A DNA stretch of 64,000 bases. Source: an uncultured Gammaproteobacteria bacterium. Its GTDB lineage: Bacteria; Patescibacteriota; Patescibacteriia; UBA1558; GWA2-36-10. Where the stretch lies: positions 86,334 to 150,333 of the forward strand of contig CAZWYP010000003.1 in NCBI GenBank assembly GCA_964638415.1, read 5' to 3'. Within the stretch, counting starts at the first letter, position 1. Every line of letters begins with the position of its first letter. The translations under genes and the position numbers were made by a program. The notes below the pieces were generated by a model that was not told where the DNA came from, searched no databases, and was given only the letters and a program-made list of their open reading frames with translations. Shown here one piece after another: positions 1 through 64,000 of the stretch.

Positions 1-1249
1 TACCACCATGCGGCGGTACGCCATAGCTAAAAGCTTCAATGTAATGCTTAAATTGCTTCTTCTGTTCAGCAGTGAAGCCAATTAAATCCCAGATTTTTTC
101 TTGTAATTTGCTGTCGTGGATTCTCACTGCGCCACCGCCTACTTCAAAGCCGTTTAAAATCAAATCATGCTGGTAAGATCTGACCTTGCCTGGATCAGTA
201 TCCAATAGCGGAATATCTTCTTCCTTGGGGGCGGTAAACATATTATGCGACGGACCCCAGACTTTGCCGGCATAGTGGAATTTATCTTCCTCCGTCTGCT
301 TCATAAATAATGGAAAGTTAATTACCCAGGCAAAAGCCAGTTCATCCTTGTCATTCTTGTCTTTCCGCAAATCCGGCTTGTCATTGCCATATTGAGCCAT
401 CGCTTCCTCATAGTTCAGTCTGGGCCAGGGCGTCTGCATAATTCTTTTCTCCGGCCAGACTGCCTGCACCATCTTAGTCATCATATCCTCTACTAAGTTT
501 AAAATCTCTTCCTGGGTCATAAAAGACATCTCCATATCCAATTGGTAGAATTCTCCCGGTGAACGGTCAGCTCTGGCATCTTCATCTCTAAAGCAAGGTG
601 CAATCTGGAAATACTTTTCCAAGCCAGCCACCATTAAAAGCTGCTTGTATTGCTGTGGTGCTTGTGGCAAGGCAAAGAATTGGCCGGGATGCATTCGCGA
701 TGGTACTAAATAATCCCGTGCTCCTTCTGGCGTGGATTTGGATAGAATCGGCGTTTGTACTTCACAAAAGCCTTTATCACTCAAATAATTACGGAAGAAA
801 CGGATAGTTTCATGCCGCTTACGGATATTGCGTGCCATTCTTTCATGCCGTAAATCCAGATAGCGGTATTTTAATCTTAATTCTTCATTAGCCTGTCTTT
901 CCTCATTATCTATCTCAAAAGGTGGCGTTAAGCTTTCAGTAATAATCTCCAAATCTTTAGCCAGAATCTCAATATTACCGGTCAACTGATCTGGACGTTT
1001 CTGTTTTTCACCTCTAGCCTGGATAATACCAGTAATCTTCACCACAAACTCCGGTCTAACTTTGTCTAACAACTCTCTAGAATCTGCTGTCATTTCATCC
1101 GGCACGCAAACTACCTGGACAATGCCGGTAGAATCGCGTAATTCAATAAAAGCTAATTTTCCCATCCGGCGGTAAATATGCACCCAGCCTTTTAAAGTGA
1201 CAGCCGAACCAATTTCTAAACTAACTGTTTCTTTGACGTAGTTTTTCAT
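1..1249 (-). CDS. aspS: Aspartyl-tRNA synthetase, bacterial type; C-terminus lies beyond the window start
   Basis: The reverse-strand translation from ATG at 1249 reads MKNYVKETVSLEIGSAVTLKGW... It has a class II aaRS core (FRDE, GVPPHGG-like motifs) and a GAD-type insertion. The ORF stays open to position 1. Confidence 0.85.
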   Translation of the reverse strand, partial: MKNYVKETVSLEIGSAVTLKGWVHIYRRMGKLAFIELRDSTGIVQVVCVPDEMTADSRELLDKVRPEFVVKITGIIQARGEKQKRPDQLTGNIEILAKDLEIITESLTPPFEIDNEERQANEELRLKYRYLDLRHERMARNIRKRHETIRFFRNYLSDKGFCEVQTPILSKSTPEGARDYLVPSRMHPGQFFALPQAPQQYKQLLMVAGLEKYFQIAPCFRDEDARADRSPGEFYQLDMEMSFMTQEEILNLVEDMMTKMVQAVWPEKRIMQTPWPRLNYEEAMAQYGNDKPDLRKDKNDKDELAFAWVINFPLFMKQTEEDKFHYAGKVWGPSHNMFTAPKEEDIPLLDTDPGKVRSYQHDLILNGFEVGGGAVRIHDSKLQEKIWDLIGFTAEQKKQFKHYIEAFSYGVPPHGG

Positions 1250-1269
1250 TTTATTTCTTTAATTATTCG

Positions 1270-1346
1270 TGGAGCCACCCGCCGGAATCGAACCGGCGAC
1301 CCACGGTTTACGATACCGTTGCTCTACCAGCTGAGCTAGGGTGGCT
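1270..1346 (-). tRNA. tRNA-Thr (anticodon CGT), CCA encoded
   Basis: A cloverleaf can be drawn by hand with acceptor agccacc/ggtggct, D-arm agctcagctggtagagc, anticodon stem acggt/accgt with loop aTCGTaa, and T-arm gccggttcgattccggc. Confidence 0.8.
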
Positions 1347-1372
1347 AAACCCCATTTTTAATGGGGTAAAAT

Positions 1373-2662
1373 TTAAGGCTTTAATCTGTAAATCGTCCGG
1401 GGAAAAGGAATAGACTCTCTTACATGCTGCAAACCGCAGACCCAGGAAACAATTCTCTCCAAACCGAAACCAAATCCGCCATGGGGAACAGAACCATATT
1501 TTCTCAAGTCTAAATACCATTCAAATTCCTTAACCGGCAACTTATGCTCTTTAATTCTGCTTAACAAAGTATCGTAATCATCTTCACGCATGGAACCGCC
1601 AATAATCTCACCATAGCCTTCGGGAGCCAGTAAATCCGCACACTGTGCCCGATCCTTATCCTCCTCATCCCTCTTCATGTAAAAAGCTTTGACTTTAGCT
1701 GGATAGTGGGTAATAAAAATGGGATTGTCATACTCTTTAGTCAGCATCGTTTCATCTTCTGCTCCCAAATCATCATCTGCCTTAATCTTAGAACCAAGCT
1801 TATGCAATTTTTCCACTGCTGCCGCATGCGTTAAGCGGTAAAATGGCTTAGTAATATTCTCCAATGGCTTAATGTCTCTTTCTAATATTTTTAACTCCTC
1901 TTTATTCTCTGCCAACACTTTTTTGACCATGAATCTAATCAGCTCCTCCTGTACATCCATATTCTGCTGCAAATTAATAAACGCCATTTCCGCATCCATC
2001 ATCCAGAATTCTGTTAAGTGTCTCCTAGTCTTAGACTTTTCTGCTCGAAAAACCGGACCAAAGTCAAATACCCGGCCATGAGCGGCAATAGCTGCTTCCA
2101 GATATAGCTGTCCAGACTGGGATAGATAAGCGAAAGTATCAAAATATTTCAGCTTAAATAATTCTGTGGTGCCTTCACAGGCATTGGGAGTAAGAATAGG
2201 AGAATCTATTTTAATAAAATTATTTTCCTTCATGAATTCATAAGTAGCCAGGATTAAGGTATTGCGTACGCGTTGAATAGCCCATTGTTTAGCAGAACGT
2301 AGCCATAAATGCCGCTGATCCAGTAAAAAGTCTATGCCATGATCTTTCTTGCCAATGGGATACTCCTCAGCAATCTGGTAAAAAGAAAAATCTGAAACTT
2401 GAATTTCATATTCATTATTCTTGGGATGCTGGGAAACCTTGCCAATAATCTGCACTGAACTTTCTAAGCTGATTTGCTTAGCCTGCTCCCATTTATCTTC
2501 AGCTAGCTCGCTGGAACTTAAAATCGCCTGGGTAAATCCCGACCCATCTCTTAATTGCCAAAAGGCAATTTTGCCCGAAGAACGGAAATTATATACCCAA
2601 GCGTTAAGCTCTACTTCTTTGCCGACAAAATCGGCTAAATGTTTAATTAAAACTCTTTCCAT
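1373..2662 (-). CDS. asnS: Asparaginyl-tRNA synthetase (class IIb; a non-discriminating Asp/Asn-type enzyme cannot be excluded)
   Basis: The 429-aa product has an N-terminal OB fold and a class II core with FRAEKSKTRRHLTEFWMMDAEMAF and GGFGFGLERIV motifs. It is distinct from the bacterial-type AspRS immediately upstream. Confidence 0.8.
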   Translation of the reverse strand: MERVLIKHLADFVGKEVELNAWVYNFRSSGKIAFWQLRDGSGFTQAILSSSELAEDKWEQAKQISLESSVQIIGKVSQHPKNNEYEIQVSDFSFYQIAEEYPIGKKDHGIDFLLDQRHLWLRSAKQWAIQRVRNTLILATYEFMKENNFIKIDSPILTPNACEGTTELFKLKYFDTFAYLSQSGQLYLEAAIAAHGRVFDFGPVFRAEKSKTRRHLTEFWMMDAEMAFINLQQNMDVQEELIRFMVKKVLAENKEELKILERDIKPLENITKPFYRLTHAAAVEKLHKLGSKIKADDDLGAEDETMLTKEYDNPIFITHYPAKVKAFYMKRDEEDKDRAQCADLLAPEGYGEIIGGSMREDDYDTLLSRIKEHKLPVKEFEWYLDLRKYGSVPHGGFGFGLERIVSWVCGLQHVRESIPFPRTIYRLKP

Positions 2663-2696
2663 TTATTATGGTTATCATTAGAAATAATACCTAAAA

Positions 2697-2730
2697 TAAA
2701 GAAAAAAGTCTATACTGGAAAGTATAGACT
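2697..2730 (-). terminator. Rho-independent terminator downstream of the minus-strand tRNA cluster
   Basis: A perfect 10-bp stem agtctatact/agtatagact with a ggaa loop is followed on the minus strand by a T-run. Confidence 0.6.
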
Positions 2731-2734
2731 TATG

Positions 2735-2807
2735 AGGCGCCAGACGGAATCGAACCGCCGACTTCCGGATTTGCAGTCCGGCACTCTACCAACTGAGTTA
2801 TGACGCC
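2735..2807 (-). tRNA. tRNA-Cys (anticodon GCA)
   Basis: The acceptor is ggcgtca/tggcgcc and the D-arm is actcagttggtagagt. The anticodon stem ccgga/tccgg carries loop ctGCAaa. The T-arm is ggcggttcgattccgtc. Confidence 0.8.
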
Positions 2808-2816
2808 AATGAATTG

Positions 2817-2964
2817 CGCTGGAGGCAGGATTCGAACCTGCGGAGATGAATGATTCCAAGAAATCTTGGAGAAATCCGCCTGTGTTTATAGCTTCAGATT
2901 TCTTGGTCTCATATGCTCATCGTCGGGTGTCAGACCGATGCTTTTAGCCACTCAGCCACTCCAG
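2817..2964 (-). ncRNA. Aberrant 148-nt tRNA-like gene, class-II-like with a roughly 70-80-nt internal insertion; identity unresolved
   Basis: The 7-bp acceptor gctggag/ctccagc is perfect. The D-arm tggctgagtggctaaaagc resembles Ser/Leu-type arms and the T-arm gcaggttcgaatcctgc is canonical. Between the anticodon region and the T-arm lies a long insertion holding an 11-bp hairpin ccaagaaatct/agatttcttgg. No canonical 5-bp anticodon stem with a 7-nt loop could be drawn. Confidence 0.45.
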
Positions 2965-3072
2965 CAACTGATTAAGAACAAAAAAATAGACAAAAATTAT
3001 TCTAGCAAATTAATATTATTCTGTCAAGATAAAGACCGCCGTATTTAACGGCGGTCTTGTTTTGTCTATTAT

Positions 3073-4965
3073 TTATTCAGCAGGAAGTTCTACTGGAGTG
3101 CTGACTGGCTGCAATTGCACTACGCGCTGATTGACGGTCTGCACATCCTTAAAATCATAACCTAATGATTTAAAAGTTTCTTCATCCTTGATCCAGTGGC
3201 GCTTGCCTTCAGCAATGATATAAACTTGGGGATTTTCTACAGTCTTGACTAAAGTGCCGTCAGCTAATTTAACTGGCGCCTCATCTTTTAATTCCTCCAG
3301 AATTTCCGGTTTATTCTCTATCTTCACATCAGCATAGTTAATCTCCAATATTTTTTGATCAACAATTGGCTTTTTAACTTTCTTTTCTTTATCTACTAAG
3401 TAGACGCCGCCATTTTTGGCTTTAATTAGGCTCTCGGTAGTTTTTAAGCTGGGCGTTGGTTTAATTGACGGCTTTTCTTCCGGCTTGATCTCTGGCTTTT
3501 CTTCTTCCGGTTTCACTTGCTCATCATCTTCAAAAGTCTTAATACTTGCTGCTTCCGTTGCTCGGCAGGCAAAAGTCTGTCCGCCGGCATCATAGTAGGC
3601 ACCAAAACTTCTAGTCGCCCAATTCCCAATAATGGTGTTGCCGATAAACTCGGCAGATTTAGTGGCTGGATACCATTTCTGGCAGTATTTAACCGCATCA
3701 ATATTAGCTCCGCTCACGCCGTCAGGATCAGTGGTCCAGGCAGCATCAGCATTATTACTGGTATTAACCGGAGTATAATACTTATTCACTTTGCCATAAA
3801 AATAACTAATTGCTCCCAAATCTTTACTGGTAGGCATAGCGCCTAAACCGTTAGTCGGCGGCGTCATACAGGCAAAAGTCAACCAGCGGCCATTTTCCCT
3901 CGTACCGATATATTTATACCAAGCAGGCTTGTAAGATCGATTATCCATGCTCAAAGCCACATAGCTGCCAGGAAAATGGGTTTGGCAAGCCTGCAAAGCA
4001 TCGCTAGCCCTGGTTGGTTTGACCGTGCTGGTTTGCCAACTGCTTTCCCCAATAGCGCGGTATTTGGCGGGAATATTCTTTCTTAAAACTACATAACCTT
4101 TCACATCACCAGGTAAAATTGGCCAATACGGAGAAAAGTCAACAATTGGTGATTCGTAAATGGATTTATCGTAATAATAATATTCCGGCTGATTCAAAGC
4201 TTGTCCACTTTCAGTCGGTTTGTCTGTTGGTTTGGTGGTCGGCTTTTCTACTGGTTTAACATCTGGCTTAGTAGTGCTGGTTGCACACTTTACATATTCA
4301 TGCACATGATCAGTAAAATATGACCACATTCTTCTGGCTGTACCATCAGTGTTAACCTTAGCATCCAGATCATCCACTCCGGTGGTATACCACTGTGACC
4401 ATTCTCCACTCCACCAGCGAATGCGGTATTTAATAATTTCCGGATGAGCAGAAACATCTAAATGCAGATTCTCCCAATATTTATCCATAGTCGGCTTGGC
4501 AATAACGCTGGTGCATTGGCTACCATGATTTAAACTGTCATCACTTGGCTTAGTGCTATCATCATCTAAATCATTGTCATTCTCCGGCTTATTACTGTCA
4601 TCATCGCAGACAATTATTTCATGGGTATAGTCTGTAAAACGCGCCCAGAGCCGTCTTTGGCTGCCGTCAGCATTCTTCTGCCAGTCAATATCGTTAATGC
4701 CCGGCACATACCAGTCAGACCACTGGCCATTGTCTAATTTCACCCGATAAGCTTGGATATCATCGTGGCCGGAAACATCTAATCCCTTTTCCCAATCATC
4801 ATCCTTGGTGGGAGCAATAGTCTTGGTGACTGGATTCTGACACTCAACCGTAAGGTCGCTGCCTTCTTTAACACCCAAAACCGTCATTTCCTTAGCCTGT
4901 ACTTGCCAAGCTAAGAGGCTAATTAAGCCAAAAGCTAATAAGCCTATTAGTTTAAAATTGCGCAT
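3073..4965 (-). CDS. Large secreted hypothetical protein with two tandem ~70-aa internal repeats and Pro/Thr/Lys-rich linkers
   Basis: The 630-aa ORF starts with signal peptide MRNFKLIGLLAFGLISLLAWQVQA. It contains two paralogous segments (…QAYRVKLDNGQWSDWYVPGINDIDWQKNADGSQRRLWARFTDYTHEIIVCD / …IKYRIRWWSGEWSQWYTTGVDDLDAKVNTDGTARRMWSYFTDHVHEYVKCA) and PT-rich linkers. Confidence 0.6.
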   Translation of the reverse strand: MRNFKLIGLLAFGLISLLAWQVQAKEMTVLGVKEGSDLTVECQNPVTKTIAPTKDDDWEKGLDVSGHDDIQAYRVKLDNGQWSDWYVPGINDIDWQKNADGSQRRLWARFTDYTHEIIVCDDDSNKPENDNDLDDDSTKPSDDSLNHGSQCTSVIAKPTMDKYWENLHLDVSAHPEIIKYRIRWWSGEWSQWYTTGVDDLDAKVNTDGTARRMWSYFTDHVHEYVKCATSTTKPDVKPVEKPTTKPTDKPTESGQALNQPEYYYYDKSIYESPIVDFSPYWPILPGDVKGYVVLRKNIPAKYRAIGESSWQTSTVKPTRASDALQACQTHFPGSYVALSMDNRSYKPAWYKYIGTRENGRWLTFACMTPPTNGLGAMPTSKDLGAISYFYGKVNKYYTPVNTSNNADAAWTTDPDGVSGANIDAVKYCQKWYPATKSAEFIGNTIIGNWATRSFGAYYDAGGQTFACRATEAASIKTFEDDEQVKPEEEKPEIKPEEKPSIKPTPSLKTTESLIKAKNGGVYLVDKEKKVKKPIVDQKILEINYADVKIENKPEILEELKDEAPVKLADGTLVKTVENPQVYIIAEGKRHWIKDEETFKSLGYDFKDVQTVNQRVVQLQPVSTPVELPAE

Positions 4966-5120
4966 AAATTATATATTAATGCTTAACTTTTTACATTATA
5001 CCACAGATACTACCTTTAAAACACCTATAGCCAATGCTAAAACCTCTTGATTTTTTCTACCTTAAGTGTATACTTATGCCTGCCATAATTCTAACTAAGC
5101 AACCAAATAACAGAGGAACA

Positions 5121-6146
5121 ATGCCCCAACTGCTAAAACAACAAATTCTGGATATGAATGCTGCTAAATCCAAAGAATTTGTTGACAATATCAATCTACG
5201 ACGCACATATCGTGGCCAATACAAAACTCATTTGGCCGCTACCATGTGCATGGATGGACGAGTAAACGTCAGGCGAGCAGCCGGTCTTCCTTTTGGTATT
5301 GTTTATCCTTTCCGTAATATCGGCGGAAAGTATAATGTCGGTTGGCCCCTCATGCGTGATTCTCTTGATCAGTGGGCCGACCACGCTCATGGTAAATACC
5401 ATGAAGCGCTGCTGATGACCACCTACCACTGGTCAAAAACAGACGCACACCTTGGCTGCCGCGGTTTTAATTATGATCGGGACGCAGCTGTCGCTGGCAT
5501 CCGCCAATTTCGTGATCAAGTTGCCTCTTGCTATGGTAAACGCATTTGGCCAGTATTAGTCGGAATTGAAACCGACAGTGATGCCTTGATCTTCCATGGA
5601 CTCAATGGCGAAGTGCTGGATCTGCGCGAAGTTCCTTTGGATAATTTAGCTGCTTTTTTTGAAAAAAGATTAGCAGAAATGTATCCGGACTTTCCCGATG
5701 TTGTTCTTTCCGACATGATTCCCCTGCTCTTGGGCAATGTGAATCATCTGCGCAAAAACGGCAGTTCTCACCAGGAAAAATTCCTGGCTCACCGCGAAAG
5801 AGTATTAGCCATCGGCCAAGGCTTTGACTGGCTGGACAATGACAACTTTGCTTTAATCATTGGCCCTTGTGAGCCGGCATTAGACAATGCCATTGTAACT
5901 GCTGCTAGCATTCTACAGTCCAATGTCACTGAGGGTCGCATTGATGCCAATGAAAAAGGCGTTTTGCTAATTTCTACACCCTACCGTCGAAGTATCGACA
6001 GGCTGGCAGCTATTGAGCAGTCTCGCTATCTAGCGGAGTTTGCCATGAAACATATTGGTGAACAAATTCCGGAGATGAGAGACTTCTTTGATCCGCTGGT
6101 TACGATCATCAACCTTGATGACCGCCGGCTGGAAATCTGCGGCTAA
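5121..6146 (+). CDS. Hypothetical protein with beta-carbonic-anhydrase-like zinc-site motifs (CxDxR … HxxC); the gene is GC-rich
   Basis: The ORF starts at MPQLL with RBS gagga 6-10 nt upstream. The longer track start at 5034 is unlikely. Motifs CMDGR and HLGCRG are spaced about 67 aa apart, as in beta-CA. There is a TTGATT-N16-TATACT promoter-like element at 5047-5074. GC is about 50% against about 38% in neighbouring genes. Confidence 0.45.
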   Translation: MPQLLKQQILDMNAAKSKEFVDNINLRRTYRGQYKTHLAATMCMDGRVNVRRAAGLPFGIVYPFRNIGGKYNVGWPLMRDSLDQWADHAHGKYHEALLMTTYHWSKTDAHLGCRGFNYDRDAAVAGIRQFRDQVASCYGKRIWPVLVGIETDSDALIFHGLNGEVLDLREVPLDNLAAFFEKRLAEMYPDFPDVVLSDMIPLLLGNVNHLRKNGSSHQEKFLAHRERVLAIGQGFDWLDNDNFALIIGPCEPALDNAIVTAASILQSNVTEGRIDANEKGVLLISTPYRRSIDRLAAIEQSRYLAEFAMKHIGEQIPEMRDFFDPLVTIINLDDRRLEICG

Positions 6147-6210
6147 GCTGAAGCGCAAAAAAACAAGCGGTCCACTGTGATGGACTGCTTTTTCTTTTAA
6201 GATAATACTA

Positions 6211-6414
6211 TTATTTTCTATACTCTAAAATATCTCCGGGCTGACATTCCAAAGCCTGGCAAATAGCTGATAATGTAGAAAAACGAATTGCTTTGGCCTT
6301 CCCATTCTTTAATATGGAAATATTAGCCAGAGTAATACCGACTTTATCAGCAAGCTCGGTTACTCCCATTTTTCTTCTAGCCAGCATTACATCAATATTT
6401 ATGATAATCGCCAT
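6211..6414 (-). CDS. XRE/Cro-C1 family HTH transcriptional regulator (YozG-like)
   Basis: The 67-aa product carries an HTH (VTELADKVGITLANISILKNGKAKAIRFSTLSAICQAL). It is paired with an upstream small membrane protein, as in yozG-DUF2975 gene pairs. Confidence 0.7.
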   Translation of the reverse strand: MAIIINIDVMLARRKMGVTELADKVGITLANISILKNGKAKAIRFSTLSAICQALECQPGDILEYRK

Positions 6415-6423
6415 ATTATTTTT

Positions 6424-6903
6424 TTAAACCGTTAAATCGTTTTCAGACTTTAGATCTACGGCACTTTGTAAAAGTTTTTCAAAAACAGCAGCGGCAGTAG
6501 TTACGACAATAGCAATAAAAGTAATAATAATGCCTAAGGAAATAGGACCAGTAATATCATCATTACCATGCCAAGTAACAATAAGATAAGCTTCTCCTAA
6601 TACAATAAAGCCAATTATCGCTAGCGCACAATATTTTATCGCCCTCAAAGATCTGATAGAGTTTAGTGAAAATACTTTATTCTGCTTAATATATCCTAAT
6701 AATCTAAATGCCTGGTAAAGAGCAGCAAAAAAAGGAATAGAAGCTATATACATATACACAATAACTGGATCAAAATAAATTTGAATCAAGTCTAAATTAA
6801 CCGCTCTGCCTTCAGTTAAGGGAAATCTAATAAGGCCTATTAATACCACGGCCCCAATGAATAAAATTACTATTTTTAGAAATATTACTGAGCCTTTTTT
6901 CAT
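6424..6903 (-). CDS. Small polytopic membrane protein (DUF2975-like partner of the XRE regulator)
   Basis: The 159-aa product has 4 predicted TM helices. It lies 9 bp upstream of the HTH gene in the same orientation. Confidence 0.5.
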   Translation of the reverse strand: MKKGSVIFLKIVILFIGAVVLIGLIRFPLTEGRAVNLDLIQIYFDPVIVYMYIASIPFFAALYQAFRLLGYIKQNKVFSLNSIRSLRAIKYCALAIIGFIVLGEAYLIVTWHGNDDITGPISLGIIITFIAIVVTTAAAVFEKLLQSAVDLKSENDLTV

Positions 6904-6985
6904 AATTATTATTTAAATTATTAATAATTACACTATAGCTTATCTCTTATCGTTTGTCAATATATTTTTATTGTTTATAATTTCT

Positions 6986-7060
6986 TGGCTCCGGGGGCTG
7001 GATTCGAACCAGCGGTATCTGCATTAACAGTGCAGCGTTGTACCACTCAACTACCCCGGA
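6986..7060 (-). tRNA. tRNA-Asn (anticodon GTT), CCA encoded
   Basis: The acceptor is tccgggg/ccccgga and the D-stem is gttg/caac. The anticodon stem ctgca/tgcag carries loop ctGTTaa. The T-arm is gctggttcgaatccagc. Confidence 0.85.
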
Positions 7061-7235
7061 ATAAAGAAAAACCGATCATACTGACCGGTTTTTTATTAAA
7101 TAAAGTGAATTTTATATATATAAAATTGCCGGTCAAATCAATCGGTTATTATTGTAATTATTATTCAATTTGGCAATTAATATCTGCATATATTTATATA
7201 TAAACATAAGTTAGTAGATTTGTCAAAAAGACAAA

Positions 7236-9950
7236 CTACTTCCCCATCCTCTTCCGGTAGATAATAAACAAGTATTTAATGATCTCAATCATCAGGATAA
7301 TCAGGAAAATGAAGATTAAGATAAAGCGCCATTCTGCCCAAGTCAAAGGCACCGTATGCAAAGCCTTATTAAAGAATGGAATATAGATAGCAATCAGCTG
7401 CAAGCCCAAGCCAAACAATACCGCTAAATTCAAATAAACATTCTTAAAAGGATTAGAATTAAAAATGCTGTTCTCTACACTCCTAATGCTGTAAACATAA
7501 AGCAAAGTGCTTAAGCTTAAAACAGTAAAGACTACCGTTCTGGCTAAAGCCAGATCATTAGTCTGCGTCCAGAACCAGTGAAATACCAATAAGCTGGCTG
7601 AACCCGCTACCAAGCTAATAACGGCAATGAGGAATTTATTCTCAAAACCGAATAAATGCCTGTTGCGGGAGCGATGGCTATGCTCCATAACATCTTTATC
7701 CTCCGGCTCCATGGTCAAAGCTAAGCTCGGCAAGCCGTCCGCAATTAAATTAATCCACAAGATCTGAGCAGTTAATAGCGGTAAAGGCAAGCCAAAGATA
7801 ATTCCTAAACCAACAATTAAGATCTCGGCAAAGCTGTCAGATAATAAATATAAAATGACTTTGCGGACATTAGCAAAGATCATTCTACCCTGCCTGACGG
7901 CCATCACAATAGTTTTAAAATTATTGTCCAATAAAATCAAGTCCGCCACTTCCTTGGCTACATCCGAACCGGAGTTCACTACCACGCCGACATCAGCCGC
8001 TTTTAAAGCCGGCGCATCATTAACGCCATCGCCGGTCATCGCCACCACCTCTCCTCTTTTTTGCCAGGCCTGGATAATCCTTAATTTATCTGCCGGCGTT
8101 ACCCGGGCATAAAGCTTGATCTTGGTAATGTTCTTAGCCAATTCATCGTCAGTCATCTGCAGTAAATCTTCGCCGCTGACTACGCTTTCCTCATCCACCT
8201 CCAAGCCTAGAATAGCCGCAATCTTCTTAGCGGTAAATTTATTGTCTCCAGTAATAATTACGGTTTTAATACCAGCGGCCTTGGCCTGCTCCAAGGTTTC
8301 TTTAGCTTCCTTGCGCACCGGATCTTCTAATCCCCAAAAGCCTAAGAAAATAAACTCCTGGCTTTTAAGCAGCTCGGTTAAGGATTCCAAGCTCTTGGGC
8401 GCCAGTAAATATGCCGAAGCCAATACCCGCAGGCCGTCCTTGCTTAATTCCTGCCAGGCTTTCTGGAAATGATCAAATTTAGAGTCAGTAAATTTAACCG
8501 GCTTATGATCATGAAAATAATAAGAGCAGAAATCCATAATAAACTCCGGCGCTCCTTTAATATACACCAGATCATGATCGCTATTATACCGGTGCCTGGT
8601 CATCATATACTTATGCTGGGAATCAAAAGGTATTTCCTGCAAACGTGGGTGCTTCAAATAAATATCTTTCAAGCGGCCGCCTAAAGAGCCAAAAAGCAAT
8701 AAGGCTTTTTCCGTCGGACTGCCAATAATCTCCCAATCTTCCCGGGACTTGGTTAAATCTGTTACGATGGCATCATTGCACAATAAAGAAACTGCCAATA
8801 ATTTTTCTATCTCCTTGTCAGCTTCTATATTCTTCCAAGGGGAAGCCAATAAATCCAGCTTATGCTGGCTGGTAATCACTGTGGTTACCCGCATTTCCCC
8901 TTCGGTCACCGTGCCCGTCTTATCTGTGCAGATTAAAGTTGTGGAACCTAGAGTCTCAGCAGAAATCAGCTTGCGCACCAAGCCCTGATGCTTCAAAATA
9001 CGCTGCATGCCAATAGTTAAAATCATGGTCACGCCAATTAACAATCCTTCCGGAATAGCAGAAACTGCCAAAGCTACGGAAACAATAAACATCTCTAAGG
9101 TGGGTAAGCCGCGCAGCAAGCCAATGAAAAATACTAAGAGCGCGACAATGACAATTATCCAGGTTAAATTCTGGGCAAATTTATTCAATTTCTTCTGCAA
9201 AGGAGTCTGTTCTTCTTCAGTAGCCTGCAATAGATCAGTGATCTTGCCGATTTCCGTAGCCAAGCCGGTAGCGACAACAATAGCTTTGGCACGGCCTGAC
9301 ACTGCCAAAGTACCCATAAACACCATGTTGGTTCTATCGGCTAAAGGCATTCCTTTATCCAAGCTGCTAACTTCTTTTTTCTCCGGCCAGCTTTCTCCGG
9401 TCAAATTAGCTTCGTTGACTTCAAAGAAATCAGCGGTTAATAATCTGGCATCGGCCGGTATCCTATCTCCCGCTTTAATGATGATTACATCCCCCGGCAC
9501 TAAGTCGCTAGCGGGAATCTTTATTTCCTTACTATCTCTGATCACCAAGGCTTCCTGCTTAACAACCTGGCTTAATTTTTCCAGCGCCTGATTAGCTTTC
9601 TTTTCCTGCATGAATCCGATGACTAGATTAAGCAGCACTGCCGCAAAGATTACATAAGCGTCAATAGCTTCAGAAAAAATAAAGCTAATAATACCGGCAA
9701 TGACTAAAACGTAAATCAAGGCGCTCTTAAACTGGGAAAAAAACAAACGCCAGGCGGAAAACTTTTTACTGGTAGCTAAAATATTGCTGCCATATTTTTT
9801 CCGCCGGTTTTTTACTTCGCCAGCAGTTAATCCTTTAGTGCTGGTGACCAGCTCTTTCAATACTTTATCTACCGATAAGCTATGCCAGATATTTTTTGCT
9901 TTTGACATAGGTATATTATAACATAAAACCCTTTGATATTTATAATCCAC
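7236..9950 (-). CDS. Cation-transporting P-type ATPase (P2-type, Ca2+/Mg2+-like)
   Basis: The phosphorylation motif ICTDKTGTVT, hinge TGDGVNDAPALKAADVGV and 10 TM segments are present. The true start is probably the internal MSKAKNIW… near 9908. Confidence 0.85.
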   Translation of the reverse strand: MDYKYQRVLCYNIPMSKAKNIWHSLSVDKVLKELVTSTKGLTAGEVKNRRKKYGSNILATSKKFSAWRLFFSQFKSALIYVLVIAGIISFIFSEAIDAYVIFAAVLLNLVIGFMQEKKANQALEKLSQVVKQEALVIRDSKEIKIPASDLVPGDVIIIKAGDRIPADARLLTADFFEVNEANLTGESWPEKKEVSSLDKGMPLADRTNMVFMGTLAVSGRAKAIVVATGLATEIGKITDLLQATEEEQTPLQKKLNKFAQNLTWIIVIVALLVFFIGLLRGLPTLEMFIVSVALAVSAIPEGLLIGVTMILTIGMQRILKHQGLVRKLISAETLGSTTLICTDKTGTVTEGEMRVTTVITSQHKLDLLASPWKNIEADKEIEKLLAVSLLCNDAIVTDLTKSREDWEIIGSPTEKALLLFGSLGGRLKDIYLKHPRLQEIPFDSQHKYMMTRHRYNSDHDLVYIKGAPEFIMDFCSYYFHDHKPVKFTDSKFDHFQKAWQELSKDGLRVLASAYLLAPKSLESLTELLKSQEFIFLGFWGLEDPVRKEAKETLEQAKAAGIKTVIITGDNKFTAKKIAAILGLEVDEESVVSGEDLLQMTDDELAKNITKIKLYARVTPADKLRIIQAWQKRGEVVAMTGDGVNDAPALKAADVGVVVNSGSDVAKEVADLILLDNNFKTIVMAVRQGRMIFANVRKVILYLLSDSFAEILIVGLGIIFGLPLPLLTAQILWINLIADGLPSLALTMEPEDKDVMEHSHRSRNRHLFGFENKFLIAVISLVAGSASLLVFHWFWTQTNDLALARTVVFTVLSLSTLLYVYSIRSVENSIFNSNPFKNVYLNLAVLFGLGLQLIAIYIPFFNKALHTVPLTWAEWRFILIFIFLIILMIEIIKYLFIIYRKRMGK

Positions 9951-9987
9951 TCTTGAATTTTTAGCTAAATAAAAGTAAGATTAAAGC

Positions 9988-11808
9988 ATGTCAATCACGG
10001 AACAGATTAAAAAATCAATCCAAAGTAATATCTGGCAGACCCTGCAATTACATTGGCCGACTAAAGACATTGAATTAAGCTGGCCGCCAGAGCAAGCGTC
10101 CGGCCATTATGCTTTTGGCTGTTTTAGCTTAAGCAAGGCCTTGGGAAAGAATCCCAATGAATTAGCAACTGCTCTAGCAAGCAACTGGGCGGCTTCAGAA
10201 TTAGTAGCCAAAGCCGAAGCCATGGGACCTTATTTAAACTTAATCATGGCTTTGCCTAAATTCTTTGCCAACAGCTTTAATTATCTTGCCGAGCAGAAAA
10301 AATTCGGAGAAAATAATCTAGGTCACAGCCAGAAAATACTCATTGAATTTTCCGGACCCAATACCAATAAGCCGCAGCACTTAGGCCATGTCCGCAATAA
10401 CTTGCTGGGCCAGTCTTTGGTGTACATTCTCCGCGCCTGCAATTACCAGGTAATTCCGGTGAATATTATCAATGACCGAGGCATTCATATTGTTAAAAGC
10501 ATGCTAGCCTGGCAGCAATGGGGAAATAAGGAAACGCCGGAAACATCAGGTATAAAAGGCGATCACTTAGTCGGCAAATACTATGTAAAATTTGAACAGG
10601 AATTAAAAATAGAAAAAGATCAGTATTTACAAGATAATAATATAGATTACAAAAATTTAGCCGATTTGGAGAAAAAGAAAGTGGATGAGGAATTTTTAGA
10701 AAGCTCTGCTTTGATGGCCAAAGCCCGCCAATTGCTAATTGACTGGGAAAAAGGAGACTTAGCAGTTAGAGAAGTTTGGGAAATGATGAATACCTGGGTT
10801 TACCACGGCTTTGCAGAAACCTACCAGGCCTTGGGCATTTCTTTTGACAAAGTCTATTACGAAAGTCAGGTGTATCTCTTGGGGAAGAAAATAATAGAAG
10901 AAGGTCTGGAGAAAAAAATATTCTACCAAAAGGAAGACGGCTCAATCTGGGTGGATTTAACCGAAGAAGGTTTGGATGAAAAATTATTGTTGCGCAAAGA
11001 CGGTACGGCGGTTTACATGACCCAAGACTTAGGCATGGCTAAAGCCCGCCATGATGAATACAATTTTGACTATGGCATTTATGTAGTAGCCAGCGAGCAG
11101 AATTACCATTTCCAGGCTTTATTTAAAATCTTAAAAAAATTAGATTTAACTTGGGCAGATAATCTGCTTCATTTGCCTTATGGCTTGGTTAATCTGCCGG
11201 ACGGCAAAATGAAATCCCGGGAAGGCAAGGTAGTTGATGCCGATGATTTGATCAAAGAAATGAAATTAAGAGCACAGGAAGTAATTGAATCCGCAGATAA
11301 AAAAGTAACTACCAGCGAAGAAGAAAAAAAGCAGATTGTTAATATAGTGGGCTTAGGCGCTTTAAAATTCTACCTATTGGGAACTAATCCGGCTAAAGAT
11401 ATTACTTTTGATCCGGCTAAATCCATTTCCTTTGACGGCTATACCGGCACTTTTATCCAATACACTCATGCTCGGATTAACAGCATCTTAGCTAAAACGG
11501 AAACTAAAGACTTGACGGTAAATTTCAAAAAAATAAAATATGAACCAGAAGAAGTAAAGTTATTAAAAACCATCTGGCAATTCCCAGAAGCAGTAGAGCA
11601 TGCAGCGCAAGAATATAATCCTTCTATCCTTACCCAATACTTATTTGAACTGGCTAAAACCTACAATAACTTCTACCAGAATCATTCTGTTCTCCAAGCG
11701 GAAACTGAAGATTTAAAAAACTTAAGATTGCAGCTCTGCAAATATACTCAGCAGATACTTAATAAAGGATTATACTTGCTCGGCATAGCAGCACCAAAAG
11801 TAATGTAA
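9988..11808 (+). CDS. argS: Arginyl-tRNA synthetase
   Basis: The 606-aa product has a class I HIGH-type motif (PNTNKPQHLGHVRN) and a KMKSREG (KMSKS-like) motif. Its length and domain order match ArgRS. Confidence 0.85.
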   Translation: MSITEQIKKSIQSNIWQTLQLHWPTKDIELSWPPEQASGHYAFGCFSLSKALGKNPNELATALASNWAASELVAKAEAMGPYLNLIMALPKFFANSFNYLAEQKKFGENNLGHSQKILIEFSGPNTNKPQHLGHVRNNLLGQSLVYILRACNYQVIPVNIINDRGIHIVKSMLAWQQWGNKETPETSGIKGDHLVGKYYVKFEQELKIEKDQYLQDNNIDYKNLADLEKKKVDEEFLESSALMAKARQLLIDWEKGDLAVREVWEMMNTWVYHGFAETYQALGISFDKVYYESQVYLLGKKIIEEGLEKKIFYQKEDGSIWVDLTEEGLDEKLLLRKDGTAVYMTQDLGMAKARHDEYNFDYGIYVVASEQNYHFQALFKILKKLDLTWADNLLHLPYGLVNLPDGKMKSREGKVVDADDLIKEMKLRAQEVIESADKKVTTSEEEKKQIVNIVGLGALKFYLLGTNPAKDITFDPAKSISFDGYTGTFIQYTHARINSILAKTETKDLTVNFKKIKYEPEEVKLLKTIWQFPEAVEHAAQEYNPSILTQYLFELAKTYNNFYQNHSVLQAETEDLKNLRLQLCKYTQQILNKGLYLLGIAAPKVM

Positions 11809-11848
11809 GAAAAATCCCACCAAGTAAACTTGGTGGGATCATGTTATT

Positions 11849-11877
11849 GAGCCTTGGGTGGCTCTTCTTTTTTTCCA
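11849..11877 (+). terminator. Rho-independent terminator after argS
   Basis: Hairpin gagcc-ttgggt-ggctc is followed by ttcttttttt. A second hairpin, cccaccaag-taaa-cttggtggg, lies at 11816-11837. Confidence 0.55.
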
Positions 11878-12040
11878 ATTGTTTTCCGTTGACCAATATA
11901 AGGCCCACTGGAACTGATAGCAATTCTCAACGTCAGCCTAGGACGCGGCTTTCTCGATCTTTTAACAAAAGCTCTCATAATAGAACTCCCTAATGAACAA
12001 AGGAATTAAATTGAGCTTAACTCTTTCTTAGACGTTAGTC

Positions 12041-12073
12041 AAAAACCCCCTAAGTAAAAACTTAAGGGGTTTT
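12041..12073 (-). terminator. Bidirectional hairpin terminator downstream of the small Cys-rich gene
   Basis: An 11-bp stem aaccccctaag/cttaaggggtt is flanked by T-runs on both strands. Confidence 0.6.
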
Positions 12074-12091
12074 AATAATCCTCGCTGCTGC

Positions 12092-12301
12092 TTAGCAACG
12101 GCAATAGCTGCGCGGCAAGTGGCAGCCAAGACATTTCTCTTCCTGGCGGCGCTTGGGCTTAGGCTTAGGCGATTGCTTCAAGACTGACAGCGGAATCTCA
12201 CTTTCCGCCTGATGGTCGCATAATGGACATAGTCCATTTTCCAAAGGCACATTGTGTTTGGGACAAGTAGCTGCAGAATCACCGGGATTTCTCATATTCA
12301 C
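12092..12301 (-). CDS. Small cysteine-rich (putative zinc-ribbon) protein, 69 aa
   Basis: A strong RBS taggaggtg lies 5 nt upstream of the ATG. There are 8 Cys arranged CxxxxxxxxxxxCxxC … CxxC … CxC. The gene is GC-richer than the flanks and has its own terminator. Confidence 0.5.
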   Translation of the reverse strand: MNMRNPGDSAATCPKHNVPLENGLCPLCDHQAESEIPLSVLKQSPKPKPKRRQEEKCLGCHLPRSYCRC

Positions 12302-12388
12302 CTCCTAAGGGAAGGTTAATTTAGGGTACGTTTAAGATAAGCCAATATAACAAAAAGACCTTTTTTCGTCAACCTAGCCTGGATTATC

Positions 12389-12417
12389 ATTGACTTTCCT
12401 TACAATATAAACTATAA
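12389..12417 (+). promoter_or_regulatory. Sigma70-like promoter for tRNA-Lys (TTGACT-N17-TATAAT)
   Basis: A near-consensus -35/-10 pair with a 17-nt spacer sits about 23 nt upstream of the tRNA 5' end. Confidence 0.6.
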
Positions 12418-12440
12418 TGAACCTCGTAAATTTTAAACAT

Positions 12441-12517
12441 GCGCCTATAGCTCAGCCTGGTAGAGCAGTTGCCTTTTAAGCAAACGGTCGCAGGTTCGAA
12501 TCCTGCTGGGCGCACCA
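12441..12517 (+). tRNA. tRNA-Lys (anticodon TTT), CCA encoded
   Basis: The acceptor is gcgccta/tgggcgc and the D-arm is gctcagcctggtagagc. The anticodon loop is ctTTTaa. The T-arm is gcaggttcgaatcctgc, followed by CCA. Confidence 0.8.
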
Positions 12518-12615
12518 GATAAATAATCCTTACGGGTTGTTTTTTATTATTGACAAATCACTATTAATTAACTATGATCACTGGAAACACTGTTCACTCA
12601 ATAGGAATAAATACC

Positions 12616-13053
12616 ATGAAAAAGGCACTTTTCTGGATAAGCGGAGCGATACTTTGGATAGGCCAAATAAGTTTTCTGAACTGGTGGGATGAATGGAATC
12701 TTACTTGGTGGCCGAGCTGCGTAATTATCGGCATCGTGGTCAATATTGTTTCAGGAATACTGATCAAAAAATTCATCTTGCCGCCCGAGCCGCCAAAGCC
12801 AGAAAGATCCTTAAACTGGATATTCTGGATCATTATCCTGGTTATCTGGGTAATCTTTTCCGCAATTTGGGCAGCTATTTTCAGAGGCATATCCAACTGG
12901 TGGAAGCTTGGCTTAGCCTGGTGGCCGAATTGCTGGGTATCCGGCATAATCCTGGGAATTGTCACTCTGCTCATCATTATTTACTGGATCTTCTGGCAAA
13001 CAACCATCGATGAGAGCCATTATGATCCTGACTACCAGAATCCCAGTGCCTAA
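12616..13053 (+). CDS. Trp-rich membrane protein with an internal duplication (WWPxC repeats)
   Basis: The ORF starts at MKKALFWISG. Two paralogous halves each carry WW…WWP(S/N)C followed by a TM helix (LNWWDEWNLTWWPSCVIIGIVVNIV / ISNWWKLGLAWWPNCWVSGIILGIV). Confidence 0.5.
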   Translation: MKKALFWISGAILWIGQISFLNWWDEWNLTWWPSCVIIGIVVNIVSGILIKKFILPPEPPKPERSLNWIFWIIILVIWVIFSAIWAAIFRGISNWWKLGLAWWPNCWVSGIILGIVTLLIIIYWIFWQTTIDESHYDPDYQNPSA

Positions 13054-13066
13054 ACACTGCCCGCCA

Positions 13067-13103
13067 GTCTTTTTACAAGATTGGCGGGTTTTTGGTAAAT
13101 TCT
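13067..13103 (+). terminator. Rho-independent terminator
   Basis: Hairpin cccgccagtc…gattggcggg is followed by tttttgg. Confidence 0.5.
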
Positions 13104-13180
13104 GGTGGACAAACTGTAAATAAAATAACCTTGAAAAATGCCGGGAAATAAGTTAAGCTGAGGGTAATAAAAACAGGCCC

Positions 13181-14608
13181 ATGGAAAAAATACCTCCACA
13201 AAATTTAGAAGCAGAAAGCTCGCTATTGGGCGCTTTGTTAATTGACAAGGAAGCGCCGGTTAAAATCATTGACTCAATTACCGCCAGTGATTTTTACAAT
13301 AATAACCATGGCTTAATTTACCAAGCTATTGTTGACTTATTCAACCAGCATGAACCTATTGACATCTTGTCTGTAGCTAACCGGCTAAGTGAAAAAAAGA
13401 AGCTGGAACAAGTCGGAGGCAAATCCTATTTAGCCGAATTAACCGCCACCGTGCCTAATGCTTCCCATATTACTTCCTATGCCAATATTATCCGCAAGAA
13501 GTCAGTCTTACGGCAATTGGAAGCCGCGGCGGCAGAAATTGCCGAATATAGCTTTGTGGCTGCCGATGAAGAGGTTGACCATATTATGGACAAAGCGGAG
13601 CAAAAACTATTTGCTATTTCCCAATCCTCTTTGCGCCAAAATTTTATCCCAATTAAAAATGTCCTAGCCGATGCCTTCAACCGTATTGACGAACTGCACA
13701 AAACCGGCGGTGTCGGCGTCAGAGGCATTCCTACCGGCTACTCTGATCTTGACAATCTGCTCTCCGGTTTCCAGAATTCAGATTTAATCATCCTCGCTGC
13801 CCGACCTTCAGTCGGTAAAACTACTTTAGCTTTGGACTTAGCTCGCAATGTCGCCGTTAGATCTAAAACCCCTACCGGCATCTTTTCTTTGGAAATGTCC
13901 AAAGAACAGCTGGTAGATAAATTACTGGCAGCAGAAGCTGGCGTAGATCTCTGGAAAATGCGCACAGGCCGCTTATCTGACAAGGAAGAAGATGATGACT
14001 TCCCCCGCATCGGCCGCGCTATGGGCTTATTATCTGAAGCTCCTATTTTTATCGACGACTCGGCTAATTCCAATGTCATGCAGATCCGCACCAAAGCCCG
14101 CCGCCTGAAATTGGAACATAACTTAGGCTTCCTTATTGTCGACTATTTGCAGCTAATGGAGGGAGATAATAAAGAAAGCAGGGTGCAGGAAATATCTGAA
14201 ATCTCTCGCGCCTTAAAACAACTGGCTAAAGAATTGAATATACCAATTCTGGCTTTATCCCAACTGTCCCGCGCCGTGGAGAATCGTTCACCGGCTATCC
14301 CTAAACTTGCCGACTTGCGCGAATCCGGTTCCATTGAACAGGATGCTGACGTAGTAATGTTCATCTACCGCAAATCCAAAGACCGCACCCGCGACTGTCC
14401 AGAAGAAGAAAAACATGTAGCTGAACTGCATATTGAAAAGCACCGTAATGGTCCGACTGGTATAATTAATCTGTTCTTTGATGAACAGAAAGTGACTTTC
14501 CGCTCTACCGCCAGCCAGCATTCCGTACCGGAACCTTTGCCTAAAGAAAATGAAATACCACTGCCAACGCCGGAAACCAATCCAGTTGACGGCTGGCAAA
14601 CAATTTAA
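13181..14608 (+). CDS. dnaB: Replicative DNA helicase DnaB
   Basis: The 475-aa product has a DnaB N-terminal domain (NLEAESSLLGALLID) and Walker A GARPSVGKTT. Its RecA-like C-terminal domain has no intein. Confidence 0.9.
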   Translation: MEKIPPQNLEAESSLLGALLIDKEAPVKIIDSITASDFYNNNHGLIYQAIVDLFNQHEPIDILSVANRLSEKKKLEQVGGKSYLAELTATVPNASHITSYANIIRKKSVLRQLEAAAAEIAEYSFVAADEEVDHIMDKAEQKLFAISQSSLRQNFIPIKNVLADAFNRIDELHKTGGVGVRGIPTGYSDLDNLLSGFQNSDLIILAARPSVGKTTLALDLARNVAVRSKTPTGIFSLEMSKEQLVDKLLAAEAGVDLWKMRTGRLSDKEEDDDFPRIGRAMGLLSEAPIFIDDSANSNVMQIRTKARRLKLEHNLGFLIVDYLQLMEGDNKESRVQEISEISRALKQLAKELNIPILALSQLSRAVENRSPAIPKLADLRESGSIEQDADVVMFIYRKSKDRTRDCPEEEKHVAELHIEKHRNGPTGIINLFFDEQKVTFRSTASQHSVPEPLPKENEIPLPTPETNPVDGWQTI

Positions 14609-14631
14609 TTAATCATTTAAACAAAAAACAA

Positions 14632-14925
14632 ATGTTCAATAAGCTAAAACAATTCAATGATTTAAGAAAAAAAGCCAATACTTTAAAAAACTCTTTAGCT
14701 CAGGAGACTGTTACCGTGGAAAATAAAGGAGTAAAAATGACTATGGATGGCAACCAGGAAATCAAGGAATTAACTCTCAACAAAGAGTTACTGTCTCCAG
14801 ACAAGCAGAATGAACTGGAAAAATACCTTAAAGAAGGCTTTGCCGATGGCATTAAGAAAGTCCAAAGGAAGATGGCTGAGAAAATGCGTCAATCTGGCGA
14901 TTTTGACTTTCCTGGCTTAAATTAA
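14632..14925 (+). CDS. ybaB: Nucleoid-associated protein YbaB/EbfC family
   Basis: The 97-aa product has the YbaB-like pattern. Its position immediately upstream of recR is conserved synteny. Confidence 0.7.
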   Translation: MFNKLKQFNDLRKKANTLKNSLAQETVTVENKGVKMTMDGNQEIKELTLNKELLSPDKQNELEKYLKEGFADGIKKVQRKMAEKMRQSGDFDFPGLN

Positions 14926-14931
14926 ATTTAT

Positions 14932-15531
14932 ATGGCTCATCTGCCGGAATTCATCCAGAAGCTGATCGCGGAATTTGACAAACTGCCAGGCATTGGACCA
15001 AAAACTGCCAGCCGCCTTGTCTTTGATTTACTGCACCGCAAGGAAGATATCCGCTTACTGAGTACCGCCTTAAACGAGGCTAATAGTAAAATACAAATCT
15101 GCCAGCAATGTTTTAACTTGGCCGATGACCAAGGCTTATGCCGCATCTGCAGCAATCCCCAGCGAGATAAACAAACCGTCTGCGTGGTAGCGCATAACCA
15201 GGATCTGGAAGCAGTAGAAAAAACCGGGGAATTTTCCGGCACCTACCATCTGCTTAATGGACTATTAAGCCCTTTAGAAGGCATTACTCCAGATAAGCTT
15301 AAAATTAGAGAATTAGAACAAAGGATTAATAAAGAGCAAGTTAAGGAAATAATCCTGGCTTTAGATCAAAGCATGGAAGGAGAAGCTACTGCTATTTATT
15401 TAGCCAAGCTGCTAATGCAGTATCCAGTAAGCATTACCCAGCTGGCTCGTGGCATACCAATGGGTGCTAATATTGAATACACTGATGAGATCACTTTAAC
15501 CTCTGCCTTAAAAAACCGCAAAAAAATTTAA
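14932..15531 (+). CDS. recR: Recombination protein RecR
   Basis: The 199-aa product has a C4 zinc finger (CQQCFNLADDQGLCRICSN), a Toprim domain and an HhH N-terminus. Confidence 0.9.
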   Translation: MAHLPEFIQKLIAEFDKLPGIGPKTASRLVFDLLHRKEDIRLLSTALNEANSKIQICQQCFNLADDQGLCRICSNPQRDKQTVCVVAHNQDLEAVEKTGEFSGTYHLLNGLLSPLEGITPDKLKIRELEQRINKEQVKEIILALDQSMEGEATAIYLAKLLMQYPVSITQLARGIPMGANIEYTDEITLTSALKNRKKI

Positions 15532-15538
15532 ATTAAAT

Positions 15539-15564
15539 AACCGCGTTGAACGCGGTTATTTTTT
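15539..15564 (+). terminator. Palindromic terminator between the convergent recR and rplU genes
   Basis: Hairpin aaccgcg-ttgaa-cgcggtt is followed by attttt. Confidence 0.6.
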
Positions 15565-15880
15565 AAGAGACAATCTTGTCAATTTTTACTTCAGCTAGCT
15601 GCTGGCGATGGCCGTGGGTTCTCTTGTATCTGGTTTTAGCTTTATACTTAATGACCATTACTTTCTTATCTTTGAATTCTCGTAATAAAGTAGCTTCCAC
15701 CTTGGCATTAGCTAAATAAGGCTTGCCTAAAGTCACTTCATTGGCATCATTAACGACCAGCAAGACTTTATCAAAAACAACCTTTTTACCAGCTTCTGAC
15801 TGAGCTAATTTTTCTACTCTTAATTTATCTCCAGCTTTAACTAAATATTGTTTTCCGCCGGTTTTTATTACTGCAAACAT
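15563..15880 (-). CDS. rplU: 50S ribosomal protein L21
   Basis: The product begins MFAVIKTGGKQYLVKAGDKLRVEKL, the canonical L21 N-terminus. The track start at 15940 adds a spurious 20 aa. Confidence 0.85.
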   Translation of the reverse strand: MFAVIKTGGKQYLVKAGDKLRVEKLAQSEAGKKVVFDKVLLVVNDANEVTLGKPYLANAKVEATLLREFKDKKVMVIKYKAKTRYKRTHGHRQQLAEVKIDKIVS

Positions 15881-15986
15881 AAATTTAAATAAAATTAAAC
15901 AAAGTAATAATAGGTTAACAGAATTTAAGATAATTGTCAATTATTAGGCAAAAAACAATAATTTTAATACCTAAATACCTAATATA

Positions 15987-16015
15987 TTGACAAAAATAGA
16001 TAAATATGCTATACT
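15987..16015 (+). promoter_or_regulatory. Consensus sigma70 promoter (TTGACA-N17-TATACT) for the 16061 gene
   Basis: A perfect -35 and a near-consensus -10 lie in an AT-rich region. RBS aaggag sits 8 nt upstream of ATG 16061. Confidence 0.6.
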
Positions 16016-16060
16016 TTAAATATTAAAAAGTACAATACATTTAGCTTAAGGAGAAACGCC

Positions 16061-16546
16061 ATGTCGCGTTCCAACGCCATTCGCCTGGCCATCATCGCCG
16101 TTGCTACCACTTTTACCGCAGCTATCGCTGCCTTGGTTGTATCCAAAGTGGATCTTGAGCCGCATAACCAGTGGCATATGGAAGTCTGGGAAGTTACCTA
16201 CCCGCTGCAGATTGACGGAGAAACCGTTGACACTTCTCAGCCGCGCTGGGAACTTGTCCAAAGCAATCTTGTTGACATCTTTGATGCCTATGACGGCATG
16301 ATGGAAACCATGCATGTCCAATGCCCGCTGGATATCAACCAAATCTGCAAGATCTACAACTCCTCCGCCGATACTTTATGGATCGGCAGATACTATGAGA
16401 CCAGCGACGGTTCGGAAAGCACTTTAGTCGGATTGATTCTACCCGGCGAAAGATCAGTAGTCGGCCTCGGCAATTTCGCCATCTGGCCAAAGAACAAGAT
16501 GAACGAATGGACGACAACGCCGTGGACTATCTACGCCCACCGCTAA
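16061..16546 (+). CDS. Hypothetical membrane-anchored/secreted protein; GC-rich single-gene island
   Basis: The 161-aa product has an N-terminal hydrophobic segment (AIRLAIIAVATTFTAAIAALVV). GC is about 52%. The gene has its own consensus promoter, a strong RBS and a downstream terminator. Confidence 0.55.
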   Translation: MSRSNAIRLAIIAVATTFTAAIAALVVSKVDLEPHNQWHMEVWEVTYPLQIDGETVDTSQPRWELVQSNLVDIFDAYDGMMETMHVQCPLDINQICKIYNSSADTLWIGRYYETSDGSESTLVGLILPGERSVVGLGNFAIWPKNKMNEWTTTPWTIYAHR

Positions 16547-16565
16547 ATCTCCTTCTGCCCATTTT

Positions 16566-16598
16566 AAACCCATCACTTAGGTGATGGGTTTTTCTTTT
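16566..16598 (+). terminator. Rho-independent terminator
   Basis: An 11-bp stem aaacccatcac/gtgatgggttt with loop ttag is followed by ttcttttac. Confidence 0.65.
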
Positions 16599-16992
16599 AC
16601 AAGTCTTGCCAGTTTTTTCCCGGCTCTCCCCTACTAACCAAAATAATATTCTGCAAAGTCAATAAGCCCAGCGCTGCGCATTTTATTCTCCGAGGAGAAA
16701 TATCTATGCCTAAAAATCTAACCAAATCGCTGAAAGTCAATTTCAACACTTCTTCTTCAGTCTTACCCATTACCTGTTCAGATAAAATTGACATAGCTGC
16801 CTGAGAAATTGCACAGCCCTCTCCGGAAAATTTCAATTCTGTTATTTTGCTTTCTGTTATCTTTAGATCAATATCCAGCTTGTCTCCACAGGAAGAATTC
16901 TTGCCATGGCCAGTAAGCTTAGGATCTAGCAAAGAGCCAAAATTGCGCGGTGCCTTAGCGTGATCTAAAATATTCTGTGAATAAATATCCAT
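16597..16992 (-). CDS. sufU: Fe-S cluster assembly scaffold SufU/IscU-like (NifU N-terminal domain)
   Basis: The 131-aa product has conserved Cys in CGD and CAIS contexts typical of SufU. It is the last gene of the suf operon. Confidence 0.75.
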   Translation of the reverse strand: MDIYSQNILDHAKAPRNFGSLLDPKLTGHGKNSSCGDKLDIDLKITESKITELKFSGEGCAISQAAMSILSEQVMGKTEEEVLKLTFSDLVRFLGIDISPRRIKCAALGLLTLQNIILVSRGEPGKNWQDL

Positions 16993-18206
16993 TAGTGAAA
17001 TTTATTATTAATCTCTTTCAATACGGCAATAAGCTTATCGATTTCTGCCGTGGTATTGTAAAAGCTCAAAGAAGCGCGAACAGTACCGGGAATTTCCAGA
17101 TAATCATGCAAGGGCTGCGTACAGTGCTGACCAGCTCTCACAGCAATACCAGCTTGGCCTAATAAATCTCCGACATCATGACCATGAATGCCGTTAATAT
17201 TAAAAGCCACTGTAGGAATATGATGATTAATTTCTCGGTGCCCGTAAATCTCTACAAAATCCAATTTGCCCATAGCTGTTAAAAGATACTCTGTTAATTT
17301 CTTTTCCTGAGCTTGGATTTTTTCCCAGCCTAATTGCTGGATAAAATCTACGGCCGCTCCCAAGCCGACTACACCGGCAATATGCGGAGTGCCGGCTTCA
17401 AATTTGTAAGGCAATTCATTGGTAGTGAATTTATCCGTAAACACTTCGTCAATCATATCGCCGCCGCCTAAAAACGCCGGCATAGCTGCTAAAATCTCCT
17501 TCCGGCCATATAATACTCCTAAGCCCGTCGGCCCAAAAGTCTTGTGGGAAGAAAATGCCAGCCAATCGCAATCAAGCTTTTGCACATCCAACGGCTCATG
17601 GCCAGAGCTTTGAGAAGCGTCCAACAGCACCTTAATTCCCCTGTCTTTAGCTTTAGCTAATAGGTTAGTTAAATCATGCTTAATGCCCAAGGTATTGGAA
17701 ATAGTCTGGATAGTCAATAATTTAACTTGGGGATTATCTAATAACTTATTAGCTAAAGGCAAATTAAGCTGGCCGTCTTTAAGATCAATAAACTCCAGCT
17801 TGATTTTTTTCTTTTCTGCCAACTGCAGCCAAGGCACAATATTGGAATGATGTTCCGCAATGGATAAGACTATTACATCACCCTCCTGCAAGTTAATTTC
17901 TCCCCAAGTGCGTGCCACTAAATTAAGGCTCTCTGTCGCATTACGGGTAAATACAATTTCCTGGACACTAGCCGCGTTAATGAATTTTCTAATCTTCTCT
18001 CTGGCTGCTTCATATTTCTCAGTAGCCGACTCCGCCAAGCAATTCATACTGCGGTGGACATTGGAATTGCTGGTCAGGTAAAAATCACTAACTGCTTCTA
18101 CAACTGCTTTTGGTTTCTGGGTAGTAGCGCCATTGTCAAAATAGACCAAAGACTGACCATTAATTTCTTCCTGCAAAATAGGAAACTGACTTCTAATTTC
18201 CTCCAT
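16992..18206 (-). CDS. sufS: Cysteine desulfurase SufS (class V aminotransferase)
   Basis: The 404-aa product has the PLP-lysine motif SSHKTFGPTGLGVLYG and active-site Cys in the AGQHCTQP context. Confidence 0.85.
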   Translation of the reverse strand: MEEIRSQFPILQEEINGQSLVYFDNGATTQKPKAVVEAVSDFYLTSNSNVHRSMNCLAESATEKYEAAREKIRKFINAASVQEIVFTRNATESLNLVARTWGEINLQEGDVIVLSIAEHHSNIVPWLQLAEKKKIKLEFIDLKDGQLNLPLANKLLDNPQVKLLTIQTISNTLGIKHDLTNLLAKAKDRGIKVLLDASQSSGHEPLDVQKLDCDWLAFSSHKTFGPTGLGVLYGRKEILAAMPAFLGGGDMIDEVFTDKFTTNELPYKFEAGTPHIAGVVGLGAAVDFIQQLGWEKIQAQEKKLTEYLLTAMGKLDFVEIYGHREINHHIPTVAFNINGIHGHDVGDLLGQAGIAVRAGQHCTQPLHDYLEIPGTVRASLSFYNTTAEIDKLIAVLKEINNKFH

Positions 18207-18882
18207 ATAATTTATGCTTAATAATTGACATAATCTGCTCTCTAATTTTTACTTCGGGAATATCATTTACCAATTCGCCAAACATGCCGCTGGCAAAAAG
18301 GCTTTTAGCCTGTTCAGATTTAATGCCGCGGGATTTAAGATAAAACAACTGCTCTTCATCCAACATGCTAATCTTAGCCGCATGCGATGCTTTAACATCA
18401 TTAGCTTCAATCTGTAAACCGGGAATCATTTCCACTTTAGCCTCCCTGTCCATAATTACTCCCTGCATATCCAAATAGGCATCGGTTTTCTGCGCTCCGG
18501 GATTAATTACTATCTGACCGTCGCAAACTGCTTTGGCTTGTTCCTGCACCAATCCTCTGACTATGAATCTACCAAAAGAGCCGGGAGCAGCAAAAATATA
18601 CTTTTCCTGCCAGGATAGACTTTGCTCTTTGTTAGCGGCAAACAGCAAATAATGATTAACCTTAGTCCTCTGCCCTAAAACATACTCCAAGACTACTTTC
18701 ACATTATACTCACCAAAATAGCAATAGTAAATATTAGTCTCTGCCTGGTCGCCAATTACGATCTTAATCTTTTCATCAATATCCTGCTCAAAGTCTGGGG
18801 AAATAAAAAAAACATAATCTTCTTTAGCGCCTTGAGCTAAAACAATCTCTGTTTCCGGTAATTGGTTAATTAGAGTCTTCAT
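18193..18882 (-). CDS. sufD: Fe-S cluster assembly protein SufD-like (short form)
   Basis: The 229-aa product sits between sufB and sufS. Its C-terminal beta-helix region resembles SufB/SufD. Confidence 0.6.
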   Translation of the reverse strand: MKTLINQLPETEIVLAQGAKEDYVFFISPDFEQDIDEKIKIVIGDQAETNIYYCYFGEYNVKVVLEYVLGQRTKVNHYLLFAANKEQSLSWQEKYIFAAPGSFGRFIVRGLVQEQAKAVCDGQIVINPGAQKTDAYLDMQGVIMDREAKVEMIPGLQIEANDVKASHAAKISMLDEEQLFYLKSRGIKSEQAKSLFASGMFGELVNDIPEVKIREQIMSIIKHKLYGGN

Positions 18883-18886
18883 ACTT

Positions 18887-20305
18887 TTATCCTACGCTTC
18901 CTTCCATTTCCAATTGAATCATTCTATTCATTTCAATGGCATACTCCAAAGGTAATTCCCGGGTAATAGGTTCAATAAAGCCATTGACGATAAGTGCAGC
19001 GGCTGCCGCTTTATCCAAACCCCGAGACTGCAGATAAAATATGTCTTCTTCGGAAATCTTGCCGGTAGTAGCCTCATGGGCAATAGTAGCGGTGGGATTC
19101 TGTATTTTCATCACCGGAATAGTATCCGAACGTGACTCTTCATCCAGTAATAAAGCGTCGCAATTAACCTGCGATGCGCAATGCTCAGCTCCTGGTTTAA
19201 TCTCTAACAGACCCCGGTAAATACCAATACCCCCGCCCCGACTGATGCTTTTCATAGTAACTGTTGAACTGGTATTGGACGCTAAATGCAATACTTTAGC
19301 GCCAGTATCCTGCACTTGGCCAGTATTGGAAAAAGCCAGTCCTAGATGGTCGGCCGTAGCGCCAGCACCCATTAAAACAGAACAGGGATAAAGCATAGTC
19401 ACCTTGCTGCCGAAATTACCACCCACCCATTCCATATGAGCATCTCTTTCCACCAGTGCCCGCTTGGTATTGAGATTGTAGGCATCCTTGCTCCAGCTTT
19501 CTACACTGCTGTAGCGGAAACGGGCATTGGGTTTAACAAAAATCTCCACACAGCCGGCATGCAAAGAATCTACTCCGTATCTGGGAGCAGAACAGCCTTC
19601 AATATAATGACCTTGGGCGCTGTCTTCCACAACAATTAAGGTATGTTCAAATTGACCCATGCCTTTGGCATTCATCCTAAAATATGCCTGCAAAGGCAAA
19701 TCCACCTTAACTCCTTTGGGAATATACAGGAAGGTGCCGCCGGACCAGACTGCTCCGTGCAAAGCGGCAAATTTATGCAGATTAGGCGGTATGCATTTCA
19801 TAAAATACTGCTGGACTAAATCCGGATGATCCCTTAAAGCCACATCCATATCTTCAAAGATCACTCCCTGCTCTTTGAATCTTTCCTTAAGGCTATGGTA
19901 AATAACCGTGGACTCATACTGAGCACCAACACCAGCCAGCACTTTTTGCTCTGCCTGCGGTATGCCTAGCTTGTCAAAAGTAGTTTTAATTTCTGCCGGC
20001 ACCTCTTCCCAAGTCTGCGCTGGACTGTCTGTCGCTTTAGCATAATAAGTAATGGTGTCTAAATCTAGTTTGCTTAAATCCGGACCCCAAACAGGCAAAG
20101 GCAGCTCACGAAATAACTGCAAGCTTTTAAGGCGATGCTCAAGCATCCAAGAGGGCTCCTTCTTTTCCTTAGAAATTAATCTCACCAAATCCTCGTCAAT
20201 GCCGCACCGGGAATTCTTCATATAATCGCTGGAATTGGCATTTTCCCAAGCGGCCTTGGTAGTACTATCTTCTTTAATTAAGTTGTTTAATTGCGGTTCA
20301 GGCAT
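18887..20305 (-). CDS. sufB: Fe-S cluster assembly protein SufB
   Basis: The 472-aa product is characteristic of SufB. Its stop overlaps the sufC start. Confidence 0.85.
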   Translation of the reverse strand: MPEPQLNNLIKEDSTTKAAWENANSSDYMKNSRCGIDEDLVRLISKEKKEPSWMLEHRLKSLQLFRELPLPVWGPDLSKLDLDTITYYAKATDSPAQTWEEVPAEIKTTFDKLGIPQAEQKVLAGVGAQYESTVIYHSLKERFKEQGVIFEDMDVALRDHPDLVQQYFMKCIPPNLHKFAALHGAVWSGGTFLYIPKGVKVDLPLQAYFRMNAKGMGQFEHTLIVVEDSAQGHYIEGCSAPRYGVDSLHAGCVEIFVKPNARFRYSSVESWSKDAYNLNTKRALVERDAHMEWVGGNFGSKVTMLYPCSVLMGAGATADHLGLAFSNTGQVQDTGAKVLHLASNTSSTVTMKSISRGGGIGIYRGLLEIKPGAEHCASQVNCDALLLDEESRSDTIPVMKIQNPTATIAHEATTGKISEEDIFYLQSRGLDKAAAAALIVNGFIEPITRELPLEYAIEMNRMIQLEMEGSVG

Positions 20306-21054
20306 TATTGTTTAATTAAATGCTGGTAGCCCTTCTCCTCTATTTCTTCTGCCAAATCCGCATTGCCAGATTTAATAATCTGCCCATCCACCATAATATG
20401 GATTTTGTCAGGTTTTAAATAGCGCAAAATACGATTGTAATGGGTAATTAGCAGAATTGACCGCTTATCATTACGCCAATCATTTGCTGCTTCGCCAATA
20501 ACCTTTAAAGCATCAACATCCAAGCCGGAATCAGTTTCATCCAAGATAGCCAACTTGGGTTCTAAAACATATAATTGCAGCATTTCCATTTTTTTCTTCT
20601 CTCCTCCGGAAAATCCATAATTTAAGCTGCGGCTTAAAAACTCCGGCTTAATATTAAGCCGGGCGGCTATTGTTTGTAATTTTTTTTCAAAATCAAAAAC
20701 AGATAAGGAAACACATTGGGGATCACGGGCTTTAGCTATTTCATTATACGCCAGATACAAAAACTGATTTAACGGCACACCCATGATTTCCCGCGGATAT
20801 TGGAAACTCATAAACATTCCCAAAGCTGCTCGCTCTTCCGGCGCTAAATCATTAATTACTTGCCTTTCCCATTTAATTTCTCCGCCGGAAATTACATACT
20901 TAGGATGGCCCATTAGAACATTGGCTAAAGTTGACTTACCCGAACCATTTGGTCCCATGATTACCTGCACCTCTCCAGCCGCTAATGATAAATCTATACC
21001 CTTAAGTATTGACTGGTCATTTATCTGCGCTTTTAATCCTTTTACTTCCAACAT
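20305..21054 (-). CDS. sufC: Fe-S cluster assembly ATPase SufC
   Basis: The 249-aa product has Walker A GPNGSGKST, an ABC signature and Walker B LAILDETDSGLD. Confidence 0.9.
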   Translation of the reverse strand: MLEVKGLKAQINDQSILKGIDLSLAAGEVQVIMGPNGSGKSTLANVLMGHPKYVISGGEIKWERQVINDLAPEERAALGMFMSFQYPREIMGVPLNQFLYLAYNEIAKARDPQCVSLSVFDFEKKLQTIAARLNIKPEFLSRSLNYGFSGGEKKKMEMLQLYVLEPKLAILDETDSGLDVDALKVIGEAANDWRNDKRSILLITHYNRILRYLKPDKIHIMVDGQIIKSGNADLAEEIEEKGYQHLIKQ

Positions 21055-21116
21055 AAATAAATAATAAATTATTGGTAATTAAAACATTTAAAGACTGGCA
21101 TGTCAATTTATTCACC

Positions 21117-21145
21117 TTGACATAATTTAATGAATATTATATAAA
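21117..21145 (+). promoter_or_regulatory. Sigma70-like promoter (TTGACA-N17-TATAAA) for the 21187 gene
   Basis: A consensus -35 is present. RBS aggagg sits 6 nt upstream of the ATG. Confidence 0.5.
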
Positions 21146-21186
21146 GAATTACTTTAGTTCATTTTCACCATTGGCCAGGAGGCGCC

Positions 21187-21573
21187 ATGAAAGGCTTTGT
21201 TCATGTTGTCTTTTTTGCTATTCCCCCTAAAAGGCGGGGGAAATTTTCTGAAGACATTCACTATGAAAACCTGCCGATTCGCGTTGAACACGCGGACACG
21301 GAAGAAGAGGGCTGGTCGCTGCTCAACAATCTACCCAACGAATTGAAACATAATTCTGCGCTGGTAATTATTGTTCCGCAGAAAACTGATTTGATCAAAA
21401 CCATCCGCAAGGAATACCGCCTAGCTACCATTCTGGTTTGGGATGAGAAGATCTGCTCTCCAAAAGCCAAAAAAGCCGGCGCCAATGCTGCATTCAACTA
21501 CAGCTGGCATATGACTATCCAGCTGCTAAGAGAAATAATGAACTGTGCCGAAGAATTAGAAGCTTCCGTTTAA
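21187..21573 (+). CDS. Hypothetical protein (128 aa), GC-rich; distant paralog of the next gene
   Basis: The gene has its own promoter, RBS and terminator. Its product shares a pattern with the downstream ORF (…ALVIIVPQKTDLIKTIRKEYRLATILVW vs …LLAIIPADENLAALLKQVWPEIKFIFW). Confidence 0.5.
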   Translation: MKGFVHVVFFAIPPKRRGKFSEDIHYENLPIRVEHADTEEEGWSLLNNLPNELKHNSALVIIVPQKTDLIKTIRKEYRLATILVWDEKICSPKAKKAGANAAFNYSWHMTIQLLREIMNCAEELEASV

Positions 21574-21596
21574 CGGAAGCTTTTTGTTTGACAAAA
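21559..21596 (+). terminator. Rho-independent terminator overlapping the stop codon
   Basis: Hairpin aagcttccgt/acggaagctt is followed by tttgttt. Confidence 0.6.
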
Positions 21597-21651
21597 TGCC
21601 TAATAAAATGATAAAAATAACTAATTAAATTGTACTTTACAGGAGAATACC

Positions 21652-22041
21652 ATGCTCACCGGCATATTTATCTATACTCTGCCAAAACTGGATCCTAAAG
21701 AGCCAGATCTGCAAGAACAGCTGTTTGCCGCCTGCCTCCAGGCAGACATCCAGCAGCTCTACGGCTGTTCCACTATTCCTGATTTATTCGGCAAGATTGA
21801 AAATTTCCGCTTTCATCACCGAGAAAAAGAACACCAATTGCTGGCCATCATTCCCGCCGATGAAAATTTAGCGGCTTTACTCAAGCAAGTTTGGCCGGAA
21901 ATTAAATTCATCTTTTGGAGCCGAGAATTGGCCAGTGACGAAGTGTTTAATCGTTGGCATCCAATGTCGGCCGGCCGTTACCACGACCAGAATGATCTGG
22001 ATGACTTTATCCGTATCATTTTGTCTTTGTTGGCAGAATAA
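21652..22041 (+). CDS. Hypothetical protein (129 aa), GC-rich; paralog of the 21187 gene
   Basis: A TTGACA-N18-TAAAAT promoter-like element lies at 21588-21617 and RBS aggaga is present. The product has length and a hydrophobic pattern similar to the upstream ORF. Confidence 0.5.
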   Translation: MLTGIFIYTLPKLDPKEPDLQEQLFAACLQADIQQLYGCSTIPDLFGKIENFRFHHREKEHQLLAIIPADENLAALLKQVWPEIKFIFWSRELASDEVFNRWHPMSAGRYHDQNDLDDFIRIILSLLAE

Positions 22042-22043
22042 AA

Positions 22044-22085
22044 AAACCGCTCCTAGAAGCAATCTTCAGGAGCGGATTTTATTTT
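22044..22085 (+). terminator. Rho-independent terminator
   Basis: An 8-bp stem ccgctcct/aggagcgg is followed by attttatttt. Confidence 0.6.
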
Positions 22086-22095
22086 AAATAATAAC

Positions 22096-22170
22096 TGGTA
22101 CCGCTACGGGGAATCGAACCCCGATTACCAGATTGAGAATCTGATGTCCTAACCGTTAGACGATAGCGGC
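22096..22170 (-). tRNA. tRNA-Glu (anticodon CTC), CCA encoded
   Basis: The Glu-type D-arm gtctaacggttaggac is present. The anticodon stem tcaga/tctgg carries loop ttCTCaa. The T-arm is cggggttcgattccccg. The acceptor gccgcta/tagcggt has a G1-U72 wobble. Confidence 0.7.
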
Positions 22171-22214
22171 AAATAAGAATTTTTAGCAGAAAAAAACAAA
22201 AAAGTCAACCTAGT

Positions 22215-23516
22215 TTATTTCTTAGACCACTCTCCGTCTTGCCTGACTAACAATTCCTTAGCCTCCCAGGGACTGGCCATAATCTCATAAACCACCTTTT
22301 CCATTCTCATCCCCTGCGAGCCTTTGACTAAAACTAAATCATTGTCTTTAAGGCGATCCTGCAGAAACAATCCCGCCTCAGCAGTAAAAGGAAAATGGTA
22401 AATCCGGTCTTCCGACAAACCAGCTTCTTTAGCACCTTTGGCAATATCCCGGGAGCGTTCACCAACTACATAAAGATAATCTATGCCTAATTTAGCTACT
22501 AATTGGCCGATTTCCTGATGGGCTTTTTCCGAAATTTTTCCCAGCTCCAGCATATCTCCTAATACCGCTACCTTATGGCCAGAGTTTGGCAATTTAGCTA
22601 GAATTTCCAAAGCTACTTCTGCCGATTGGGGCGCAGAATTGTAAGTATCGTCAATAATCCAGCTATGCTTAATGCCCGGCAATAAGTTAGTCCTTCCCAA
22701 AGCCGGTTTATAATTCTTAAACTGGCTAATTATTTCCGACCAAGATAGATTATAAACCGAAGCAACAGCAACAGCAGCGGCTAATGCTACCGCATGCTGC
22801 CGGCCTAAGATATTGGGCAGGAATATTTCTGACTGCTCATTGTTAAAGCTTAATTTAAAAGCGGTGCCGTAAGTGTCCTGCTGTTTAATAAAATCTATGT
22901 CAGATAATTTTACCTGGGCATTGTCTTTAACGCCGTAAGTTCTGACCTGGCAGCGGCAATGCTCAATTAAGCCGGCTACCACTTCATCATCCTGGTTTAA
23001 AATCGCCCAATCGCTGTGCTGCAATGGCCTTAAAATCTTGCTTTTCTCGGCTAGAATATTTTCCAGGCTGCCAAAATGTTCTAAATGGCTGGGGCCAATG
23101 GCAGTAATGACTGAAACGTTGGGAGTGACAATAGATAAGAGGTAATCCATGTCATTGATCCGGTCCACTCCCATTTCCAGCACCAGAATTTCCGGATACT
23201 TCTTATTGGTTAATACAATCAGTGACAAAGCATGATAAAAAATCTCCAGCCAGCGGAAAATGTTTCTGCCTCCGGAATGCCGCCCAATAATCGTCAAGGG
23301 CAAGCCAATTTCATTATTGTAATTCTTAATATTGCGCCTGACTCTGAACTTATTCTTCAGGACGGCAAAAATAGCTTCCTTGGTAGAAGTCTTGCCGACT
23401 GAACCGGTAATACCAATGACCTTTGGCCGGTACTTGGCCAATATTGCCCTGGCTAAATGCTTCAGGATTAACTCCAGTATTTTCTTCATATAATAAAACT
23501 GGTTGTATTCTAACAA
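22215..23516 (-). CDS. murF: UDP-N-acetylmuramoyl-tripeptide--D-alanyl-D-alanine ligase
   Basis: The 433-aa product has the Mur ligase P-loop GITGSVGKTSTKE and central and C-terminal Mur ligase domains. Confidence 0.85.
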   Translation of the reverse strand: MLEYNQFYYMKKILELILKHLARAILAKYRPKVIGITGSVGKTSTKEAIFAVLKNKFRVRRNIKNYNNEIGLPLTIIGRHSGGRNIFRWLEIFYHALSLIVLTNKKYPEILVLEMGVDRINDMDYLLSIVTPNVSVITAIGPSHLEHFGSLENILAEKSKILRPLQHSDWAILNQDDEVVAGLIEHCRCQVRTYGVKDNAQVKLSDIDFIKQQDTYGTAFKLSFNNEQSEIFLPNILGRQHAVALAAAVAVASVYNLSWSEIISQFKNYKPALGRTNLLPGIKHSWIIDDTYNSAPQSAEVALEILAKLPNSGHKVAVLGDMLELGKISEKAHQEIGQLVAKLGIDYLYVVGERSRDIAKGAKEAGLSEDRIYHFPFTAEAGLFLQDRLKDNDLVLVKGSQGMRMEKVVYEIMASPWEAKELLVRQDGEWSKK

Positions 23517-23520
23517 AAAA

Positions 23521-23556
23521 AAGACCAGCAGCCAAGAGGTCTTCAGGCTAAGGCAA
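23521..23556 (-). terminator. Terminator downstream of ftsI
   Basis: On the minus strand, hairpin aagacc…ggtctt is followed by tttttttt. Confidence 0.5.
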
Positions 23557-23649
23557 TTAAGGCTTTATCTTTTGTAAAGCAAATATACTTCCAGCCAATT
23601 ATTAAGCTCCAAAACCAATAGCATTATTAGGCTGGCATGTCTTTTTTTA

Positions 23650-25458
23650 TCATCGATCTGGGGGTACTTGGTAATACTCCAATAAAAACTTGGCAATTTC
23701 CCCAAATAAAGGCGTGGCGGTTGCTTCGGCAAAACGCGCCGCGGTCGGATAATCCAATTTGGTAATCATGGTAAATTTAGGATTAGTAATTGGCGCAAAG
23801 CCAACAAAGCTATGAATAGTGCGATCAGTAGCATAGCGCCCGGTACCAGGATCAGCCACTTGAGCCGTGCCGGTCTTGCCAGCTACATAATATCCTTCTA
23901 CTTGCGCCCGCTGCGCATGGCCAGCGGGATTATCTACCACCTGAACCAGCATCGCCGCTAGCGTAGAGGCGGTATTTTCCGAAATAACCTTGCGCAATAC
24001 TTTAGGCTTGAACTCCTCTACTTCGCCATTAAGATGTTTAACCTGGCTGACAAGATAAGGCTCTACCAGCTGTCCGCGATTGGCAATAACATTAAAAGCG
24101 GAAACCATCTGCAAGGGAGTCACGGTAATTCCCTGTCCATAGGAAGCAGTGGCTTTGTAAATATCTCCTTTTTTAGCTAAAGAGCTGATATCTCCAGCCG
24201 TCTCCTGGCTGATCTTAATTCCTGTCAGCTTGCCAAAGCCGAATCGCTCCATATAATCTTCAAAGATTTTATTATTCACCTCATGAGTGGCAAAAATAAT
24301 ACCGGTATTATATGAACCAACTAAAACGTCAGTCATATTGACTAAGCCGTGAGCTTTTAGATCGGAATTCCTAATGGTAAATTCCGCAATCTTTTCCTCG
24401 CCCTTATCCTCATAAAGCGTATCTGGAGATACTTTATTGGTGTCCAAAGCAATGGCCATAGCAATCGCTTTCATTACTGAACCCGGCTCATAAGCATGAT
24501 AGACTGCCAGATTATTGTAAGTGTCAATTGACTCTACCTCATTGTATTTATTGGGATCAAAGTTGGGATAATTGCACATGGCTCTAATCGCTCCGGTGGC
24601 AGTTTCCATGACAATTACCGAACCGCCTTTAGCATCATACAAAGCAATCGCTTTATCCAAAGACTTACACGCCTGATACTGAACATTGCGATCAATGGTT
24701 AAGACTAAATCAGCACCATTCTCTAAACTTACTTCCCTGGTGAAATCAAAAGGAATAATGCGTCCGGTGCTGTCGCGGTCAGCTACTAATTGTCCGCCCA
24801 GTCCGGCTAAATCTTTTTCCCAATAGCCTTCTAATCCGTATTTTCCTACTCGTGTGACACCATCATCAGCATAGCCTAAGAATCCCAGCATATTGCTGCC
24901 AATTTCCTTATCTGGATAAAATCTTAAAATCTGCTTATCCCAATAAATGCCAGTGCCTGCTACTTTGTCTTTTTCCGCCTTATCCTTATTAATCTCTGCC
25001 AATAAATTATCTAATTTAACTTGCAAATTTTTAACTTCTTCCTCGCTGGCCTGTTTTTTAATTGCTTCGTACTTATCATTAGTTAACTCCAATTTGCCTA
25101 AAATTAATTCTCGGTCAACATCTAATACTTCAGATAGAATATCCGCTAAATTCTGGGGTCGCGACACTTCCGTAGGATTAGCATATACCTCATAATACAC
25201 TTGGTTAATAGCCAAGGGGTATAATTCCGCATCAGCCTTGTTATTAACCAGAGCAAAAATCTCTCCCCGCTCCGGCTGCAGAACATTAATTGTCCGATGT
25301 TGCTGGGAAGCAATTGCCCGGTATTTTTCGTGGTTAAGCACCTGCAGATAAAATAAACGGGAGATAATGCACAATACCAATAAAAAAATAACCGCTTGCA
25401 GGCTATTTATTCTAAAATTGCTGACAACTTCCTGATTTTGCCGCTTAAATAAATACAT
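23650..25458 (-). CDS. ftsI: Penicillin-binding protein 2 / FtsI (class B transpeptidase)
   Basis: The 602-aa product has an N-terminal TM anchor, a dimerisation domain, and a transpeptidase domain with SxxK, SxN and KTGT motifs (AGKTGTAQ). Confidence 0.85.
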   Translation of the reverse strand: MYLFKRQNQEVVSNFRINSLQAVIFLLVLCIISRLFYLQVLNHEKYRAIASQQHRTINVLQPERGEIFALVNNKADAELYPLAINQVYYEVYANPTEVSRPQNLADILSEVLDVDRELILGKLELTNDKYEAIKKQASEEEVKNLQVKLDNLLAEINKDKAEKDKVAGTGIYWDKQILRFYPDKEIGSNMLGFLGYADDGVTRVGKYGLEGYWEKDLAGLGGQLVADRDSTGRIIPFDFTREVSLENGADLVLTIDRNVQYQACKSLDKAIALYDAKGGSVIVMETATGAIRAMCNYPNFDPNKYNEVESIDTYNNLAVYHAYEPGSVMKAIAMAIALDTNKVSPDTLYEDKGEEKIAEFTIRNSDLKAHGLVNMTDVLVGSYNTGIIFATHEVNNKIFEDYMERFGFGKLTGIKISQETAGDISSLAKKGDIYKATASYGQGITVTPLQMVSAFNVIANRGQLVEPYLVSQVKHLNGEVEEFKPKVLRKVISENTASTLAAMLVQVVDNPAGHAQRAQVEGYYVAGKTGTAQVADPGTGRYATDRTIHSFVGFAPITNPKFTMITKLDYPTAARFAEATATPLFGEIAKFLLEYYQVPPDR

Positions 25459-25474
25459 TGCGCTTATTTTTTAT

Positions 25475-25819
25475 TTATTTCAAAGCCACCGCGTCGCTGC
25501 CATTGGCCAGGTAATACACATCCTTGGTCTGCACCAAGCTTAAATTCTTACTGGCATTTTCAATCCGCTCAATGGACTGCAATTCTCCAGACTGGACATT
25601 CAACAGCAGTATCTGGTGTTCAGTCTCCTGCAAGGTCTGGCTTAAGTCATTCAGCTTGAAGCTTTGGCTAGAAGCGTGATTAACGGAAAATAGGTAAACC
25701 AGCCAAATGGCTGCTAAGGAAAAAACCATCATTTTTTTAGCGGCAGGCAAGAATTTCTTCATGTCAAATTTATTCTTGAATGAATTATACATATTTTTAT
25801 TTTTGTTTTTATTGATCAA
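25475..25819 (-). CDS. ftsL: Cell division protein FtsL-like (small bitopic membrane protein)
   Basis: The 114-aa product has a single TM helix and a coiled-coil region. Its position between rsmH and ftsI is conserved. Confidence 0.6.
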   Translation of the reverse strand: MINKNKNKNMYNSFKNKFDMKKFLPAAKKMMVFSLAAIWLVYLFSVNHASSQSFKLNDLSQTLQETEHQILLLNVQSGELQSIERIENASKNLSLVQTKDVYYLANGSDAVALK

Positions 25820-25820
25820 A

Positions 25821-26789
25821 TTATATTTTCTCTACTACCCGCAAGACGGCACTACGGCTGCGGGGATTTTTAGCCAACTCCTCTGCTTGAGGCTTAATGG
25901 CTTTCTTGTTAACCAGCTTCAGACTAGCTTGATGATGGCAAGTGCAGACTGGCAGTTGAGGCGGGCATAAGCAGCCTTTGCTTTCCTGCTGGAAATAATT
26001 CTTCACTATTCTGTCTTCCAAAGAATGAAAGCTGATGATTGCCAAACGGCCGCCGCTTACCAAAGCCTTAACAGCTTGGGGCAGAAAATTCTTAACATTA
26101 TTCAATTCCTGATTAACGGCAATGCGCAGAGCCTGGAAAACCTTGGTAGCTGGGTGAATGCGGAATTTAGGCAAATCCTTGTCTTGGATATTCAAAATCT
26201 GGAGTATGACGGAGACGAACACGGAAGTTCTAATATTTATTTGTTTTTGTTTTTGCGAACTTCTATATTTTATTATGCCTCTAGCGAGGCGAAGGGCTTG
26301 TGATTCTTCGCCATACTCCCGAAAGATTTTGTAAATTTCATGTTCCGGCCAGGTCAGGACAATATCTGAAGCGGTTAAGGCCTGATGCTCTGGGTCAAAA
26401 CGCATGTCTAAAGGGCCGGTATCGCGGAAAGAAAAGCCCCGCTGTGCTTGATCCAACTGGTCGGAAGATAAGCCTAAATCGGCAATAATGCCGTTAATAG
26501 GCAGCAGGTCCGGAAATTTCTTCAATTGTTCAGTCAATTCTGCATAATTAGCATTGACAATGTGCAATCTGTTTTTAAACTTATTTAATCTCTGTTTAGC
26601 AGCAGCAATCGCTCTCTGATCCAGTTCAAAAGCCAGTACTCTGCCGTTTGGCCCTGATTTTTCCAACAAAGCCTCCGCGTGTCCGCCACCGCCTAAAGTG
26701 CAGTCTATGAAATTCTGGTTCGCAGTCGGCTGCAATAAGGTAATTACTTCCTTCAACAAGACGCTCTGATGGCGATAGGAAATTGGCAT
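25821..26789 (-). CDS. rsmH: 16S rRNA (cytosine1402-N4)-methyltransferase RsmH (MraW)
   Basis: The 322-aa product has a SAM-binding motif (DCTLGGGGHAEALL). It sits after mraZ, which is conserved. Confidence 0.9.
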   Translation of the reverse strand: MPISYRHQSVLLKEVITLLQPTANQNFIDCTLGGGGHAEALLEKSGPNGRVLAFELDQRAIAAAKQRLNKFKNRLHIVNANYAELTEQLKKFPDLLPINGIIADLGLSSDQLDQAQRGFSFRDTGPLDMRFDPEHQALTASDIVLTWPEHEIYKIFREYGEESQALRLARGIIKYRSSQKQKQINIRTSVFVSVILQILNIQDKDLPKFRIHPATKVFQALRIAVNQELNNVKNFLPQAVKALVSGGRLAIISFHSLEDRIVKNYFQQESKGCLCPPQLPVCTCHHQASLKLVNKKAIKPQAEELAKNPRSRSAVLRVVEKI

Positions 26790-27221
26790 TTAGATATTAA
26801 GATCAACTAAGCCCTCAGCTATTTCCGTACTGTCTTTTTCTGAAGTCAATTGGTACTTACTCCACTTGCTTTCATCCCAGACTTCCAAGCGGTTATATAA
26901 TCCGGCCATTACTATCTTTTTATTCAAGCTGGCGAATTTCTTAAGATAATCCGGTAAAGTCATTCTCCCCTGCTTATCTAAATCCACATCCATGGCTCCA
27001 GCTAGCATCAATCTGGCAAAAGCCCGAGATTTAGCCTGGCTAATCGGCAGAGAAGAAAGCTTTTCTACCAGCTTATTCCACTCCTTGGCAGTATATATAA
27101 ATAAACAACTATCCAAGCCTTTGGTAATAATTGCGCCATCTTTAAAAAAATTACGAAACTTAGTCGGTACCGCCAATCTGTTTTTATCATCCAAATTGTA
27201 CTTATACTCACCAATAAACAT
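26790..27221 (-). CDS. mraZ: Transcriptional regulator MraZ
   Basis: The 143-aa product has two SpoVT/AbrB-like MraZ repeats (LDDKNRLAVP, LDKQGRMTLP). Confidence 0.9.
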   Translation of the reverse strand: MFIGEYKYNLDDKNRLAVPTKFRNFFKDGAIITKGLDSCLFIYTAKEWNKLVEKLSSLPISQAKSRAFARLMLAGAMDVDLDKQGRMTLPDYLKKFASLNKKIVMAGLYNRLEVWDESKWSKYQLTSEKDSTEIAEGLVDLNI

Positions 27222-27247
27222 CCCGGAGCTGCTGACTAATTAAAAAC

Positions 27248-27366
27248 TTATCCACAAAGCTGAGAAGTTATTCCCCACTTCTCACCACTTTTCTCCTCAC
27301 GTATGTCATTATACTCCACCAAGTTTTAGACTGTCAAACAAGAGTTTGTGAACATTTTGTGGATAA
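27248..27366. promoter_or_regulatory. mraZ upstream control region: three GTG(A/G)(G/T)G(A/G)(G/A) direct repeats at 10-12-bp phasing (MraZ-box-like), flanked by an inverted pair of perfect TTATCCACA (DnaA-box consensus) elements
   Basis: The minus strand reads GTGAGGAG-N4-GTGGTGAG-N2-GTGGGGAA (27273-27300). TTATCCACA sits at 27248-27256 and its reverse complement at 27358-27366. Confidence 0.5.
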
Positions 27367-27440
27367 GTATGGATTTTTTAAGTAAAAATTATAATTAAAA
27401 AATAAAAAAACACCAATGTTTATCGGTGTTTTATTTAAAT

Positions 27441-27857
27441 TTATTTAACAATTTTAAACTTGTTTTTCTTTTTAGTAATAGTAATTTCCGGTTGAGTCTG
27501 GTATTGAGCCTTAATTTGCTTAAATTTTTTAGTTTTTGCTAATGTTTTAACTAGTTTTTCTAATAAATCTTGTTCATAAAATACCCCTGCTATTGGCCGC
27601 TGGTAATTCCAGCCCAAGACATTAATAATAGTAGTTAATACTTTAACCTGAGTTAGACCGCTTTCCTCTACTGCCAAGCCAAAACCTTTAAATTTAGCCA
27701 AATTAACTTTCTGCTTGCGCAAAAACTTGTCTAAATTAAGTAAAACATTCTCTTCTCCCGGCTCAGTAGTAAATTTATGGCTAACTTTAATCTGGCCATT
27801 AGCATAAATATGCCAAGTAGCTTGGAATCTGTCTTTAGTGTGAAGAATTAGGTACAT
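27441..27857 (-). CDS. Truncated TsaB/YeaZ-like protein (N-terminal ASKHA domain only)
   Basis: The 138-aa product has a pattern (GFGLAVEESGLTQVKVLTTIINVLGWNYQRPIAGV) that matches the TsaB N-terminal region (GxGPGSFTGLRIG…A..L……PL.GV). Confidence 0.45.
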   Translation of the reverse strand: MYLILHTKDRFQATWHIYANGQIKVSHKFTTEPGEENVLLNLDKFLRKQKVNLAKFKGFGLAVEESGLTQVKVLTTIINVLGWNYQRPIAGVFYEQDLLEKLVKTLAKTKKFKQIKAQYQTQPEITITKKKNKFKIVK

Positions 27858-27863
27858 CTATTC

Positions 27864-28001
27864 TACTGCAGTGATCCCTGCCAGAAATACAGCCAAAAGC
27901 TGCTAACAATTATTACCAAGAGGAAGGAAGCGGCTAAAATCCACATCATGGCTTGAGCGCGGGAAGAACCTGCTGACATTTTCTTTTTTGTTTTGAACAT
28001 A
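27864..28001 (-). pseudogene. 45-codon duplicated N-terminal fragment of the downstream gene (signal/TM segment only)
   Basis: Segment 27939-28001 is about 90% identical to 28590-28652. It encodes MFKTKKKMSAGSSRAQAMMWILAASFLLVIIVSSFWLYFWQGSLQ*, against the intact paralog MFKTKKKMSAGSSRAQAIMWIMISSFILIIIISCLWLYFWQG…. Confidence 0.5.
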
Positions 28002-28010
28002 ACTTATTAA

Positions 28011-28652
28011 TTACATAATTCCAAATGCTGTTTTAAAAAATTTAATTTCACCTAAACACTTAAATTTATCAACAAAATCATCTTCGCTTAAACCTTTAAG
28101 GTCATAATTTAAAACTTTAATCAACTCAATGCTTGAGCAATGATTTTGGCTAAGTATATCTCTCAAATTCTCTCTATAATTCTCTAAATCTTCTTTATAC
28201 TTTGTGGCTATTCGTAATCTGTGTTCATAAGTCGCTATTAAAGCTTCACGAAATCTTGGGTCATCTTTAAAATCTGAATTCTGATCAAAATAAGCCAGTT
28301 GTTCTTCTAAACTAGTCAAGTCTCTTTCATCTAAGTACCTATCATAATAAACCCGGCTACAACCACCAGCATTTGGCCCCTCACCATTTACTGGTAAATC
28401 ATTAATTGTTATTGTTGAGCACATACTCCAATCAGCTAATTTTCTACCAAGATTATCAATTTCCTGATCACTTAAGGCTTGATGAAAAAACAATGTTTTA
28501 GTGCCTTGAATATTTTTTATATTAATTCCCTGCCAAAAATATAACCACAGGCAAGATATAATAATAATCAAGATAAAGGAACTAATCATAATCCACATAA
28601 TGGCCTGGGCACGGGAAGAACCTGCTGACATTTTCTTTTTTGTTTTGAACAT
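28011..28652 (-). CDS. Hypothetical membrane-anchored protein (N-terminal TM, C-terminal soluble domain)
   Basis: The ORF starts at MFKTKKKMSAGSS, 4 nt after the upstream gene's stop. This is preferred over the track start at 28694, which would overlap by 38 nt. One TM helix is followed by a ~170-aa domain. Confidence 0.55.
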   Translation of the reverse strand: MFKTKKKMSAGSSRAQAIMWIMISSFILIIIISCLWLYFWQGINIKNIQGTKTLFFHQALSDQEIDNLGRKLADWSMCSTITINDLPVNGEGPNAGGCSRVYYDRYLDERDLTSLEEQLAYFDQNSDFKDDPRFREALIATYEHRLRIATKYKEDLENYRENLRDILSQNHCSSIELIKVLNYDLKGLSEDDFVDKFKCLGEIKFFKTAFGIM

Positions 28653-28656
28653 ATTT

Positions 28657-29268
28657 TTACTCCTGCTTAAAATGCTTAAAATTAAAATCTTCAAATTGTG
28701 ATCTCTTTAATTCTTTAGACAGCTTATCTACCACCACAATATGGTCATTGGACAGAATATTGTAGATAAACTTATCCGTAATTTCTACGCGGTAGATATA
28801 ATCCGCTTTAGACAGGAAGGTATAGCGCAATGGCTCATTCATGCCTTCAGCAATCTTCTCCAAATAGCCATAGAAGTCATTCTTATTAACCTTCCCGACA
28901 ATTAAGACATCAGTACCGGTCGGAGCAGAAGTCAAATGGCCGGTAAAGATGAGCAAAGACAAGCCGGAAATCCTAGACATTCTTTCAGCAATCCTCATTT
29001 CCTCCAGAGTAATTGCCTTAAAGACTAAATAACGCAATTCTTTCAGCAGGGTAAAATTGGGATTAATAGTATAATACTTTTTCCCCTGCTTGTTTTCAGA
29101 TAATAAAAAACCGAACTTTTCCAGATTGGCAAGCTCTCGTCTGACTGAATTGAGCTGAATTCTCAACTGGCGCCCCAGCTCCCGAACAAAGAATTTTCCC
29201 TCCTGATTGAGACAAAAAAACTTAATTAATTTAGTGCGAGCTGCTGAACCAAAAATTTGTTCAAGCAT
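28657..29268 (-). CDS. Winged-helix transcriptional regulator with a C-terminal domain of unknown function
   Basis: The 203-aa product has an N-terminal wHTH (FVRELGRQLRIQLNSVRRELANLEKFGFL), ArsR/TrmB-like. Confidence 0.5.
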   Translation of the reverse strand: MLEQIFGSAARTKLIKFFCLNQEGKFFVRELGRQLRIQLNSVRRELANLEKFGFLLSENKQGKKYYTINPNFTLLKELRYLVFKAITLEEMRIAERMSRISGLSLLIFTGHLTSAPTGTDVLIVGKVNKNDFYGYLEKIAEGMNEPLRYTFLSKADYIYRVEITDKFIYNILSNDHIVVVDKLSKELKRSQFEDFNFKHFKQE

Positions 29269-29329
29269 TATATTGCTAAATTTACTAAATCAGCTAAATA
29301 TAGTATAATATTATTCAAAGGAATTGTAA

Positions 29330-31423
29330 ATGACAAGTCTCTCTCACCAAAGGCTATTTATTCATGACCACCTAAATGCTCGCGAATTATCTGAGGTATA
29401 TATTAGCGAACAAACAAACGGCGGTCAGCTTTTTGTTATGCTGGAGCTGCCTAAGGTTAAAATAGACCAGCAGCCGCAAATCGATGAAATAATCCGCACG
29501 GCTGCCAACCAATTCGGCCAATACCAAGGAGATAATCCCGAAGCTAATTTGGAACAGATTCTGCAAAGACTTAACCAGCTGCTGCCGGAAATTATTCCGC
29601 CCAAAATTAATCATTGGCTAAATACTCTGGATTTGGTTATTGGCATTATCCACGGCAATGGCGTTTACCTGGCCTCCTTAGGTTCAATGCAGGGGTTGCT
29701 TATCCACCACAACCAGATTACCCCTATCTTGGAAAAAACAGAGAAAATAAACCTGCTGAAGATATTTTCCGATATTGTCAGCGGAGAATTGGATCAGGAA
29801 GATGCCTTAATTGTCTCTACTAATGCCTTGTTTGATTATATTTCCCAGGAAAAAATTAGGCAGATTATTAAAAGATACACTCCGCAGGCCGCAGTTCAGG
29901 AGATTAAAAGCCTGCTGGAAACTGTGCCTAATTTTGTTAATTTCAACTCTTTAGTCATCAAAAGAGTGGGTCAGCATGATTTAAACCAAGTAGCGCCAAA
30001 GCCCCAAACCGCCGATCGGAGAGAAGAAGCAGAAAGACTGACTCCTCCTCATCAGCTAAATGACAAAAATCTAAGTAAAGGAAGGCAGACTAAAACTAAG
30101 CTGGTAATAGATTACGATAATCTGCAGAAAGTAAAACTGGTCAGCTGGCTTAAATTCTCTCTAGTTTCAGCTAAGTATTTCTTCCAAATAGTCGGCAAGG
30201 TCTGTTTGGCTATCTGGCGGGGAATTATTACTTCTTACCGCTTCCTTACTTCCAAGCAATACCGCCTGGAAAATGAAAATAATCTGCTGGAAAAAATCCA
30301 AAACAAGCTAGACGAGAGACTAAGCTGGTTTACTAAGCTTAACTGGCAGAGAAAAGTCTTGTTAATCGGATTATTCATGGTCAGCTTAATCTTTCTCCAA
30401 AGCTTAGTTTTCTTAACCCAGGAAAAATCCCTAGTCAAAAAAGATTTAGTCTATGACCAGACTATCCAACGCATTAACAATACTCTCAATGATGTGCAAT
30501 CCAGCTTAATCTACAATGACGAAAAAAGAGCCGAAGAATTGTTATTGGAAATCCAAGCCATGCTTAATGGCTTAGAGCCTAATTCCGAAGAAAGGAAAAT
30601 TGAAATTGCCAAAGCCCAAGAGAAAACTAATCGCATTCTTAATGAGGTCAGGCACATCAATTACGTGCCCGATCCTCTGGAGCTAGCTGATCTGTCCAAT
30701 TTAAACCAACCGCAGCAAATAATCCACAAAAATAACAATATCTACCTATTGGATAAGGATAAACTATACCAATTAGCAGATAACCAGACAACGGCCTTGG
30801 CAGATTTTGCTAATGGCACGGTATTAGCTGACTGGTCTGACCAGAATAAATTAATACTGGGCAATAACGACAATTTCTTAATCTATGATCTTCAAGAAAA
30901 TAAAGTAGAAAATTTCAGCTTCAATAAGACAAATGCCAATACCCAAATACAGGATGTGGCTGTTTTTGGCAATAATCTCTATGTTTTAGATACTACTAAT
31001 AGCCAGATTTTCAAATACCCGGCCCGAGGACAGTCTTTTACCGGTGGACAAAGCTGGCTGCAAGAAAGCATGGATTTAGCCAATATCTACAGCTTTACCA
31101 TTGACGGTGATGTTTACCTTATTGACAAGCAAGGCTTAATTTCCAAGTTAAACCGCGGTAGAAAAACAGACTTTAACTACCACCAGCCCCATCCGCTATT
31201 AGGCAGCCGGGTAATCATCAGAACCTTTACCGATTCTAATTATCTCTATATGATTGATCCCGACAACCAAAGGGTATTAATCTTAGACAAGGAAGGAACT
31301 ATTAAAGACCAATACACCTCTCCTAAATTTAATAATCTAACCGACCTTACTATTAATGCTGATGAAACCGGCATTTACCTACTAAACGGAAATAAGATTT
31401 ACTTGCTGGCGATTCATAAATAA
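29330..31423 (+). CDS. Large membrane protein with an N-terminal PP2C/SpoIIE-like phosphatase-like domain, a TM/coiled-coil segment, and a C-terminal beta-propeller-like repeat region
   Basis: The 697-aa product has an N-terminal ~210 aa with a PP2C-like pattern (VIGIIHGNGVYLASLGSMQGLLIHHNQITPI…DALIVSTNALFDY). A TM helix lies around residue 340. C-terminal repeats have Y(L/V)LD motifs (NNIYLLDKDKLYQL, NNLYVLDTTNSQIFKY, DGDVYLIDKQGLISKL, NYLYMIDPDNQRVLILD). Confidence 0.45.
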   Translation: MTSLSHQRLFIHDHLNARELSEVYISEQTNGGQLFVMLELPKVKIDQQPQIDEIIRTAANQFGQYQGDNPEANLEQILQRLNQLLPEIIPPKINHWLNTLDLVIGIIHGNGVYLASLGSMQGLLIHHNQITPILEKTEKINLLKIFSDIVSGELDQEDALIVSTNALFDYISQEKIRQIIKRYTPQAAVQEIKSLLETVPNFVNFNSLVIKRVGQHDLNQVAPKPQTADRREEAERLTPPHQLNDKNLSKGRQTKTKLVIDYDNLQKVKLVSWLKFSLVSAKYFFQIVGKVCLAIWRGIITSYRFLTSKQYRLENENNLLEKIQNKLDERLSWFTKLNWQRKVLLIGLFMVSLIFLQSLVFLTQEKSLVKKDLVYDQTIQRINNTLNDVQSSLIYNDEKRAEELLLEIQAMLNGLEPNSEERKIEIAKAQEKTNRILNEVRHINYVPDPLELADLSNLNQPQQIIHKNNNIYLLDKDKLYQLADNQTTALADFANGTVLADWSDQNKLILGNNDNFLIYDLQENKVENFSFNKTNANTQIQDVAVFGNNLYVLDTTNSQIFKYPARGQSFTGGQSWLQESMDLANIYSFTIDGDVYLIDKQGLISKLNRGRKTDFNYHQPHPLLGSRVIIRTFTDSNYLYMIDPDNQRVLILDKEGTIKDQYTSPKFNNLTDLTINADETGIYLLNGNKIYLLAIHK

Positions 31424-31429
31424 CACAAA

Positions 31430-31462
31430 ACAAAAAACCCCGCTAATGGCGAGGTTTTTTAT
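31430..31462 (-). terminator. Terminator-like hairpin after rplL, flanked by A/T runs on both strands
   Basis: The sequence is aaaaaaccccgctaatggcgaggtttttt. Confidence 0.45.
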
Positions 31463-31463
31463 A

Positions 31464-31868
31464 TTACTTTAAAGTAACTTTAGCACCAGCTTCTTCCAAT
31501 TTCTTCTTGATGTTTTCTGCATCTTCTTTGCTAGCACCTTCTTTGACCATGGCAGGAGCGCCATCGGCCATATCTTTAGCTTCCTTCAATCCCAACTGAG
31601 TAACTTCGCGGATGGCTTTGATCACATTGATCTTATTGTCACCAGCAGAAGTCAGCTCTACGTTGAAAGAAGATTTCTCTTCGGCAGCTTCTTGACCGGC
31701 AGCTGGAGCAGCGGCCATCATGGCCATTGGAGCAGCGGCGGTAACGCCGAATTTATCTTCCAAAATGGATACCAATTCCGATAAGTCCAACACTGACATT
31801 TTTTCAATTTCGTCAACGATTTTCTTGAACTTTTCCGGAACCTCTACGTTCTTTTTCTCTTCTGACAT
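31464..31868 (-). CDS. rplL: 50S ribosomal protein L7/L12
   Basis: The 134-aa product has an Ala-rich hinge and a C-terminal domain ([21 protein letters not shown]…[10 protein letters not shown]). Confidence 0.9.
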
Positions 31869-31903
31869 ATTTTTTTCTTAATACTATTTAAATTATTAAA
31901 TTA

Positions 31904-32425
31904 TTATTTCTTATCTCTAATGGCAGATAATACGCCGACTAAATTGCGCAAATTGCCGCTTAATACTCCGACGAAGCCAGTAACCGGTGACTTCAATGAG
32001 CCGACCAATTTGGACAATAGCTGTTCGCGGGATAATAGGCTGGCTAAACGCTTAACCATTTCCGGCATAATAATCTTATTCTCCATAATGCCGCCGCCTA
32101 AAACCAATTTGTCGTTTTCTTTAGCGTACTTATTTAACACGGCTGCCGCAGTAGTCGGATCGTCATAAGAGAATGACAAAGCGACTGAGCCGCTTAAATT
32201 ATTAACCTGCTCTTCTGATCCTTCAAAATCAGCTAAAGCCTTGCTTAATAAAGTTTTCTTAACTACCAAATATTCACCGCCCTTTTCTTTTAATTCGCGG
32301 CGCATTTTTTCAATAGTTTTTACATTTAAGCCTTGATCAGCGCTAAAGACTACTGACTGGCTTTTAGCCATTTTGTCCTTAACTCCAGATAAAGCTTCTA
32401 ATTTTTGTTCCTTATTTTTTGCCAT
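31904..32425 (-). CDS. rplJ: 50S ribosomal protein L10
   Basis: The 173-aa product lies immediately upstream of rplL and has the L10 pattern. Confidence 0.85.
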   Translation of the reverse strand: MAKNKEQKLEALSGVKDKMAKSQSVVFSADQGLNVKTIEKMRRELKEKGGEYLVVKKTLLSKALADFEGSEEQVNNLSGSVALSFSYDDPTTAAAVLNKYAKENDKLVLGGGIMENKIIMPEMVKRLASLLSREQLLSKLVGSLKSPVTGFVGVLSGNLRNLVGVLSAIRDKK

Positions 32426-32595
32426 AAAATTATTAAAAAAATCTGCGTAATTTACCGCAGACAGTTAAAAAACTTCAAGTTTTCTCACCTCGGCAGGATT
32501 TATATTCTAGCTAATATTAGCTAAAAAACCTACTATCTTTGGTAAATATATTTATTGTGTCCTTAGTATATATTATTCAGCTGTTTTTGTCAAAT
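32426..32595 (-). promoter_or_regulatory. rplJ 5' leader region with a stable hairpin (possible L10-autoregulatory leader)
   Basis: A 170-nt untranslated region lies upstream of rplJ. It contains hairpin tctgcg-taatttac-cgcaga and AT-rich promoter-like sequence. Confidence 0.3.
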
Positions 32596-33594
32596 CTAAT
32601 CCAGATACTTAGCTTTGTTAGCCACATGCTGATCATGATTTTCCGCATAAATAAACTCCCCTTCCTCGGTAGTCAGGAAATAATAATACGGATTAGCTTT
32701 AGGATAAATCGCCGCTTCAATGCTAGATAACCCGGGACTAGCTATTGGTCCGGGCGGCAAGCCGGCATACTTGTAAGTATTGTAGGGAGAATCTATTTCC
32801 AAATCCGCCAGAGTGGGGCGAGTTAAGCTTTTACCGGTGACAAAATTAACCGTAGCATCCGACTGCAAAGGCATGTTAATAGCCAGCCTTTTCCAAAAGA
32901 CATCAGCGACCATATTGTCATCCAAGGAATCTTTGTCGCGCTGGGAAGCTTCCCGCTCAATTATGGAAGCCAGGGTAATCACTTCAAAGATAGTCTTATT
33001 CTGCCGCTTAATCTCCTGCCGCATTTCTTCAGTTAATTTGCGATCAAAATTATCTAAAGTCTTAACTATTAAGCTATTAACATCTGCACTGTCAAAACTG
33101 TAAGTATCTGGGAAAATATATCCTTCCAAACTAGCACCTACGGGGGCATCCGCTAAAAATTCATACTCCCCTTCCCAGTCTGCCTTATCTGCAGTCAAAG
33201 CCAGCCACTGGTCAACAGCAAAACCTTTAGCACCCAAAATTTCCAAAAACTTTTCTGACTGGCGATTCCATCCTTCAATAATCGTTAAAGTATTATCCTG
33301 GCCATTGGGACCAGATAAAAGCAGTTCCGTTAAGCCTTTAATGGAAATATCGGCCGGTATGGTGTAGCTGCCGGCGACAATCTTGCCTTCGGCTTTTTTC
33401 AGCCAAACCCAAGTTTCAAAAACCAGCTTATTCTTAATTAAGCCGGCAGAATATAAATTACGGCTAATCTGGTTAACCCCTTGACCGGAAGCAATAATAA
33501 AAGCCTGATCTTCAACTTGACCATTGCCGTTAAAAAAAATAAAAATCAGCCAAATAACAGCTACAAAAATAATTACTTGAATCAATTTAAACAT
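32596..33594 (-). CDS. mltG: Endolytic murein transglycosylase MltG (YceG family)
   Basis: The 332-aa product has an N-terminal TM anchor and a YceG-like domain. Confidence 0.8.
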   Translation of the reverse strand: MFKLIQVIIFVAVIWLIFIFFNGNGQVEDQAFIIASGQGVNQISRNLYSAGLIKNKLVFETWVWLKKAEGKIVAGSYTIPADISIKGLTELLLSGPNGQDNTLTIIEGWNRQSEKFLEILGAKGFAVDQWLALTADKADWEGEYEFLADAPVGASLEGYIFPDTYSFDSADVNSLIVKTLDNFDRKLTEEMRQEIKRQNKTIFEVITLASIIEREASQRDKDSLDDNMVADVFWKRLAINMPLQSDATVNFVTGKSLTRPTLADLEIDSPYNTYKYAGLPPGPIASPGLSSIEAAIYPKANPYYYFLTTEEGEFIYAENHDQHVANKAKYLD

Positions 33595-33597
33595 AAG

Positions 33598-34680
33598 CTA
33601 CAAATAATCTCCAAAATCCTGTCCAGTTAAATCTGCCAGCAAATCCTTAACCTCATGAGCGCGGCTAGCTGGACAAAGAAAAATAACTTTATCCGTTTCC
33701 ACTAAAATCATATCTTCTACGCCAATGGTGGCAATTAATTTATTCTCCGCATAAAGCAGATTGCGATGGCTATCAATACCGACCATTTTCCCCTTAACAA
33801 TATTATCATTTGCCTGGCCAGTCAACTGGACATCGCGCAAGCTGCGCCAATGGCCAATATCCGCCCAGGCAATATCTACGGGAATTACCAGCATATTGGA
33901 CATTTTTTCCAGTAAGCCATAGTCAATGGAAATAGAAGGAATTTTAGCATACTCTTCGGTAATAACCTCGGATATATTATCCCCCTTATTGACTAAAGCC
34001 TGGTAAATACGCTCCAAGGATTGCCAAACTTCCGGCAAATACTGGCGATACCAATTCAGTAAAGAGCGGGCGGAAAAAACAAAGATAGCCGGATTCCATA
34101 AATAATCCTGACTTTGGCAATAAGCAGTGGCAGTTGCTAAATCCGGCTTTTCCTTGAAACTATCTACAGCAAAAATCGGAAACTGCTTAGTTTGATCAAT
34201 CAACTTCCCTACCTTAATATAGCCATAACCGACTTCCGGATACTGCGGCTTAATACCCAATAAAATTAATTTATCCGGCTGCTGACTGGCTAATAACCCC
34301 GCTTGCTTAATTGCCGCCAAGTATTGATCCACTTCCTTAACATAAGCATCGCTGTTAATCGTCACTATTATCGCCTGCTCGTCCCTGGCTAATAATTCTA
34401 CTGCCGCCAAGCCAATCGCCGCCGCCGTATTGCGCGACTGGGGCTCAATAAATAATTGATCAGCGGTTATAGCTACCTGCTCTTTAATTACCGGGGCCAA
34501 ATCTTGGTTGGTAATAATAAAAACCTCGCTTTTATCAAAACCAGACAATAAGCGCTGGTAGGTAGCCTGTAATAGGCTTTGATTGCCTAACAAAAAATTA
34601 ACCTGCTTGGGATTAGCCTTGGTAGACAATGGCCAAAGTCTGGTGCCAGAACCGCCAGCTAAAATTACCGGATAAAACAT
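33598..34680 (-). CDS. Mannose-1-phosphate guanylyltransferase-like nucleotidyltransferase
   Basis: The 360-aa product has an N-terminal sugar nucleotidyltransferase motif (ILAGGSGTRLWPLS) and a C-terminal left-handed beta-helix-like region. Confidence 0.7.
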   Translation of the reverse strand: MFYPVILAGGSGTRLWPLSTKANPKQVNFLLGNQSLLQATYQRLLSGFDKSEVFIITNQDLAPVIKEQVAITADQLFIEPQSRNTAAAIGLAAVELLARDEQAIIVTINSDAYVKEVDQYLAAIKQAGLLASQQPDKLILLGIKPQYPEVGYGYIKVGKLIDQTKQFPIFAVDSFKEKPDLATATAYCQSQDYLWNPAIFVFSARSLLNWYRQYLPEVWQSLERIYQALVNKGDNISEVITEEYAKIPSISIDYGLLEKMSNMLVIPVDIAWADIGHWRSLRDVQLTGQANDNIVKGKMVGIDSHRNLLYAENKLIATIGVEDMILVETDKVIFLCPASRAHEVKDLLADLTGQDFGDYL

Positions 34681-35436
34681 TTAATTAGCTAAGATTATCG
34701 TTAAACTTAATAAAGCTGTATACAAGAAAAACCAGGGAAATAGATTATTACTAACAATTTTTTTCAACAAAAACAAACTAAAATAACCAACTATCATTGT
34801 CACTATTAAACCTACTAGATAAATGGGCTGAAAAGCCAAGTCCTTGGCCGTTAAAATAAAAGAGCCGGCAATGGCTGGCGCAGCCATAATAAAAGCAAAA
34901 TCAAAAGCCTCTTTGCGAAATAAACCCAGTACTAAAGCCAAGCCAATTACTGAACCGCTGCGCGACAAGCCAGGCATCACTGCTAAACCTTGAGCCAAGC
35001 CCAAAACCAAGGCTATCCACCAGTTTAACTCCCGCTTTTCCCGGCTAAACTTAGCTGCCAATAAAAATAATGAAGTTACCATCAGCCAGCTGGCGACATT
35101 GGGCAAGGTGCGAAAGCCTTCAATCACCGGATAAAGAGTCAAGCCTACGGCGGCGGTAATTAAGCTGCTTAAGATAATATACCAACCCCACTTTTTTCTA
35201 GGATGATCGGTTTGCCAATTAAAGACAAAAGTCAGTTTAACAATCTCCCAAATTTCCCTCCGGAAAAAAAGCAAAATTACCAGCAAACTTCCCAAATGAA
35301 GAAAAACGTCAAATTGGACGCCGATATTCAATCCTAAGAGCTTTTCAAACAGCACCAAGTGGCCATCGGAAGAAATCGGCAGCCATTCGGTAATGCCCTG
35401 CACAATGCCTAAAATAATTGTGTGATAAATGCTCAT
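34681..35436 (-). CDS. uppP: Undecaprenyl-diphosphatase UppP (BacA)
   Basis: The 251-aa polytopic membrane product has conserved SRSGSVIG and N-terminal EWLPISSDGH motifs. Confidence 0.85.
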   Translation of the reverse strand: MSIYHTIILGIVQGITEWLPISSDGHLVLFEKLLGLNIGVQFDVFLHLGSLLVILLFFRREIWEIVKLTFVFNWQTDHPRKKWGWYIILSSLITAAVGLTLYPVIEGFRTLPNVASWLMVTSLFLLAAKFSREKRELNWWIALVLGLAQGLAVMPGLSRSGSVIGLALVLGLFRKEAFDFAFIMAAPAIAGSFILTAKDLAFQPIYLVGLIVTMIVGYFSLFLLKKIVSNNLFPWFFLYTALLSLTIILAN

Positions 35437-35488
35437 TGTAAATTTCTTTTAAAGTCTGATATAATTATCTTGTTTTTGATTAAACTAT

Positions 35489-35923
35489 ATGGATTATCGT
35501 CTATTTATTATCCCTATCCTGGTGATGCTAGTAGTGCAGGCCAGTAAAGTATTATTCTACCAGGGAGGCTGGGGCTGGGAAAGGTGGAAAAAAATCAATG
35601 CTTATGGCGGTATGCCTTCTTCCCATTCTGCCATGGTAACCTCTCTGACCTTCACCTTGGGATACTATCAGGGACTTAATTCGCCGGCTTTTGCTGTTGC
35701 CCTGGTCCTGGCTATGATTACCATACGCGATGCCAATGGCTTTCGTCAACAAGTCAGCCGGCACAGCGCTGTGATCAATAAATTAATCAAGGAACTGCCG
35801 GATAAAGAGGAATATAAATTCCCGGTGCTGAAAGAGATTTTCGGACACAAAACTACGGAAGTCATTGCCGGTATTCTGGCAGGAATACTCTTAAGCTATT
35901 TTCTGATTGCTGCTTGGTATTAA
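35489..35923 (+). CDS. Divergent PAP2 family membrane protein (YuiD-like)
   Basis: The 144-aa product has the PAP2-like motif GGMPSSHSA and four TM segments. Confidence 0.7.
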   Translation: MDYRLFIIPILVMLVVQASKVLFYQGGWGWERWKKINAYGGMPSSHSAMVTSLTFTLGYYQGLNSPAFAVALVLAMITIRDANGFRQQVSRHSAVINKLIKELPDKEEYKFPVLKEIFGHKTTEVIAGILAGILLSYFLIAAWY

Positions 35924-37497
35924 ATCAAAGGACTGCCGGTCATTTCCGGCGGTTTTTTTATTCCCATAATTTTTAAAATTGTTGGCGCTACATCAGCTAA
36001 TACCCCTACTGGCGTCACTGTGCTTAAATCCCGGCCGGCCGTGCCTACCAAAACGCTCTTGCCAATAAACTCCTGCCCCACTATAAACAGCGGTACGGGA
36101 CTATTGGAATGTTCTTTGTTAATTTCACCAGTTTGCAAATTATACATATTCTCGGCATTGCCATGATCAGCGGTAATCAGCACTACGCCGTCATAAGATA
36201 AGATCGTATCCACAATCTCCCCTACTTTTCTATCTAATATTTCAATAGCTTCAATAGTAGCCTGCAGATTGCCGGTATGGCCAACCATATCCGCATTGGC
36301 AAAATTAATCACGATAAAATCATAAACTGACTCTTTAACCTTCTCAATTACTTTGGCTGTGAGCTCCCGAGCGGACATGGCCGGCTTTTTATCGTAGGAA
36401 TTAACCCGCGGGGAAGGAATCAACAAACGCTCCTCTCCAGTAAAAATCTGCTCCTTGCCGCCATTAAAAAAGTAAGTGACATGGGCATATTTTTCTGTTT
36501 CCGCAATATGCAGCTGTTTTAGTCCGGCTTCAGATAAAACTCTAGCTAAGGGCATGGCAATTTCTTTCTGGCCAAAAGCTACTTCTACCGGCAATTCTTT
36601 TTCATACTCCGTCATCGTCGCCATCATCATATTCTTAAAATACGGCCGGCTGAATTTTTCAAAACCAGGCAGAACCAAGGCTTTGGTCAATTGCCTTGCT
36701 CTGTCAGCCCGAAAGTTAAAAAAGATCACACCATCACCGTCCTGAATGCAACCAATCGGTTTTTTCTGCTCATCGACCATTACTACCGGCACTAACTCTT
36801 CATCGTAAACCTGCTGGCTATATGAGTCTTCAATAGCCGCCAAGCTATCAGTAAACTGCTTATCTGACTTGCCGTCCACCATGGCCCGAAAAGCCTTCTC
36901 TGTACGCTCCCAATGATTGTCTCTGTCCATGGCATAAAAACGACCGGATAAACTGGCCAACTGACCCACGCCAATATCTTTAATATGATCCTTGAGCTTG
37001 CTAATAAAATTCAAACCGCTGTTATATGGAGTATCTCGGCCATCTAAAAAAGCATGGATAAATACTTGCTTGATTTCCTGCTTGGCAGCTAATTCTATTA
37101 GGGCATATAAATGCTCATTATAGCTATGCACGCCCCCGGAAGATACCAAGCCAATTAAATGCAAAGCAGAATTCTTATTCTTTACATGCTCAATTACCTT
37201 TAAAAAAGCCGGCATGGTAAAAAAGTCTCCATCAGCAATGGCTTTGGTAATCCGCGGCAGATTCTGGTAATAAATTAAGCCGGAGCCTAAAGCTAAGTGG
37301 CCCACCTCTGAATTACCGCTTTCTCCCCAAGACAGACCAACTGCCTCTCCGGAAGCCGCTAAAGGCATTACCGGGTAATGAGCCATGTATTTGTCAAAAT
37401 TGGGGGTTTTAGCTAAAGAAATGGCATTAGCCCGCGAAGGCGGCGCAATGCCGAATCCATCCAAAACTATTAATACTACTGGCTTAGGTCTTTTCAT
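35920..37497 (-). CDS. gpmI: 2,3-bisphosphoglycerate-independent phosphoglycerate mutase (copy 1)
   Basis: The 525-aa product has the catalytic-Ser motif GNSEVGH, metal-binding DGRD and HGN motifs, and phosphatase and transferase domains. Confidence 0.85.
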   Translation of the reverse strand: MKRPKPVVLIVLDGFGIAPPSRANAISLAKTPNFDKYMAHYPVMPLAASGEAVGLSWGESGNSEVGHLALGSGLIYYQNLPRITKAIADGDFFTMPAFLKVIEHVKNKNSALHLIGLVSSGGVHSYNEHLYALIELAAKQEIKQVFIHAFLDGRDTPYNSGLNFISKLKDHIKDIGVGQLASLSGRFYAMDRDNHWERTEKAFRAMVDGKSDKQFTDSLAAIEDSYSQQVYDEELVPVVMVDEQKKPIGCIQDGDGVIFFNFRADRARQLTKALVLPGFEKFSRPYFKNMMMATMTEYEKELPVEVAFGQKEIAMPLARVLSEAGLKQLHIAETEKYAHVTYFFNGGKEQIFTGEERLLIPSPRVNSYDKKPAMSARELTAKVIEKVKESVYDFIVINFANADMVGHTGNLQATIEAIEILDRKVGEIVDTILSYDGVVLITADHGNAENMYNLQTGEINKEHSNSPVPLFIVGQEFIGKSVLVGTAGRDLSTVTPVGVLADVAPTILKIMGIKKPPEMTGSPLI

Positions 37498-37498
37498 T

Positions 37499-39079
37499 TT
37501 ACTTGATAATTAAAGATTTGGCGGTCATTAATTTTGGCTGCGGGACTTTCATCAAATCCAAAATAGTCGGCGCTACATTGGCTAATTTGCCGCCGGTTTT
37601 TAATTTATACTGGCGATGGTTGACGATAATAAAAGGCACCAGGTTCATGGAATGCTCGGTGTCCACTTCGCCGGTTTTTAAATTAATCATCTCTTCCACA
37701 TTGCCGTGATCGGCAATGACTACCACTGTACCTTTTTTGGCTAAAACCGTCTTAATTATTTTTCCTAATTCCTGATCAACTATTTCCACTGCTTTAACGC
37801 CAGCTTCCAAATTGCCGGTATGCCCCACCATGTCCGGTGCGGCAAAATTCAGGCAGATAAAATCATAGCGATTAGCTTTTAATTCTTTAATCACCCGCTG
37901 ACTGATTTCCCTGGTGGACATTTCCGGCTTTTTGTCATAAGAAGGAACATTCTTGGAGGGAATGTGAACGCGGCTTTCTCCGACTATTGGATGATCATAA
38001 CCGCCATTGATAAAATAAGTGACGTGAGCATATTTTTCCGTCTCGGAAATATACAGCTGGCGCTTATTACCCAGAGCTGACACGATGCTGTCAGGAATAA
38101 TAATGCCGGGAAAAGCAGTAATAACATTCTTCAAATCCGGCCCAAAATCCGTCAAAGCCACAAATAATATATTCTTGGGTACGCGGCGGCGCTTGAAAGA
38201 GCCGGGATTTTTCTTTTCAAAATCCTCCTGGCCTAAAGTCTTGGTTAATTGGCGCGCCCGGTCTGACCGCAAATTGAAGAAAACAACACTGTCATTGTCA
38301 TTGATTGTCCCTACCGGCTTATTGCGCGAATAAACCACGGAAGGAATGATAAACTCATCTCCTTTTTGATCCCGGTTATATGCCTGGTTAACCGCATCAA
38401 TAGCATTCTTTACCTGATACCCTTCGCCTAAGATAATGGCATTGTAAGCGGCTTCTGTGCGCTCCCAGGCCTTTTTCCTGTCCATCGCGTAAAATCTGCC
38501 CATTATGGTAGCTACCTGCACCCGCTCTGTATTGAAAATATTCTTATACTTATCCAAAACTTTGAGAGCAGAGAATTTAGGACTATCTCGCCCATCAGTA
38601 AATAAATGCAGATAAATTTTCTGCTTGGTTTTGCTTAAGAAAAAACTAATTAAAGTCAATAAATGGTCATTGTCTGCATGCGGACTAAAGCCGTCGGACA
38701 ATAAGCCCAATAAATGAATATTGCTTTTATGCTTATTGGCATGCTGCACTGCTTGGACAAAAGCCGGATTCTTGAAAAAGGTACCGTTGGTAATGCTTTT
38801 GGAAATAACCACTGCATCCTGCTCTACTACTCTGCCCGCCCCGATATTCATATGCCCAGCTTCAGAATTGCCAGTATGCCCGGCTTCCAAACCAACTGCC
38901 CGGCCGCAAGCATCAAGCGTAGTGTTGCTGTACTTCTTATACAATGAATCCATCACTGGGGTTTTACCCAAAGCCACAGCATTGCCTTTAGTTTCCTTAG
39001 TCAGTCCCCAACCGTCTAAAATTACCAGCACTACCGGCGATTTACCATTAGTTTTTCCTTTATTGAGATTAAAAAACAT
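37499..39079 (-). CDS. gpmI: 2,3-bisphosphoglycerate-independent phosphoglycerate mutase paralog (copy 2)
   Basis: The 526-aa product retains GNSEAGH, DGRDS and ADHGN motifs. It is collinear with copy 1 at roughly 40-45% identity by eye, and the gene is directly adjacent. Confidence 0.8.
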   Translation of the reverse strand: MFFNLNKGKTNGKSPVVLVILDGWGLTKETKGNAVALGKTPVMDSLYKKYSNTTLDACGRAVGLEAGHTGNSEAGHMNIGAGRVVEQDAVVISKSITNGTFFKNPAFVQAVQHANKHKSNIHLLGLLSDGFSPHADNDHLLTLISFFLSKTKQKIYLHLFTDGRDSPKFSALKVLDKYKNIFNTERVQVATIMGRFYAMDRKKAWERTEAAYNAIILGEGYQVKNAIDAVNQAYNRDQKGDEFIIPSVVYSRNKPVGTINDNDSVVFFNLRSDRARQLTKTLGQEDFEKKNPGSFKRRRVPKNILFVALTDFGPDLKNVITAFPGIIIPDSIVSALGNKRQLYISETEKYAHVTYFINGGYDHPIVGESRVHIPSKNVPSYDKKPEMSTREISQRVIKELKANRYDFICLNFAAPDMVGHTGNLEAGVKAVEIVDQELGKIIKTVLAKKGTVVVIADHGNVEEMINLKTGEVDTEHSMNLVPFIIVNHRQYKLKTGGKLANVAPTILDLMKVPQPKLMTAKSLIIK

Positions 39080-39080
39080 A

Positions 39081-40352
39081 TTATTTCACTTCCTTTTCAA
39101 TACTTAACAATCTATTGTATTTGGCAATTCTTTCTCCTCTTGATGGCGCTCCCGCTTTAATATACTGAGCCTTTACCGCCACTGCCAAATCAGCAATAGT
39201 AGTGTCGTTAGTTTCGCCGGAACGATGGGAAATAACCACTTCGTAATTATGATCCTGGGCCAGCCTAATTGCCTGTAGAGTTTCCGTCAAAGTGCCAATC
39301 TGATTGGGTTTAATCAAAATAGTATTAGCTACTTTAAGTTCTATGCCTTTCTGCAAACGCTGGGTATTGGTAACAAATAAGTCATCGCCGATTAGCCGGA
39401 CTCTCTGCTCGCGGATAAATTCATTCTTACTGAAGCGCTTCCAAGCTTCCCAATCCTCTTCTCCCAGCGGATCTTCCAGATAGCGCAACGGGAAATTTTC
39501 CATCAGGCCGATATACCAGTCAATTAATTCATCGGCAGTAAATTCTTTTTTCTCTAAGGCTAAATTGTATCTGTCTCTGGCGGTATTGTAAAAAACCGAA
39601 GCGCCGGCATCCAAGCCCAGCATAATATCCTCCCCAGGTTCAAATTTAGCCTGCTCAATAGCGCTTAAGAGAAAATCAAAAACCTCGCGGTGTGACTGCA
39701 TATCCGGCGAATAGCCGCCCTCATTACCTAAGTCAATATCATGGCCGGTGGCTTGCAATAATTGGCCCAAGTGATAAAAAACCTCGCTGACCTGACGCAG
39801 TTTTTCCGCAAAACTTTTATCTCCAACTGGTACCAGCCAAAATTCCTGCAAATTAAGATTGGTATCACCATGCTTACCGCCATTAACTACATTAACCAAA
39901 GGCGTAGGCAGTAAAAATTCTTTATCCTTAGGTAAATACCTTTGCCGTAAATAACGGTAAAGCGGCAAACCGACTGATTTAGCGGCAGTATAAGCGCAAG
40001 CCAAGGAGACACCTAAAATAGCATTAGCTCCCAGTTTGCTTTTATTCTTAGTGCCGTCTAATTCTTTCATCAGTAGATCTATTTTCTCCTGTTCAGTCAC
40101 CCGCAAACCAGCTAATTCCCTATGAATAATCCGATTGACATTGTCTACTGCCTTTAATACCCCCTTGCCATGGTAGCGCTCCGGATCTTCATCCCGCAAT
40201 TCATGAGCTTCAAACCGTCCAGTGGAAGCACCAGATGGCACTTTCGCTGAGCTTTTCAAGCCATTGTTAAGTTCTACTGTCACTTCTAAAGTGGGCTCTC
40301 CCCGCGAGTCCAAAATCTCTGTTGCTTCTATTTTTTTTATTTTATCCGGCAC
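39081..40352 (-). CDS. eno: Enolase
   Basis: The 423-aa product has enolase signatures (ILIKPNQIGTLTET, SHRSGETNDTTIADLAVA). Confidence 0.9.
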   Translation of the reverse strand: MPDKIKKIEATEILDSRGEPTLEVTVELNNGLKSSAKVPSGASTGRFEAHELRDEDPERYHGKGVLKAVDNVNRIIHRELAGLRVTEQEKIDLLMKELDGTKNKSKLGANAILGVSLACAYTAAKSVGLPLYRYLRQRYLPKDKEFLLPTPLVNVVNGGKHGDTNLNLQEFWLVPVGDKSFAEKLRQVSEVFYHLGQLLQATGHDIDLGNEGGYSPDMQSHREVFDFLLSAIEQAKFEPGEDIMLGLDAGASVFYNTARDRYNLALEKKEFTADELIDWYIGLMENFPLRYLEDPLGEEDWEAWKRFSKNEFIREQRVRLIGDDLFVTNTQRLQKGIELKVANTILIKPNQIGTLTETLQAIRLAQDHNYEVVISHRSGETNDTTIADLAVAVKAQYIKAGAPSRGERIAKYNRLLSIEKEVK

Positions 40353-40353
40353 T

Positions 40354-41514
40354 TTATTTTATGGTTAATTTGGCTAAAACTGGCAGCTTATTATTCTCCA
40401 AAAAAGCCAGCATGGCTCCCCCACCGGTAGAGGCAAAATAGAATTTATTAATTAACCCCGCTTGGCTTAACATGGTGACGGTTTCGCCGCCGCCGATAAT
40501 TACTTTAGCCGGCAGCTTAATTAAAGCTCTGGCTAAAGCCAAAGAGGATGTTCTAAACAAAGGGTTTTCAAAATATCCCAGCGGGCCATTCCAGACAATT
40601 AACTTGGCTTTTTTTAGGGATTCAGCAAAATAGCTAATAGTTTTCGGGCCAAGGTCTAAAGCTATTTGCTCTTTTGGCACTTTATCTATTGGCACCATGA
40701 GGCTTTTAGTCGCCTTGGTGCTTAAAGCTACTGCCAAATCTACTGGTAAAATTACTTTTTTAGACAACAACTTTTTACTACTGGTTAAAAGCTCCTTATC
40801 TACCAAGGATTTTCCCAGCTCATAACCTTGAGCAGCCAATAAGGTATTAGCCAGACCGCCGCCTAACAGCACCTTGTCTGCGACTTTGGTGAACTTTTTA
40901 ATTAGCTTAATCTTGCTGCTAATTTTAGCGCCGCCTAAAATAACCGCTAAGCCTTGTTTAGCGGTAAATATTTTTGACAATTTCTCCACTTCTTCTGCCA
41001 CCAATAATCCAGCATAGCTGGGTAAGAATTCTGTCACTCCCAGCATGGAAGCAGCTGGACGATGGATATTGCCAAAAGCATCATTAACATAAAGGTCAGC
41101 TAATTTGCTTAAATCTTTGGCAAACTTCTTACTGTTATTATCCTCTCCTTTGTGGAAACGGATATTTTCCAGCATTACCACTTGTCCCGGCAATAGCGCT
41201 TGGCTTAATTTTGCGCAAGCAGCTATTGGTTTAGTCCACAGCTCTATTCTCCGTCCGCATAGTCTAGCCAGATAATTGGCAATGGGGCGCAGAGTCAGAT
41301 TCTTAACCACTCGTCCGTCTGGCCGCCCTAGATGAGCGGCGATAATAACTACTGCCTGCTTCTGTAATAGATAATTAATAGTGGGCAAAGCCTTAACCAA
41401 GCGCCAAGTGCTTTCCTTATCTAATTTCCTGCCAACTGCCACATTAAGATCCAGCCGGAGCAATACTCGCTGTCCCTTTAACTTTTTAATTTGTTTAACC
41501 GTTCTCAGCTTCAC
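40354..41514 (-). CDS. pgk: Phosphoglycerate kinase
   Basis: The 386-aa product has PGK motifs (LRLDLNV, GGGAMLAFLE). Confidence 0.9.
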   Translation of the reverse strand: MKLRTVKQIKKLKGQRVLLRLDLNVAVGRKLDKESTWRLVKALPTINYLLQKQAVVIIAAHLGRPDGRVVKNLTLRPIANYLARLCGRRIELWTKPIAACAKLSQALLPGQVVMLENIRFHKGEDNNSKKFAKDLSKLADLYVNDAFGNIHRPAASMLGVTEFLPSYAGLLVAEEVEKLSKIFTAKQGLAVILGGAKISSKIKLIKKFTKVADKVLLGGGLANTLLAAQGYELGKSLVDKELLTSSKKLLSKKVILPVDLAVALSTKATKSLMVPIDKVPKEQIALDLGPKTISYFAESLKKAKLIVWNGPLGYFENPLFRTSSLALARALIKLPAKVIIGGGETVTMLSQAGLINKFYFASTGGGAMLAFLENNKLPVLAKLTIK

Positions 41515-41518
41515 TGTT

Positions 41519-41887
41519 TTATTTTCTTAAAGTAAAAATGGATTTGACATTTTCTTCTTCAGCTAAAGCACATAGGTTTGCTACCGGTATAGTTCCCCAC
41601 ATATAGTCAAAAGTGAGGGTCTGCTGGTCCAAATACACTCCAAGGTCTTTGAGCTTTTGCTGCTGTTCAGCGGTTAAAGGCAGCTGGCGGAAGCTGACAA
41701 AGGCTTTGATTAAATTACTCTGACTGCTTAAAGCTAATACGCTGTCGCTGATTTTCTCGTTCTGGCAGGATAATTGCGAACCCAGATCATCTTTAGGCTT
41801 GCCGGCGCTTTCGCCAAAAAAGAAAAATAAGCTGATAACCAGTAGGAGAATAAGCACAAACAGCCAGATAATATTATATGTTTTCAT
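41519..41887 (-). CDS. Small secreted/membrane-anchored hypothetical protein
   Basis: The 122-aa product has an N-terminal hydrophobic segment. Confidence 0.45.
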   Translation of the reverse strand: MKTYNIIWLFVLILLLVISLFFFFGESAGKPKDDLGSQLSCQNEKISDSVLALSSQSNLIKAFVSFRQLPLTAEQQQKLKDLGVYLDQQTLTFDYMWGTIPVANLCALAEEENVKSIFTLRK

Positions 41888-41986
41888 GGGTGAATTTAAA
41901 AATAATTGCGGTTATATTATATCATTTTTATTATATTTTTCCAAATAAAAAATACCTGGATTTTGGCAGTTTTTTTACAAAAAAAT

Positions 41987-43459
41987 CTAATTATCCACAA
42001 AGAATAATTGAGAGCGACCATTAATGGTTTCCGACTGCAATTTGTTCTGATCACCAATGCTTAAATAAGCTTCCGACACGCCGCGTAATAAGTATATTCT
42101 CTGACCAGGATTTTGGGATAATATTTCCTGTAATCCTTCTGCAGAATTAATGCTTAAAAGCTTAGCTCTATTAGCCAGCTGCGGTCCGGCTAACATTAGC
42201 TTGGGCATACTCCAGTCATTCTGCCAGTGAATAACTAATTGGCCATCGGAGATTACACTGGCTAAATCCTGGTAAGCTACTAGATCACCGTCAATTAAAT
42301 GATGCTGGGAAACCTGGCTGGCGGTAGCTAAATATCCCTGCACTAACAAATACTGGGAATTAACATAGGTATAATAGTTTGTAAGCGGACGAGTTAAGCC
42401 TATTATGGTTAATATGCCACTTACTGCCAAAGCAAGTATGAAATAATAACGGGCAAATTTATTGCCGAATAAGCTGGCAGCAGCCATGATGATAATTACC
42501 GGAATAAAGATTAAGCCGTAGCGCTCAATGTCAAAAATGCCATGGCGGTACCAGCCGGCTAAATACAGCCAGAATAAGATCATTATGGATAGTAGAAAAT
42601 AGAACATCTGGCGGTCTTTTTTAAAGAGCTGCTGGGCGCCTAAAATAGCCGCTACTGTCAAAAAGCTGCCGCTGGATTTTAATAAGATAAGAGCGGTTAA
42701 TAATATTTCCTGGATATTAGGCCAGACCGAACCATAGCCAGATAATAAGACACTTAAGGAAAAATTATTAATAAGCCAGTAAGTAAAGATTACTGCTAAA
42801 GCGGTTAATAGCCAGCTGAAGATTATTAATTGTGATTCTGACCGATTGAATCGGCGGAATAGAAATAAACCTAATAGGAAAACCGGCCAAAGTAAGAGAT
42901 AGATCGGCCGGTTTAACAAAGCTAGATACAAGGCTAAATTGCTTAGCCATAAGACATTATTATTTTTTGCCTTGATATACTGCCAGAATAAAGCCCAGGA
43001 GCTTAAGGCTAAAAACAAGGTCATGATATCGCTTAAAGCAGTCACGCTCCAATTCCAGATCACTGGATTGAATACTATGATAACAGTAGCTAACAAAGCC
43101 CAGCTAAAGCGACGCAAAACAAACTTAGCTAAATAATAGACAGGATAAACTAATAAAGAGCTAAAAATGTCAGATAGCAAATTAGGAATAAAAATAATCT
43201 GCCACTGACCAGTAAGCCAATGGCCTACTTTTAAGGATAAGGCTACTATTGCTGTCCATAAAGGATAGCCGGTACTGTGAGCATTCTGATAACTGCCGTT
43301 AATAGCCAGCTCCAAAGCTTTGTGGACAAAATTAAAAGCATCATCATGCCACAGGCTAGTAGCAAGCAGCCACCAGCGCGAAATTAAGACAATAACCGCT
43401 AGTATAAATAAAGCAACAGCTTCCGGACGATGAATAAAATAAGCTATAATGCGTTTCAT
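41987..43459 (-). CDS. Polytopic membrane protein, probable GT-C-fold glycosyltransferase (ArnT/PMT-like)
   Basis: The 490-aa product has more than 10 TM helices and a DD motif in the first extracytoplasmic loop (LWHDDAFNF). Aromatic-rich TM segments are typical of GT39/GT83. Confidence 0.45.
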   Translation of the reverse strand: MKRIIAYFIHRPEAVALFILAVIVLISRWWLLATSLWHDDAFNFVHKALELAINGSYQNAHSTGYPLWTAIVALSLKVGHWLTGQWQIIFIPNLLSDIFSSLLVYPVYYLAKFVLRRFSWALLATVIIVFNPVIWNWSVTALSDIMTLFLALSSWALFWQYIKAKNNNVLWLSNLALYLALLNRPIYLLLWPVFLLGLFLFRRFNRSESQLIIFSWLLTALAVIFTYWLINNFSLSVLLSGYGSVWPNIQEILLTALILLKSSGSFLTVAAILGAQQLFKKDRQMFYFLLSIMILFWLYLAGWYRHGIFDIERYGLIFIPVIIIMAAASLFGNKFARYYFILALAVSGILTIIGLTRPLTNYYTYVNSQYLLVQGYLATASQVSQHHLIDGDLVAYQDLASVISDGQLVIHWQNDWSMPKLMLAGPQLANRAKLLSINSAEGLQEILSQNPGQRIYLLRGVSEAYLSIGDQNKLQSETINGRSQLFFVDN

Positions 43460-43561
43460 AGCTATTTTATTCTAACAATTTATTAATAAAAAAACCACCC
43501 TGGGTGATGAGGGTGGTTTAATCTTAAATTATATTTATAATACATTAACTATATAAAGTTT

Positions 43562-43650
43562 AGAATAATAAGTTAGAAGCCCGATTTCATTTTCACCGTC
43601 ATACTCCTTACCGGTAAAAATTGCTGGCAGAAAAAATGCTCCAGAAATGC
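43562..43650 (-). pseudogene. Vestigial RHS core-tail remnant directly after the immunity gene stop
   Basis: The segment translates to …AIFTGKEYDGENEIGLLTYYSKLYIVNVL*. Bases 43585-43630 are 36/40 identical to 44687-44726, the start of the RHS-CT ORF. Confidence 0.5.
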
Positions 43651-43910
43651 TATTGATCAATAATAGTTAAACTCATTAAATTCTTTGCCTCATGAATCTT
43701 TTTCTGGCATTCTTCATCTACTTTAATTTTATGATGTTGTACAATAGCTTCTAACTCGCTCAAAGCTAGCTCATACTCTCCTTGATCATATAAATACTCC
43801 TCACAGGTTTTTCTTTCTGATTCTTCAAAACTAGTCTTATATTTTTCGTAACAAAACCCTATTAACTCTTCTAGTTTTTTATAAAGATCTAATATTTTTT
43901 TATCTGTCAT
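43650..43910 (-). CDS. Putative immunity protein for the adjacent RHS C-terminal toxin
   Basis: The 86-aa acidic helical protein lies immediately downstream of the RHS-CT ORF in the same orientation, which is the canonical toxin/immunity arrangement. Confidence 0.5.
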   Translation of the reverse strand: MTDKKILDLYKKLEELIGFCYEKYKTSFEESERKTCEEYLYDQGEYELALSELEAIVQHHKIKVDEECQKKIHEAKNLMSLTIIDQ

Positions 43911-43926
43911 ATCATTAAATTTCAGA

Positions 43927-44745
43927 TTATTTAATTTTAGGAAACGCAGTTATAATATGAGATTTAGTCGGATCAATTATAACTTTCATATTAACGTTAT
44001 CCCGAATACCAGATACAAACCACCTACCATCACGTTGTCGGCTCCAATTTAAACTAGGATCGGTAGCTATATCAGTAGCATTATGAAATATTTGCTTGTC
44101 TGACCATGAGCTTGGGAATTCTGGTTTACCTTTATTTGCTCCGAATTTATGTCCACCACCTTTCATGTCCCCATTTAAAATATGATTCTGTCTATCTAGC
44201 GGTATTATATCATCTACATTATCAATATATTTACTGGCATCATTAACTGTATCCGCTTTCTTAATAACTTTCGCCACATCCACCACGTCATCAGCATGAC
44301 TGACAACTCTACCCATTAATCCTAATCCCGTTGCTCCAGGAATAGCTAATCCCACAGAATCAAGACTTAATGCTTTAACATATTCTTGATTAACCTGTCC
44401 AGTTTGAGCATAACTCTGGGCTATCTTGTATACATCATAAGCGATAAACCCTATGTCTAGAAAGGTGTCTAAGAAATTACCATCAGGATCAGTATATACT
44501 ACTGGGTTATTAGCCGAATAAGCATAGCTATTTAATAGCTGTGGGTTGGACAGAATGCTTTGTAATTCTTGGCTAGACAAATTCTTTAATTGTTCTTGGT
44601 CGTGTAAATTTAGACCAACGCTGTCCATTGAAATGAATCTCCCCAACCCATTATCCATATACCTCGCCCCATAATACTGCAACCCATTTTCATCGTCATA
44701 CTCCTTACCGGTAAAAATTGCTCGCCATGAATATAAATGCGACAA
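43927..44745 (-). CDS. Orphan RHS repeat-associated core tail fused to a polymorphic C-terminal toxin domain of unknown family
   Basis: The N-terminus is FTGKEYDDENGLQYYGARYMDNGLGRFISMDSVGL…NSYAYSANNPVVYTDPDGNF, the conserved RHS core-domain end including the DPxG junction. A ~190-aa variable CT follows. No upstream RHS repeat body is present in the window. Confidence 0.65.
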   Translation of the reverse strand: MSHLYSWRAIFTGKEYDDENGLQYYGARYMDNGLGRFISMDSVGLNLHDQEQLKNLSSQELQSILSNPQLLNSYAYSANNPVVYTDPDGNFLDTFLDIGFIAYDVYKIAQSYAQTGQVNQEYVKALSLDSVGLAIPGATGLGLMGRVVSHADDVVDVAKVIKKADTVNDASKYIDNVDDIIPLDRQNHILNGDMKGGGHKFGANKGKPEFPSSWSDKQIFHNATDIATDPSLNWSRQRDGRWFVSGIRDNVNMKVIIDPTKSHIITAFPKIK

Positions 44746-44866
44746 ATGCGACAGTAAAAAGGGCTTTCAAAAAATTGTCTATTTTCTGCTTCAAAGAACT
44801 TGACTAATTATGATTTTTATTACCTAATATATAATTCTAACTTTTTTAAAAATCACCACTGTTTAT

Positions 44867-45766
44867 TTACCAATACAAAATATTTTCATCATCTAGCCAA
44901 TAAACATTTTGATGTCTATTATCTGTTAAACTATTGTTTTGTTTAATAATTTGTCCATTACTGGTATTAGCTATAAACAATGTCCAATACTCATGTTTGG
45001 TATCATAATCCATTGATTCAATTTTAGCTTCAATAGCTAATCTTTTGTTGTTAGGCGAAAAAACCACTTTATTAAAATCAAGCAATTTTATTTCGCCATA
45101 ATGGGTAATAAAAAATCCATCGTTTATATTGGATAAATCCAATAACCTTAAACTCAAATTCTGATTATTGCAAGCATGATCAATTTCTAGGCTCGGCGGA
45201 TTTTTGACACATTCATTTTCTATAAACACCACCTTGGTTCCATCTGGTGATTTAGCTATTATTTTTCCCCTTATATCTAACTTTTTTACTGACTGTTTGG
45301 TAAAATCAACTAAATAGTTGGTAAAAGGCCCATTATATAATTTAGTGTCTCTCGGCTGAAACCAAACGCTGGCGATTAATTTATCGGCTGTTAAGGCGGT
45401 AAGCTCCGGATCCAGATAAAAAACCGGATCAACATAATCACTGAAAAAACCCAAACTATTAGCCGCCGAACCGTTTTTAATGATTTTAGTCAAGACAGCG
45501 GCCTGGCCATTGGTTACGTGTTCAAAAGTAAACATTCCGTCATTATTATCTATGGTTAAAACATTTGGGATTCTCTGTTCTAAGTTTAATGACCAGTCAG
45601 AAAGACGAGATAAACTTTCATCGGTTTCGGCAAATTTATCCTGCACATGACAATTGTAATACGGCGGTTGAGCTAAACAAGCATCACCTCTCTTAAACCA
45701 ATAAACTCCTCCTAAAATCATCAGGATTAAGATACTACTTAAAATAATAGAAATTTTATTAGCCAT
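44867..45766 (-). CDS. Secreted/membrane-anchored hypothetical protein, beta-propeller-like
   Basis: The ORF starts at MANKISIILSSILILMILGG, just after the upstream stop. A PDGTKVVF-type motif is reminiscent of TolB/S9 propeller blades. Confidence 0.45.
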   Translation of the reverse strand: MANKISIILSSILILMILGGVYWFKRGDACLAQPPYYNCHVQDKFAETDESLSRLSDWSLNLEQRIPNVLTIDNNDGMFTFEHVTNGQAAVLTKIIKNGSAANSLGFFSDYVDPVFYLDPELTALTADKLIASVWFQPRDTKLYNGPFTNYLVDFTKQSVKKLDIRGKIIAKSPDGTKVVFIENECVKNPPSLEIDHACNNQNLSLRLLDLSNINDGFFITHYGEIKLLDFNKVVFSPNNKRLAIEAKIESMDYDTKHEYWTLFIANTSNGQIIKQNNSLTDNRHQNVYWLDDENILYW

Positions 45767-45773
45767 ATAATTA

Positions 45774-46556
45774 TTATCTGGTGATCCACTCAGTGCCGTT
45801 ATTAGCCCAACAATTAGGAACCATGCCGGTTGGCACATTGTACCCTTCAAGATTTTCGCATGGCGGGGACTCTTGCCCATGATAAAGAACTTTCCAATTA
45901 TCACCGACTTTGGCCGCTAGAAAATAAGGAGTGCTGTAATTCTCAATGCCACCGATAATTATCATACCGTTCAAATAATTATCCATTTGATCGGCAAATC
46001 TTACGTATAAGTCTTTATCTCGATAATTGCTGTTATCATTTTTAAAATAATCCAAAAAAGCTTGTTTAAGTTTTGTTTTATCCTCAACAGTCAAGCTGTT
46101 ATAGTACTTATCCGGATTAGGTGTATCAATAATAATCTTTTTATCTTCATCCCAGCAGTCCGGGATCATGGTTTCGGGAAAACCGTATTTAGTAAAGTTC
46201 TGACACATGCCAAAATAACTACCACCGGTATAATCGGTAATAGTCCATTGGTTATCAACTTTAGCGGCAAACCAAAAACCCCTTCCCTTATTGTCCGGCC
46301 AAGATACTTGTCCCCTGGCATGGGTCGATGAATTCTCCTCTATGGTTACACTGAAAAATCCCGGCTTATCCCAATTTGGATACTCAGATATAAAAGCTTT
46401 TTCTATATCCTGGTTAGTGGCCGACTGTCGCAATATTGATTGCTGTGATGTCGGTTTCTGATAATTTATAACCAAATAAATAACTCCTGAAATTAATAAT
46501 ACTACAAATATTAACGAGAGGGCTTTTTTGTGGTTTGATCTATGTTCTATAATCAT
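45774..46556 (-). CDS. Membrane-anchored hypothetical protein with two internally repeated Cys-containing domains
   Basis: The 260-aa product has an N-terminal TM helix. Repeats are DNQWTITDYTGGSYFGMCQNFTKYGFPETMIPDCWDE and GDNWKVLYHGQESPPCENLEGYNVPTGMVPNCWAN. Confidence 0.45.
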   Translation of the reverse strand: MIIEHRSNHKKALSLIFVVLLISGVIYLVINYQKPTSQQSILRQSATNQDIEKAFISEYPNWDKPGFFSVTIEENSSTHARGQVSWPDNKGRGFWFAAKVDNQWTITDYTGGSYFGMCQNFTKYGFPETMIPDCWDEDKKIIIDTPNPDKYYNSLTVEDKTKLKQAFLDYFKNDNSNYRDKDLYVRFADQMDNYLNGMIIIGGIENYSTPYFLAAKVGDNWKVLYHGQESPPCENLEGYNVPTGMVPNCWANNGTEWITR

Positions 46557-46589
46557 TCTGAAAATATTAATAATATCACAACTGTCCTG

Positions 46590-46979
46590 TTAACTTTTAG
46601 TTTTGTTAATAACCTCTTCCACCCTTTTAACAATTTCACTAGGCACGGTCTTGGATTTAATAATATAATCAACTGCTCCTAAGGCAAAAGCCTGATCAGC
46701 TGATTCTTTCTTGTCTAGATTGGAAAAAACTATCACGGGAATACTTTTGGTCTTGGGGTTTTGTTTTAATTTTTTCAATAGTTCTAAACCGTCTTCATCA
46801 TATAAAATAATATCCAGCAGAATAATGTCGGGTTTTTGCTCTTGAGCTTGTTTTAAGCCTTCAACGCTATCCTTGGCATAAATAAAACCATAACCTTCCA
46901 AATTAAACTTGAGACCATATAACTGCAGCTGATCCGGATCATCTTCTATCATTAAAACTTTAATTTGTTTTATTGGCAT
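46590..46979 (-). CDS. Stand-alone response regulator receiver protein (CheY-like)
   Basis: The 129-aa product has an acidic pocket, phospho-acceptor Asp (ILLDIIL), and conserved T/S and K residues. Confidence 0.8.
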   Translation of the reverse strand: MPIKQIKVLMIEDDPDQLQLYGLKFNLEGYGFIYAKDSVEGLKQAQEQKPDIILLDIILYDEDGLELLKKLKQNPKTKSIPVIVFSNLDKKESADQAFALGAVDYIIKSKTVPSEIVKRVEEVINKTKS

Positions 46980-46983
46980 ATAG

Positions 46984-49191
46984 TTACTTATTAGTAGCTA
47001 ATAAAGTAAACTCCAAATAAACTTTAGTGCCTTTATTCTCCTCGCTCTCCACCCAAACTTTAGCTCCGGGATGTTTATCCACTACTTCTTTGACAATAAA
47101 CAATCCCAAACCGGAACCGTCGGTGTAAGCGTTTCTGGCATTTTTAGCCCGAATGAATTTCTTGAAAACCTTATCCTGATCTTCTTTGGGAATGCCAATA
47201 CCAGTGTCTTGAATCGTTAACAGAGATTTTCCTTTATCTTTGATTAAAGAAACGGTAATTGATCCTTGCGCGGTATATTTAATGGCATTGTCTAAAATAT
47301 TATTAATCGCTTCTTCCAAGTATCGAGAATTACCTTGCAATATCATGGGTTCAGTGGGCTTTGTCCAGATAATCTGTAGTTTCTTATTTTCCGCATCCAA
47401 ACCATGCTGACTCACTACCTTGTCGATCAAAATACTCAAATCGACTTGATCATTTAACTCCATGCTATTATCTCCGGCTGTGTCCATTTCCGAAGCCATT
47501 AAAATATCATTGATGATTTCTTCCAATTTAACGCTCTTCCAATACATGGCGTCAACAAATTTAGCCTTGTCTTCCGCTGACATCTTATCCATATCGCCGG
47601 CTTTCATCATAGCTAAAGTGCCTTTGATCACCGAGGTTGGTGTTCGCAATTGATGAGAAGCAATATCCAAAAATTCTGAGCGCATTTGCAATAGTTTTAA
47701 CATGTGCTCGGCTTTATCTTTGATTTCTTTAGTTTGCTCATCCACTTTCTTTTGCAGAGTTTTATTAAAATCCTGGGTTTCCTTGTAGTACCGAGCATTG
47801 GTAATGGCAATGGAAGCTTGGTTGCTAAGTGAAGTAAGTAAATTTAAATCCTCGTTGGTATAGGCACCACCGGAAACCTTGGAACCTAAAACCACAATAC
47901 CAATTAAAGTGTTTTGGCTAATCAAGGGTAAACAGATAGAAGCTTCAATCTTGTGCATATGATCTCTTAAAGTAAGCAAGTTCTGTTTGTCGTTTTTATT
48001 TTTTGCCTGTTCACTTAAAAAATCCAACTCTTCTTTAACTATGGGCTTTTGAGTCTTGGTTAAGTATTGAGTCAAAAAATTATCCTGTACCAAGGAAATG
48101 CCGTTATGTTCGTCAAAACCAACTACCTTGGCAATTTTGTATTTAATCGGTTTGACGGATGTTTCAATTAACAAAACTCCCGAACGGTCAAGATTCATAG
48201 TAGATCTTATGGTGTCCACTATTAAATCTATAATCTGCTTTAAATTAATAATGGTGGTTAACTGATTGGTCAATGTACTAATAACCTCCTGGGAATTATA
48301 TACCTCGGCAAACAAGTAATGCTTGGTTATTTTCTGAATCAACTTTTGTAAAGGATAAAAGATAATGGTAAAAGCGATGGCAAAAACTATGCCAATTAAA
48401 TAAGCACCTAAAGAAAAAACACTGCCGAAAATTTCATTGTTAAACCAAATAATCCCATAAAAAGCTCCATAAGCAAAGGCGGCCACTAAAATATAGGTGA
48501 TAGCTTTGCCGATAAAAATACGGATGTCCATAAAACGATAACGGACAATGGCGTAGGTCGTAAACCCAATAAAAAACATGGCGGATAAAGGACCATACTT
48601 AGTAACATAATAATCACCGGTAATTAAAGGAATGATGGAGTTTAACAAAAAACCTAAAATCAAACTGACTATTATGCCGTATAATAAATATTTAAGCTGA
48701 ATTCTGCGAATGCCTTTGGCTTGTTTAAATTTATAAATCAATTGTCCCAAAGCAATTAAGGCGGCGGTGCCAAAAAAGATGGGATAAAAAATATATAATG
48801 GTCCCGTTATCAAATTAACACCCTGGTCATAAGGTATAACACTTTCAAGAAAAACCTTGGGTATCCAGACAAGAATAGAAATAAAAGCGGTAAAAAATAT
48901 TATCAGCCATTTTGTCCAACGAATAAACTTAGTAGGCAATTCAAGGGAATCCACAAAAAGCACTAAAAAGAAAGCAATGCCAGTTGATCCGACATAAGTC
49001 ATTCTGGTCCAAAAAAAAGAAAACAGCGCATCTGCCAAATAATTGCTTATTGTCCAGAGAATAACAGCCAGAGAAAAACCGAAAAAATAAAGGTTAATTT
49101 TTGAATGGCTGTTTTTGACTAATACCAAAATTCCTAAGGCCAACTCAACCCCGGAAATCAAGAGCATAATAATCAGTAGCGAAAATGGCAT
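46984..49191 (-). CDS. Sensor histidine kinase: N-terminal multi-TM sensor, GAF domain, HisKA and HATPase_c
   Basis: The 735-aa product has about 7 N-terminal TM helices, a central GAF-like region, an H-box (IASHQLRTPTSVI), and N, G1 and G2 boxes (DNAIKYT, DTGIGI, GSGLGL). Confidence 0.85.
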   Translation of the reverse strand: MPFSLLIIMLLISGVELALGILVLVKNSHSKINLYFFGFSLAVILWTISNYLADALFSFFWTRMTYVGSTGIAFFLVLFVDSLELPTKFIRWTKWLIIFFTAFISILVWIPKVFLESVIPYDQGVNLITGPLYIFYPIFFGTAALIALGQLIYKFKQAKGIRRIQLKYLLYGIIVSLILGFLLNSIIPLITGDYYVTKYGPLSAMFFIGFTTYAIVRYRFMDIRIFIGKAITYILVAAFAYGAFYGIIWFNNEIFGSVFSLGAYLIGIVFAIAFTIIFYPLQKLIQKITKHYLFAEVYNSQEVISTLTNQLTTIINLKQIIDLIVDTIRSTMNLDRSGVLLIETSVKPIKYKIAKVVGFDEHNGISLVQDNFLTQYLTKTQKPIVKEELDFLSEQAKNKNDKQNLLTLRDHMHKIEASICLPLISQNTLIGIVVLGSKVSGGAYTNEDLNLLTSLSNQASIAITNARYYKETQDFNKTLQKKVDEQTKEIKDKAEHMLKLLQMRSEFLDIASHQLRTPTSVIKGTLAMMKAGDMDKMSAEDKAKFVDAMYWKSVKLEEIINDILMASEMDTAGDNSMELNDQVDLSILIDKVVSQHGLDAENKKLQIIWTKPTEPMILQGNSRYLEEAINNILDNAIKYTAQGSITVSLIKDKGKSLLTIQDTGIGIPKEDQDKVFKKFIRAKNARNAYTDGSGLGLFIVKEVVDKHPGAKVWVESEENKGTKVYLEFTLLATNK

Positions 49192-49235
49192 GATAATCCA
49201 ATACTATTGAATTATACCAAATTTTTTCGTATTTT

Positions 49236-49278
49236 CCTAACGAAAAACCGCATAGCAACTAGATAGTCACTATGCGGT
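49236..49278 (-). terminator. Rho-independent terminator for the GNAT-like gene
   Basis: A 9-bp stem accgcatag/ctatgcggt is followed on the minus strand by tttttcg. Confidence 0.6.
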
Positions 49279-49295
49279 CAAAACGATTTCGGAGC

Positions 49296-49889
49296 TTAAC
49301 GCCCGGCGCGAAGAAAGTCCCAAAATGCGGGATTGAGCTTCTTAACTGCTTCCTCGCCTTGGCGAAGCCGCAGAATGCAAGGATAAGTCATTCCGCACCA
49401 GTAGAACTTCCCCTCCGTCAGTTCCTCAAACGGCATGCCCAGACGTCGATACAGACGAGTGACTTGGCGTTCCTGAACGGAAAACCATGCACTCATACCC
49501 TGTTCAAGAGACCACCAATACAAGGAACGATAGATGGAAAGCATAATGGACAAATCGCCACGATGTTCTTTGGCAACGCCAGTGAGCGCGACTTCAACAA
49601 CCTTACCGTTACCAGCTTCTTCGTCAATGACATGGGAGATTTCTGGAAAAGCCAGCTCAGCCATCAGCGGACGTTCAACCAACACCTTGGAAGCGCCTAC
49701 CACCACGCCATTCTTAAGGGCAACGAAGTTTACGGTAGGTACTGCCTGACCTTTGACAATATTGCCAATCAAGTCCTCAGCCGGCCACTTCATCTCGTCA
49801 ACAGCAACCGCCGTTAAGACCTTGGAAACTTCTTCTGCATAGCCAGAAGAAGTTATTTCCACTGTTACGTTCGATTCAGGAAACTTCAT
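49296..49889 (-). CDS. GNAT-fold acyltransferase-like protein; GC-rich single-gene island
   Basis: The 197-aa product has an RBS aaagga upstream and a GNAT-like motif (VALTGVAKEHRGD). GC is about 52%. The antisense + strand ORF 49272..49817 is judged spurious. Confidence 0.45.
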   Translation of the reverse strand: MKFPESNVTVEITSSGYAEEVSKVLTAVAVDEMKWPAEDLIGNIVKGQAVPTVNFVALKNGVVVGASKVLVERPLMAELAFPEISHVIDEEAGNGKVVEVALTGVAKEHRGDLSIMLSIYRSLYWWSLEQGMSAWFSVQERQVTRLYRRLGMPFEELTEGKFYWCGMTYPCILRLRQGEEAVKKLNPAFWDFLRAGR

Positions 49890-49974
49890 CCTGGTATCCT
49901 TTATGCTAAATTAATTAAAGATCAAATGACAATGCCTTATAATACCATAAATAATCACAAAAGTCAATATTAAC

Positions 49975-50003
49975 CTAAAAAACCCTTCTTTAAAAGGGTT
50001 TTT
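49975..50003 (-). terminator. Bidirectional hairpin terminator after the AdoMetDC-like gene
   Basis: Hairpin aaccctt-ctttaa-aagggtt has T/A runs on both sides. Confidence 0.55.
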
Positions 50004-50027
50004 ATAACTTTTTCTTATATCTTTATA

Positions 50028-50441
50028 CTATCTACCTGGGTGGACGAATTTTTCACCCCTTAGAAAATGTTTTTCCTCTATTTCTTTGGGTTTAAAAGTC
50101 TTAACGGTAAAAGCTCTGACTTGATCTACGTTATATTTTTTACAGCTGTAAATATCAATGGAAACAAATTTTGACGGGGTTAATGTGTGAATGGAAAAAC
50201 CTGATTCCACTATCGGGAGCCAGCCGGAGATACCGGCCTTGTCCGGATATTTAACCGGATCGGTATAAACAACCATTGGCGCTGATTGTTTATGTACCTT
50301 GATTAAATCCGCTAAGTCGTTTAAATAATTATAGCAAACGGACATGCTGTCGATGGCTTTAACATCGCAGTCATATAAGTCCAATATCATATGATAACCA
50401 AAAATCTTCCTTGGTTTTAACTTGGTGGCTGGTTTTGACAT
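50028..50441 (-). CDS. S-adenosylmethionine decarboxylase proenzyme-like, pyruvoyl-dependent (SpeH family)
   Basis: The 137-aa product has motifs GYHMILDLYDCD, ISGWLPIVESGFSIHTLTP (putative ES|S self-cleavage site) and VSIDIYSC. These are collinear with SpeH GxHxxxxLYxCD … ISESHLTIH … IDVYTC. Confidence 0.6.
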   Translation of the reverse strand: MSKPATKLKPRKIFGYHMILDLYDCDVKAIDSMSVCYNYLNDLADLIKVHKQSAPMVVYTDPVKYPDKAGISGWLPIVESGFSIHTLTPSKFVSIDIYSCKKYNVDQVRAFTVKTFKPKEIEEKHFLRGEKFVHPGR

Positions 50442-50572
50442 AATAGGGTAATAATATACGGTTAATAATTACGGATATATTGTATCATTTTGTGCTATAA
50501 AATACAAAGGTTCTTCACCAAAAAGCGACTATGAATAATGGTAGCTTTTAAATTTAAAATAAAAAATATAAT

Positions 50573-51196
50573 TTATTCAATAATAATAACTTCGCCATCT
50601 TTTAAAGTCTTGAATGGAATTTTATTCTCTGCCATATATTCTACGACTTTTTCCGCCTGGTCAGACTCCCGATGATCAGATCTATAATGCGGAACTATTG
50701 AATAATCAATTATACCTAATCCATCCCAGATGATCTCCACATTGTCCCCATAAGGTTTTGCGTTTATATCATCCATCAAATCAATACCTTTTAAAGTTGG
50801 CGCTAAAATACAAACGCCGGCACTATACCCTCCATATAAAATATTATCCTTCTCCACTAAATCCTTCATAATATTATCAAACCCGCTTAATCTCATGGCC
50901 TGTCTCAAGACAAAAAGATTACCGCCTCTAACCCAAATCACACCAAATTCTTCCAACTTTTTCTGAAGTTCGTCCTGTTTACCAAAGTAAACACGTAAGT
51001 CAAGCCTCTCCACTTCTAAGCCTAGAGCCTGGAGTTGTTCAATGTCAGATTGCTCACTTATTTTTCTTCTTTCCAAGTCATCCGAGAAATCAAGCGAATT
51101 GGGAATGTAAGCAGTTTTTTTATTGTCCGCCGGTATTAACTTTTTTAACTTATCGACTTCATTTCCTAATTTATAGGAAGATAAATAAAATTTCAT
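50573..51196 (-). CDS. Peptidase family S51 (dipeptidase E / cyanophycinase-like)
   Basis: The 207-aa product has the GGNLF and YGGYSAGVCI (Ser nucleophile) motifs. Confidence 0.65.
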   Translation of the reverse strand: MKFYLSSYKLGNEVDKLKKLIPADNKKTAYIPNSLDFSDDLERRKISEQSDIEQLQALGLEVERLDLRVYFGKQDELQKKLEEFGVIWVRGGNLFVLRQAMRLSGFDNIMKDLVEKDNILYGGYSAGVCILAPTLKGIDLMDDINAKPYGDNVEIIWDGLGIIDYSIVPHYRSDHRESDQAEKVVEYMAENKIPFKTLKDGEVIIIE

Positions 51197-51405
51197 ATTA
51201 TTCTCTATATTAATATAACAATAGAATTATAAAAGATTCTAACGCATTTTACAATAAAATCATCAAGTTACTTTAGCCATTTTTTAACAAAAAAATGAAT
51301 ATTACCACCATTGACTAATAATCGTATATATGTTACATTATACTATTATTTTGTCCTTTGTCATTTAACTGATTTCAACAAATACAACTTGAGAAGGAGA
51401 CCAAC

Positions 51406-53109
51406 ATGAGGCTAAGTAAGGCCTTTCTGTTCACTCAGAAGGAAGACCCGCACGACGCGATAAGTGTCAGTCATAAATTACTGGTCAGAGGGGGATATAT
51501 TTATCCTTTCTCAGCCGGTATTTATGCGTATCTTCCCATGATGTGGAAAGTTTTACGGAAGATTGAACAAATCATCCGTGAAGAAATGGATAAGTGTGGT
51601 GGCGTAGAACTCAGTCTACCAATCCTCCATCCTCGATCCATTTGGGAAGAAGCCGGCCGGTGGGCTAATTACACTGGGGCAAAATTTCTATTTCATCTGC
51701 AAGATCGCAGAGGGGAAGATTTCTGTCTCGCGCCGACGGCTGAAGAAGCCATGGTTGACTTGGTTCGATCTCGCATGAAGTCATATCGAGACCTGCCGCT
51801 GATTCTCTATCAATTCGGCGAAAAGTTTCGAGATGAACTGCGCCCGCGCAGCGGCATTATCCGTGTTCGAGAATTCATCATGAAGGACGGATATTCCTTC
51901 CATGCCAATGAACAGAGTATGCGTGACACCTTCGGCTTGCTGAAAGATGTTTACAGCACAATCTTTGCACGTTGCGGCATTGACGTACGTCCGGTTGAAG
52001 CTGATTCCGGTGATATCGGCGGAGCATGTTCTACGGAGTTCATGATTCTGACCGATACGGGAGAAGACACGGTTCTCAGTTGCAACTCCTGCCATTATGG
52101 AGCCAATGTGGAAAAAGCCAACTCCATTCTGGACACCCCTGCCCAGCAAGAACCGAAAGAGCTGGAGAAAATTCACACACCGGGCATCAAAACAATCGGC
52201 CAACTTGGAGAATTTCTCGACGGCACACCGGCCAGTCAAGTGCTCAAGACGGTGATTTACCGAGCCGATGACCAATTGGTTGTTGTACTGATCCGGGGTG
52301 ACTTGGAAGTCAATGAACGCAAGCTCGAAAGCATCATCACGGCTTCCTATTTTGCTCCCGCTGATGAACAGACCATCAAACAACTCACTGGTGGAGAAGC
52401 TGGGTTTACCGGACCCATTGGGCTGTCGGGAGCGCTCATCGTTGCCGACAAATCCGTGCAAACCATGTCGAACTTCGTCTGTGGCGCCAACGAAACAGAC
52501 TACCACTACATCAACGTCAATTTCGGTAGGGATCTGACCTTACCGGAAAAATTCGTGGATGTCAGAAACGCCCGTGAAGGCGACATTTGTCCTCACTGCC
52601 GCCAAAGCAGGCTCAAAATTAACCGGGGTATTGAGCTTGGCCACGTTTTTCAGTTAGGATTGAGGTATTCAACACCAATGAACCTCACCTACATTGATGA
52701 CAACGGCCAGAGCCAACCCGTTTTAATGGGCTGCTACGGCATCGGGGTTCCGAGGATAGCCGCCGGCGTCATTGAACAAAGTCATGACGAAAACGGGATC
52801 ATCTGGCCGGAAGCGATTGCTCCCTACCGCGTGATCATCACTCCCGTTTCATGGAACGATCAAACCCAACGCCAACTTGCGGAAGCAATTTACCTGTCAT
52901 TATCAAATGCGGGTGAAGAAGTGCTGTTGGACGATCGAGACGAAAGACCCGGCGTCAAATTCAAAGACGCCGACCTTCTGGGAATTCCATGGAGAGTCAC
53001 CGTCGGACGGCAAGCAACGGAAGGATTGGTTGAAATCAAGAATCGAAAAACGGGAGTCACAATAACCGTGAATCCCGAACAACTTCTGCACATGCTGAAA
53101 ACGCCTTGA
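51406..53109 (+). CDS. proS: Prolyl-tRNA synthetase, second copy (bacterial type with editing domain); GC-rich, likely xenolog
   Basis: The 567-aa product has class II motifs and an INS editing domain. It is roughly 45% identical by eye to the native copy at 56581-58287. GC is about 50% against about 36%. Confidence 0.85.
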   Translation: MRLSKAFLFTQKEDPHDAISVSHKLLVRGGYIYPFSAGIYAYLPMMWKVLRKIEQIIREEMDKCGGVELSLPILHPRSIWEEAGRWANYTGAKFLFHLQDRRGEDFCLAPTAEEAMVDLVRSRMKSYRDLPLILYQFGEKFRDELRPRSGIIRVREFIMKDGYSFHANEQSMRDTFGLLKDVYSTIFARCGIDVRPVEADSGDIGGACSTEFMILTDTGEDTVLSCNSCHYGANVEKANSILDTPAQQEPKELEKIHTPGIKTIGQLGEFLDGTPASQVLKTVIYRADDQLVVVLIRGDLEVNERKLESIITASYFAPADEQTIKQLTGGEAGFTGPIGLSGALIVADKSVQTMSNFVCGANETDYHYINVNFGRDLTLPEKFVDVRNAREGDICPHCRQSRLKINRGIELGHVFQLGLRYSTPMNLTYIDDNGQSQPVLMGCYGIGVPRIAAGVIEQSHDENGIIWPEAIAPYRVIITPVSWNDQTQRQLAEAIYLSLSNAGEEVLLDDRDERPGVKFKDADLLGIPWRVTVGRQATEGLVEIKNRKTGVTITVNPEQLLHMLKTP

Positions 53110-53138
53110 GAAATCTGGACGTTGAGTATTTTGCAGAC

Positions 53139-53168
53139 AGGAGCTTCAAACGAAGCTCCTGTTTTTTT
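53139..53168 (+). terminator. Rho-independent terminator after the GC-rich proS
   Basis: A 9-bp stem aggagcttc/gaagctcct with loop aaac is followed by gttttttt. Confidence 0.7.
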
Positions 53169-53170
53169 AT

Positions 53171-53950
53171 TTAATTATTCTTTCTTTTCCAAGGAAACAA
53201 TAAATATTCCAAAAAAGACAATAAAAGAATGGAAATCAAACTCACTGCTACTATTAAAAATAAAGCTGCGTAAAGTAACCCCGGCTTTAATTGATAAAGT
53301 GCTACAGTGATTAATTGACCCAAACCAGTTCGGCTGCCAAGCCATTCTCCCAAAGTTGCACCGATAATGCTGGCGGGTATCGCTAATTTCATAGCCATAA
53401 ATAAATAAGGCAAAGCTAACGGCAGTTGAACTTTGGAAAATATCTGCATCTTACTGGCATTGAATACCTGCATTATTTCTAAAAATTCATTGTCTATTTG
53501 CTTATAGGCAGTGTCCAAACTTATTAATATGGGGAAATAACAAATTAACATTGAAACAAAAACTATTGACAACCACGATCCTTGTCCAAAAGCGATAATT
53601 ATAGCCGGCGCTAATCCAATGATCGGGAAAGAATTCATAGCAAAGGCAAGAGGAAAAAATATATTTCTCAAGAAAGGAAAAAATAAAAAAAATAAAGAAA
53701 ACACAATTGCCAAAATTGTCCCAACTGCAAAACCAGACAAAGATCTTCCTAAGGTATAACCTGTTTCCCGCATTAATTGCCCCCAATCATCTATAAAAGT
53801 ATGCGCTATTGTCATTGGTGTGGGAATAAAGGCTTCTAAAGAAGTTTCATTGCGCTGGTGCCTGTCGGCATTGACCACGTCTTCCCCTATTTGCCAAAAA
53901 ACCAATAAAGACACGACGACAATAATTGTATATATTATCTTTTTTAACAT
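53171..53950 (-). CDS. ABC transporter permease, NitT/TauT (SsuC/TauC-like) family
   Basis: The 259-aa product has 6 TM helices and an EAA-like loop. Confidence 0.75.
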   Translation of the reverse strand: MLKKIIYTIIVVVSLLVFWQIGEDVVNADRHQRNETSLEAFIPTPMTIAHTFIDDWGQLMRETGYTLGRSLSGFAVGTILAIVFSLFFLFFPFLRNIFFPLAFAMNSFPIIGLAPAIIIAFGQGSWLSIVFVSMLICYFPILISLDTAYKQIDNEFLEIMQVFNASKMQIFSKVQLPLALPYLFMAMKLAIPASIIGATLGEWLGSRTGLGQLITVALYQLKPGLLYAALFLIVAVSLISILLLSFLEYLLFPWKRKNN

Positions 53951-54726
53951 TTATTATTTTTTAAAATATTCCTGACTTTAGTAACTTGTTCAAAAAATAT
54001 CGGATTAGTCCTAAGGTTTTGATCCCGTTTTTCCGGTAAGTTTATATCTAGTTCTCCAATAATACGGCCCGGATTATCATGCATAATAAAAATACGATCT
54101 GATATAAAAACCGCTTCTTCAACATTATGAGTCACAAAAAGAATTGTTTGATTTAATGAATTCTGTAAATAAACAAGATCAGCATCTAGTTTTTCCCTCA
54201 TAATTTCATCAACCGCCGCAAATGGTTCGTCCATTAACAGTATCTGCGGTTTAAAAACCAAAGCTCTGGCTAAAGATACGCGTTGCTTCATGCCTCCGGA
54301 TAATTGGTGAGGATAAAAATTTTCAAATCCAACCAATCCAACTAAATTAGTGATTTTCTTAACCAATAAATCATCATCCTCCTTTTTTATTTCTAAAGAC
54401 AATTTAATATTTAATGCTACTGTCCGATTAGGCAATAAAGACGAAGACTGAGGAACCAAACCAAAAAGTCCATTCTTATGAGCATAAGAAATATCTGCAT
54501 TTTGAAAAAAAATTTCACCTCCGGTCGGTTTTACCAAACCGGCCAACAAACGTAAAATGGTCGTTTTACCGCAGCCAGAAGGACCTAAAATAGTAACAAT
54601 TTCTCCTTTGGATATTTTAAAATTAATGTCTTGTACGCCGACAAAATCATCTTTTGATTTGGAATAGTTCTTGGTTACTGCAGATAAAACAATTAATGAT
54701 TCATTTTTATCGTTTTTCGACTTCAT
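53944..54726 (-). CDS. ABC transporter ATP-binding protein (SsuB/TauB-like)
   Basis: The product has Walker A GPSGCGKTT, signature LSGGMKQR and Walker B LLMDEPFAAVD. Confidence 0.85.
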   Translation of the reverse strand: MKSKNDKNESLIVLSAVTKNYSKSKDDFVGVQDINFKISKGEIVTILGPSGCGKTTILRLLAGLVKPTGGEIFFQNADISYAHKNGLFGLVPQSSSLLPNRTVALNIKLSLEIKKEDDDLLVKKITNLVGLVGFENFYPHQLSGGMKQRVSLARALVFKPQILLMDEPFAAVDEIMREKLDADLVYLQNSLNQTILFVTHNVEEAVFISDRIFIMHDNPGRIIGELDINLPEKRDQNLRTNPIFFEQVTKVRNILKNNKC

Positions 54727-55759
54727 TGAGAACTGAATAATCTATTAATTCCGACGTATCAGGAATACTGGGTATTTGTCCAAGATTATAATAAGCGGTG
54801 GCAAAATCTTTAACTTGGTTAGCGTCTATATAACCAATCTCTTGTCCTTGAAATAATGGCAAAGATTTTCTTATTAACCATTCCTCCTGAACCGGATCAA
54901 AATTCGGTCCACCACAACGAGGATCTAATATTTGTTTAGCGGCTTCAGCCGGATTGTTCTCTACATAGGACGTTCCCTTATTGGTAGCTCTAAGCCATTT
55001 GACCAGACTGTCTTTCTTTTCTTTTAAAGTGTTTTCTGTAGCTAATAATACTTGTGATGGCTGTTTAAATCCGGGTATCTCATCGGAACTCAAAAATTTA
55101 TAAGCAATACCCGCTTTTTCAACTTCATAAGCCTGAGTTGTCCAATAACCTGCCAGAGCATCAACTTGGCCATCCAAGAAAGGCGTAGCGTCAAAACCAA
55201 CTATGACAATATCTAAATCATTAACCGAGACTCCAGCGTACTTGGCTATGGCGTATTGAATGACCGAATCAGCGGTGACGCCAATTTTATATTTTGTGCC
55301 GTCCGGTTTAGTTTTAACGAAATCTTTTAAACTATTTAAACCGGAATCCTGTCTCACAATAAATCCGTATGGCACCTGGTTCCATAACGCGCCAAAAGCT
55401 TTAACTTTTAATTTTTCATTCTCGGCTTTGGTACGGCCGCGTAACAAAGGAACCAAATCACCTTCAATTCCAATATCAAGACTACTATCTTGAGCGATGG
55501 CATTGGTAGCCAAAACAAAGGCCGCACCAGAAGGTCCACCCGGTATCAACTCTACGTCCAAACCTTCATCTTTATAATAACCGTTAACAAGCGCCGAACA
55601 AACATTCGCAAACTCGCCGTTAATCAACCAGCCGGCTTGCACCCTTATTTTCTCTAGATCAGTTTTATCAGTTATTGATGCGCTATGATTATTTTTATAC
55701 ACAACAAATAAAATGATCGCTAAAATTAACACAATTAGAATGGTAATTTTTTTAGCCAT
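54707..55759 (-). CDS. ABC transporter substrate-binding protein, NMT1/THI5/SsuA-like
   Basis: The 350-aa product has an N-terminal TM/signal segment and a periplasmic-binding-protein type 2 fold. Confidence 0.7.
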   Translation of the reverse strand: MAKKITILIVLILAIILFVVYKNNHSASITDKTDLEKIRVQAGWLINGEFANVCSALVNGYYKDEGLDVELIPGGPSGAAFVLATNAIAQDSSLDIGIEGDLVPLLRGRTKAENEKLKVKAFGALWNQVPYGFIVRQDSGLNSLKDFVKTKPDGTKYKIGVTADSVIQYAIAKYAGVSVNDLDIVIVGFDATPFLDGQVDALAGYWTTQAYEVEKAGIAYKFLSSDEIPGFKQPSQVLLATENTLKEKKDSLVKWLRATNKGTSYVENNPAEAAKQILDPRCGGPNFDPVQEEWLIRKSLPLFQGQEIGYIDANQVKDFATAYYNLGQIPSIPDTSELIDYSVLNEVEKR

Positions 55760-55770
55760 AATATTAGAAA

Positions 55771-56568
55771 TTACTTATTAAGGATCTTCCCCCAAATTAA
55801 AATTAATTTTGGAGAAAAACTATTTAAATATTTTAATAAAATTGATTTATTACTAATTGGTTTTAATGCCCATTTTAGAGCTTTATCCATTTCTTTTTTA
55901 TATTGAGGATATTTAATATTAAATATCCGACGACAGTCTTTTAGATCACGCGTATAAGTACCGTCAACAGCGGTAGCAAAAGCGCCGCCCGCCCTTAAAA
56001 TATCCCTCATAATCCAAACACACCAGAATTCTAAAGGTTTTTTTGTAAAAAGAAACTCTTTCTTACCGACCAACAATTTTTTTAGATCATTAATATCTTT
56101 ATCAAAATGGGGATATAAATCATTAATTAAAGATTTGCCTGTGTGATAATTTTTTATTCTTTTTGACAAATTCTTTCCCCACAAACGAGCCGCACTTGTC
56201 TTGAGGTGAAACTTTAACATCCTATATTTTCCCTCATGCAATAATTCATTGACGGACAAAGTAGTCAAATCAAAAAACTCAACCTGTGAATATTTTTTTC
56301 TTAATTTTTTTGAAATTTCCACCGTCCACTTGAGACGTTCTGCTGATAATTTTTTTCTGGTGACGGCAATCATGTCGATATCAGAAATCATTTTCTTTGC
56401 TCTGCCTAAAGGAACACTTCCTCTGATGTAAATGCTTAAAATATCTTCCCCTAAATATTGCCTATAATACCCAATAATTTCATCAATAGCTTCACTATAA
56501 TATGAAGTAATCTTCTTCCTACTGGCTTGATTTACAATACAACCTTGTCTATTGACCTTATACATCAT
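55771..56568 (-). CDS. Nucleotidyltransferase-domain protein (Pol-beta superfamily; aminoglycoside-adenylyltransferase-like two-domain architecture)
   Basis: The 265-aa product has the motif IYIRGSVPLGRAKKMISDIDMIAV (GS…DxD) and a helical C-terminal domain. Confidence 0.5.
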   Translation of the reverse strand: MMYKVNRQGCIVNQASRKKITSYYSEAIDEIIGYYRQYLGEDILSIYIRGSVPLGRAKKMISDIDMIAVTRKKLSAERLKWTVEISKKLRKKYSQVEFFDLTTLSVNELLHEGKYRMLKFHLKTSAARLWGKNLSKRIKNYHTGKSLINDLYPHFDKDINDLKKLLVGKKEFLFTKKPLEFWCVWIMRDILRAGGAFATAVDGTYTRDLKDCRRIFNIKYPQYKKEMDKALKWALKPISNKSILLKYLNSFSPKLILIWGKILNK

Positions 56569-56580
56569 AAAATAACAATT

Positions 56581-58287
56581 CTACTCCGTAAGATAATGCA
56601 TTAATTCACTAAGTAAAACCAATTCAGTCTTTTCTTCCCAGCGTTTTTTCAATTCTGCACTTTTTTGCTCAATGGTTTTTTTACTGATCACTATACGTAA
56701 AGGAATGCCGATAAGATCAGCGTCGGCAAATTTTTCCCCGGCCGGTTTTTCCCGATCATCATATAAAACCTCTACATCTTTAGCAACCATTTCTTGATAT
56801 AGCTTGTCGGCCTCGTCATAAGCACCGTCCAAAGCAATTAGATGAACTCTAAACGGAGCCACTGTTTCCGGCCAAATGATACCTTTGGCGTCATGATACT
56901 TTTCTACTATTGCCGCCATGGTACGACCAACACCGATACCATAACAACCCATATAAAAAGGTTTTTCTTTACCGTCAATATCAATATATGATGCCCCTTT
57001 CATCTTATGAGAATAGTGATAACCAAGCTGAAAAATATTTCCAACTTCAATGCCCCGTTTTTCAATTAGTTGTTTCTTGCTTCCAGTAGACTCAAAACCT
57101 TCTTTAGCTAAAGCAATATCACCTTCAATGTCTGACTGATAATCACGATCAATATTGACGTTTAACAGATCAATATTTTTTTTGTTACTGCCACCGTAAG
57201 CATTGGCAATAGTTCGCAAAGAATCATCAGCCACAATAAGCAAATTAACCTTATTATCTATGTTATTTTTAATCTTAACCGGTGAGATGAAGCCCGGCTC
57301 GGAATTAATAGATTCCCTAATCTCATCATCCGTGGCGTGTCGCAAAGTTGTAGCGTGTATTAAATTTTTTAATTTAACTTCATTAACGTCTAAATCTCCC
57401 CTAATAATTGCTAAAATAAATCTATTCTGATCGTCAACAAAAAGAACATCTTTAATCTGTTGCCATAAAGGCAAATTATGAAACTTAACTCCATCCTCCA
57501 TAGTTACACCTCGTTCAGCTTTAATTTCAGTTAATTCCAATTGCTTGTCGTCTTTGTTTTTTATTTCTTTTTCAAACAGAACAACGTCCTCGTGTGCGGC
57601 ATAATCACCATTTTCAGTAACAAAAAATTTGCTTTCACCGATATCCGATTCAACTACAAATTCATGACAATATTCTCCCCCTATATAACCGTTATCCGAA
57701 GCTACGATGTAAGTTTTTAATCCCAAACGTTCAAAGATTTTCGTATAAACTTCCTTCATGCATTCATATTCTATCTTAAAATCAGCCTCATCTTTGTGAA
57801 AAGAATATCCATCCTTCATTATAAACTCACGAACACGCAACAATCCTCCTCTAGCTCTCAATTCATCGCGAAACTTGGGAGAAAATTGATAAAGATGAAA
57901 AGGCAGATCACGATAACTTAAAGTATATTGACGCACTAAATCAACAAACATCTCTTCCGCCGTACCACCTAAAGCAAACTCGGCTCCCCGACGATCTTTT
58001 ACTTTCATTAATTCAAACCCGGTAGTGTTGGTTCTGTTGGTTTCCTGCCATAACTCCAACGGATGTAAAATAGGCGTCACCATTTCCTGAGCACCGATGG
58101 CGTCCATTTCTTGTTTAATAACGGATATTATCTTCTGTTGCACTTTGTGACCAATCGGTAAAAAATAATAGCGACCCGCTACTGATTCACGAATAAAACC
58201 GCCTTGCTTTAGAAGTCGGGCGGAAACGATTTTTTCATCGTCTGATATTTGTTTAGTGGTTTTTAAAAAATAATGAGATAATCTCAT
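56581..58287 (-). CDS. proS: Prolyl-tRNA synthetase (native, low-GC copy)
   Basis: The 568-aa product is bacterial-type ProRS with an editing domain. Its composition matches the bulk genome. Confidence 0.9.
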   Translation of the reverse strand: MRLSHYFLKTTKQISDDEKIVSARLLKQGGFIRESVAGRYYFLPIGHKVQQKIISVIKQEMDAIGAQEMVTPILHPLELWQETNRTNTTGFELMKVKDRRGAEFALGGTAEEMFVDLVRQYTLSYRDLPFHLYQFSPKFRDELRARGGLLRVREFIMKDGYSFHKDEADFKIEYECMKEVYTKIFERLGLKTYIVASDNGYIGGEYCHEFVVESDIGESKFFVTENGDYAAHEDVVLFEKEIKNKDDKQLELTEIKAERGVTMEDGVKFHNLPLWQQIKDVLFVDDQNRFILAIIRGDLDVNEVKLKNLIHATTLRHATDDEIRESINSEPGFISPVKIKNNIDNKVNLLIVADDSLRTIANAYGGSNKKNIDLLNVNIDRDYQSDIEGDIALAKEGFESTGSKKQLIEKRGIEVGNIFQLGYHYSHKMKGASYIDIDGKEKPFYMGCYGIGVGRTMAAIVEKYHDAKGIIWPETVAPFRVHLIALDGAYDEADKLYQEMVAKDVEVLYDDREKPAGEKFADADLIGIPLRIVISKKTIEQKSAELKKRWEEKTELVLLSELMHYLTE

Positions 58288-58521
58288 AATAATTACAGTA
58301 AAAGCTTCGGATTACACAACTTAAATATGCCAAAATTATAGGCATTTTTGATGCTTTTGTCCAGTCTATAATAAACAATACTTATTAAGAATGATTTTGA
58401 ATGTACAAACCGTCTACGTTTGACGAATAAACCCTTTCATACCGTAATATGATACCCTCTGGACTTATCCCACCCCTGCGGTATCATCCACCCTACAATA
58501 AGCTAAGTATAGCAAAAAACC

Positions 58522-59427
58522 ATGAAAAAAGCAGTGTTGTACGCCAGGGTGAGTTCGGCTCTCCAGGAAAAGGAAAGAACCATAGAAAGCCAGATTTTAG
58601 AGCTTAAAAATCAGATAAAAAAGTCAGGTAATATCTTGGTTCACGAATACGTGGATGACGGCTATTCCGGAGCAATGTTGTCCAGGCCCGGTTTAGACAA
58701 ATTAAGGCAGGACTTAAAAACCAATTTATTTGATACCATCTACTTTCATAATACCGACCGCATTGCCCGCGACGTTACTTACCAAAATATTATCATCGGA
58801 GAAATCCTTAATCACCAAAAACAGATAATAATAAACGGTGAGGACTATGTCCATAATCCAGAGAATAAATTTACCTTAACGGTTTTAGGAGCAGTAGCGG
58901 AACTTGAAAAAGCCAAAATCTTGGAACGCAGTATGAGAGGAAGACTGTATCGATTAAAACAGGGACAGTTATTGTCCCATGGCTATAATATCTACGGGTA
59001 TAATTATATTTACAAAACAGACACTACTCCTCCGGCTTATACTGTAAACTCCGAGGAAGCTCGAGTGGTTAACTATATCTTTAAGCTTTACGCTCAAGGT
59101 AAGATTAACTACCGGCAACTGGAAAAAAAGTTAGTGAAAGAAAAGATTCCACCCAGAAAAGGCAGAAAATGGAATTGGAGTCAGTTAAGATTAATGTTGC
59201 GAAACGAAACCTATACCGGCATCAGATATTTTAACACCACTACGGATAACAACGCTTTATTAAAATTCGGTCCCAGAGAGAAAACCATCAGGAGAATAAA
59301 AACGGACAGATCAACTTGGATTGGCATTAAAATCCCGGGAATAATATCCCGGGATTTATTTAATAAAGTCCAACATAGAATTAGCCATGAATTGGAGTTA
59401 TATAACAATAAGAAAAAATTAAGATGA
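58522..59427 (+). CDS. Large serine recombinase, truncated paralog (resolvase and recombinase domains only)
   Basis: The 301-aa product has the catalytic motif YARVSS at its N-terminus. It lacks the Zn-ribbon and coiled-coil regions present in the downstream paralog, and its stop overlaps the next start (ATGA). Confidence 0.75.
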   Translation: MKKAVLYARVSSALQEKERTIESQILELKNQIKKSGNILVHEYVDDGYSGAMLSRPGLDKLRQDLKTNLFDTIYFHNTDRIARDVTYQNIIIGEILNHQKQIIINGEDYVHNPENKFTLTVLGAVAELEKAKILERSMRGRLYRLKQGQLLSHGYNIYGYNYIYKTDTTPPAYTVNSEEARVVNYIFKLYAQGKINYRQLEKKLVKEKIPPRKGRKWNWSQLRLMLRNETYTGIRYFNTTTDNNALLKFGPREKTIRRIKTDRSTWIGIKIPGIISRDLFNKVQHRISHELELYNNKKKLR

Positions 59428-61022
59428 AAAAAGCCGTCCTCTACGCCCGGGTAAGTTCTAGCAGACAGGAAAAAGAAAAAACCATTGCCAGCCAAATCTC
59501 GGAACTGAAAAAACAAATCCAAGATAATGGAGATAGTTTAGTTAAAGAATACATAGACAATGGCTATTCTGGCGCTTTACTTGATCGGCCGGCTTTAAAT
59601 GAACTGCGGCAGGATTTAAAGTCAGATTTATTTGATACTATTTATTTTCTTAATACCGATAGGATTGCCCGGGAAGTAACTTATCAGACGATTATCATTG
59701 CCGAGATTTTAAGGTATAAAAAGCAAATAATTATCAACGGCAAGGATTATGTCAACAATCCGGAGAATAAGTTTACCTTAACCATTTTAGGAGCGGTTTC
59801 CGAATTGGAAAGAGCCAAGATAATTGAAAGAAGCTTGAGAGGTAAATTATATAAGTTAAAACAAGGTCAGCTGTTAAATAACGGCAGTAATATGTACGGG
59901 TATCGCTACATCAAGAAAAGCCGTCTCTCCCCGGCTAAGTTGGTAATTAACCCAACTGAAGCCAAAGTAATTAAATATCTCTTTTCCTCTTATGCTAAAG
60001 GCTTAAGTTGGAGTAAATTAATTCATTATTTGGAAGACAAAGGGATTAAGACTAAAAACGGCCAAAAGCTTTGGAATATTCCCAAATTAAAGTCGATCTT
60101 GGAAAATCATACCTATTACGGCTTAAAACACTTTAACCGAATTAAACATGATAAAACTGACGGTGGTATATCCAAATACGGCCGGAAAGTAATTAAAGAT
60201 AAAGCAGAATGGATCAGTATTAAAGTCCCGGCCATTATCCCTAAATCTTTATTTGATAAGGTTCAACTCAGGTTAAAAAACAATACCAAGGTTTACAGGA
60301 GAAAACCGGAAACGCAACTGCTTTCCGGTTTAATTGTCTGTGGGAATTGTCAGAGACGGTTTATAGCCTACCAGAGGTATTATAGGTATAGAACAAAGAC
60401 GGCAAATAAGGTGGTTCATAAGGTAGCTTATGTTTGCGGCAGACGAGCAAAAAACGTTATGCATTCCAAAAAATTAACTAAAGACTTATGTAAAAACCCG
60501 GAAATATCCGCCCGGGTAATTGAACCTGCTGTTTGGCAGATGATTACCGATACCCTGCTTAATCCCGACAAGCTACTCCTCTGCACTGATTATGTGAAAG
60601 ATAGGGTTAATAAAAAGCTGGAAAAACAAATAAATGTTATTGATAATAACATACTGGATTTAACCAATGAGAAAAAACAATGTTTAGATCGATATGCCAA
60701 AGGCAAAATAACCAGAACCCAATATTCTAAAAAATCTCAACAAACTGATAATGAGATTGAAAAGTTGAAAAACAAAAAAGACAAGCTAATTAAAAGCGTG
60801 CCGGCTTTGCACAAAAAATATATGATTGAGATAAGCGTTAAACAGTTTTGTGAAATAGCCAAAACCAGATTTGAACAAGCAAATGACTTTGAAACTAAAA
60901 GACAGTTTTTATTAGATTATATAGATAAGATTATCTATCTAAACAAAGAATTGACCTTATCCGGGTTAATTTTTGTTGATGGGGTTAATAAGATTAAATT
61001 TTATATTAAGAATGAGATTTAG
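59424..61022 (+). CDS. Large serine recombinase (integrase), full length
   Basis: The 532-aa product has YARVSSSRQ, a recombinase domain, a Zn-ribbon (CGNCQRRF…CGRR) and a C-terminal coiled-coil. Confidence 0.85.
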   Translation: MKKAVLYARVSSSRQEKEKTIASQISELKKQIQDNGDSLVKEYIDNGYSGALLDRPALNELRQDLKSDLFDTIYFLNTDRIAREVTYQTIIIAEILRYKKQIIINGKDYVNNPENKFTLTILGAVSELERAKIIERSLRGKLYKLKQGQLLNNGSNMYGYRYIKKSRLSPAKLVINPTEAKVIKYLFSSYAKGLSWSKLIHYLEDKGIKTKNGQKLWNIPKLKSILENHTYYGLKHFNRIKHDKTDGGISKYGRKVIKDKAEWISIKVPAIIPKSLFDKVQLRLKNNTKVYRRKPETQLLSGLIVCGNCQRRFIAYQRYYRYRTKTANKVVHKVAYVCGRRAKNVMHSKKLTKDLCKNPEISARVIEPAVWQMITDTLLNPDKLLLCTDYVKDRVNKKLEKQINVIDNNILDLTNEKKQCLDRYAKGKITRTQYSKKSQQTDNEIEKLKNKKDKLIKSVPALHKKYMIEISVKQFCEIAKTRFEQANDFETKRQFLLDYIDKIIYLNKELTLSGLIFVDGVNKIKFYIKNEI

Positions 61023-61581
61023 TATTTTTATTTAAAGCAGCAACAAATACTTGCTTAACATAATAATAAGCTCTTTCTTTTGACCTGTACCAAAACAATA
61101 TTATCAATGATATAGAAAATGCATGATATAAATATACACCTATATATTCTGGCAATAAAATCAAATAAATAATAAATGATGAGACTAAAATTACCCTAGA
61201 AAAAACATAACTTGCATTCATATTACTAATAATTTCATCCTGTCCTACTAATCTTGAAGAAACCTCAAATATCTTTTTTTCAGAGCAATCTTTACCATTA
61301 GTAATGATGCCTTTTAATTCATCGACTTCATTAAATCTTATTCGCCCACACCCTTTTCCTTTTAAAAATTGAACAGCTGGTTCACCTCCCCAAGTCCAAT
61401 ATATTATACCCTCTAGCCAACCACTAATAGAATTAACTAAATAGCCAATAACATAAGCTAAGGCCGTCGCAGGTAAAGCTGGTATGCTACTCTGACTTAA
61501 ATCCAATCTATACATTATACCCATAAGGATAAGAAAACCTGGGACTAAAATAGAAAGTAAATTATATAAATTAAAATTCAT
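61006..61581 (-). CDS. Hypothetical membrane protein (4 TM)
   Basis: The 191-aa product is the last gene of the AT-rich operon. Confidence 0.45.
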   Translation of the reverse strand: MNFNLYNLLSILVPGFLILMGIMYRLDLSQSSIPALPATALAYVIGYLVNSISGWLEGIIYWTWGGEPAVQFLKGKGCGRIRFNEVDELKGIITNGKDCSEKKIFEVSSRLVGQDEIISNMNASYVFSRVILVSSFIIYLILLPEYIGVYLYHAFSISLIILFWYRSKERAYYYVKQVFVAALNKNTKSHS

Positions 61582-61585
61582 AATT

Positions 61586-62374
61586 TTATATACTTAATTG
61601 ATATTTATCTATATTCTTTTTCAACAAAAGTAAACCCTTAAAAACTTCTGGGGGACAATTACTACAAGATTCTAATTTACCCCAACCACAGACACATGCC
61701 CAACGCCCTTTAATCCTTTTTTTGGATAAATAATTAGCAATTTCACTCCAGACAATATGGTCCAAATTATTATTATTCAAATATCTCAAAACTTCTATAC
61801 ATTTCAAGGTTAACTCTTTACAATCATTTTTTTGTGATTTTTCATAATAGTTTACTAATATCCCTAAACAACCATGAGGAAAAACGCCCCTAGGCCACTT
61901 CTTATTATCTCTAAAAAAACTTTGATCATAGAAGAAAGGAATGATTATCCCACAAAGAAAATCACGAAAAGGAATATCATTATCTTCATCCAAATATCCA
62001 GCCACACAAGCCGTACCATTATGGGGATTAATATGCATATCTGGGCTTTGCTTAATTTTTCCTCCTACTTCTTTAACTAATCTATAAACATTATCCGCCG
62101 ACAAATTTATCTCTATATCATATTCATCCTGTATCACATTGTCTTTATCACCAATGCTGGATATATCCTTATAAATATTATAATCCTTAGTACTAGGCTC
62201 AAATGAGGCAACGAATTTAAGCTTACCCTTTAGATAATTATCTCTATTAATCTCTTCAAAATATAGATCGGGGAAAAAATTATTTACAAGATCTTTATCT
62301 TCTTGTTTAACTAGCATAAGGATAATATGGCCTACTCTTAAATCCCGAATCTTTAGTTGAGTAAAGTAAACCAT
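61586..62374 (-). CDS. Cys-rich hypothetical protein (262 aa)
   Basis: The product has HINPHNGTACVAGY and a C-terminal CVCGWGKLESCSNCPP Zn-ribbon-like motif. The gene overlaps the upstream MBL gene; an alternative start at 62317 gives an 11-nt overlap. Confidence 0.4.
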   Translation of the reverse strand: MVYFTQLKIRDLRVGHIILMLVKQEDKDLVNNFFPDLYFEEINRDNYLKGKLKFVASFEPSTKDYNIYKDISSIGDKDNVIQDEYDIEINLSADNVYRLVKEVGGKIKQSPDMHINPHNGTACVAGYLDEDNDIPFRDFLCGIIIPFFYDQSFFRDNKKWPRGVFPHGCLGILVNYYEKSQKNDCKELTLKCIEVLRYLNNNNLDHIVWSEIANYLSKKRIKGRWACVCGWGKLESCSNCPPEVFKGLLLLKKNIDKYQLSI

Positions 62375-63338
62375 TATCTACTCCACTAACATCTTTATTA
62401 TCACCTTCATCTGAAATGTGCAAATTACCACTACTATCTATATCTACAATAACGTTTTTATTTTTGTCTCCTAAATGATATATATTTTCCGACTTTACAT
62501 ATTTTTTATATATATCCATAGCATCATCATGTGGATGATCGTGCGGACTGTCCTTTTGTTTTGGTGAGCTAATTATTAGATACTTTGGCTCTATCTCTTT
62601 TATATGATCCTCATAAATATCCTTATCATCTTCGCTATCTTTAAAAAATGTTCTGGATCCATGATGAGAAGCGCTTAAAATATCACTTTTTAAAACACCC
62701 TTATGGTATTTGGTTATATAATCTTTCCAAGCTGTCTTATCTGAATCTCCAGTAAGTAAAACGCTTTTATCATTATAAGTGAATTTAATAACACCGCACT
62801 GTTCGTGAATTCTTTTTCTCCTCTCTTCCGGTTTCTCTCCATCTATATCATCGCACACATATTTTGCTGGTGATAATACTTGAAAATCTATATCACCTAT
62901 TTTTTTAATAACTTTTGAACTCTCCTCTCTGTCTGTATGCAAAACATTCAAATCTCTAGTACCTCTTAAATAGAAAACATTTTTCTCACCTACTTTCTTA
63001 ATAACTGCTTCAAGTTCTTTGAAGCTATCCTCGTGTTCTTTACTTGGTTTATGCCCAGAGTGCCATACTTCCTTAATCAAATCTTTAATATCTTTTATTC
63101 CTTTTACGTGATCATTATGTGGGTGGGTATTAATAAAGACAAGATTATTATCTCCTATCTCTTTCAAATAATCCTTTAACAAAACTCCGCCTCTATCTTC
63201 GTCTATATTGGCATCCACTAAAATATAATCATGGCTATCACCGTCTGGCACTATTAATAATGTTGATTCTCCTTGACCAACATAAAGAAAAATAATCCTG
63301 AATATACCCTTATCGGGCATTAATAAATTGCTTTTCAT
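62307..63338 (-). CDS. MBL-fold metallo-hydrolase, ComEC C-terminal-domain-like
   Basis: The 343-aa product has LYVGQGESTLL, HPHNDHVKG (HxHxDH) and SASHHGSRT motifs, as in the ComEC/Rec2 beta-lactamase-like domain. Confidence 0.65.
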   Translation of the reverse strand: MKSNLLMPDKGIFRIIFLYVGQGESTLLIVPDGDSHDYILVDANIDEDRGGVLLKDYLKEIGDNNLVFINTHPHNDHVKGIKDIKDLIKEVWHSGHKPSKEHEDSFKELEAVIKKVGEKNVFYLRGTRDLNVLHTDREESSKVIKKIGDIDFQVLSPAKYVCDDIDGEKPEERRKRIHEQCGVIKFTYNDKSVLLTGDSDKTAWKDYITKYHKGVLKSDILSASHHGSRTFFKDSEDDKDIYEDHIKEIEPKYLIISSPKQKDSPHDHPHDDAMDIYKKYVKSENIYHLGDKNKNVIVDIDSSGNLHISDEGDNKDVSGVDNGLLYSTKDSGFKSRPYYPYAS

Positions 63339-63354
63339 AATAATATAATTAATT

Positions 63355-63864
63355 TTAAATAAAGATATTTTTGTTCTCCTTTATTATAAATATATATTCG
63401 TGAACTCCTCTTTTTTCGCCCTTTATTATCCGGGCTTTTAGCTTACCTTCTTTAATCATTTTTCTAGCAGTAGCTGGATGAATACCAAATCTATCTTTTA
63501 ATTCCCACATGGCATACCAACTATCCCTATTTTTACAAATATAGCCCGGAATCACCTTTGTGTCTATTGCTCTTTGGCAGGTTAAGCATTTAGGGCCATA
63601 TTTATCCCACCAGCCATTTTTACTAGTTATAGGAGAGTGACAAATAAGACAATTATATGTAACCCCTTCCTCTATAGGAAAACCATTTGGCTCTTTCTTT
63701 AAACGAATTTGTTTACTTTTAATATTTGTATCAACTTTGATTAACGTCTGAAAAAAACCTAATAGGTTATGTGCAGATTCTTCAGCAGCCTTATATGATA
63801 TCTCCTTACCATAAACTTTTTTATACACCTTTTGAAATTCTTTTATGTCTTTTTCTGATAGCAT
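63355..63864 (-). CDS. Zn-ribbon protein with a C-terminal HTH-like segment
   Basis: The 169-aa product has CLICH…CLTCQ and an HTH-like IHPATARKMIKEGKLKARII. Confidence 0.4.
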   Translation of the reverse strand: MLSEKDIKEFQKVYKKVYGKEISYKAAEESAHNLLGFFQTLIKVDTNIKSKQIRLKKEPNGFPIEEGVTYNCLICHSPITSKNGWWDKYGPKCLTCQRAIDTKVIPGYICKNRDSWYAMWELKDRFGIHPATARKMIKEGKLKARIIKGEKRGVHEYIFIIKENKNIFI

Positions 63865-63873
63865 AAATTAATA

Positions 63874-64000
63874 TCTCCAAAAACCAATCCAGATTAAAAA
63901 TATCTTATTCAGGCGATAAATTGGATAAGCAATTATTCCAAACCAAACACCATCAATTACTTGTGGTCCAAAAATAAAATATAAAATAGTTACTAATAAA
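63874..64000 (-). CDS. Partial hydrophobic ORF (C-terminal end) continuing beyond the window, first visible gene of the AT-rich operon
   Basis: The reverse frame reads …LLVTILYFIFGPQVIDGVWFGIIAYPIYRLNKIFLIWIGFWRY* and ends 6 nt before the next ATG. Confidence 0.35.

Follow-up and report, generated by a model that had tools for sequence, protein, structure and literature searches.

Phage serine integrases act as homotetramers of one protein together with a directionality factor, and CcrA and CcrB divide the half-sites of the attachment site between them. Cassettes, defence cassettes included, are mobilised by CcrAB, a pair of large serine recombinases transcribed together (PMC6222049, PMC11470126); at the edge of the SCCmec and enterococcal cassettes the recombinase genes are the only conserved ones, the cargo being highly variable and including anti-phage defence (PMC6222049, PMC11470126). 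In the integrative and conjugative elements (ICEs) of streptococci, serine integrases occur as triplets that cluster according to their position in the module (PMC4701971). In engineered integrases, removal of the zinc-ribbon domain was reported to impair DNA binding, and removal of the coiled coil, the part that sets site selectivity, to abolish that selectivity (PMC3783163). Paired and tripled large serine recombinases are familiar from SCCmec, the enterococcal cassettes and streptococcal ICEs, with the division of work between the partners being poorly understood. A literature search returned no paper on serine recombinases in Patescibacteria or the candidate phyla radiation apart from an inovirus survey.

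The window analysed here is a stretch of 64,000 nucleotides from an uncultured bacterium placed by GTDB in the Patescibacteriota (contig CAZWYP010000003.1, positions 86,334 to 150,333). As with CcrA/CcrB of SCCmec and ccrAB_Ent of enterococci, two paralogous large serine recombinases stand side by side at the edge of a chromosomal cassette, adjacent and co-oriented in one operon (Table 1). The pair, LSR1 (or LSR-A') and LSR2 (or LSR-B), is probably the damaged A/B operon of an immobilised, CcrAB-like integrative island. Both frames had been called large-serine-recombinase paralogues in an earlier note on this DNA and were recovered at the stated boundaries on the + strand, as was the ATGA overlap of stop and start, provided by AGATGAAAAAAG at 59421. 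The measured identity of 55% (166/301, E = 5e-114, BLASTP) is somewhat below the 60-65% given there and is made up of 75% in the catalytic domain (residues 1-150) and 34% in the rest, with about 35% for the recombinase domain.

Table 1. Coordinates of the features discussed, numbered along the window.
Position	Strand	Feature	Remarks
43927-44745	-	RHS-type orphan toxin cassette	EndoU nuclease C-terminus; Pfam EndoU_bacteria 1e-09
44734-44830	+	Second, partial leader copy	Decayed dyad, then TTGACT-N19-TAATAT (44800-44830)
56581-58287	-	proS (prolyl-tRNA synthetase)	Pfam tRNA-synt_2b, tRNA_edit, HGTP_anticodon; flanking chromosomal gene
58335-58363	-	proS promoter-like site	TGGACA-17-TATAAT, 11/12
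58420-58450	+	Leader motif, copy 2	TTGACG-N19-TAATAT; upstream of LSR-A'
58460-58489	+	Promoter-like block	TGGACTT-N-CCACCCCTGCGGTATCATCC; upstream of operon, conserved
58522-59427	+	LSR1 = LSR-A'	301 aa, C-terminally truncated A-type large serine recombinase
59412-59430	+	Deletion junction and ATGA overlap	AAAAAATTAAGATGAAAAAAG
59424-61022	+	LSR2 = LSR-B	532 aa, B-type large serine recombinase, intact
61006-61581	-	Predicted membrane protein	191 aa, no family match, low-GC stretch
61586-62374	-	E2-like (ubiquitin-conjugating-like) defence-associated protein	262 aa, PADLOC E2 model 1.5e-24
62307-63338	-	Metallo-beta-lactamase-fold protein	343 aa, Pfam Lactamase_B 8e-07; PADLOC PDC-M48B 1e-07
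63355-63864	-	Cys-rich protein, C-terminal HTH_17-like helix-turn-helix	169 aa, HTH_17 4.9e-4, below curated cutoff
63868-64000	-	Membrane-protein gene, 3' part	124 aa, runs off window

The domain content of the two proteins differs at the C-terminus. The Pfam Resolvase domain (4.7e-25 in LSR1, 5.5e-26 in LSR2) and the Recombinase domain PF07508 (2.3e-17 and 7.2e-18, respectively) were found in both, the latter spanning residues 178-288 of LSR1 and profile positions 2-100 of 102. Zn_ribbon_recom (Pfam, 3.8e-10) was detected in LSR2 and not in LSR1; the zinc-ribbon (zd) and coiled-coil (cc) profiles also match LSR2, which alone possesses a C-terminal coiled coil. LSR2 therefore carries all three parts of a large serine recombinase (catalytic domain, recombinase domain, and zinc ribbon with inserted coiled coil), in the same order as the phage integrases A118/LI, SPbeta SprA, TP901-1, Bxb1 and phiC31, and among solved structures it comes nearest to SPbeta SprA/YokA (9dxh, E = 2e-15). 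It retains 104/106 invariant B positions, the zinc-ribbon Cys/His residues among them, and evolves at an ordinary rate. LSR1 has the catalytic and recombinase domains and lacks the zinc ribbon with its inserted coiled coil, being a truncated derivative of a large serine recombinase and an incomplete member of the group. Unlike the single-gene phage integrases, two diverged proteins are always encoded together here. No close relative was found in the viral-contig scan (best match 32%), and a metagenome scan with the family alignment yielded mostly short contigs, distant recombinases (30-40%) and few informative pairs.

Against the NCBIfam models of the staphylococcal system, both A and B types scored highest for SCCmet_CcrB, at 90-123 bits (cutoff 900), and LSR1 alone scored for SCCmet_CcrA (43 bits, cutoff 700). 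A and B are not orthologues of CcrA and CcrB on these scores, and the A/B duplication is therefore independent. The Patescibacteria pair further differs from CcrA/CcrB in its host phylum and in that intact A and B are similar in length.

The A-then-B arrangement was found at nine independent Patescibacteria loci (labelled here by L numbers), with stop and start overlapping by 4 nt in six of them and by 32 nt in L179, and with a 3-nt gap in L187; A and B of intact elements are probably translated together. In a neighbour-joining tree, A and B formed separate clades with matching branching, LSR1 falling within the A clade. The identity matrix agrees, the nearest relatives of LSR1 being the first genes of other pairs (73-77%, versus only 55% to LSR2) and those of LSR2 the second genes (68% to B of L178 and 64% to B of L179, over the full length). 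As in the Streptococcus ICE triplets, such clustering by position points to an ancestral unit of several genes and not to local duplications happening again and again, although the present unit has two genes instead of three and the triplets reside on Firmicutes conjugative elements. A and B are generally about 70-77% identical in the catalytic domain and 36-44% in the recombinase domain; their identity within one element is no higher than between elements, and gene conversion between A and B inside an element was rejected for want of such an excess. The elements have a common backbone of a LexA-like repressor, a ParB-DNA methyltransferase (N6/N4), a small protein and a terminase-like protein; related elements are connected by shared backbone and cargo genes, and their defence cargo varies. 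Both partners are full-length in intact elements (about 530-580 aa), and all A-clade proteins of the tree measure 531-596 aa except LSR1 and one IS-disrupted A; the window thus keeps the order of the two clades with an A of 301 aa. One partner is damaged in three other loci, by a nonsense codon, a frameshift and an IS insertion: B of L013/L014 is interrupted by an in-frame TAA seen in two samples, with the zinc-ribbon and coiled-coil coding sequence persisting behind the stop codon in L013, B of L186 is frameshifted, and A of L012 is cut by an IS3-like end.

The premature end of the first gene that the earlier note had described, and the decay it had suspected, were both borne out. LSR1 stops directly after the recombinase domain, whereas full-length A measures 531 aa in L178 and 569 aa in L179; LSR1 is 73-77% identical to residues 1-300 of these two proteins. 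Homology to full-length A ceases at ...YNNKKKL, aligned with ...YRNVKETKLLSNL in the relatives. The note had reasoned that a full-length first frame in related genomes would make this a sequencing frameshift; the frame is indeed full-length in relatives, but searches of all frames (tblastn, domain profiles) in the window and in the 3.8 kb that a second assembly, L011, adds beyond it found no zinc-ribbon or coiled-coil remnant of A, so that A' arose by clean loss of some 0.7-0.8 kb and not by a frameshift. A deletion through microhomology is plausible because the 9-mer AATTATTAT is present twice in L178, in the linker between recombinase domain and zinc ribbon and at the 3' end of A. What is left of the protein is well preserved, as 71/71 positions conserved at >= 93% are retained, including S11, R9, D79, R80, R83, E135, R136 and R139. 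Lineage-specific changes numbered 22-26 in LSR1 versus 13-14, an excess that was not significant (p = 0.06-0.16, relative-rate test), and relaxed constraint on A' was not adopted on this trend. The conserved positions and the lack of a significant rate excess together imply either that the deletion is recent or that the short protein is still selected.

A mixed A/B tetramer would be the most likely mechanism by analogy with CcrA/CcrB, the two-recombinase operon bordering small integrative elements that form one family in Patescibacteria. The catalytic and tetramerisation domain, conserved at about 75% identity, would be common to A and B, and different att half-sites would be recognised by the recombinase and zinc-ribbon domains, which have diverged (about 35-45% identical). 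In the window, the deletion has cost A its zinc ribbon and coiled coil but spared the ATGA coupling to B, leaving an A' presumably unable to hold its half-site or to control synapsis. With these parts of A gone, the island would therefore most likely be locked upstream of proS, and B, the E2-like, MBL-fold and Dsr1-like genes and more would be stuck in the chromosome. LSR-A' is the natural counterpart of the engineered integrases deleted for zinc ribbon or coiled coil, being truncated after the recombinase domain, and unlike those mutants it sits beside an intact partner.

That A' might instead be a selected working subunit, either supplying catalysis through a catalytic/tetramer interface shared with B or serving as a dominant-negative regulator that blocks excision of the island, was considered unlikely. 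All catalytic and conserved residues are intact, the cut lies exactly at the boundary between recombinase domain and zinc ribbon, and both the coupling to B and the promoter-like block are preserved; moreover, B of L013/L014 stops at the equivalent linker in two samples, and three further members of the family (P0037, P0042 and P0056) also end near residue 300. The other short forms, however, stem from different accidents (nonsense, frameshift, IS) in different partners and are scattered in the tree without forming a clade, the lost domains are still encoded behind the stop of L013, and P0056 carries 8 mismatches at conserved positions. The slight, non-significant rate acceleration of LSR1 and the poor DNA binding of zinc-ribbon-less integrases (PMC3783163) also speak against it. 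The wider proposal that a partner without zinc ribbon and coiled coil is a recurrent selected state, in which a 300-aa subunit made up of the catalytic and recombinase domains still joins its full-length partner and completes or poisons the tetramer, seemed to us slightly less probable again. If true, such a selected subunit would turn a mobile defence island into a fixed yet reactivatable one, and the shared position of the cut (in A here, in B in another lineage) would be convergence and not accident.

The genomic surroundings of the pair bear on a further alternative. An EndoU cassette in the window (Table 1) has an N-terminal region 50-61% identical to genes flanking A in L179 and L012, and the order iPGM-enolase-PGK-toxin is common to the window, L012 and L179 (in the last as far as its PGK end reaches). 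The cassette marks the locus at which close relatives carry the element; the window element does not lie there, and its leader is rearranged. The pair adjoins RHS-type toxin/immunity genes in at least seven loci (L012, L178, L179, L181, L182, L184 and L187), which would suit a site-specific switch rearranging RHS or polymorphic-toxin cassettes in place of an integrase module. Such a switch is nevertheless very unlikely, given that the pair always accompanies the repressor, the ParB-methyltransferase, the terminase-like gene and variable cargo, that the window copy has no adjacent toxin gene, and that inverted target sites were not found.

Upstream of A, the family shares a conserved leader consisting of a dyad hairpin, the motif TTGACK-N19-TAATAT and then an invariant promoter-like block. 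The leader of the window operon comprises motif and block (58420-58489) with the dyad missing, and motif and block stand 10 nt closer together than they do in L012, L178 and L179. Exactly two copies of the motif lie in the window, where 0.03 would be expected, and in 1.28 Mb of fetched loci it was seen only upstream of A (L012, L178, L179/180, L184/185 and L187). Within the block, which was scanned as TGGACT-16-TATCAT, the window, L012, L178 and L179/L180 have the 18-mer CCACCCCTGCGGTATCAT without a single difference, and it can also be seen ahead of A in L187; the flanking coding DNA reaches only about 70% identity. None of the loci contains this 18-mer a second time or in inverted form. The inverted repeat ATGATACC (58449-58456) and GGTATCAT (58480-58487), offered in the earlier note as a plausible att or recombinase-binding site, is present but does not hold as a conserved feature: shuffling the 234-bp spacer produces a perfect 8-bp inverted repeat in 13% of cases, L012, L178 and L179 do not conserve the left arm, and the right arm, the only one kept, is the -10-like end of the invariant block.

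The partial leader copy near the EndoU cassette shows homology to the left flank and leader of L012, L178 and L179 that ends directly after TAATAT, and its dyad, a strong hairpin in relatives (z about -5), has decayed (z = -0.2). When the sequence to its right was compared with the far ends of related elements, nothing matched significantly. An empty attB at 44800-44830 is less likely, since within the L184 element the same motif and dyad separate the terminase-like gene from A; the copy is better read, for now, as what remains of an element end.

Recent local tandem duplication with subsequent decay of one copy, one of two origins suggested in the earlier note, would explain adjacent, co-oriented paralogues of which one is truncated, but hardly the rest: each copy is closer to proteins of other genomes (73-77% and 64-68%) than to its neighbour (55%), LSR1 groups with first genes and LSR2 with second genes in separate clades, and the A/B split is older than many lineages, with no excess of identity within elements. 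We give it next to no credence. Equally hard to believe is an assembly or sequencing artefact concealing a full-length A. The 5' halves of A and B, about 72% identical in nucleotides, could confuse an assembler, and the two available assemblies may come from the same reads; the independent assembly L011 is nonetheless identical over 8,480 bases, the repeat at the junction amounts to only about 6-9 nt (far below assembler k-mer sizes), and the frame is exact, with the ATGA overlap preserved and no frameshift. Least credible of all is the note's other origin, two elements, each with its own recombinase, integrated successively at one site, for although the partial leader copy 13.6 kb away (44734-44830) makes more than one integration or rearrangement plausible, the two genes run into each other by 4 nt, neither an att site nor cargo separating them, and nine loci have the A-then-B unit, most of them overlapping by 4 nt as well.

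The damaged A/B operon of an immobilised island, to return to the favoured reading, is divergent from proS across the 234-bp spacer. Should proS natively be transcribed from the promoter-like site on the reverse strand (Table 1), the foreign DNA would have its left end between about 58364 and 58419. Insertion beside proS, as the note had supposed, is in keeping with the fall in GC to 0.28-0.32 downstream of the recombinases, with the defence-like cargo there, and with the two closest proS relatives, Patescibacteria MAGs (ProRS 78% and 75% identical) without a recombinase upstream of proS. The search for an empty site, by which attB was to be defined, did not succeed: the proS relatives L001-L004 are devoid of the recombinase but have different neighbours, and because synteny around proS is not conserved there is no clean empty site from which attB could be defined. 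The att search joined the ends of the L179 element only by a 10-nt direct repeat; no att sites, empty site or right end were definable here, the window and L011 both stopping inside the island. Unlike Ccr cassettes, which are flanked by the 3' end of rlmH, the Patescibacteria elements have as flanks proS (window) or RHS-type toxin cassettes that adjoin the PGK operon (L012, L179).

Among the cargo (Table 1), the E2-like protein is 27% identical to the product of a gene adjoining a ThsB-TIR gene in the L179 element, and the Cys-rich protein is a possible regulator or excisionase-like factor. The truncated membrane-protein gene at the end of the window has counterparts in L178 (67% identical) and L181 (39%); beyond it, L011 contains a 255-aa gene and a Dsr1-like gene of >938 aa (PADLOC 8.5e-20). 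Of the genes shared with L178 and L181, the 124-aa gene and the Dsr1-like gene are the only ones visible in the window and L011. No capsid, portal or tail genes were detected in the visible part of the island (PHROGs), the terminase-like matches in its relatives are faint, and no conjugation genes were seen.

The copy in the window is decayed and of limited interest in itself; it offers a natural truncation for probing the contribution of zinc ribbon and coiled coil in a heteromer. Beyond it, the loci show an independent, widely conserved A/B pair in Patescibacteria, the elements of which carry defence genes and usually adjoin polymorphic-toxin loci. The pair provides a second natural system in which to ask why two recombinases are needed, and a marker for mobile islands in the reduced genomes of Patescibacteria.

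The two recombinase genes of the window lie 234 bp from proS, which is on the opposite strand and divergent from them, and their open reading frames have the four bases ATGA in common. Both products, LSR1 and LSR2, matched the Resolvase and Recombinase domains of Pfam, and Zn_ribbon_recom was matched in LSR2 only; custom profiles of the four regions placed the end of LSR1 directly after the recombinase domain. No coding remnant of its zinc ribbon or coiled coil was found in any frame of the window or the 3.8 kb beyond, and L011, an independent assembly of the same locus, was without difference over 8,480 bases. The pair, the truncation and the overlap described in the earlier note were thereby borne out, while the identity of 60-65% given there proved somewhat lower, at 55% over 301 residues (BLASTP, E = 5e-114), divided into 75% in the catalytic domain and 34% in the rest; the interpretation offered there holds in part. 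The predicted domain content of LSR2 is that of a standard large serine recombinase, its closest solved structure being SPbeta SprA.

Coordinates of features in the window and in related loci (L-numbers)
Feature	Sequence	Position	Strand	Remark
LSR1 (A')	window	58522-59427	co-oriented with LSR2	ORF, 301 aa
LSR2 (B)	window	59424-61022	co-oriented with LSR1	ORF, 532 aa
Adjacent E2-like and metallo-beta-lactamase-fold genes	window	61586-63338	-	PADLOC E2 and PDC-M48B
Large protein matching Dsr1 C-terminal region	L011	9507-12323		window 65027-67843; PADLOC
RHS-type orphan toxin cassette	window	43927-44745	-	EndoU nuclease domain
RHS-type toxin locus, further part	window	41987-43459	-	listed with EndoU cassette
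Decayed dyad	window	44734-44786
proS promoter-like site	window	58335-58363
Native ProRS gene	window	56581-58287
Second ProRS gene	window	51406-53109	+	complete
tRNA-model match	window	2817-2965	-	149 nt; Rfam, 42 bits
Ribosomal protein L10 leader	window	32426-32560	-	45.5 bits
Dyad hairpin, then T-run	L179	8125-8185
Dyad hairpin, then T-run	L012	9822-9882
Dyad hairpin, then T-run	L184	9810-9870
RHS/YD-repeat toxin region	L181	12500-19438
RHS/YD-repeat toxin region	L182	6170-13917
RHS/YD-repeat toxin region	L184	14045-16575
RHS/YD-repeat toxin region	L179	3321-8172
TAA in B recombinase	L013	4443-4445		also in L014
CBASS-like pair	L183	449-1992
LOOT RNA	L179	20949-21069	-	RF03000, 89 bits

In the related loci L178 and L179/L180, which hold the nearest homologues of LSR2 (68% and 64% identity), the homologue comes second to a full-length recombinase (531 or 569 aa), and its start is overlapped by the stop of that first gene. 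The same arrangement of a first gene, A, and a second, B, recurs in L181 from a Doudnabacteria genome (A/B of 570/565 aa), L182/L183 (576/563 aa), L184/L185 from a Falkowbacteria genome (576/580 aa), L186 (564/469 aa), L187 (569/551 aa) and L013/L014 (572/301 aa), giving nine independent loci with the window counted; four further pairs are implied by proteins whose contigs are of equal length. In an all-vs-all comparison, first genes cluster with first and second with second: LSR1 reaches 73-77% identity against the N-terminal 300 residues encoded by the L178 and L179 first genes, and LSR2 reaches 64-68% against their second genes, whereas first and second genes are only ~44% identical over their full length. 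A neighbour-joining tree of 137 family members, based on the first 300 residues of each, places all first genes in one clade (A) and all second genes in another (B), with the sub-groupings of the A clade mirrored in those of the B clade. Judged from these comparisons, the A/B duplication is old and both genes have been inherited together. Gene conversion does not account for the similarity between A and B, since their identity inside an element is not above that between elements. The same clustering by position is known from the recombinase triplets of streptococcal ICEs (PMC4701971). The pair may be likened to CcrAB, yet it lies outside that family: both proteins fall far under the CcrA and CcrB cutoffs, both are closer to CcrB than to CcrA, and the flank of the pair is not rlmH, the flank of CcrAB.

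Among the A-clade proteins of the tree, only the A' of the window and one other, of 374 aa, fall outside a length of 531-596 aa. LSR1 can be aligned to the full-length proteins as far as ...LYNNKKKL (...CYRNVKETKLLSNL in relatives) and then passes directly into the start of B. In L178, the 9-mer AATTATTAT is present twice, in the recombinase/zinc-ribbon linker and at the 3' end of A, and a deletion between short repeats would yield the observed end of A', including the kept ATGA overlap. The retained part of LSR1 is, on the evidence of its residues, undamaged: it has lost none of the 71 positions with at least 93% conservation in 128 relatives, which include the catalytic serine and the Arg/Asp/Glu set, and its lineage-specific substitutions are ~1.6x those of full-length orthologues, which is not significant (p = 0.06-0.16). 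LSR2 shows an ordinary evolutionary rate and keeps 104 of 106 invariant positions, the zinc-binding residues included.

One partner is disabled in four of ten loci, the window counted, by a different type of mutation each time. The B gene of L013/L014, from two different samples, has an in-frame TAA immediately 5' of LLSNLVRCGEC, at the recombinase/zinc-ribbon linker; the zinc-ribbon and coiled-coil coding sequence stays in frame and intact 3' of this codon, to be explained by a fixed nonsense mutation or possibly by read-through. The B of L186 carries a frameshift within the coiled coil. Directly 3' of the A of L012 (P0002, 374 aa) stands a sequence that matches the inverted repeats at the ends of a nearby IS3-like element, so this gene was cut by an insertion sequence. 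On long contigs, many further members of the family likewise are short or end in a scrambled C-terminus. Such a pattern of damage is easier to reconcile with mobility genes in ordinary decay than with a short form made by design, and the truncated gene A' is itself ordinary decay.

The region 5' of A in the window, L012, L178, L179 and L187 has in common the motif TTGAC(G/T)-N19-TAATAT and the block TGGACTT..CCACCCCTGCGGTATCATCC, with an 18-nt core that is invariant among the loci, as against only ~70% identity in the adjacent coding DNA. The block scans as a promoter (TGGACT-16-TATCAT), and the invariance of its spacer suggests that it overlaps a putative protein-binding site. An inverted repeat here had been offered in the earlier note as a plausible att site; this could not be upheld, given that the right arm is the -10-like end of the block, the left arm is not conserved, and an 8-bp inverted repeat arises in 13% of shuffled sequences. 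Just 5' of the motif, relatives have a strong dyad hairpin (z about -5), in which base changes from locus to locus are compensated and which may serve as a terminator or belong to the attachment site. No such hairpin is present 5' of LSR1 (58360-58420), and the spacer from motif to block is 10 nt shorter in the window than in relatives.

In the window, the motif (TTGACK-N19-TAATAT) is present at 58420 and 44800 and nowhere else, against 0.03 occurrences expected. The copy at 44800 adjoins the EndoU toxin cassette, which follows the iPGM-enolase-PGK genes; in L012, L178, L179 and L187, the leader of A borders directly on a homologous cassette, and L012 and L179 also carry the upstream glycolytic genes, the same glycolysis-toxin-array synteny as in the window. 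Homology to the flanks of the relatives spans the decayed dyad and the motif at 44800 and ends directly after TAATAT. The 13.6 kb between the two copies look chromosomal (a two-component system, AdoMet decarboxylase, a peptidase, a second proS, an ABC transporter and the native proS). Since dyad and motif lie inside the element in L184, between the terminase-like gene and A, the favoured reading of 44734-44830 is a remnant of an element end, left at the usual locus, and the A'-B island would be a second, rearranged copy beside proS; an unoccupied target resembling the element's own site, at 44734-44830, is less favoured. The left end of the foreign DNA beside proS would fall somewhere between the proS promoter-like site and ~58419. 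In most loci examined, A/B elements stand beside RHS/YD-repeat polymorphic toxin genes with immunity or orphan cassettes, suggesting that toxin arrays are a preferred target.

The second proS looks horizontally acquired, in view of its ~50% GC in a genome of ~35% and an identity of only 40% to the native ProRS. Elsewhere in the window, the tRNA-model match, absent from the ARAGORN list, may be an intron-containing or otherwise interrupted tRNA adjoining tRNA-Cys, and the L10 leader match, just over the gathering score of 44 bits, is ordinary.

The cargo 3' of B in the window and its continuation in L011, all on the opposite strand, comprises genes for a membrane protein, an E2-like protein (PADLOC 1.5e-24), a metallo-beta-lactamase-fold protein (PADLOC PDC-M48B), a small Cys-rich helix-turn-helix protein, a 124-aa membrane protein 67% identical to one in L178, a 255-aa protein and a Dsr1-like protein of >938 aa resembling a 1132-aa protein in L181. 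By their matches, the E2-like, metallo-beta-lactamase-fold and Dsr1-like genes look like defence genes; no E1 or JAB partner for the E2-like gene is visible in the cargo of the window or L011. Among related elements, a ParB-N6/N4 methyltransferase and a 140-190-aa protein are common to L178, L179, L181, L183 and L184, a LexA-like S24 repressor to L178, L179 and L183 (not identified in L181 and L184), and a 358-485-aa protein of faint terminase similarity to L178, L179, L183 and L184 (reduced or absent in L181). Variable genes occupy the slot between B and the repressor, with a ThsB-TIR gene and an E2-like gene in L179 and a UvrD-type helicase in L187. The slot of L183 holds, adjoining the repressor, a CBASS-like pair of CD-NTase and Cap15 effector, in agreement with a proposed role of such elements in spreading defence systems among Patescibacteria; near the far end of the L179 element, a LOOT RNA lies between a 164-aa gene and the RHS locus. 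The shared genes, the cargo and a drop in GC from ~0.36 to 0.28-0.32 over the cargo stretch indicate that one end of a related island, with defence-like cargo, lies in the window, the far end being beyond both the window and L011. Viral contigs yielded no close relative and the visible part no recognisable virion genes; the element is called an integrative island rather than a prophage.

The catalytic/tetramerisation domain is conserved between A and B and their DNA-reading domains have diverged, which, together with their strict co-inheritance, suggests that the two may form a mixed tetramer, each protein reading its own half-sites, as is generally proposed for CcrA/CcrB. From this tetramer to interference by A', we infer each step. 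As an integrase without its zinc-ribbon domain binds att sites poorly and the coiled coil decides which sites may pair (PMC3783163), A' would be unable to perform its share, and the island is thus most likely fixed in place. With B and the promoter block intact, A' and B are probably still made, and A', if made, could interfere with B.

No paper on the serine recombinases of Patescibacteria was found, and the A/B family as a whole thus adds to a known kind of recombinase system, the copy in the window being a degraded representative. What is worth noting is that Patescibacteria conserve a module of two recombinases that is linked to toxin loci and accompanied by defence cargo.

Follow-up and report, generated by a model that had tools for sequence, protein, structure and literature searches.

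Operons in which an MBL-fold metallo-hydrolase (MBL) is encoded together with an E2-containing protein have been described as the '6a' operon type, which usually comprises two genes (Iyer, Burroughs & Aravind 2006, PMC1779556), and 6A-MBL is antiphage in Pseudomonas aeruginosa according to the papers that cite the original work (van den Berg et al. 2024, via PMC13276650, PMC11601596). The make-up of 6A-MBL used for comparison here is that given in such secondary citations and in the NCBIfam names. Cap2-type machinery is credited with conjugating the partner enzyme in pathways of CBASS, Pycsar, and MBL type. The other close relative is E2-CBASS (type II 'short'), for which Serratia marcescens CdnG-E2 serves as the reference (PDB 8hsb; 10.1101/2022.05.25.493364; PMC12948482). 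The locus described here lies at the end of a 64,000-nt stretch of DNA (the window) and, rather than being novel in kind, looks like an E2-only relative of 6A-MBL and E2-CBASS. A preliminary description of this DNA had found the gene combination unrecognizable; however, MBL plus E2 is the '6a' type (PMC1779556), validated as 6A-MBL, and the E2 belongs to the E2-CBASS family. The E2-only control of a non-cyclase enzyme is a predicted architecture that is undescribed in the searchable literature and in current annotation. The genes of the locus, in window coordinates, are as follows.

58522-59427, plus strand: truncated large serine recombinase paralogue, 301 aa (Pfam Resolvase and Recombinase)
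59424-61022, plus strand: complete large serine recombinase, 532 aa (Pfam Resolvase, Recombinase, and Zn_ribbon_recom)
61006-64000, minus strand: low-GC gene block, with four complete ORFs and one running off the window end in the ORF list
61006-61581, minus strand: membrane protein of 191 aa with about four TM helices ('C2' family), the conserved third component
61586-62317, minus strand: stand-alone E2 (UBC fold), 243 aa; the longest ORF extends to 62374 (262 aa)
62307-63338, minus strand: MBL-fold metallo-hydrolase of ComEC type, 343 aa (Pfam Lactamase_B, 8e-07; TIGR00361)
63355-63864, minus strand: Zn-ribbon and HTH protein, 169 aa (Pfam HTH_17, 4.9e-4, below the cut-off)
63868-64000, minus strand: 3' part of a 124-aa membrane protein with hydrophobic segments, complete in the extended locus L001 at 3603-3977

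The three 1-kb bins over the block have a GC content of 0.291, 0.314, and 0.309, against ∼0.40 elsewhere, so the preliminary claim that the block is the GC minimum of the window stands while its figure of "<30%" is only roughly right. The low GC is uniform across at least 7 kb, within which the genes lie on one strand with a spacing of 3–16 nt; in the block itself the MBL gene overlaps that of the E2 and the remaining junctions are gaps of 4, 16, and 3 nt, in keeping with the tight coupling noted before. The operon structure and regulation of the block are suggested by this spacing only, and scans of the block for promoters and terminators gave results at chance level. Extension past position 64000 in L001 completed the fifth ORF, whose 3' end is at 63868, as the 124-aa membrane protein. 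The block is convergent to the tandem serine recombinases, as previously stated, and overlaps the 532-aa gene by 17 nt; the two recombinase genes share a 300-nt stretch of 72% identity. The tandem recombinases (58522-61022) probably mark the end of a mobile element; no tRNA gene was found near them, and no convincing att-like repeats were found within the 12.3-kb contig.

The conserved parts of the MBL are its catalytic core and its flexible C-terminal tail, with a variable linker between them; the protein has 913 homologues, most of which are 50–69% identical. Its best characterized sequence relative is the C-terminal MBL nuclease domain of ComEC/Rec2, with which it shares the HxHxDH motif and the downstream His/Asp ligands. 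The ComEC-type assignment made earlier is upheld by a match to TIGR00361 ComEC_Rec2 (1.4e-11, 43 bits against a cut-off of 190, model positions 436-652) and by the closest solved structures, which are ComEC MBL domains (PDB 9ic4, 30bt). The HxHxDH motif was likewise verified in the translation, and two short elements of the protein are used below.

63108-63125, minus strand: HPHNDH metal-binding motif, MBL residues 72-77 (translation)
62310-62333, minus strand: MBL C-terminal tail RPYYPYAS, proposed E2 recognition or processing site (translation)

In an alignment of 16 sequences (A2), H72, H74, D76, H77, H93, D198, H225, and H226 are invariant and the other positions of HPHNDH are not; the MBL is probably a nuclease. 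Unlike ComEC, it is a stand-alone soluble protein lacking the competence TM or OB domain (Lactamase_B being the only Pfam match); its tail is presumably regulatory, and its genomic associations are with E2 machinery and defence islands. Against NF058524, the model of the 6A-MBL enzyme, it reaches 55.2 bits (cut-off 220) over residues 127-285 only, and its cousins linked to E1-E2-JAB proteins reach about the same score. PHROG matches to the MBL, one of which bears the label 'tail protein', are explained by shared MBL domains and are not counted here as a sign of a prophage.

The E2 domain proper forms the N-terminal part of the E2 protein and is followed by a helical extension and, at the C-terminus, by a Zn knuckle. 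It had been given a length of 262 aa, but homologue alignment and the L001 gene call place its start at 62317, yielding 243 aa; this downstream start is further supported by exact look-up, which matches the 243-aa form and found nothing for the 262-aa ORF. The ATG is embedded in the MBL gene, within the codons for Tyr-Ala of the tail. The functional elements of the E2 are the following.

62006-62035, minus strand: active-site segment HINPHNGTAC, from His95 to the catalytic Cys104 (translation)
61874-61876, minus strand: His148, the third invariant active-site residue (translation)
61655-61696, minus strand: SEC-C-like Zn knuckle C208-x-C210...C218-x-x-C221 (alignment)

The protein falls in the E2-CBASS family by profile, by its UBC/E2 fold, and by a Cys-His-His active site: H95, C104, and H148 do not vary among 60 diverse relatives (alignment A3) and supply the catalytic Cys, upstream His, and downstream His of an E2-CBASS-type E2, so the hesitant earlier guess of an "HPN-Cys" E2 in this Cys-rich protein proved right. 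H95, C104, and H148 are the counterparts in role of H87, C101, and H152 of the Serratia E2, a match made by order and spacing because the profile search missed 8hsb. When the E2 alignments were used as profiles to search the PDB, neither the Serratia E2 nor Cap2 was reached and no residue-level alignment to solved E2s was obtained; Foldseek of the E2 model against the PDB gave insignificant matches, and the model is weakest at the active-site loop (pLDDT ∼60, residues 90-110). The window E2 differs from the Serratia E2 in being ∼85 aa longer, through the helical and SEC-C extension. C208 and C221 are near-invariant within the family consensus CxCGS..RxCH, the C-terminus has weak matches to the C-terminal Zn motif of SecA (E ∼0.04), and the Runella homologue is annotated as a 'SEC-C domain-containing protein'; the Zn-binding C-terminus proposed in the preliminary description thus corresponds to this Cys cluster.

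The likeness to E2-CBASS extends beyond E2 family, fold, and active site, as the E2 gene lies just downstream of and overlaps the gene of its presumed substrate, the substrate has a short conserved C-terminal tail, and the closest relatives of the window E2 sit in bona fide CD-NTase-E2 operons. SMODS is present with the E2 relatives in L004 and L005, and a SMODS CD-NTase is the partner of E2 relatives in 25 of 28 metagenome loci. In a neighbour-joining tree, a CD-NTase-linked E2 subclade is nested in the MBL-linked clade; close E2 relatives therefore swap between CD-NTase and MBL partners. This natural swap offers a direct handle on E2 substrate specificity. The module departs from E2-CBASS in that an MBL hydrolase takes the place of the CD-NTase and that SAVED, TM-CBASS, and other cyclic-nucleotide effectors are missing; neither SMODS nor SAVED was detected by Pfam among the seven block genes. 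The module also differs from Bil and Bub, since it has no ubiquitin-like protein, E1, or dedicated peptidase (no ubiquitin-like beta-grasp protein or E1 was found among the L001 genes with Pfam, PADLOC, or NCBIfam) and its E2 has a catalytic Cys where the Bub E2 is Ser-based.

Elsewhere, only three of the five genes are found as a set, namely those of the MBL, the E2, and the 191-aa membrane protein. Of 83 related loci, 62 have the MBL beside a 785-aa E2-E1-JAB fusion, the arrangement called '6A'; this fusion matches the PADLOC E1-E2 and JAB models and scores 141 bits against NF058523 (cut-off 320). The fusion gives way to a stand-alone E2 in eight loci of Patescibacteria, in one Fulvivirga genome, and on a Runella plasmid. 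MBL-E2 pairs occur in L002/L003, L006–L008, L010, and L011, with L086, L090, and L132 added by the metagenome and viral scans, while L043 and the Runella plasmid (NC_015694) pair the MBL with a second E2 clade; in L009, the MBL is fused to an AGS-C-like cyclase C-terminal domain. Gene order is conserved. Around a constant pair of MBL and membrane protein, E2-only, E2-E1-JAB, and AGS-C modules are exchanged, and the E2-only and E2-E1-JAB forms mirror E2-CBASS and E1E2/JAB-CBASS, respectively. The module is found in Patescibacteria (CPR), and there are copies in cultured Runella (E2-only) and Paenibacillus (E1-E2-JAB).

The module resembles 6A-MBL in that the gene of a specialized stand-alone MBL with a conserved tail immediately precedes that of an E2-containing protein of Cap2 type, and its MBL subfamily is the one usually paired with the E2-E1-JAB fusion. 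It differs in having the 243-aa E2 of E2-CBASS lineage only, with no E1 adenylation domain or JAB peptidase (no ThiF/E1 or JAB match was obtained in the window locus), in a tail, RPYYPYAS, that does not end in Gly, and in both proteins scoring under the NCBIfam cut-offs (NF058523/NF058524). It also has a conserved four-helix membrane protein, whereas '6a' operons usually have two genes (PMC1779556).

Members of this membrane family accompany the MBL in 59 of 83 loci, among them all eight E2-only ones, and in all three MBL loci that came from scanning metagenomes and viruses, but occur in none of ∼36 E2-CBASS loci; the protein tracks the MBL and not the E2. R129 is invariant in the family, Y6, N122, and Y125 are near-invariant, and no Pfam family matches. 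The structure model is poor, and its fold matches are non-specific helical bundles. The protein is tied to the MBL across phyla. No mention of it was found in those portions of the 6A-MBL literature that could be searched, and it may be key to the 6A-MBL mechanism.

The C-terminal tails of 120 MBL homologues fall into two classes. Tails of the [KR]P-Tyr/Phe/Trp type accompany an E2-only partner in 9 of 9 loci and additionally in Runella, and KPMG tails accompany an E1-E2-JAB partner in 51 of 52. The same type of tail is shared by the MBLs and the CD-NTases of the window E2's clade; for example, a CD-NTase adjoining a close E2 relative ends in SRPYFSHES, and other CD-NTases of E2 relatives end in KPWCNV. 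The short tail follows the E2 clade and not the enzyme, which points to a transferable E2 recognition tag. Tails of the window clade ([KR]P-aromatic) differ from that of the Serratia cGAS in having no conserved Gly, and the window tail lacks the Gly needed by the Serratia E2, although this E2 tolerates Ala; in some relatives, the equivalent position is Asp or Glu. Given such a tail, the chemistry of the E2 may differ, or the E2 may only bind. A C-terminal Gly is thought essential for ubiquitin-like chemistry, and tails without one present a different chemistry to test.

Taken with moderate confidence, the locus is a three-gene conflict module of MBL, E2, and membrane protein, most likely antiphage, which is carried in a low-GC island beside recombinases and would work by tail processing. 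Its antiphage role is transferred from the sister family because the window MBL (55 vs 220 bits) and its E1-E2-JAB-linked cousins (141 vs 320 bits) score far below the 6A-MBL cut-offs. By analogy with the Serratia E2-CBASS, the E2 would bind the MBL tail RPYYPYAS and clip it near its end, at a predicted site after Ala342, and the MBL would be held as a thioester on Cys104 and then as an isopeptide adduct or in chains. Such capture could prime or restrain the hydrolase until infection, whereupon the activated MBL would degrade nucleic acid, with the membrane protein as a putative anchor or co-effector. The genes next to the module and its relatives are of defence type and include a Dsr1-like protein, restriction-modification with Mrr, AAA_21 with RloB, type III restriction-modification, and, on the Runella plasmid, dcm/MvaI, in agreement with the earlier suggestion of defence or mobile-element cargo, as the island of such genes lies beside the recombinases. 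Carriage by phage is not claimed on the strength of the sole 'viral' contig with the module (L132), as this contig holds type III restriction-modification and an S24 peptidase gene instead of phage genes.

A possible, if unlikely, alternative is that the MBL acts in the role of the CD-NTase, responding to infection under E2 regulation, and that its product or activated state triggers the membrane protein, which would then be the actual effector and disrupt the membrane or bring about abortive infection. The MBL does occupy the CD-NTase slot in three architectures (E2-E1-JAB, E2-only, and the AGS-C-like fusion of L009), its constant companion is a small TM protein, as TM effectors are common in CBASS operons, and close E2 relatives alternate between the two partners. 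However, hydrolysis is what MBL enzymes catalyse, and among characterized proteins the nearest to this one are the nuclease domains of ComEC. In addition, the membrane protein shows no recognizable ligand-sensing domain, and the searched literature yielded no example of a comparable defence signal produced by a hydrolase. A broader version, which appears decidedly unlikely, holds that the MBL is a functional CD-NTase replacement that senses infection, uses a portable '[KR]P-aromatic' tail with a Gly-independent E2, and gates a four-helix membrane effector by its output, MBL and membrane protein forming an ancient core to which E2, E2-E1-JAB, and AGS-C are interchangeable regulators. If true, this would constitute a hydrolase-based, cyclase-free signalling or defence pathway.

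It is very improbable that the module has a non-defence function as an accessory for DNA uptake or processing, of a mobile element or its host, handling incoming DNA in natural transformation or element transfer. The ComEC type of the MBL would suit such a role, and a separate TM partner recalls the organization of ComEC, in which TM and MBL parts are fused in one protein; the module also lies beside recombinases and, in Runella, on a conjugative plasmid. Against it stand the absence of competence and OB domains, the obligatory coupling of the module to a regulator (CBASS-type E2 or E2-E1-JAB), a neighbourhood of restriction-modification, Mrr, Dsr1-like, and AAA_21/RloB genes, and the antiphage activity that citing papers report for the sister family.

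A further idea is that all five or more genes form one new system, to which the genes of the Zn-ribbon/HTH protein and of the two membrane proteins would belong, as might those of the 255-aa and Dsr1-like proteins upstream. It draws on their common strand, 3–16-nt spacing, and uniform low GC over at least 7 kb, but is scarcely credible and largely refuted, as the 169-aa, 124-aa, and 255-aa proteins have no homologue in the 84 other loci searched while the MBL, E2, and 191-aa membrane protein recur in many contexts, and it is routine for defence islands to contain unrelated systems in head-to-tail order. The five genes previously treated as a unit therefore divide into the recurring trio and locus-specific neighbours. 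Among the latter, the 169-aa Zn-ribbon/HTH protein, encoded directly upstream of the MBL, may be a local transcriptional regulator; the one similarity to it in the other loci concerns its first 43 aa, which are like a 52-aa ORF located upstream of the L004 E2-CBASS operon.

The end of the window carries a run of tightly spaced minus-strand genes with the lowest GC content of the window (0.29–0.31 in binned GC), convergent with the gene of a 532-aa large serine recombinase with a truncated 301-aa paralogue ahead of it, an arrangement on which the ORF map and the preliminary description agree. The genes of the ORF listing, together with one entry each from two other contigs (L001, a metagenome contig overlapping the window end, and L009, a locus retrieved by homology), are as follows:

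61006-61581, minus strand: membrane (TM) protein, 191 aa
61586-62374, minus strand: Cys-rich protein, longest ORF (homologue-based start at 62317)
62307-63338, minus strand: MBL hydrolase, 343 aa
63355-63864, minus strand: Zn-ribbon/HTH protein, 169 aa
beyond 63864, minus strand: further gene, 3' end only, cut by the window edge (a 124-aa membrane protein according to L001)
L001 2-2818, about 1.4-4.2 kb past the window end, same strand as the block: helical protein of at least 905 aa (PADLOC Dsr1 match)
L009 1451-3652, Moranbacteria (Moraniibacteriota MAG): locus of the MBL-AGS-C fusion (PADLOC Cyclase C-terminus, 2.7e-22)

An exact-protein look-up retrieved L001 (Logan SRR10064596; 12.3 kb), which is identical to the window end, reaches 4.5 kb further and adds three same-strand genes; upstream of the 124-aa gene stand those of a 255-aa Zn-ribbon protein and of the helical protein. 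Low GC (0.28–0.32) spans the whole extended block and ends at the recombinases. The C-terminal half of the helical protein matches PADLOC Dsr1 (defence-associated sirtuin 1) over profile positions 730-1198 of 1227 (E 8.5e-20), and no SIR2 or other Pfam domain was found in its sequenced part; its N-terminus may be cut by the contig end. A Dsr1-like sensor whose effector domain is different or absent is one possible reading. The tandem recombinase genes (58522-61022) overlap at a stop/start ATGA and share 72% identity across a 300-nt stretch, and the Zn-ribbon and coiled-coil region of the 532-aa copy is missing from the 301-aa one. These genes beside proS appear to be an integrase pair that arose by duplication and has partly decayed, near which no att repeats and no tRNA gene were found.

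The MBL hydrolase retains all metal ligands, and its closest characterised relatives are the MBL domains of ComEC/Rec2 (TIGR00361, 1.4e-11; PDB 9ic4, 30bt), although it lacks the membrane and OB domains of ComEC, which bears out its early designation as a stand-alone ComEC-type enzyme. This large family is conserved to an unusual degree (913 matches, many at 50–69% identity across phyla), and the NCBIfam model NF058524, 'anti-phage 6A-MBL system MBL-fold protein', scores 55 bits against the protein, below its cut-off of 220 bits. For the Cys-rich protein, alignment of homologues places the start at 62317, giving 243 aa with an ATG within the final codons of the MBL gene. Seven PADLOC CBASS 'E2' models match the Cys-rich protein (best 1.5e-24), and a Foldseek search with its AlphaFold2 model (pLDDT 83.7) returned insignificant matches only. 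An exhaustive profile search gathered 1522 cluster representatives. Aligning 60 diverse members leaves Gly31, His95, Cys104 and His148 as the sole invariant residues, and a SEC-C-like C-terminal CxCGS..RxCH knuckle is nearly so. In the Serratia marcescens E2 of type II short CBASS (E2-CBASS), tail cleavage and thioester formation require both C101 and H87, and H152 modulates how the bonds interconvert (10.1101/2022.05.25.493364; PMC12948482); the window protein has the same order of the catalytic triad. The Cys-rich protein is an E2, and the tentative 'HPN-Cys' resemblance noted earlier is correct, with HINPHNGTAC as the active-site segment.

Gene neighbours were clustered at 80 genome loci fetched by MBL alignment. 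A protein of about 785 aa follows the MBL gene in 62 of the 83 loci compared and is an E2-E1-JAB fusion, matched by NF058523 ('6A-MBL cap2_3', 141 bits, below the cut-off of 320) and by the PADLOC E1-E2 and JAB models; this arrangement is the operon type '6a' of Iyer et al. 2006 (PMC1779556). A TM protein of about 190–230 aa, homologous to the 191-aa protein of the window, lies immediately before or after the pair in 59 loci. The fusion gives way to a stand-alone E2 of the window's family in eight loci, which all come from Patescibacteria MAGs (Paceibacterota, Gracilibacteria, Peribacteria and UBA6220), and the TM protein is present in every one. A second, more distant E2-only clade likewise lies beside an MBL gene in Fulvivirga and on the conjugative plasmid pRUNSL03 of Runella slithyformis, a cultured host in which the three-gene copy adjoins a dcm/MvaI restriction-modification system and carries the generic RefSeq names 'MBL fold metallo-hydrolase', 'SEC-C domain-containing protein' and 'hypothetical protein'. 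In L009, the MBL continues into a fused C-terminal AGS-C-like domain known otherwise from CBASS cyclases; the four-helix TM protein is adjacent upstream and E2 is absent, and this locus is a third regulatory architecture around the MBL and membrane-protein pair. None of 84 other loci has a counterpart of the 169-aa, 124-aa or 255-aa protein of the window locus. What is conserved is therefore the pair of MBL and TM protein, to which an exchangeable E2-type regulator is added, and not the five-gene block of the preliminary description, which had the domains right and a plausible defence role but drew the wrong unit and overstated its novelty.

In the MBL proteins a variable linker joins the conserved core to a C-terminus that is short and likewise conserved; in the alignments this tail is of two kinds, co-varying with the partner. 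The first, the Gly tail ...TSRIDxKPMG, sometimes extended by a few residues, accompanies E2-E1-JAB (51 of 52 loci); the second, ...[KR]P-[YF]-x-x-[YL]-x-x (RPYYPYAS in the window), accompanies E2 alone (nine of nine), and the Runella MBL ends in KPWQRG. Different tails are also seen at L018, L070, L076 and L083, four MBL loci ending in ...RRYG, ...ARYA, ...GRSAY or ...GGRYAQ, where the adjacent proteins, of 415–654 aa and outside the E2-E1-JAB cluster, may represent additional kinds of partner.

The gene immediately upstream of E2 was also classified at 46 metagenome loci fetched by E2 alignment. MBL occupies this position in two of them and in the sole viral-collection match, and a protein of about 320 aa does so in most others; 25 of 28 such proteins are SMODS/CD-NTases in which the GS and DxD motifs are intact. 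CD-NTases beside a long E2 (about 240–260 aa; L091-L129) share a tail ...PxKPWCNV with a conserved Cys and no terminal Gly, whereas the Serratia cGAS ends in ...YGE (10.1101/2022.05.25.493364; PMC12948482), suggesting different tail chemistry within E2-CBASS itself. In the unrelated metagenomic contig L004, the cyclase beside E2 ends in SRPYFSHES, and its E2 shares 49% identity with an MBL-linked E2. This CD-NTase-linked E2 group nests inside the MBL-linked clade in a crude neighbour-joining tree. Tail type thus goes with the lineage of the E2 and not with the enzyme that bears it, as would be expected if the tail were the site that the E2 recognises and processes. The Serratia tail (...Y405-G406-E407) is cleaved after G406, with G406A tolerated, and the product is attached to C101 and later to K159 (10.1101/2022.05.25.493364; PMC12948482). 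The window tail ends in Y-A-S and those of relatives in Y-G-D, Y-G-SK or Y-A-N; some carry Asp/Glu at the position equivalent to G406, so the chemistry may not be identical to that of Serratia.

The module is identified with considerable confidence, and its defence role is probable. E2-only MBL modules adjoin defence-type genes: the Dsr1-like gene and recombinases at the window locus; Mrr, a type IIS restriction-modification system and an S24 repressor-type peptidase at L002; AAA_21 and RloB at L008 and L010; and a type III restriction-modification system at L132. The related 6A-MBL, cited as an antiphage system in PMC13276650 and PMC11601596, is listed among antiphage, jumbo-phage-active P. 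aeruginosa systems, and the Corbett laboratory puts 'Type II CBASS/Pycsar/MBL' together as pathways whose signalling enzyme is itself the target of conjugation by a Cap2-type enzyme. The parts with their homologies, the modular architecture and the co-variation of tail and partner are shown. By analogy, the MBL tail would be docked and trimmed by E2, which would keep the MBL bound to it, in a thioester or isopeptide adduct or in a chain, much as the Serratia E2 treats cGAS; this capture would control a ComEC-like nuclease activity of the MBL, and the TM protein would anchor or assist it. This specific covalent-tail mechanism is proposed tentatively, at slightly under even chances. A serious rival makes the TM protein the effector and gives the MBL the sensor/transducer role of the CD-NTase; its weight comes from the three parallel architectures.

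The module appears to work like E2-CBASS and 6A-MBL, yet belongs to neither, since it lacks the CD-NTase and cyclic-nucleotide effector of the former and the E1 and JAB of the latter, scores under the 6A-MBL model thresholds and has an MBL tail with no terminal Gly. Searches with E2-CBASS and lactamase/MBL terms, over full texts that include few subscription papers, gave no description of an E2-only MBL system. The value of the module lies in a natural CD-NTase-to-MBL partner swap on a common Gly-less tail, in a conserved membrane partner overlooked so far and in copies testable in cultured bacteria. Such copies lie on the Runella slithyformis plasmid NC_015694 (33700-36151) and, in the E1-E2-JAB form, on the Paenibacillus polymyxa M1 plasmid NC_017543 (104198-108317).

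Multi-MBL arrays occur at L002 (6594-11783), L006 and L133 (Runella plasmid NC_015694, 33700-43062). The first two share the order S24 peptidase, second MBL (370 aa), membrane protein, MBL and E2, followed in L002 by a GIY-YIG protein; the Runella array starts with MBL, E2 and membrane protein, continues with a second MBL and a 136-aa membrane-protein-like ORF, and further on has a third MBL with a 1363-aa serine protease. The N-terminal 43 aa of the Zn-ribbon/HTH protein (63355-63864) are 37% identical to a 52-aa ORF (L004 7856-8014) directly upstream of the E2-CBASS operon of that contig (SAVED, CD-NTase, E2), and this segment may be a small module common to regulators of E2-containing systems. 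Downstream of proS (56581-58287), a 265-aa minus-strand ORF (55771-56568) contains IYIRGSVPLGRAKKMISDIDMIAV, which by eye looks like a nucleotidyltransferase GS...DxD signature.
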